Origin: a virus
Lineage: Duplodnaviria; Heunggongvirae; Uroviricota; Caudoviricetes
Virus record (IMG/VR): IMGVR_UViG_2541047932_000014
Coordinates: 1-10,970 of that record
Direction: 5' to 3' (one strand)
Length of the DNA: 10,970 nucleotides
In this document: in pieces, positions 1 through 10,970 of the stretch
Numbering within the stretch: position 1 is the first letter of the stretch
Layout of the letters: the number at the start of each line of letters is the position of its first letter
The notes under the pieces: generated by a model
Told to the model about the DNA's origin: nothing
What the model saw: the letters and a program-made list of their open reading frames with translations, nothing else
The model's database searches: none
Program-made: the position numbers and the translations under genes

Positions 1-2205
1 ACGGCGCGGGCAAGGGCAGCCGTGTACCGTGCTCAGCAGGCCGTGGCGGCAGCCCGCGGGACGGAGATGCAGATTGCTGCAGAGGCCCGTCTGGCGGCCA
101 CACAGGAACGCCTGAACAGAAATATTGCTGCCAGAAGCGCCGCCCAGAATGCGCTGAACAGTACAACGGCGGTGGGCTCACGTCTGATGACTGGTGCGTT
201 GGGACTGGTTGGTGGCGTACCCGGACTGGTGATGCTGGGGGCAGCAGCATGGTATACGCTGTACCAGAATCAGGAGCAGGCCAGGGAGTCAGCGCGCCAG
301 TATGCACTGACGATAGATGAAATCGCGCATAAAACGCCGTCAATGTCTTTGCCTGAAGCCTCAGATAATGAAGGACGAACACGGGCGGCGCTGGCAGAGC
401 AGAACCGGCTGATTGATGAACAGGCCAGCCGGGTGAAATCCCTGCAGGAAAAAATCGCTGGATATCAGTATGTTCTGGCTAACCCTGGCTGGACAACCGG
501 TGACGGATTCATGATAAACCATCTGACATCGGTGAAGACCGTGACGGAAGGGCTTTCTCAGGCAACAGAGCAGCTTGCCGTTGAGCAGTCCCGTCTGGCA
601 CAGATGCAGGAAAAAGCGCAGTCCATTCAGGATGTGCTTGCCGGGCTGGAAGACCGTCGTGTGGCGTTAATTCGTCAGCAGGCGGCAGAGCAGAATAAGG
701 TGTACCAGTCCATGCTGGTTATGAACGGTCAGCATACGGAATTCAACCGTCTGCTGGGGCTGGGTAATGAACTGCTTCAGCAGCGGCAGGGACTGGTGAA
801 TGTGCCGTTACGGCTGCCACAGGCCACTCTGGATGATAAACAGCAGAGTGCCCTGACAAAAACAGAGCGTGAGCTGGCCCTGTCCAGACTGAAAGGGGAA
901 GAAAAAGAGCGTGTCCGACTGGGGTATGCGGCGGATGACCTCGGTTTTGTGGGTGAACCGTATCAGGAGGCGAGACAACGTTATATCAGTAATGCCCTGG
1001 AAGCCTGGCGCAATAACGAGGCGAATAAACCCAAATCCCGGGGTGGAAAATCAGAGACGGAAAAAGCGGAAGACAGTTTTTCCCGGCTGCTGAAGCAGCA
1101 GAAAGAGCAACTGGCACTTGCGGGGCAGAATACAGAGCTGGCGAAGCTGAAATACCAGACTGCGCAGGGCGAACTGAAAACCCTGACGGAGATGCAGAAG
1201 CAGGAACTGCTGCGCAATGCGGCCCTGATTGACCAGCAAAAAATCCGGGAGCAGTTGCGGTCCCGGGAAGAGACCCTGAAGAATGATAATGTGGCTGCGC
1301 GTGCATCAAATGAAGCGGAACTGCTGGGGTACGGGCAGGGAGAGCGGCTCCGTGAACGCATGCGGGAGTTGCAGCAGATCCGCGACAGTTTCCGCCAGAA
1401 GGATGCGGACCTTCAGTCTCAGTATCAGACCGGGGATATCAGTGAGGATTTTTACAGACAGGCTCTGGCACAGAACGCGCAGTATCTGAGTGAACGTCTG
1501 AAAGAGCAGGAAGCCTTTTATGCCGAATCGGATGTGCAGCGTGCGGACTGGCAGAAAGGGCTGCAGGAGGGATTCAGTAACTGGGTGGATAATGCGTCCG
1601 ATTACGCCTCACAGGCAGCACAGCTGGCGACGGAGGGTATCTCAGGGATGGTGAATAACATCACGGAGATGCTGAACGGAAATAAAGTGGAATGGCGCAG
1701 CTGGGCCTCATCAGTGCTGCAGGAAATATCAAAAGTTCTTATGAATGCCGCGATTGTCAACGGGATCAAGACGGCGGCAAACAGTATGTCCGGAGCGGGA
1801 GGATTTATCGGCAGTATTGGTAGCTGGCTGGGCGGTGCGGTGGCCAATGCAAAAGGCGGGGTGTATACCTCGGCAAACCTGAGTGCGTACAGCAACAGTA
1901 TTGTGGATACGCCCACGTACTTTGCCTTTGCAAAAGGGGCGGGACTGATGGGGGAGGCCGGACCTGAAGCCATTATGCCTCTGACGCGGGCGGCGGATGG
2001 CTCGCTGGGTGTGCGAGCGGTGGGCAGTATGAACGGTAGTGCGGGTCTGGTGTATTCCCCGGTCTACCATATCGCCATTCAGAATGACGGGACTAATGGC
2101 CAGATAGGGCCGGAAGCTGCGGGCACCCTTGTGCAGCTGATTGACCAGCGGGTGCAGGCGGTGATGCTGTCCATGCGACGTGACGGAGGAATGCTGAGTG
2201 GCTGA
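1..2205 (+). CDS. H: Tail tape measure protein (lambda gpH-like), 5'-partial; open from window edge, stop TGA at 2203-2205
   Basis: Frame is open from position 1 through the 727-aa track ORF (22..2205). Long Q/E/R/A-rich, coiled-coil-like sequence followed by a Gly-rich hydrophobic segment (GGFIGSIGSWLGGAVANAKGG), typical of tape measure proteins. Position immediately upstream of M-L-K-I-J as in lambda. Similarity to lambda is recalled, not searched. Confidence 0.85.
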   Translation, partial: TARARAAVYRAQQAVAAARGTEMQIAAEARLAATQERLNRNIAARSAAQNALNSTTAVGSRLMTGALGLVGGVPGLVMLGAAAWYTLYQNQEQARESARQYALTIDEIAHKTPSMSLPEASDNEGRTRAALAEQNRLIDEQASRVKSLQEKIAGYQYVLANPGWTTGDGFMINHLTSVKTVTEGLSQATEQLAVEQSRLAQMQEKAQSIQDVLAGLEDRRVALIRQQAAEQNKVYQSMLVMNGQHTEFNRLLGLGNELLQQRQGLVNVPLRLPQATLDDKQQSALTKTERELALSRLKGEEKERVRLGYAADDLGFVGEPYQEARQRYISNALEAWRNNEANKPKSRGGKSETEKAEDSFSRLLKQQKEQLALAGQNTELAKLKYQTAQGELKTLTEMQKQELLRNAALIDQQKIREQLRSREETLKNDNVAARASNEAELLGYGQGERLRERMRELQQIRDSFRQKDADLQSQYQTGDISEDFYRQALAQNAQYLSERLKEQEAFYAESDVQRADWQKGLQEGFSNWVDNASDYASQAAQLATEGISGMVNNITEMLNGNKVEWRSWASSVLQEISKVLMNAAIVNGIKTAANSMSGAGGFIGSIGSWLGGAVANAKGGVYTSANLSAYSNSIVDTPTYFAFAKGAGLMGEAGPEAIMPLTRAADGSLGVRAVGSMNGSAGLVYSPVYHIAIQNDGTNGQIGPEAAGTLVQLIDQRVQAVMLSMRRDGGMLSG

Positions 2206-2539
2206 GATAAAAACGCTGCATCTGGTCCCGCGTGAAGGGATGCAGGTGAGTGAGAAGCCGTCGGTGGTGAGGGTGCGGTTTGGTGACGGTTATGAACAGC
2301 GCCGCCCCACAGGGCTGAATCCTCAACTGAAGACGTTTCAGGCGGTGTTCCGGGTGACGGATGAGTCAACCCGGCGCTGGCTGGAAGAGTTTTTATCGTG
2401 GCATGGTGGTTACCGTGCCTTTTTGTGGCGACCGCCGAAACATAACCGGACGGTGAGGGTTGTGTGCCGTGAGTGGAGTGTCACGGATAATGCCCGGTAC
2501 AGTGATTTCAGTTGCACGATAGAGCAGGTGGTGAACTGA
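2198..2539 (+). CDS. M: Minor tail protein M (lambda gpM-like), GTG start overlapping the H stop
   Basis: 113-aa ORF with motifs I recognise from lambda gpM (VRFGDGY.QR, FLW.PP, EQVVN C-terminus). 8-nt overlap with the H 3' end and an ATGA-type stop/start overlap with L suggest translational coupling. Confidence 0.88.
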   Translation: MAEIKTLHLVPREGMQVSEKPSVVRVRFGDGYEQRRPTGLNPQLKTFQAVFRVTDESTRRWLEEFLSWHGGYRAFLWRPPKHNRTVRVVCREWSVTDNARYSDFSCTIEQVVN

Positions 2540-3237
2540 TGCAGGATATTCACGAAGAAAGCCTGAACGAGTCGGTTAAATCAGAGCAGTCACCGCGGGT
2601 GGTGCTCTGGGAAATTGACCTGACGGTGCAGGGTGGTGAGCGGTATTTTTTCTGCAATGAGCTGAATGAAAAAGGGGAGGCGGTTACCTGGCAGGGGCGG
2701 CAATATCAGGCATACCCGATTGACGGCAGTGGCTTTGAGATGAACGGGAAGGGCAGCAGTGCCCGCCCGTCGCTGACGGTGTCCAATCTGTTTGGTCTGG
2801 TCACCGGGATGGCGGAGGACCTGCAGAGTCTGGTGGGGGCCACGGTGGTCCGCCGCCGGGTGTATGCCCGTTTTCTGGATGCGGTGAATTTCGTTGCGGG
2901 CAATCCGTCGGCGGACCCGGAGCAGGAGCTGAGTGACCGCTGGGTGGTGGAGCAGATGTCGCAGCTGACAGCCATGACGGCCTCGTTTGTGCTGGCCACA
3001 CCGACCGAGACGGACGGGGCGCTGTTTCCCGGTCGCATCATGCTGGCGAACACCTGTATGTGGGATTACCGGGGAGATGAATGCGGGTATAACGGTCCTG
3101 CGGTGGCGGATGAGTTCGACAACCCCACCACGGATATCCGTAAGGACAGATGCAGCAAGTGCATGCGCGGGTGTGAGATGCGCGGCATGGTGGCTAATTT
3201 TGGCGGTTTCCTTTCCATTAACAAACTTTCGCAGTAA
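2539..3237 (+). CDS. L: Minor tail protein L (lambda gpL-like), tail tip complex
   Basis: The track ORF starts at 2512, but the ATG at 2539 gives a 232-aa protein beginning MQDIHEESLNE, matching the lambda gpL N-terminus (MQDI...) and its length. Cysteine cluster near the C-terminus (NTCMW, DECGY, DRCSKC, RGCEMRG) and the FGGFLSINKLSQ ending are present. The start overlaps the M stop (ATGA). Confidence 0.93.
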   Translation: MQDIHEESLNESVKSEQSPRVVLWEIDLTVQGGERYFFCNELNEKGEAVTWQGRQYQAYPIDGSGFEMNGKGSSARPSLTVSNLFGLVTGMAEDLQSLVGATVVRRRVYARFLDAVNFVAGNPSADPEQELSDRWVVEQMSQLTAMTASFVLATPTETDGALFPGRIMLANTCMWDYRGDECGYNGPAVADEFDNPTTDIRKDRCSKCMRGCEMRGMVANFGGFLSINKLSQ

Positions 3238-3242
3238 ATCCA

Positions 3243-3986
3243 ATGACACAGACAGAATCAGCGATTCTGGCGCATGCCCGGCGGTGTGTGCCTGCGGAGT
3301 CGTGCGGCTTCGTGGTGAGAACGCCGGAGGGGGAGCGGTATATCCCTTGTGTGAATATCTCTGCAGAGCCGGAGGCGTATTTTCGTATTGCACCGGAAGA
3401 CTGGCTGCGGGCAGAGATGCAGGGGGAGATTGTGGCACTGGTCCACAGTCATCCCGGTGGTCTGCCCTGGCTGAGCGAGGCCGACCGGCGGCTGCAGATA
3501 AAAAGTGCACTGTCCTGGTGGCTGGTCTGCCGGGGGGAAATTCATAAATTCCGCTGTGTGCCACATCTGACAGGACGGCGCTTTGAGCACGGGGTGACGG
3601 ACTGTTACACGCTGTTCCGGGATGCCTACCATCTGGCGGGAATTGATATGCCGGATTTTGAGCGTGAGGATGACTGGTGGCGCAACGGTCAGAACCTGTA
3701 CCTGGACAATATGGAGGCGACTGGTTTTTACAGGATTTCCCTGCCTTCCGCACAGCCTGGCGATATCCTGCTGTGCTGCTTTGGCGCATCGGTGGCCAAT
3801 CATGCCGCCATATACTGCGGCAACGGTGAGCTGCTTCACCATCTGCCTGAACAACTGAGTAAACGGGAGAGGTATTCCGAAAAATGGCAACGACGAACGC
3901 ATTCAGCCTGGCGTCACCGCCACTGGCACGCATCTGCCTTCACGGGGATTTACAACGATTTGGCCGCCGCCTCAGCCTGTATGTGA
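3243..3986 (+). CDS. K: Tail tip assembly protein K (lambda gpK-like), JAMM/MPN plus NlpC/P60-like domains
   Basis: JAMM metalloprotease motif H-x-H-x7-S-x2-D is present as HSHPGGLPWLSEAD. The C-terminal half has a Cys/His arrangement compatible with NlpC/P60 (GVTDCYTLF ... NHAAIY ... HH). The 3' end overlaps the I start by 103 nt in another frame, as I recall for lambda K/I. The true start may be downstream of 3243, because lambda K is shorter in my memory. Confidence 0.85.
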   Translation: MTQTESAILAHARRCVPAESCGFVVRTPEGERYIPCVNISAEPEAYFRIAPEDWLRAEMQGEIVALVHSHPGGLPWLSEADRRLQIKSALSWWLVCRGEIHKFRCVPHLTGRRFEHGVTDCYTLFRDAYHLAGIDMPDFEREDDWWRNGQNLYLDNMEATGFYRISLPSAQPGDILLCCFGASVANHAAIYCGNGELLHHLPEQLSKRERYSEKWQRRTHSAWRHRHWHASAFTGIYNDLAAASACM

Positions 3987-4564
3987 ACACGGCAGCGGAA
4001 GCCATTCGCGCCCTGTCGATGCAGATGCCGGGCTTTCGCCGTCAGATGAACGAAGGCTGGTACCAGATACGTATTGCCGGTGATGACACGGCACCGGAGG
4101 CGGTGTATGCCCGTCTTCACGAACAGCTGGGTGAGGGAACGGTCATCCACATTGTGCCGCGACTGGCCGGGGCCAGAAAGGGTGGACTGCAGATTGTGCT
4201 GGGGGCGGCAGCCATCGTGGGGTCGTTCTTCACTGCCGGAGGCTCGATGGCGTTATGGGGTACAGCCCTGGCAGCCGGCGGTTTTTCTGCCACCACGATG
4301 CTGTTTTCACTGGGTGCCAGTATGATTCTGGGTGGTGTGGCCCAGATGCTGGCACCGAAGGCAAAAACACCGGATTACCGCGCAACGGATAACGGTAAAC
4401 AGAACACGTATTTTTCCTCACTGGACAATATGATTGCCCAGGGTAACCCGATGCCGGTGCCTTACGGGGAAATGCTGGTTGGTTCACGACGGATATCCCA
4501 GGACATCAGCACCCGTGATGAAGGCGGGGGCGGAAAGGTCGTGGTTATCGGGCGGCAGGGGTAA
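3884..4564 (+). CDS. I: Tail tip assembly protein I (lambda gpI-like)
   Basis: 226-aa ORF. N-terminus (ARICLHGDLQRFGRR), Gly/Ala-rich hydrophobic core and C-terminal block (TDNGKQNTYFSSLDNM.AQGN) match my memory of lambda gpI. Stop TAA at 4562-4564. Confidence 0.9.
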   Translation: MATTNAFSLASPPLARICLHGDLQRFGRRLSLYVNTAAEAIRALSMQMPGFRRQMNEGWYQIRIAGDDTAPEAVYARLHEQLGEGTVIHIVPRLAGARKGGLQIVLGAAAIVGSFFTAGGSMALWGTALAAGGFSATTMLFSLGASMILGGVAQMLAPKAKTPDYRATDNGKQNTYFSSLDNMIAQGNPMPVPYGEMLVGSRRISQDISTRDEGGGGKVVVIGRQG

Positions 4565-4565
4565 A

Positions 4566-4610
4566 AAGAATAAAAAAATCCCGCAGAGTTGCGGAACTGC
4601 GGGAGCGTTA
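4566..4610 (-). terminator. Rho-independent terminator oriented for minus-strand transcription
   Basis: Hairpin CCCGCAG..CTGCGGG (about 4580-4603; 7-bp GC-rich stem, extendable by TT/AA pairing around a GCGG loop). On the + strand it is preceded by the A-run aaagaataaaaaaat, so on the minus strand the stem is followed by ATTTTTTTATTCTTT. On the + strand it is followed by agcgttacg, which is not U-rich. Confidence 0.6.
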
Positions 4611-4639
4611 CGAAGATTAAGTGTAAGGAATTATTCTTA

Positions 4640-6012
<1,373 letters not shown>

Positions 6013-6030
6013 ATCGGTGGGCATGAAAGA

Positions 6031-6069
6031 AAACCCCGGTATCTGCTGATACCGGGGTTTCTCTTTAGC
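6031..6069. terminator. Perfect 13-bp inverted repeat hairpin, possible bidirectional intrinsic terminator between the IS and J
   Basis: AAACCCCGGTATC tgct GATACCGGGGTTT (6031-6060), followed by CTCTTT on the + strand and preceded by GAAAGA (T-rich on the minus strand). Confidence 0.5.
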
Positions 6070-6163
6070 ATGACAGAAATGTGTTTCATGCTTTTCGGGC
6101 GAAGGATATCCGACTTCTGTACGGAATGGCAAGTGGCGGTTAATTTATTCAGGGGAAGGCTGT

Positions 6164-9100
6164 ATGGGAAAAGGTGGCGGTAAGGCACACACGCCTCGTG
6201 AGGCGAAGGATAATCTCAAATCCACGCAGATGATGAGCGTGATTGATGCGATTGGTGAGGGACCGATAGAAGGTCCGGTGAAGGGACTGCAGAGTATCCT
6301 GGTGAACAAAACCCCGCTGACGGACACGGACGGTAATCCCGTGATACACGGTGTGACGGCGGTCTGGCGCGCCGGGGAGCAGGAGCAGACACCACCGGAA
6401 GGCTTTGAGTCCTCCGGTGCTGAAACCGGACTGGGCGTGGAAGTGACGAAGGCAAAACCGGTGACGCGCACCATTACGTCCGCGAACATTGACCGCCTGC
6501 GGGTTACCTTCGGGGTGCAGTCACTGGTGCAGACCACGTCAAAGGGCGACCGTAATCCTTCCTCTGTCCGGATTCTGATTCAGTTACAGCGTAATGGCCG
6601 CTGGGTGACGGAAAAGGACGTCACCATTAACGGCAAGACCACCTCACAGTTCCTGGCCTCGGTGATTCTGGATAATCTGCCTCCCCGGCCCTTTAACATC
6701 CGGATGGTCAGGGAGACGGCGGACAGCACCACGGACCAGCTGCAGAATAAGACGCTGTGGTCGTCATACACCGAAATCATCGATGTGAAACAGTGCTACC
6801 CGAACACGGCCATTGTGGGGCTGCAGGTGGATGCGGAGCAGTTTGGCGGTCAGCAGATGACGGTGAACTACCATATCCGAGGTCGCATCATCCAGGTGCC
6901 GTCAAACTATGACCCGGAAAAACGCACGTACAGCGGCATCTGGGACGGCAGTCTGAAACCGGCATACAGCAACAACCCGGCCTGGTGCCTGTGGGACATG
7001 CTGACTCACCCGCGCTACGGCATGGGAAAACGTCTGGGGGCGGCGGATGTTGACAAGTGGGCGCTGTATGCCATCGGGCAGTACTGCGACCAGACGGTCC
7101 CGGATGGTTTCGGGGGCACAGAGCCGCGGATGACCTTTAATGCGTACCTGTCACAACAGCGTAAGGCGTGGGACGTTCTCAGTGATTTCTGCTCGGCGAT
7201 GCGCTGTATGCCGGTATGGAACGGCCAGACGCTGACGTTCGTTCAGGACCGCCCGTCGGATGTGGTGTGGCCGTACACCAACTGCGATGTGGTGGTGGAT
7301 GATAACGGCGTGGGGTTTCGCTACAGCTTCAGCGCCCTGAAGGACCGGCACACGGCGGTGGAGGTGAATTACACCGACCCGCAGAACGGCTGGCAGACCT
7401 CCACGGAACTGGTGGAAGACCCGGAAGCCATACTGCGCTACGGGCGCAACCTGCTGAAGATGGATGCGTTCGGTTGCACCAGTCGCGGTCAGGCCCACCG
7501 TGCCGGGCTGTGGGTGATAAAGACCGGACTGCTGGAAACGCAGACGGTGGATTTCACGCTCGGGTCACAGGGGCTGCGTCACACACCCGGTGACATTATT
7601 GAAATCTGTGATAACGACTATGCCGGGACCATGACCGGCGGACGTATCCTGTCCATCGATGCCGCCAGCCGCACCCTGACACTGGACCGTGAGGTGACCC
7701 TGCCGGAGACAGGTGCCGCCACGGTGAACCTGATTAACGGTGGCGGTAAGCCGGTGAGCGTGGCCATCACCGCACACCCCGCGCCGGACCGGATACAGGT
7801 CAGTACCCTGCCGGATGGTGTGGAGACATACGGTGTGTGGGGGCTTTCCCTGCCGTCACTGCGTCGTCGCCTGTTTCGCTGTGTCTGCATCCGGGAAAAC
7901 ACGGACGGCACTTTTGCCATCACGGCAGTGCAGCATGTGCCGGAAAAAGAAGCCATCGTGGATAACGGGGCCAGCTTTGAGCCGCAGTCAGGCACCCTGA
8001 ACAGCGTTATTCCACCGGCAGTGCAGCACCTGACGGTGGAGGTGAGCGCGGCTGACGGTCAGTATCTGGCACAGGCGAAATGGGACACGCCGAGGGTGGT
8101 GAAGGGCGTGCGCTTCAGTCTGCGCCTGACCAGTGGAAGCGGTGAGAACAGCCGCCTGCTGACCACCGCCATCACTGCCGATACGGAGCACCGTTTCAGT
8201 GGCCTGCCGCTCGGGGAATACACCCTGACGGTGCGGGCGATAAACAGCTATGGCCAGCAGGGTGAACCTGCCACCACCACCTTCCGGATTGCCGCACCGG
8301 CAGCACCGTCGCGGATTGAGCTGACGCCGGGCTATTTTCAGATAACCGCCACGCCGCATCTTGCCGTTTATGACCCGACGGTACAGTTTGAGTTCTGGTT
8401 CTCGGAAAAGCGGATTGCGGATATCAGGCAGGTTGAAACCGCAGCCCGCTATCTTGGCTCGGCGCTGTACTGGATAGCTGCCAGTATCAATATCAAACCG
8501 GGCCATGATTATTATTTTTATATCCGCAGTGTGAATACTGTTGGCAAATCGGCATTTGTGGAGGCTGTTGGCCAGCCGAGTGATGATGCATCCGGCTATC
8601 TGGATTTTTTCAAAGGAGAGATAGGGAAAACCCATCTGGCTCAGGAGTTGTGGACGCAGATTGATAACGGTCAGCTTGCGCCTGATCTGGCTGAAATCAG
8701 GACGTCCATTACGAATGTCAGCAATGAAATCACGCAGACCGTCAATAAAAAACTGGAAAATCAGAGCGCGGCAATCCAGCAGATACAGAAAGTTCAGGTT
8801 GATACAAATAATAACCTGAACAGCATGTGGGCCGTGAAACTGCAGCAGATGAAGGACGGACGCCTTTATATTGCGGGTATCGGAGCCGGTATTGAGAATA
8901 CGCCAGCAGGTATGCAGAGTCAGGTGCTTCTGGCTGCTGACCGGATTGCGATGATTAATCCTGCGAATGGCAACACAAAGCCGATGTTTGTTGGTCAGGG
9001 CGATCAGATATTCATGAACGAAGTGTTCCTGAAATACCTGACGGCTCCCACCATTACCAGTGGCGGTAATCCTCCGGCATTTTCCCTGACACCGGACGGG

Positions 9101-9637
9101 CGGCTGACGGCGAAAAATACCGATATCAGCGGTAACGTGAATGCGAACTCCGGGACGCTCAACAACGTCACGATTAACGAAAACTGTCGGGTTCTGGGAA
9201 AACTGTCCGCCAACCAGATTGAAGGCGATCTCGTTAAAACAGTGGGCAAAGCTTTCCCCCGGGACTCCCGTGCACCGGAGCGGTGGCCATCAGGGACCAT
9301 TACCGTCAGGGTTTATGACGATCAGCCGTTTGACCGGCAAATTGTTATTCCGGCGGTGGCATTCAGTGGCGCTAAGCATGAGAGAGAGCATACTGATATT
9401 TACTCCTCATGCCGTCTGATAGTGCGGAAAAACGGTGCTGAAATTTATAACCGTACCGCGCTGGATAATACGCTGATTTACAGTGGTGTTATTGATATGC
9501 CTGCCGGTCACGGTCACATGACGCTGGAGTTTTCGGTGTCAGCATGGCTGGTAAATAACTGGTATCCCACAGCAAGTATCAGCGATTTGCTGGTTGTGGT
9601 GATGAAGAAAGCCACCGCAGGCATCAGTATCAGCTGA
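6164..9637 (+). CDS. J: Tail tip attachment / central tail fiber protein J (host specificity protein, lambda gpJ-like)
   Basis: 1157-aa ORF. The N-terminus [22 protein letters not shown] and many internal blocks ([97 protein letters not shown]) match lambda J as I recall it. Good RBS GGGGAAGG upstream of the ATG. Confidence 0.96.
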
Positions 9638-9656
9638 ATTTTATAACCCATATACG

Positions 9657-9683
9657 GGCGCCAGAAATGGCGCCTTTTTTATT
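9657..9683 (+). terminator. Rho-independent terminator immediately downstream of J
   Basis: GGCGCC agaaat GGCGCC (palindromic 6-bp GC stem) followed by TTTTTTATT, starting 20 nt after the J stop. Confidence 0.7.
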
Positions 9684-9704
9684 GCAGAAAAGCGAGAGGT
9701 AATT

Positions 9705-10304
9705 ATGCGTAAAGTTTGTGCAGCCATTTTGTCCGCAGCCATCTGTCTGTCCGTATCCGGTGCGCCTGCATGGGCGTCTGAACATCAGTCCACACTGAGC
9801 GCGGGGTATCTTCATGCCCGTACGAACGCTCCCGGCAGCGATAATCTGAACGGGATTAACGTGAAATACCGTTATGAGTTTACGGACGCGCTGGGGCTGA
9901 TTACGTCCTTCAGTTATGCCAATGCTGAGGATGAGCAAAAAACGCACTACAGCGATACCCGCTGGCATGAAGATTCCGTGCGTAACCGCTGGTTCAGCGT
10001 GATAGCGGGGCCGTCTGTGCGCGTGAATGAATGGTTCAGCGCGTATGCGATGGCGGGTGTGTCTTACAGCCGTGTGTCGACTTTCTCCGGGGATTATCTC
10101 CGCGTAACTGACAACAAGGGGAAAACGCACGATGTGCTGACCGGAAGTGATGACGGTCGCCACAGCAACACGTCTCTGGCGTGGGGGGCTGGCGTGCAGT
10201 TTAACCCGACCGAATCCGTGACCATTGACCTTGCTTATGAAGGTTCCGGTAGTGGCGACTGGCGAACGGATGCATTTATTGTTGGTATCGGATACCGTTT
10301 CTGA
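9705..10304 (+). CDS. lom: Outer membrane protein Lom (Ail/Lom family 8-strand beta-barrel), lysogenic-conversion-type gene
   Basis: 199-aa ORF with signal peptide MRKVCAAILSAAICLSVSGAPAWA, a terminal aromatic residue (GIGYRF) typical of outer membrane beta-barrels, and alternating amphipathic strands. Position between J and stf as in lambda. RBS GAGAGG. Confidence 0.93.
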   Translation: MRKVCAAILSAAICLSVSGAPAWASEHQSTLSAGYLHARTNAPGSDNLNGINVKYRYEFTDALGLITSFSYANAEDEQKTHYSDTRWHEDSVRNRWFSVIAGPSVRVNEWFSAYAMAGVSYSRVSTFSGDYLRVTDNKGKTHDVLTGSDDGRHSNTSLAWGAGVQFNPTESVTIDLAYEGSGSGDWRTDAFIVGIGYRF

Positions 10305-10410
10305 CAACAGACGCCGATTTATCTTCTGTAAATATTGTTATGATACGCAGGTTCATCCACCTTATGGGGTGAACTGCGTTTGAGGAAACGTAAAGTTACA
10401 CTGTCCTGAA

Positions 10411-10444
10411 GCCCGTGGCGTCACTGCTGCGGGCTTTTTTTATT
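10411..10444 (+). terminator. Rho-independent terminator downstream of lom
   Basis: GC-rich hairpin GCCCGTGGCG tcac TGCTGCGGGC (with G-U pairs) followed by TTTTTTTATT. Only about 12 nt separate it from the stf start codon. Confidence 0.65.
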
Positions 10445-10455
10445 GGTGGAAAAGT

Positions 10456-10970
10456 ATGACAGTAAAAATTTCTGGCGTGCTTAAAGATGGCACAGGAAAA
10501 CCAGTACAGAACTGCACCATTGTGCTGAAGGCCAGACGAACCAGCAGCACGGTGGTGGTGAACACGGTGGCCTCTGAAAATCCGGATGAAGCCGGACGTT
10601 ACAGCATGGATGTTGAGCATGGTCAGTACAGCGTCACCCTGCTGGTTGAAGGTTTTCCGCCTTCACATGCCGGGACCATTACCGTCTATGAAGGTTCCAG
10701 ACCAGGTACGCTGAATGATTTTCTCGGTGCCATGACGGAGGATGATGTCCGACCGGAGGCACTGCGCCGTTTTGAAGTGATGGTGGAAGAGGTGGCGCGT
10801 AACGCGTCCGCAGTGGCACAGAACACGGCAGCCGCGAAGAAGTCAGCCGGCGATGCCAGCACATCAGCCCGTGAGGCGGCAACCCATGCGACTGATGCTG
10901 CAGGCTCAGCACGCGCAGCCAGCACGTCAGCCGGACAGGCCGCTTCGTCGGCTCAGTCAGCGTCTTCCAG
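10456..10970 (+). CDS. stf: Side tail fiber protein Stf (lambda Stf / orf401-like), 3'-partial, continues beyond window
   Basis: ATG at 10456; no stop before the window end. The N-terminus MTVKISGVLKDGTGKPVQNCTIVLKARR...RYSMDVEHGQYSV...GFPPSHAGTITVYE matches the lambda Stf N-terminus as I recall it, followed by the characteristic Ala/Ser/Thr-rich low-complexity region. Confidence 0.9.
   Translation, partial: MTVKISGVLKDGTGKPVQNCTIVLKARRTSSTVVVNTVASENPDEAGRYSMDVEHGQYSVTLLVEGFPPSHAGTITVYEGSRPGTLNDFLGAMTEDDVRPEALRRFEVMVEEVARNASAVAQNTAAAKKSAGDASTSAREAATHATDAAGSARAASTSAGQAASSAQSASS

Follow-up and report, generated by a model that had tools for sequence, protein, structure and literature searches.

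The window, by which we mean the whole 10,970-bp stretch of DNA that was analysed, covers the tail end of a lambda-like prophage, and its genes match the expected Pfam families (Table 1). The gap between the tail assembly gene I and the tail-tip gene J measures 1599 bp, of which 1258 bp is accounted for by an insertion sequence (IS). A hairpin lies between the right end of the IS and gene J. A gene of the PasB small RNA (sRNA) family, which is unannotated, is located directly after gene I.

Table 1. Coordinates, strand and basis of the features discussed (positions are those of the window).
Feature	Position	Strand	Basis and remarks
Tape measure gene H	22-2205	+	Pfam match; M and L follow before K
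Gene K	3243-3986	+	Pfam match
Tail assembly gene I	3884-4564	+	PF06805; left border of the I-J intergenic region
PasB-family sRNA gene	4572-4663	-	Allele diverged from E2348/69 PasB; terminator 4598-4577 plus T7 tract
PasB promoter, TTCACA-16-AATAAT	-35 4697-4692, -10 4675-4670	-	Promoter scan
CRP-like site AAATGTGAAGATATTCAGAATT, TGTGA-N6-TCAGA	4697-4718	-	Near-consensus, conserved
IS3-family insertion sequence	4755-6012	+	IS911-like terminal inverted repeats TGTAGTGG...CCACTACA
T-rich tail TTTTCTTTC	6022-6033	-	T-tail score 4.15
Hairpin, perfect 13-bp/13-bp arms, loop TGCT	6031-6043, 6048-6060		Arms AAACCCCGGTATC and GATACCGGGGTTT; GC-rich core CCCCGGTATC/GATACCGGGG
T-rich tail TTTCTCTTT, read from the end of the GC core	6058-6069	+	T-tail score 3.43
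Second, weaker hairpin, AGCATGA-12 nt-TCATGCT, then TTTTC	6067-6092	+	Folding
Promoter-like TTGCCA-18-TATCCT	6103-6132	-	Promoter scan; 9/12 match
Tail-tip gene J	6164-9637	+	PF24801, PF13550, PF09327, PF12421; right border of the I-J region
Canonical terminator directly after J	9656-9675	+	Consensus scan; brackets the lom moron
lom	9705-10304	+	Pfam match
Canonical terminator after lom	10408-10437	+	Consensus scan; brackets the lom moron

An earlier, sequence-only reading of this DNA had described a perfect 13-bp inverted repeat with a TGCT loop about 100 bp upstream of the J start, and both measurements were confirmed: the two arms are 100% complementary, the loop is 4 nt long and the 3' end of the hairpin stands 103 nt from the J start codon. 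The extension of the feature to position 6069 is accounted for by the T-rich tail TCTCTTTAG. When the whole window was searched for perfect inverted repeats of at least 9 bp with a loop of 3-10 nt, this hairpin alone was found, and in 100 first-order Markov simulations no arm was longer than 11 bp. The folding-energy calculation proposed in the same reading also bore out the structure: for a 61-mer, folding energies of -29.8 kcal/mol (+) and -28.5 kcal/mol (-) were obtained (z ~ -7), and 0 of 200 shuffles were equally stable. For the GC core of 10 bp (13 bp for the full stem), the energies were -19.1 kcal/mol (+) and -18.5 kcal/mol (-).

T-tail scores of the hairpin were computed relative to the GC core, not to the full 13-bp stem (Table 1); for comparison, the pre-J terminator of E2348/69 scored 3.69 and the PasB terminator 4.93. 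Seven of the nine bases past the GC core are T on either strand. Directly 3' of the stem, the tails read UUUCUCUUU (+) and UUUUCUUUC (-), and both are interrupted by a C. A GC-rich stem with a T-rich tail on both strands is the form expected of a two-way Rho-independent terminator, in which termination may be only partial because the T tracts TTTCTCTTT and TTTTCTTTC are interrupted. The hairpin was not among the sites listed by a consensus terminator scan of the window, probably because its A-rich 5' flank pairs with its T-rich 3' flank and lengthens the stem. The second, weaker hairpin still pairs, as G.U and on the + strand only, in the presence of the common A-to-G variant at 6073. No promoter-like site was found on the + strand between 6061 and 6163 by promoter scan, a search of Rfam 15 with E values up to 1 gave no match in the hairpin region, and the hairpin sequence gave no match in the searchable literature.

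The IS carries orfA (4827-5138, HTH) and, in the -1 frame, orfB (DDE, rve), which ends at 6004. It is 99.7% identical to copies scattered over E. coli genomes, and was inserted at ATC in the I-J intergenic region, with 18 bp between its right end and the hairpin. The triplets that flank it are GTC and ATC, and the empty site reads ATC, which makes the target duplication an imperfect one. The exact IS-spacer junction was found in 0 of 5426 complete E. coli genomes; the insertion is therefore recent or private to the strain. The palindrome had also been considered as possible inserted material. This idea was abandoned, since the hairpin lies outside the right inverted repeat of the IS and an identical hairpin is present at IS-free loci: in two of these (L001 and L002) the I-J spacer is uninterrupted, measures 343 bp and carries the same hairpin. 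Where copies of the IS occupy other sites, the flanks differ and the hairpin is absent beside them. The IS3-family element is a later insertion, unrelated to the hairpin.

The only Rfam match in the whole window was isrC, inside the IS. This match to an 'Hfq binding RNA' model (4823-4945; 150 bits, E 2e-37) comprises the start of orfA and its first ~120 nt, so the model matches transposase-gene sequence here.

PasB was described in EPEC E2348/69 as an 83-nt RNA encoded on the minus strand (NC_011601, 1466343-1466261) between the I and J homologues, and it decreases under the activating growth condition (PMC8550237). The E2348/69 northern probe and coordinates place PasB at the position homologous to the PasB-family gene of the window. 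In O157 Sakai, EcOnc22, EcOnc23 and EcOnc24 were reported as Hfq-bound, Hfq-dependent RNAs of ~85 nt (PMC4104026). The Sakai coordinates of that study were shifted by ~+128 bp to fit NC_002695.2, with the offset validated on the HnrS terminator, and the three RNAs then mapped to the PasB position in the I-J spacers of Sp15, Sp14 and Sp11 (Sp14, Sp15 and Sp11 are loci L201, L371 and L372 of our survey). At these coordinates, EcOnc22, EcOnc23 and EcOnc24 appear to be homologues of PasB; the EPEC paper gives no EHEC homologue (PMC8550237).

Upstream of the PasB promoter, the CRP-like site AAATGTGAAGATATTCAGAATT abuts the -35 element, with its centre at about -44.5. The centre of a canonical CRP site is at -41.5. 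The half-sites are conserved among diverged PasB alleles, and the 6-bp spacer between them varies. A candidate CRP site at this place would fit the drop in PasB reported previously (PMC8550237).

PasB and EcOnc22-24 share the I-J intergenic region with the hairpin and are nearly always linked to it. They nevertheless form a separate unit on the minus strand, with a terminator of their own, 190 bp to the left of the hairpin. The hairpin was accordingly rejected as a part of PasB, a unit of the spacer that has a hairpin of its own. Other named sRNAs were rejected on the grounds of location: HnrS (EcOnc10-12) lies after the lysis genes and not between I and J, and AgvB and AsxR are both found at the PR' moron site.

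The distribution of the hairpin was surveyed with the version of the right-half module of the I-J region that the window carries, called type W here (4719-4754 plus 6013-6163). Of 5426 complete E. coli genomes, 1446 carry the 151-bp segment 6013-6163 with an identity of at least 95%, at a median of one place per genome (maximum 4) and with no annotation beneath it. In a blastn search in distant mode, the 151-bp module matched type W loci alone. An exact-pattern scan recovered the hairpin in 111 IMG/VR contigs and one E. albertii contig, in the same context throughout, and all 114 loci with the TGCT loop (IMG/VR, E. albertii and E. coli) have it between I and J. A search for further copies had been proposed as a check for a repeated element; as the median genome has a single copy and every copy sits at the same I-J locus, the hairpin is not a dispersed repeat, and the many unrelated loci per genome that mark a palindromic repeat of the REP/BIME kind were not found.

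Type W copies are identical in 135 of 154 cases and are joined to at least four diverged PasB alleles. A near-invariant module beside diverged alleles implies that it spread recently, by recombination at the conserved promoter/CRP block. Since type W is nearly invariant, it affords no covariation test for its hairpin, and the strand is assigned by analogy with type E (see below), lambda and HK97-like phages. The hairpin has been lost naturally in one IMG/VR locus (L179), where 48 bp between AGAAA repeats are missing; in strain NZRM4165 (L202) a more extensive deletion begins within gene I and reaches the right arm of the hairpin. As the hairpin is missing from L179, from SPN3UB-like phages and from mEp515, it is dispensable.

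Alleles of the spacer were surveyed at 80 IMG/VR loci with an I protein at least 96% identical. Type W was found at 42 loci, a second module (type E) at 30, an apparent minus-strand sodC moron at six, a hairpin-deleted type W at one and a truncated spacer at one; types W and E are therefore alternative alleles of one position. Carriers of type E include E2348/69 (PP6) and Sakai Sp14, Sp15 and Sp11. Type W sits at exactly the place of type E, and both stand directly to the right of the conserved block of PasB promoter and CRP-like site. They differ in that the type E spacer is 103 bp shorter (234-240 bp), its stem is CAGGCAYCC-loop-GGRTGCCTG, followed by TTGTTTTT, and it has a T tract on the + strand only (T-tail score 3.69 on the + strand, 0.43 on the - strand). 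Type E is also diverse and shows covariation, whereas type W is almost invariant. Pair 7 of the type E stem alternates between C-G and T-A, and T.G intermediates that pair in + strand RNA only were found at eight loci (three haplotypes), against one locus at which the - strand is favoured. These changes at pair 7 and the one-sided T tract identify type E as a + strand terminator.

We also considered a + strand sRNA that would diverge from PasB and have the hairpin as its terminator. This idea was rejected, since neither type W nor type E offered a credible + strand promoter, and the CRP-like site and hairpin of type E stand too close together to accommodate one. The six loci with a spacer of ~848 bp (L120, L146, L167, L168, L180 and L196) contain an apparent sodC-like gene on the minus strand, recognised from its translation alone. 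This gene replaces the PasB promoter, so that PasB at these loci would need read-through or processing of the sodC transcript.

Hairpins directly before J were also found in phages of unrelated sequence. In lambda, the 60-bp I-J spacer (NC_001416, 15445-15504) contains ACCGCC-tgcg-GGCGGT followed by TTTGTCATTT, ~30 nt before J, for which no annotation was found in the NC_001416 record. It resembles the window hairpin in having a GC-rich stem and a T-rich tail, on the late strand and directly before J, and differs in its unrelated sequence and in that no PasB cassette lies between I and the hairpin. In the HK97-like phage HK633 (NC_019719) a 'rho-independent terminator' is annotated 12 nt before the J homologue, and in phiKO2 (NC_005857) a 'terminator' is annotated between the I and J homologues. 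A + strand terminator was detected at 80 of 80 HK633-like IMG/VR loci, with an invariant stem, five loop variants and a closing pair that is either G.U or A-U. The HK633 and phiKO2 terminators occupy the last gap before J on the same strand and have a GC stem, a 4-nt loop and a T tract; they have no sequence similarity to the window hairpin, stand 12 nt before J and are one-directional with a T7 tract, whereas the window hairpin stands 103 nt before J and has interrupted T tracts, with tails on both strands. The pre-J hairpin of Serratia phage LittleDog reads AGCCCC-tatcct-GGGGCT and is followed by T7.

Taken over these positional analogues (lambda, HK633, phiKO2, LittleDog and type E), the T tract is always on the late-operon strand, and the distance to J is 12-45 nt, against 103 nt in type W. 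Type W is also unlike the analogues in that its minus-strand tail equals or betters its + strand tail. Where I and J almost abut, as in mEp515 and in the SPN3UB-like group (no hairpin at 69 of 80 loci), the hairpin is absent. The window hairpin shares with the analogues its place between I and J on the late-operon strand, and the type W stem is unrelated in sequence to those of lambda, the HK97-like phages and type E. What unites the class of pre-J terminators is position and function rather than common descent.

Internal terminators are common in lambdoid late operons, where they may terminate partially or stop transcription that is not antiterminated, and the role of intra-operon terminators has been called unknown by annotators of phage genomes (bioRxiv 10.1101/2020.10.05.325894). 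With hairpins before J across phages and with terminators after J and after lom in the window itself, a terminator within a lambdoid late operon is normal, and the view that such a palindrome is unusual there was given up; those of HK633 and phiKO2 are annotated between I and J. The terminators that flank the lom moron are likewise intrinsic terminators within an antiterminated operon. They differ in that they end an identifiable gene; for the window hairpin neither a gene nor a promoter was found on the + strand.

On the strength of its form and of these analogies, the hairpin is probably a Rho-independent (intrinsic) terminator native to the I-J region of the prophage, the local version of a widespread pre-J hairpin. 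The proposal that it is a bidirectional terminator bracketing the inserted DNA holds for its first half only: the anatomy is that of a two-way terminator and other phages have terminators at the same position, but the hairpin does not bracket the insertion, since it lies 18 bp outside the IS and is present at IS-free loci. In lambda, RNA polymerase modified by Q is established to pass intrinsic terminators. During lytic growth, Q-modified polymerase from PR' would thus pass the hairpin, and the one late transcript would still yield J. In lysogens, polymerase that lacks this modification and strays rightward from the tail genes or from the PasB cassette would be halted before J. The A-rich 5' flank and T-rich 3' flank make leftward termination probable too, and transcription antisense to J would then also be stopped before it reached the PasB promoter. 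It had been argued that J would need a downstream promoter if the hairpin terminated rightward transcription; given read-through by Q-modified polymerase, J needs no promoter of its own.

The hairpin alone is of little import, as it has the standard form of a terminator and Q antitermination explains the expression of J. Its value lies in annotation and context: it shows that the IS has only recently entered an I-J cassette which is widespread, has gone unannotated and includes a PasB-family sRNA gene, and the hairpin adds one further, sequence-independent case of lambda-like phages keeping a terminator just before J.

Among other explanations of the hairpin, we regard as doubtful that it terminates a second, unannotated minus-strand sRNA of ~70 nt, running from ~6096 to ~6024 beside the PasB gene. 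The promoter-like TTGCCA-18-TATCCT stands at a suitable distance, the minus-strand tail outscores the + strand tail, the predicted RNA would consist of a 5' stem-loop, an A-rich linker and the terminator, and paired sRNAs are often found at prophage intergenic sites (PMC4104026). Promoter-like matches of 9/12 quality, however, occur in the window at chance frequency (6 found, 6.7 expected from shuffles), and the Rfam search described above returned nothing for this RNA. With G at 6073, the variant found most often, the 5' stem of the minus-strand RNA loses its closing pair, whereas + strand RNA retains a G.U pair. The minus-strand RNA would have only four consecutive U, against seven in PasB; long U tails are typical of Hfq-dependent sRNAs. 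The type E, lambda and HK97-like analogues, moreover, have no minus-strand tail, and within the I-J spacers Hfq CRAC in Sakai reported no RNAs other than the PasB homologues (PMC4104026). It is likewise improbable that the hairpin acts on the late mRNA, as a stability or processing barrier that would shield the upstream tail-gene segment from 3' exonucleases or would cap the J segment on its 5' side, thereby setting the relative amount of J. Such a role would explain why hairpins on the mRNA strand have been kept before J in several lineages, even though Q-modified polymerase ignores terminators; PasB is also fully complementary to the late transcript just upstream, where RNase III cleavage would be favoured. 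Yet all the analogues retain a T tract, which is required for termination and not for a stability hairpin. Two wider readings seem unlikely to us: that the ~70-nt minus-strand sRNA is indeed encoded beside PasB, in which case the I-J spacer would be a two-sRNA moron, and, more generally, that pre-J terminators, conserved in position but unrelated in sequence, serve as a dedicated control point, setting the dosage of J or insulating it in lysogens.

A role of the palindrome at the DNA level, either as an operator for a dimeric protein or as a hotspot of recombination or cruciform formation, seems very unlikely. A perfect 13-bp palindrome would suit such a site, and it lies near mosaic junctions, with the L202 deletion ending in its right arm and the L179 deletion removing it. 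The analogues, on the other hand, have no common sequence and share RNA-level features only (a stem, a T tract, and compensatory and G.U changes), and neither a candidate binding protein nor a second site within the window was found; the protein-binding operator envisaged earlier is thus disfavoured. We give practically no credence to the hairpin being part of the IS or a member of a family of dispersed repeats, REP for instance. The short distance to the right end of the IS is in keeping with this idea, which is already refuted by the unchanged hairpin in IS-free loci, the differing flanks at other copies of the IS and the copy number, which has a median of one per genome, with every copy located between I and J. 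The intrinsic terminator native to the I-J region is therefore the explanation that we retain.

Two open reading frames that span the entire spacer of IS-free loci, of 113 aa (L001 2830-3171, + strand) and 94 aa (L001 2892-3176, - strand), were considered as small proteins and judged spurious, because they have non-ATG starts and cross promoter and terminators alike, and because spacers differ in length (338-344 nt) by non-multiples of three.

The remaining matches of the exact-pattern scan lay outside these phages, in two genomes. In a metagenome-assembled genome (MAG) of Hahellaceae, the identical 12-bp stem AACCCCGGTATC/GATACCGGGGTT occurs with other loops and is followed by TTTT (L005 6564-6591 and L008 2752-2779). 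It is located 10 nt past the 5S rRNA in two rrn operons, which is the position of an rRNA-operon terminator. This use of the stem is independent and convergent, at a terminator position. One Oscillospiraceae MAG has the stem as well and was counted as convergent.

Follow-up and report, generated by a model that had tools for sequence, protein, structure and literature searches.

The gene for the tip attachment protein J in the analysed window (10,970 nucleotides; positions 1 to 10,970 of IMG/VR record IMGVR_UViG_2541047932_000014) loses G+C in its 3' third, which raises the question of whether this region was gained by exchange and which receptor it recognizes. Modular exchange of J tips among lambdoid phages is textbook knowledge. 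An earlier sequence-only reading of this DNA had taken the compositional shift, together with a C-terminus unlike that of lambda, to fit mosaic exchange of the host-specificity determinant. We consider it very probable that J of this E. coli prophage is an ordinary lambda-family tip attachment protein built from exchangeable segments, with a tip of the '1A2' class, OmpC as its predicted receptor, and a G+C step that is family-wide.

The gene (positions 6164 to 9637, plus strand) was delimited from the list of open reading frames, Pfam matches, and DNA identity, and its reading frame of 1157 amino acids is intact. It matches six gpJ-specific Pfam families (FNIII-A_GpJ, Phage-tail_3, Ig_J, Ig_J_second, Phage_Tail_Tip, and Ig_GpJ_C), all over cut-off and in the order hub, FNIII-1, FNIII-2, shaft/prism, and C-terminal Ig-like receptor-binding domain (RBD). 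The protein aligns end-to-end with lambda J (NC_001416) and matches the structures of lambda gpJ (PDB 8iyk, 8xcj) and A8 gpJ (9wca) with E = 1e-165 or better. Open reading frames, called genes, and Pfam matches give the tail gene order H-M-L-K-I-J-lom-stf as in lambda, with an insertion sequence (IS) between I and J. Domain set and gene order place J among the lambda-family tip attachment proteins, also known as central tail fibres. As in lambda, the next gene 3' of J is lom (9705 to 10304, plus strand; open reading frame and Pfam Ail_Lom), encoding an Ail/Lom outer-membrane beta-barrel with weak NCBIfam matches of the OmpX/Rck type. Between J and lom lies a terminator-like hairpin with a T-run (9656 to 9685, plus strand), a candidate from a consensus scan only.

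Comparison with nine J alleles per 100 nt, including lambda, 434, mEp460, PhiR55_1, PhiR5_1, PhiR49_2, Stx2a_JNE122137, Stx1_14040, and VT1-Sakai, revealed that the nearest relative changes along the gene. The identity table and mismatch maps place partner switches near 8270, 8563, and 9090, which fall, respectively, at the border between FNIII-1 and FNIII-2, where the alpha-helical shaft begins, and at a conserved beta-prism joint (shaft and prism domain names and boundaries follow the lambda gpJ structure paper, PMC11101478). All segments lie on the plus strand. Segment A (6164 to 8269), assigned by identity and informative sites, comprises the hub domains and FNIII-1 and is of EHEC-prophage type: most of its 100-nt stretches share 87-100% of positions with Stx2a_JNE122137, PhiR5_1, and Stx1_14040, and it is 53-92% identical to lambda, 434, mEp460, and PhiR55_1, with 40 informative sites agreeing with lambda against 460 with Stx2a_JNE. 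Segment B (8270 to 8563), delimited on the same evidence, is the FNIII-2 domain (Pfam Ig_J_second, aa 714-816) and is lambda-like, being 89-95% identical to lambda, 434, mEp460, and PhiR55_1, 99-100% to VT1-Sakai, and 54-81% to Stx2a_JNE, PhiR5_1, Stx1_14040, and PhiR49_2; here 74 informative sites side with lambda and 11 with Stx2a_JNE. The near-identity to lambda previously noticed around 8280-8560 is borne out, since aa 699-798 (nt 8258-8557) share 92% of the protein and 89-95% of the DNA with lambda J.

Segment C (8564 to 9088, by identity) covers the alpha-helical shaft and upper beta-prism of the central fibre and is of mEp460/PhiR55_1 type, with 88-100% identity to PhiR55_1 and mEp460, 12-82% to lambda, and 57-73% to Stx2a_JNE. 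The shaft segment, which among the J alleles measures 416, 500, or 719 nt, has 500 nt here against 416 nt in lambda, and about 25 extra residues fall within the divergent stretch aa 799-948. Divergence from lambda begins at about 8563 and is broken by a conserved joint at 9008-9163, where aa 949-998 of the beta-prism are 90% identical. Within this joint, segment D (9064 to 9163, by identity; marked by a 40-residue stretch) in the lower beta-prism is 72-99% identical to all nine alleles, and the switch at about 9090 is seen relative to Stx2a_JNE, PhiR5_1, and mEp460, suggesting that segment D is a recombination joint. The fusion point of the published chimeras (lambda aa 964, about 9131 here) lies inside the same segment (PMC11338833). 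Segment E (9131 to 9634, by identity) is the receptor-binding tip, an Ig-like RBD (Pfam Ig_GpJ_C, aa 1027-1157) of the '1A2' class. Its DNA is 97-100% identical to VT1-Sakai, Stx2a_JNE, PhiR55_1, and PhiR5_1 and about 50% identical to lambda, 434, and mEp460; the RBD identity matrix was built without Stx1_14040 and PhiR49_2, in which the anchor motif was not found and which were valued from other alignments.

Contingency tests on informative sites in these segments gave p-values from 2e-84 to 1e-128. The sites at which J agrees with mEp460 versus Stx2a_JNE number 43/467 in segment A, 79/13 in B, 151/13 in C, and 5/142 in E (chi-square 595, p = 1e-128). J is mosaic, and its nearest relative changes along the gene beyond chance. 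The proposal of a mosaic exchange in the host-specificity region thus holds for the mosaic 3' third and the non-lambda tip; as one event it does not, for the exchange, as read from the alignments, is not a single swap of the last third of J, and at least three segments are separately exchangeable.

This combination of segments, judged by sequence identity, is already known. VT1-Sakai (Sp15 of E. coli O157:H7 Sakai, AP000400) and the PPompW prophages (LC5678xx) carry it at 95-100% identity and share the whole arrangement with J (DNA 95-96% identical over 3474 nt and 96.4% over 8400-9637; protein 98.7% identical over the last 159 aa). Three differences set this copy apart: the VT1-Sakai J is split by a frameshift whereas the frame here is intact, an IS3-family element lies upstream of J, and the patch 8564-8663 is 84% identical to VT1-Sakai against 99-100% to PhiR55_1 and mEp460.

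The compositional shift itself is real. G+C falls from 0.603 (6164-8399) to 0.502 (8400-9637), with 0.454 in the AT-rich patch 8580-8830, which codes for a helix rich in Asn, Gln, and Ile. The profile is not flat, and the 5' two-thirds of J are G+C-rich like the other tail genes H, M, L, K, and I (0.565-0.593), as the sequence-only reading had described. The best single change-point, at 8333, lies slightly 5' of the suggested 8400 and has a log-likelihood ratio of 18.2, whereas 300 codon shuffles averaged 2.5 and never exceeded 7.6. From 0.604 overall and a GC3 of 0.738 in segment A, J passes to a GC3 of 0.55-0.59, and G+C at four-fold sites declines from 0.79 to 0.60-0.65. In lambda J, G+C drops from 0.59 to 0.54 at the same position, and in all ten J alleles compared, whatever their segment types, the 5' part has a G+C of 0.59-0.61 and the 3' part of 0.50-0.54.

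The tip provides insights into the receptor. Over its last 159 aa, J shares 44% identity with J of NC_001416, confirming the impression of a C-terminus unlike that of lambda; the identity to lambda gpJ aa 974-1132 (P03749; PDB 8iyk, 8xcj, 8xck) is 43-44% and the variable stretches differ throughout, so that J resembles lambda gpJ in domain order, gene neighbourhood, and G+C step, and differs from it in the tip and in the shaft, lambda's receptor being LamB. Meanwhile, the tip (aa 989-1157) is near-identical to the 168-aa natural prophage tip that was joined to lambda gpJ aa 1-964 in the engineered chimera 1A2 (Brodel et al., Nature 2024, PMC11338833). The 1A2 sequence was machine-read from a PDF with dropped bases and compared through a frameshift-tolerant protein-to-DNA alignment, in which 156 of 164 readable residues are identical, 8 are mismatched, and 5 are unreadable. 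About 4 of the mismatches are attributable to text-recognition errors, leaving at least four likely real differences (F1067L, R1074K, S1107T, and S1155T). A direct search with 13- to 18-mers of the window DNA found no match in the supplement of the 1A2 paper, as the published tip DNA is recoded. Besides this recoding and the few tip residues, 1A2 differs from J in that everything upstream of the joint is lambda's, including a short shaft and the lambda hub.

When attached to lambda gpJ, the 1A2 piece made DNA delivery go through EDL933-type OmpC in place of LamB (PMC11338833). Both 1A2 and A8 use OmpC (PMC11338833; bioRxiv 10.1101/2025.02.28.640725), and of the two OmpC variants tested in detail, K-12 and EDL933, 1A2 uses only that of EDL933 whereas A8 uses both (PMC11338833). 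Delivery by 1A2 reached about 5% of wild-type MG1655 at MOI 50, versus 98% for wild-type lambda at MOI 174 (PMC11338833 source data), and about 98% of cells with EDL933 OmpC; it was also efficient when EDL933 ompC was supplied to a strain lacking lamB and ompC (PMC11338833). This allele-dependent assignment to OmpC, obtained with a chimera in a lambda background, is the sole experimental one for the tip class (PMC11338833; bioRxiv 10.1101/2025.02.28.640725); the literature searched reported experiments neither on this J nor on any natural phage with this tip class, and gave no receptor data for the PhiR phages that carry it. The near-identity of the tips makes OmpC the likely receptor of J, in line with the earlier suggestion of a receptor other than LamB. 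Since 1A2, which was tried with 23 ompC alleles, is sensitive to the OmpC allele, the host range of the tip is not readable from its sequence. The tip of chimera A8 (PDB 9wca, 9wcb) and of mEp460 type belongs to the same Ig-like fold family and has an identical 19-residue C-terminal motif, and at 63-67% identity (63% to A8, PDB 9wca) it represents a different class; the fold of the tip studied here is already fixed by 9wca (63% identity, E = 1e-116) and the lambda structures. A literature search found no paper describing 9wca/9wcb. The tip of phage 434, a lambda-family J that also uses OmpC (PMC11101478), is 45% identical and sits on a short shaft, representing another independent OmpC-binding class. 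Phage 21 was dropped as a native OmpC comparison, its native receptor being LamB and its J 94% identical to lambda's (PMC11336670). A 2026 receptor-prediction preprint was not applicable, as it covers GpJ of the Drexlerviridae type and not lambda-type tips.

How the G+C step arose can be weighed against these data. The step would be a mere by-product of an Asn-, Ile-, Lys-, and Gln-rich shaft and prism, devoid of historical meaning, if amino-acid usage explained it; FYMINK residues, which have AT-rich codons, do rise from 20.0% to 29.1% and GC2 is as low as 0.377 in segment C (8564-9088), but GC3 is lower by 0.15-0.19 in segments C and D+E, where G+C at four-fold sites is also down, by 0.14-0.19. 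Since synonymous sites drop as well, amino-acid composition contributes and is not the whole cause, and we regard this explanation as improbable. That same drop at synonymous sites, together with the somewhat lower G+C of segments C and E here (0.49 and 0.51, against 0.54 and 0.54 in lambda), could instead be attributed to a recent, phage-specific gain of a foreign, low-G+C receptor-binding cassette. We find such a gain highly improbable: the complete segment combination occurs at 95-100% identity in VT1-Sakai and the PPompW prophages, the onset of the step, at 8333, falls within the lambda-like block and precedes the divergence from lambda by about 230 nt, and the 3' part of J fails a test for recent compositional islands, showing no deviation from the homologous region of its relatives. 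Because lambda and the eight other alleles have their step at this same point, we regard it as a feature of the gene family, not as the trace of a recent exchange in this phage. Every allele compared, lambda's J included, has a lower G+C throughout the central-fibre part, and the earlier use of the shift as a sign of exchange therefore falls; as lambda itself has one, a G+C step inside J should not be taken as a sign of a recent swap. We tentatively suggest, as one possibility, that the step in G+C and GC3 which all alleles show where FNIII-1 meets FNIII-2 marks an old border between a mostly vertically inherited, G+C-rich hub and a circulating pool of central-fibre cassettes (FNIII-2, a variable-length shaft, prism, and tip) of E. 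coli-like composition, with the conserved stretches at about 8270, about 8563, and 9064-9163 as preferred recombination joints and with independently exchangeable shaft length.

With regard to function, the few residues that distinguish the tip from 1A2 could matter, since single substitutions in the J tips of lambda and phage 21 shift receptor use (PMC11336670), and the tip might still use LamB or some third receptor. An identity of only 43% to the lambda tip and the gap between about 5% delivery by 1A2 in wild-type MG1655 and about 98% with EDL933 OmpC (PMC11338833) speak against this, and we assign it a low probability, OmpC being the favoured receptor. A further question is whether J still functions, whatever it encodes. 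An IS3-family element (4755 to 6012, plus strand; transposase model match) occupies the I-J spacer of the late operon directly upstream of J, of which it is not part, making present expression of J uncertain. Its orfA and orfB match an IS3 transposase model, copies 99.9% identical occur on E. coli plasmids, and the prophage of E. coli WP4-W18-ESBL-09, otherwise 96-99% identical, has the empty site. The side-fibre gene appears to break off after 171 codons, and the genes beyond it are unrelated. The insertion and this apparent truncation point to a prophage in decay, whose J may be non-functional, and the closely related VT1-Sakai J is frameshifted. Against J being a relic stand its uninterrupted 1157 codons and a tip protein 99% identical to those of the plaque-forming phages PhiR5_1 and PhiR55_1 (listed host E. 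coli C). We therefore consider a relic unlikely, if far from negligible; it would be compatible with our preferred account of what the gene encodes.

In our preferred account, J combines a G+C-rich hub part (to about 8270) of EHEC-prophage type, a lambda-like FNIII-2 domain (8270-8563), a shaft and upper beta-prism (8564-9088) of the mEp460/PhiR55_1 type, and, after the conserved joint, an Ig-like tip (9131-9634) of the '1A2' class. Given the likeness to the 1A2 piece, the trimeric J tip is expected to dock on the OmpC trimer, with contacts predicted to come from the variable stretches of the RBD, and docking would then trigger the same rearrangement of shaft and prism that opens the tail, by analogy with the lambda-LamB structures.

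As a discovery this is small, the allele combination being present in sequenced O157 prophages and the tip receptor having been determined through an engineered chimera, 1A2, which now serves to deliver DNA to STEC. Of 5426 complete E. coli genomes, 3387 match the tip class of this J. The lambda tip occurs in 98 of the same 5426, all at 99% identity or higher, and the five lambda-tip records among the matches listed come from laboratory or DE3 strains. Among complete E. coli genomes it is thus the laboratory lambda tip that is rare, and these counts indicate that annotation of natural lambdoid prophages should not assume LamB as the receptor by default.

The G+C content of J, the gene of the tip attachment protein or central tail fibre (6164-9637, 1157 aa), fell from 0.603 (6164-8399) to 0.502 (8400-9637), with a patch at 8580-8830, which encodes a helix rich in Asn, Gln and Ile, reaching 0.454. 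A single change-point fit placed this step at 8333, with a log-likelihood ratio of 18.2, whereas 300 codon shuffles reached 7.6 at most. Synonymous positions were involved: across the step, GC3 went from 0.738 to 0.55-0.59, and the G+C content of four-fold sites from 0.79 to 0.60-0.65. Amino acid composition also contributes to the drop, with residues of AT-rich codons rising from 20% to 29%. Aligned with lambda J, aa 699-798 were 92% identical, aa 799-948 diverged and included about 25 extra residues, identity returned to 90% in aa 949-998 and was 44% over the final 159 aa. The sequence-only reading had described an AT-rich 3' third and a lambda-like block followed by a C-terminus unlike that of lambda, and both observations are thus confirmed.

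That reading went on to take the compositional shift as the mark of an exchanged host-specificity determinant, possibly with a receptor other than LamB. Mosaicism and a non-LamB receptor are supported by what follows, but the shift itself is not a sign of exchange. Lambda J has the step at the same gene position, with successive 300-nt windows at 0.617, 0.533 and 0.507. We aligned ten J alleles (window, lambda, 434, mEp460_4F5, VT1-Sakai, Stx2a_JNE122137, Stx1_14040, PhiR5_1, PhiR55_1 and PhiR49_2), and all ten went from a G+C content of 0.59-0.61 in the 5' part to one of 0.50-0.54 in the 3' part, regardless of their segment types. In the window, the onset lies inside the lambda-like block, some 230 nt ahead of the divergence from lambda, and corresponds to the point where the FNIII-2 domain begins (Pfam Ig_J_second, aa 714 onwards, nt 8303). 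Because all ten alleles share the step and its onset falls within the lambda-like block, it is a family property of J and no evidence for a swap in this phage.

The mosaic structure of J was shown instead by identity per 100-nt window and 10-nt mismatch maps against other J alleles, in which the nearest relatives switch along the gene. Segment A (6164 to ~8270) was close to Stx2a_JNE, PhiR5_1 and Stx1_14040 (mostly 87-100%) and distant from lambda, 434, mEp460 and PhiR55_1 (53-92%). Segment B (~8270-8563) was close to these latter four (89-95%) and to VT1-Sakai (99-100%), and distant from the segment A partners (54-81%). Segment C (8564 to ~9088), covering the shaft and upper prism, was close to PhiR55_1 and mEp460 (88-100%) and distant from lambda (12-82%), Stx2a_JNE and PhiR5_1 (57-73%); lambda and 434 share a segment length of 416 nt, the window and most other alleles have 500 nt, and PhiR49_2 has 719 nt. 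Segment D (9064-9163) was close to all alleles (72-99%), and segment E (9164-9637) to VT1-Sakai, Stx2a_JNE, PhiR55_1 and PhiR5_1 (97-100%), with lambda, 434, mEp460 and Stx1_14040 distant (~50%). Sites differing between mEp460 and Stx2a_JNE were scored by which of the two the window matched, and the counts (mEp460/Stx2a_JNE) were 43/467 for segment A, 79/13 for B, 151/13 for C and 5/142 for E (p = 1e-128, chi-square 595); four further reference pairs gave p values of 2e-84 or smaller. With domains named from lambda gpJ structures (PMC11101478), one breakpoint falls at the FNIII-1/FNIII-2 boundary, another where the alpha-helical shaft begins, and the third in a conserved beta-prism stretch just above the receptor-binding domain. 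Within segment C, a micro-patch at 8564-8663 was 84% identical to VT1-Sakai J, which otherwise matched the window at 94-100% across the 3' third (8264-9637). Against PhiR55_1 and mEp460 the patch reached 99-100%, pointing to an additional short tract of gene conversion.

A PDB sequence search with aa 699-1157 matched lambda gpJ (8iyk, 8xcj and others), outscored by A8 gpJ 713 (9wca, 9wcb). A8 and 1A2 are chimeras of natural prophage tips joined to lambda gpJ at aa 964, changing the receptor from LamB to OmpC (PMC11338833). The 1A2 gene in the supplement of that study has recoded tip DNA and was available as machine-read text with dropped bases, so a frameshift-tolerant alignment was used. Across aa 989-1157 of the window, 156 residues were identical to 1A2, 5 were unreadable and 8 mismatched, about 4 of the mismatches adjoining reading errors. 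Judged by sequence, the window tip thus belongs to the 1A2 class and is near-identical to 1A2 itself. Protein identity was 97-99% to the tips of VT1-Sakai, Stx2a_JNE, PhiR5_1 and PhiR55_1, compared with 63-67% to A8 and mEp460, 45% to 434 and 43% to lambda. The tip alignment showed that the fold core is kept across tip classes, with differences concentrated in a few stretches.

Particles with 1A2 delivered to ~5% of wild-type MG1655 vs ~98% of cells with EDL933 OmpC (PMC11338833 source data), and a follow-up preprint aimed 1A2 at O157 strains via OmpC (bioRxiv 10.1101/2025.02.28.640725). As the 1A2 chimera demonstrates, the C-terminal 168 aa suffice for a receptor switch in a lambda background; hence, differing shaft and hub alleles are not needed for specificity, nor is shaft length for receptor choice. 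Most likely, the trimeric tip would dock onto trimeric OmpC encoded by a compatible allele, and its spreading would then propagate through prism and shaft, releasing the FNIII strings and opening the tail, as in lambda-LamB structures (PMC11101478). Single substitutions can shift J-tip receptor use (PMC11336670), and we found no receptor test on a natural phage with a window-type tip in the accessible literature.

J here is an already known, very common allele. Among 5426 complete E. coli genomes, 3387 matched its tip DNA (9164-9637), 2300 records reaching at least 95%, and 53 phage records encoded tips with a protein identity of 95% or higher. Meanwhile, the lambda tip (9428-9904 of lambda record L001) was matched in 98 of these genomes and never below 99%. 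The five records listed were K-12/B laboratory or DE3 strains, and among the 5426 the lambda tip was not detected as a diverged natural allele.

The surroundings are those of a lambda-type tail module: partial H (22-2205), M, L, K and I (ending at 4564), J, lom (9705-10304) and, from 10456, the beginning of stf, which encodes the side fibre. The window is nt 1-10,970 of contig KE702283.1 (assembly GCA_000461135.1), and its closest matches were E. coli prophages at ~96% identity. The best phage-record matches were J of the VT1-Sakai and PPompW prophages, with many chromosomal prophages besides. In the longer contig record (L010, 10456-13230 examined), stf has the N-terminal domain of lambda Stf and the called gene stops after 171 codons; a 379-aa minus-strand ORF follows (11058-12197), without a match in Pfam or NCBIfam. 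With its side fibre apparently cut short or replaced, the prophage may be defective, though J is intact. Terminator-like G+C-rich hairpins with T-runs, consensus matches only, directly follow J (9656-9685) and lom (10408-10447), and the hairpin count of the region showed no excess over shuffle expectation.

In the late operon, the spacer between I and J carries an IS3-family insertion sequence of ~1.26 kb (~4755-6012; orfA 4827-5138, orfB 5258-6004), with termini TGTAGTGG...CCACTACA and flanks GTC/ATC, which probably exerts a polar effect on J expression. E. coli plasmids carry 99.9% identical copies, and a prophage of E. coli WP4-W18-ESBL-09 that is 96-99% identical has no insertion at this site. 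The remaining spacer up to J (6017-6163) contains a perfect 13-nt inverted repeat (6031-6043/6048-6060); this stretch of spacer is shared with the WP4-W18-ESBL-09 prophage and differs from its I-J counterparts in VT1-Sakai and PhiR5_1.

Follow-up and report, generated by a model that had tools for sequence, protein, structure and literature searches.

Two terminators bracketing lom at a standard lambdoid J-lom-stf junction, with a small RNA-like block in the lom-stf spacer

The two intrinsic terminators predicted on either side of lom, T1 after J and T2 before stf, form by their sequence the standard lambdoid J-lom-stf junction and are no peculiarity of this copy. The initial annotation had presented the bracket as notable in the stretch of DNA analysed here (10,970 nt, hereafter the window). 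Lambda is built alike, and 4,319 of 5,426 complete E. coli genomes have a lambda-type short lom-stf junction, at 12,236 places in all, so that this claim did not hold. What is new relative to that annotation is the spacer before stf, which looks like an unannotated small RNA (sRNA) gene using T2.

We hold with moderate confidence an explanation that combines a standard junction, late read-through of lom and stf, and an extra block acting as a small transcription unit. T1 and T2 would be genuine Rho-independent terminators at this junction, and lom and stf, having no sigma-70 promoter of their own, would both be transcribed within the late operon by polymerase that a phage late antiterminator (Q type) has made terminator-resistant and that passes T1 and T2. 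In the repressed prophage, the two terminators would halt stray transcription arriving from upstream. The extra block of about 88 nt would be transcribed from an extended -10 promoter with a start near 10351; a hairpin at the 5' end would be followed by a conserved stretch that stays unpaired, and T2 would serve as the terminator in common with lom. This predicts an RNA of about 90 nt (10351 to about 10441), and the layout would be that of a 3'UTR-type sRNA with its own promoter.

Layout of the J-lom-stf junction

The ORF list, the terminator scan and Pfam placed H, M, L, K, I, J, lom and stf in this order on one strand, with internal terminators. Pfam also indicated a lambda-type tail operon with J, lom and stf co-oriented, and the gene order and strand of J-lom-orf401(stf) in lambda are those of the window. 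The features of the junction are as follows.

6164..9637, + strand: J, tail tip attachment protein, upstream of T1 (ORF list; Pfam matches to all GpJ domains including the C-terminal receptor-binding domain)
9656..9683, + strand: T1, predicted intrinsic terminator; stem 9656-9675, U-run 9675-9680, then AUU to 9683
9694..9699, + strand: lom Shine-Dalgarno (SD) sequence GAGAGG, read from the sequence and invariant in alignment A2
9705..10304, + strand: lom, Ail/Lom-family outer-membrane beta-barrel of 199 aa (Pfam PF06316)
10305..10317, + strand: variable linker from the lom stop codon to the conserved block, 38-54% identity between clades
10318..10344, + strand: promoter-like element; TTTATC 10318-10323, TG 10336-10337, -10 element TATGAT 10339-10344
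10351..10374, + strand: SL1, 8-bp hairpin (GUUCAUCC ... GGGUGAAC) obtained by folding and kept by RNAalifold, at the predicted RNA 5' end
10375..10407, + strand: near-invariant stretch and candidate seed region, 97-100% identity between clades
10408..10444, + strand: T2, predicted intrinsic terminator; stem 10408-10437, U-run 10435-10441, then AUU to 10444
10445..10970, + strand: stf, side tail fibre, with an ORF that continues past the window end; SD GGTGGA 10445-10450, ATG 10456-10458

The lom protein matched Ail_Lom PF06316 over its full length (1-199/199, E = 7e-126, 418 bits vs a cutoff of 23). The stf N-terminus matched phage_tail_N PF08400 (1-134/134, E = 5e-72; Pfam), and its RefSeq homologues are named 'prophage tail fiber N-terminal domain-containing protein'.

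Terminators T1 and T2

We scanned both strands of the window for a hairpin followed by a T-run, with 60 dinucleotide shuffles as the control. The best two sites were T2 (-19.1 kcal/mol) and T1 (-15.7 kcal/mol), and two sites reached -15 kcal/mol or lower in the window against a mean of 0.08 per shuffle. The distances that had been given were also confirmed on the + strand: T1 ends 21-24 nt before the lom ATG (22 nt had been stated), with the SD GAGAGG inside the gap, and T2 ends 11-14 nt before the stf ATG (about 12 nt had been stated), with GGTGGA inside.

T1 starts 19 nt past the J stop codon. Its stem, GGGCGCCA / TGGCGCCT with a GAAA loop, has 8 bp including 6 G-C pairs and a hairpin energy of -15.7 kcal/mol; T1 includes the sequence UUUUUUAUU. 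Across 12 distinct variants the stem was 95.8% paired, and slid registers were only 34-59% paired. Two base pairs carried changes on both sides (G-C to A-U and C-G to U-A, with a G-U intermediate), the covariation score was reached by 0 of 500 shuffles, and variant L110 had one-base deletions matching in both arms. T1 was 86-93% identical between clades, whereas the flanking J 3' ends were only 53% identical, and the block 'TTTATAACCC' upstream of T1 was retained even beside different J ends. Hairpin, U-run and compensatory changes mark T1 as a predicted Rho-independent terminator.

T2 has a stem of 12-13 bp (-20.5 kcal/mol) and seven U residues, and its hairpin and U-run likewise identify it as a predicted Rho-independent terminator. 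Its position is common to lambda, VT1-Sakai and Turner, where the stem sequence differs. Within the module a single pair varied, on one side (G-U to A-U), and the lambda-type stem could not be aligned base for base. T2 is predicted to end both the lom mRNA and the candidate short RNA; the earlier reading of T2 as the end of lom is thus retained, but not as its sole role, since a conserved sRNA-like block has its 3' end there as well.

In lambda, J is followed by a terminator (lambda 18920-18935 plus a U-run) that precedes the lom ATG by about 25 nt, and lom by a second one (lambda 19612-19633) that precedes the orf-401 ATG by about 12 nt; neither terminator is annotated in the lambda records. 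The stem sequences of T1 and T2 differ from those of lambda, and lambda T1 is weaker (-9.7 vs -15.7 kcal/mol).

Transcription of lom and stf

Promoter prediction, which the initial annotation had proposed as a check, agreed with its expectation: a consensus scan and a PWM scan found no sigma-70-like promoter in the gap from T1 to the lom ATG or in that from T2 to the stf ATG. Its statement that there is almost no promoter space was correct for these short gaps after the terminators, but not for the 151-nt lom-stf spacer (10305-10455), which has promoter-like sequence upstream of T2. The most likely route to lom and stf would be terminator read-through by antiterminated late transcription, because lambda has both terminators at the matching junctions and its late antitermination is established biology. 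As the Q gene and PR' lie outside the window, the dependence on read-through, one of the two routes that had been proposed, is something we infer from the promoter-free gaps, the lambda-type operon and the lambda terminators. The terminator bracket alters no picture in this respect, as lambda is built alike and the arrangement fits textbook late-gene antitermination. A promoter-like site inside J (9416-9444, score 10.2) was rejected as the lom promoter; it lies upstream of T1 and therefore cannot serve lom without read-through.

We consider it rather unlikely that lom is instead a classical moron, with its own lysogenic promoter overlapping or just upstream of T1 and with Lom made independently of late transcription, for example from a start within the T1 3' arm, so that T1 could not form in that transcript. 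Lom resembles the morons described by Juhala and Hendrix (e.g. HK97 gene 15) as a host-benefit accessory gene in a tail operon with its own terminator (PMC3594210), and an own promoter and terminator are part of the definition (PMC3594210). Downstream of lom, T2 provides that terminator, and lom is followed by a terminator also in phi24B and in strain FHI_NMBU_11, where the neighbour genes are different. Upstream, however, lom has a terminator and no detectable promoter. The best overlapping candidate is a weak match, TTTATA (9640-9645), 17 nt, AGAAAT (9663-9668), which scores 6.2 bits and would put the start near 9675, beyond the T1 5' arm; retention of 'TTTATAACCC' next to differing J ends would suit such a promoter. 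Its -10, which lies in the hairpin loop, is nevertheless gone in SI-NP020, L047, L088 and lambda, and the rest of 9640-9704 was free of promoter-like sites in both scans. We rejected this T1-bypassing promoter as weak and poorly conserved. The base composition of lom is not distinct either, with 54-59% GC against 46-56% in the flanks and no step at the boundaries.

Expression data bear on the same question. Reports on lambda lom in lysogens conflict: it was reported as expressed (PMC1151598; PMC7067206) and went undetected in one lambda lysogen array study (PMC2147009). EPEC E2348/69 carries a lom-stf spacer 100% identical to that of the window, and its DESeq base means for lom, J and stf were 2.0, 15 and 7 in a table that leaves the handling of multi-mapping reads unstated (PMC8550237 Table S2). 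Per kb, the levels of lom, J and stf were about equal, so we regard EPEC lom RNA as being at background and, in this one lysogen data set, not above its neighbours, unlike what would be expected of a moron. The premise that Lom is expressed from the prophage was not backed for this copy by the data found. Since no lom promoter is visible in J-lom-stf, claims that Lom is a virulence factor expressed in lysogens need a mapped start site; they may otherwise reflect leaky or induced late transcription.

The additional block in the lom-stf spacer

The lom-stf spacer of the window has about 88 nt more than the 64-nt spacer of lambda, which has no such block of promoter-like site and hairpin. Compared with lambda, VT1-Sakai and Turner, the block is inserted sequence. 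Its promoter-like element has a poor -35 (TTTATC, 15-nt spacer) and an extended -10, TGtTATGAT, with a predicted start at about 10349-10352. The PWM score was 10.19 bits, ranking 8th of 21,868 positions on both strands; it was matched by 59 of 2,000 spacer shuffles (3%) and is within the range of two other matches, one ahead of a PasB homologue and one ahead of an IS3-family transposase. TATGAT is the commonest -10 variant, and in the P-EibA and SI-NP020 clades the -10 is the consensus TATAAT with TG kept. Identity between clades was 89-93% for the element, with a degenerate -10 in variant L033, and 50-83% for the 6 nt between the -10 and SL1. A small spacer ORF (ATG 10340, 10 codons) was rejected because its ATG is lost in the TATAAT clades.

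The variation in SL1 was one-sided (U-A/U-G, U-G/U-A), and in two variants two of the upper pairs are broken. Among the module variants, no pair in SL1 or T2 had changes on both sides. The near-invariant stretch may form a small hairpin, UGCGUUU-GAGG-AAACGUA, followed by single-stranded AAGUUACACUGUCCUGA; its 3' part is homologous to the sequence before T2 in the short spacer of lambda. The fold energy of the module was -42.5 kcal/mol (z = -4.6). Promoter-like site, SL1, stretch and T2 were 83-100% identical between clades, compared with 52-83% in lom and 38-54% in the linker, so that the block stands as an island of conservation with sharp boundaries.

Of 5,426 complete E. coli genomes, 1,640 (about 30%) carry the block, at 1,960 places altogether, and it was at least 99% identical in 1,563 records. 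In about 86% of lom-stf junctions the block is absent and T2 is retained. A single lom allele (at least 91% aa identity) had the long spacer at 21 loci and the short one at 37. In IMG/VR we found more than 119 block loci with only about 17 distinct sequences in three clades, and a scan of genome contigs for distant homologues found the block beyond E. coli only in E. albertii. Two loci considered as modular transfers of the block were rejected: in L058, IS200 is inserted directly past the T2 U-run and the block is intact, and in L050 a deletion fuses the capsid gene E to the lom 3' end. Carriers include EHEC Sakai (prophage Sp9) and EPEC E2348/69 (prophage PP6), in which the predicted sRNA spans are as follows.

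NC_002695.2, 1798962-1799052: predicted sRNA span in EHEC Sakai
NC_011601.1, 1470683-1470773: predicted sRNA span in EPEC E2348/69

A candidate small RNA and alternative readings

The block is a plausible, though unproven, candidate for an sRNA of about 90 nt: it ends in an intrinsic terminator (T2) and its noncoding conservation exceeds that of its surroundings. We propose tentatively that it encodes a new prophage sRNA of about 90 nt, made in lysogens from its own extended -10 promoter, ending at the terminator of lom, present in about 30% of E. coli genomes and acting in trans on host or prophage RNAs. If so, it would matter modestly, as a widespread tail-operon regulator beside PasB in the repertoire of EHEC, EPEC and ExPEC, and as a case in which a phage accessory gene and an sRNA use one common terminator.

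Published data sets and database searches gave little trace of such an RNA. The block was absent from the Hfq-CRAC sRNA (EcOnc) list of EHEC Sakai and from the RIL-seq sRNA (Pas) and interaction tables of EPEC E2348/69, both carriers. In the literature searched we found neither a published transcription start nor a Northern blot for the block, nor a match to the spacer sequence string, and the entries listed in the EDL933 Cappable-seq supplements contained no match to the block by sequence or locus tag. Rfam 15, searched with the whole window and with the spacer alone at relaxed settings, gave no match above threshold; the best relaxed match was ncS025 (22.8 bits vs a gathering score of 46). 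Within the window, no target of the conserved stretch scored above shuffles, including the lom and stf initiation regions, the PasB-like RNA and an isrC-like region.

An alternative is that the block is simply the lom 3'UTR, either acting in cis on the stability or regulation of the mRNA or giving rise to a processed sRNA, with a fortuitous promoter match. The sequence just before T2 is homologous to the lambda lom 3'UTR, the -35 is poor, and neither Hfq study reports an independent sRNA there. On the other side, conservation begins at the promoter-like site after the 13-nt variable linker and not at the stop codon, an exact TATAAT with upstream TG occurs in two diverged clades, and the 6 nt that separate the -10 from the hairpin are variable, as would be expected of untranscribed discriminator DNA. 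We therefore judge the 3'UTR reading unlikely, though still to be taken seriously. As for T2, its place 11-14 nt from the stf ATG would suit a stf leader or attenuator, in which transcription from a constitutive promoter would run into T2 and conditional read-through would supply stf-tfa without PR', the short RNA being a by-product like lambda 6S RNA or StxS. The order of promoter, short structured leader, strong terminator and late gene mirrors PR'-tR' (PMC7547250). We think this very unlikely: no alternative (antiterminator) pairing was found, lambda and the many junctions lacking the block keep T2 all the same, and EPEC stf RNA is at background. Equally improbable in our estimate is a functionless block whose uniformity stems from the recent spread of one prophage lineage and recombination. 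Its restriction to Escherichia (E. coli and E. albertii), the lack of covariation and the fact that 95% of the copies in E. coli share at least 99% identity agree with such a history. Yet lom differs by 17-48% among the three clades, and J and stf by more, but the block by only 0-17%, and its differences sit in the hairpin loop and the discriminator, sparing the -10 and the stems.

Comparison with known RNAs

The proposed sRNA unit resembles DapZ and MicL, sRNAs of the 3'UTR type that are made from a promoter of their own and end at the terminator of the upstream mRNA. As in that type, the predicted promoter follows shortly past the upstream stop codon, and the predicted RNA is short and structured, contains an unpaired stretch that is conserved and has the parental terminator at its end; the block differs in being missing from the Hfq-bound sets of two carrier strains. 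PasB, an sRNA of an EPEC prophage tail operon (Pearl Mizrahi 2021; Zhu 2026 preprint) that Northern blot and RIL-seq have validated, is likewise an sRNA cassette of promoter and intrinsic terminator, placed in a short intergenic spacer of this type of lambdoid tail operon, with a similar promoter score and no Rfam family. The block is not PasB, whose locus is the I-J interval, on the opposite strand, and whose sequence is unrelated; a PasB homologue lies about 5.7 kb upstream in the window.

In lambda 6S RNA and StxS (PR'-tR'), a promoter also lies almost directly before a strong terminator, giving a short RNA with late genes next (PMC7547250). The candidate block, however, lies inside the late operon rather than at its start, and had no sign of a Q-loading site or of conditional read-through. 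A small RNA from the region directly downstream of a prophage lom has been reported in 24B_1, a microRNA-size RNA of Stx phage phi24B from the lom to vb_24B_43 region (PMC4426718). The two are not the same: 24B_1 is on the opposite strand, in a 428-nt spacer and a 933W-like context, and has no sequence similarity to the spacer of the window. HnrS (EcOnc10-12) and AgvB/AsxR were excluded as identities of the block, as they are at different loci.

The direct transcript evidence for the block is one published read. In RNase E-CLASH data of EHEC Sakai, a single chimeric read contains sense-strand sequence corresponding to window 10364-10381 (PMC5286369, supplementary file 5). It could equally derive from the lom 3'UTR or from a late transcript, so its source is ambiguous; capture by RNase E crosslinking would fit the processing of a longer RNA, as the 3'UTR reading supposes. 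The chimera is with MicF and hints at a host sRNA partner. A candidate pairing joins MicF GUUUACCCCUAU with AUGGGGUGAAC.

Terminators flanking lom

The window carries the tail region of a lambdoid prophage on the + strand, in the order partial H, M, L, K, I, J, lom and the start of stf, and among public sequences it is most similar to E. coli prophages and lambda-like phages.

Features of the J-lom-stf region
6164-9637, +, J, with all GpJ domains found
9656-9675, +, stem of T1, the intrinsic terminator between J and lom: GGGCGCCA/TGGCGCCT with a GAAA loop, -15.7 kcal/mol, then UUUUUUAUU
9705-10304, +, lom, full-length Ail/Lom protein
10408-10437, +, stem of T2, the intrinsic terminator between lom and stf: 12-13 bp, -20.5 kcal/mol, with seven U residues at 10435-10441
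10456, +, ATG of stf, 'prophage tail fibre N-terminal' domain

Both terminators were found where the initial annotation had placed them. A scan of both strands for hairpins ending at a T-run ranked T2 and T1 as the two top sites of the window, which held 2 sites at -15 kcal/mol or lower, far above the 0.08 per dinucleotide shuffle. Across 12 distinct variants, the T1 stem was 95.8% paired, with two-sided changes at two stem positions (G-C to A-U, via a G-U intermediate, and C-G to U-A), and its covariation score was reached by no shuffle. A further variant (L110) lacks one base from each arm. Selection thus maintains the T1 hairpin, and T1 and T2 are very probably real terminators.

Lambda has the same arrangement: one terminator (18920-18935 plus a U-run) follows J and precedes the lom ATG by about 25 nt, and the other (19612-19633) follows lom, about 12 nt ahead of orf-401/stf; annotation of both is absent from lambda records. 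Of 5,426 complete E. coli genomes, 4,319 carry the short lambda-type lom-stf junction, at 12,236 places in all. The terminator downstream of lom was also seen in phi24B and in a strain where lom follows another gene, while the upstream terminator is specific to the J-lom junction. Where the J allele switches (L072, L047, L088 and the SI-NP020 clade of this locus), homology restarts exactly at the T1 hairpin, indicating that T1 moves with the lom side of the junction. The terminator bracket around lom is not unusual; it is ordinary lambda design and not a trait of this copy. In phi24B, a clear intrinsic terminator (ACCCGCTGTGATGGCGGGT then TTTTTATT; L133 1077-1100, HM208303 about 45576-45599) lies just 3' of lom, within the 428-nt region for which the 24B_1 paper (PMC4426718) reported no Rho-independent terminator.

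Transcription of lom and stf

The gap between T1 and the lom ATG is 21-24 nt and contains only a Shine-Dalgarno sequence. A position-weight-matrix (PWM) scan found no usable promoter there or in the gap from T2 to the stf ATG, and a consensus scan returned zero + strand promoter-like sites in the entire window. The initial annotation had proposed that almost no promoter space was left, so that lom and stf would need read-through or embedded promoters. This holds directly after T1 and after T2, and both genes are most likely transcribed by read-through, although this is not peculiar to this copy. Promoter space is not lacking in the lom-stf spacer as a whole, which at 151 nt is not minimal and has a promoter-like element.

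A promoter overlapping T1, with a start beyond the 5' arm and thus escaping termination, was also considered; the sole candidate, TTTATA-17-AGAAAT, was weak, and its -10 is missing from other variants and from lambda. A promoter-like site, CTGATA-17-TGcTGAAAT (9416-9444, +), lies within the 3' end of J upstream of T1 and scores 10.2 bits, equal to the promoter-like element of the spacer.

In lambda, late structural genes such as stf are transcribed from PR' by a Q-modified, terminator-resistant polymerase. Since Q and PR' lie beyond the window, it is by analogy with lambda that stf here would be transcribed in this way. Late read-through is the simplest reading for lom as well, and lom probably depends on it. 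In the EPEC E2348/69 lysogen, the DESeq base means of J, lom and stf were 15, 2.0 and 7.0 (PMC8550237 Table S2), which are roughly equal per kb, so lom is not singled out for expression and the data set agrees with late read-through. Lambda lom has been listed among lysogen-expressed genes (PMC7067206, PMC1151598); another array study, which remarks on how little is known of its promoter, did not detect it (PMC2147009). Morons are defined by their own promoter, their own terminator and distinct GC (PMC3594210); of these traits, this lom shows only the terminator.

An additional block in the lom-stf spacer

The lom-stf spacers of lambda, VT1-Sakai and Turner are 64 nt, whereas in the alignment that of the window has about 88 extra nt, lying after the lom stop and ahead of the stretch that leads into T2.

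Features of the block
Start of insert, +, promoter-like element, TTTATC then extended -10 TGtTATGAT (10336-10344)
10351-10374, +, SL1, an 8-bp 5' hairpin, given a start near 10351
10375-10407, +, near-invariant stretch of about 33 nt preceding T2

The promoter-like element ranked 8 of 21,868 positions by PWM, with a score in the range of matches upstream of the PasB homologue and the IS3-family transposase in the window, and in the two other clades its -10 is exact consensus (TGtTATAAT or TGgTATAAT). Transcription from near 10351 through SL1 and the conserved stretch to T2 would give an RNA of about 90 nt, whose predicted fold energy was well under that of shuffles (z = -4.6).

Identity of the lom-stf spacer between the three clades of the locus
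13 nt after lom stop, 38-54%
Promoter-like element, 89-93%
6 nt between -10 and hairpin, 50-83%
SL1 hairpin, 83-100%
Conserved stretch, 97-100%
T2, 86-94%

Between these clades lom is only 52-83% identical, and the J and stf ends are still more diverged; differences in the block are either located in the hairpin loop or consist of one-sided wobble changes. This pattern is the strongest argument for the block as a putatively separate element. One lom allele (at least 91% Lom identity among IMG/VR loci) occurs with and without the block, in 21 long and 37 short spacers. Of the 5,426 complete E. coli genomes, 1,640 have the block, at 1,960 places in total or about 14% of lom-stf junctions, and E. 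albertii also carries it. The spacer of prophage PP6 of EPEC E2348/69 is 100% identical to that of the window, that of EHEC Sakai prophage Sp9 is also 151 nt, and several O157:H7 genomes have 100% matches to the long type.

Two rearranged loci retain the block. In L058 (IMG/VR 2563366803_000005, 6328 onward), an IS200-type element directly after the T2 U-run replaces the stf start and leaves promoter, hairpin and T2 untouched. L050 (IMG/VR 2609460344_000023, about 7930-8870) is a prophage remnant in which a deletion has joined the lambda-type major capsid gene E, in frame, to the final few lom codons; the block and stf are kept downstream. Within the conserved stretch, GAGGAAACGTAAAGTTACAC (10383-10402) resembles the lom translation start GAGAGGTAATTATGCGTAAAGTTTGTGC (9705-9722); the 9-mer CGTAAAGTT is identical in the two and has the same orientation. 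The likeness may be accidental, or a trace of an earlier duplication of the 5' end of lom.

Known RNAs and transcript evidence

The block is a candidate sRNA cassette ending at T2, and an independent sRNA is a tentative reading, at slightly under even chances. None of PasB, HnrS, AgvB/AsxR or 24B_1 is the same RNA. Neither the Hfq-CRAC sRNA list of EHEC Sakai nor the RIL-seq tables of EPEC E2348/69 include the block, which makes an abundant Hfq-bound sRNA less likely under the conditions used. No Rfam family matches it, and this carries little weight because the experimentally validated PasB also lacks an Rfam match. The sole direct trace of its RNA is a single RNase E-CLASH chimeric read from Sakai, in which the 3' portion of MicF is joined to sense-strand sequence equivalent to window 10364-10381 (Sakai old coordinates 1798836-1798853), annotated 'ECs1808 5'UTR' (PMC5286369). 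MicF GUUUACCCCUAU and AUGGGGUGAAC of the spacer hairpin are nearly complementary, and the pairing is slightly stronger than in shuffles (-17.2 vs -12.0 +/- 2.4 kcal/mol). The read shows some transcription of the region, and an independent RNA, a lom 3'UTR and a late transcript all fit.

The window also contains a homologue of EPEC sRNA PasB, directly after gene I, with 85% identity to the PasB region of E2348/69, promoter and terminator included; Rfam annotation of the window did not pick it up. An IS3-family insertion sequence lies between it and J, a gap of only about 190-240 nt in EPEC PP6 and Sakai Sp9.

Features between gene I and J
4572-4700, minus, PasB homologue
4697-4670, minus, its promoter, TTCACA-16-AATAAT
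4598-4577, minus, its terminator, third-best of the window
About 4700-6010, +, IS3-family insertion sequence
4791-5135, +, IS3 OrfA (HTH_Tnp_1)
5258-6001, +, IS3 OrfB (rve integrase core)

A full-length Rfam 'isrC' match (4823-4945, 150 bits) falls within the OrfA coding region, and 'isrC' here is therefore part of the IS.
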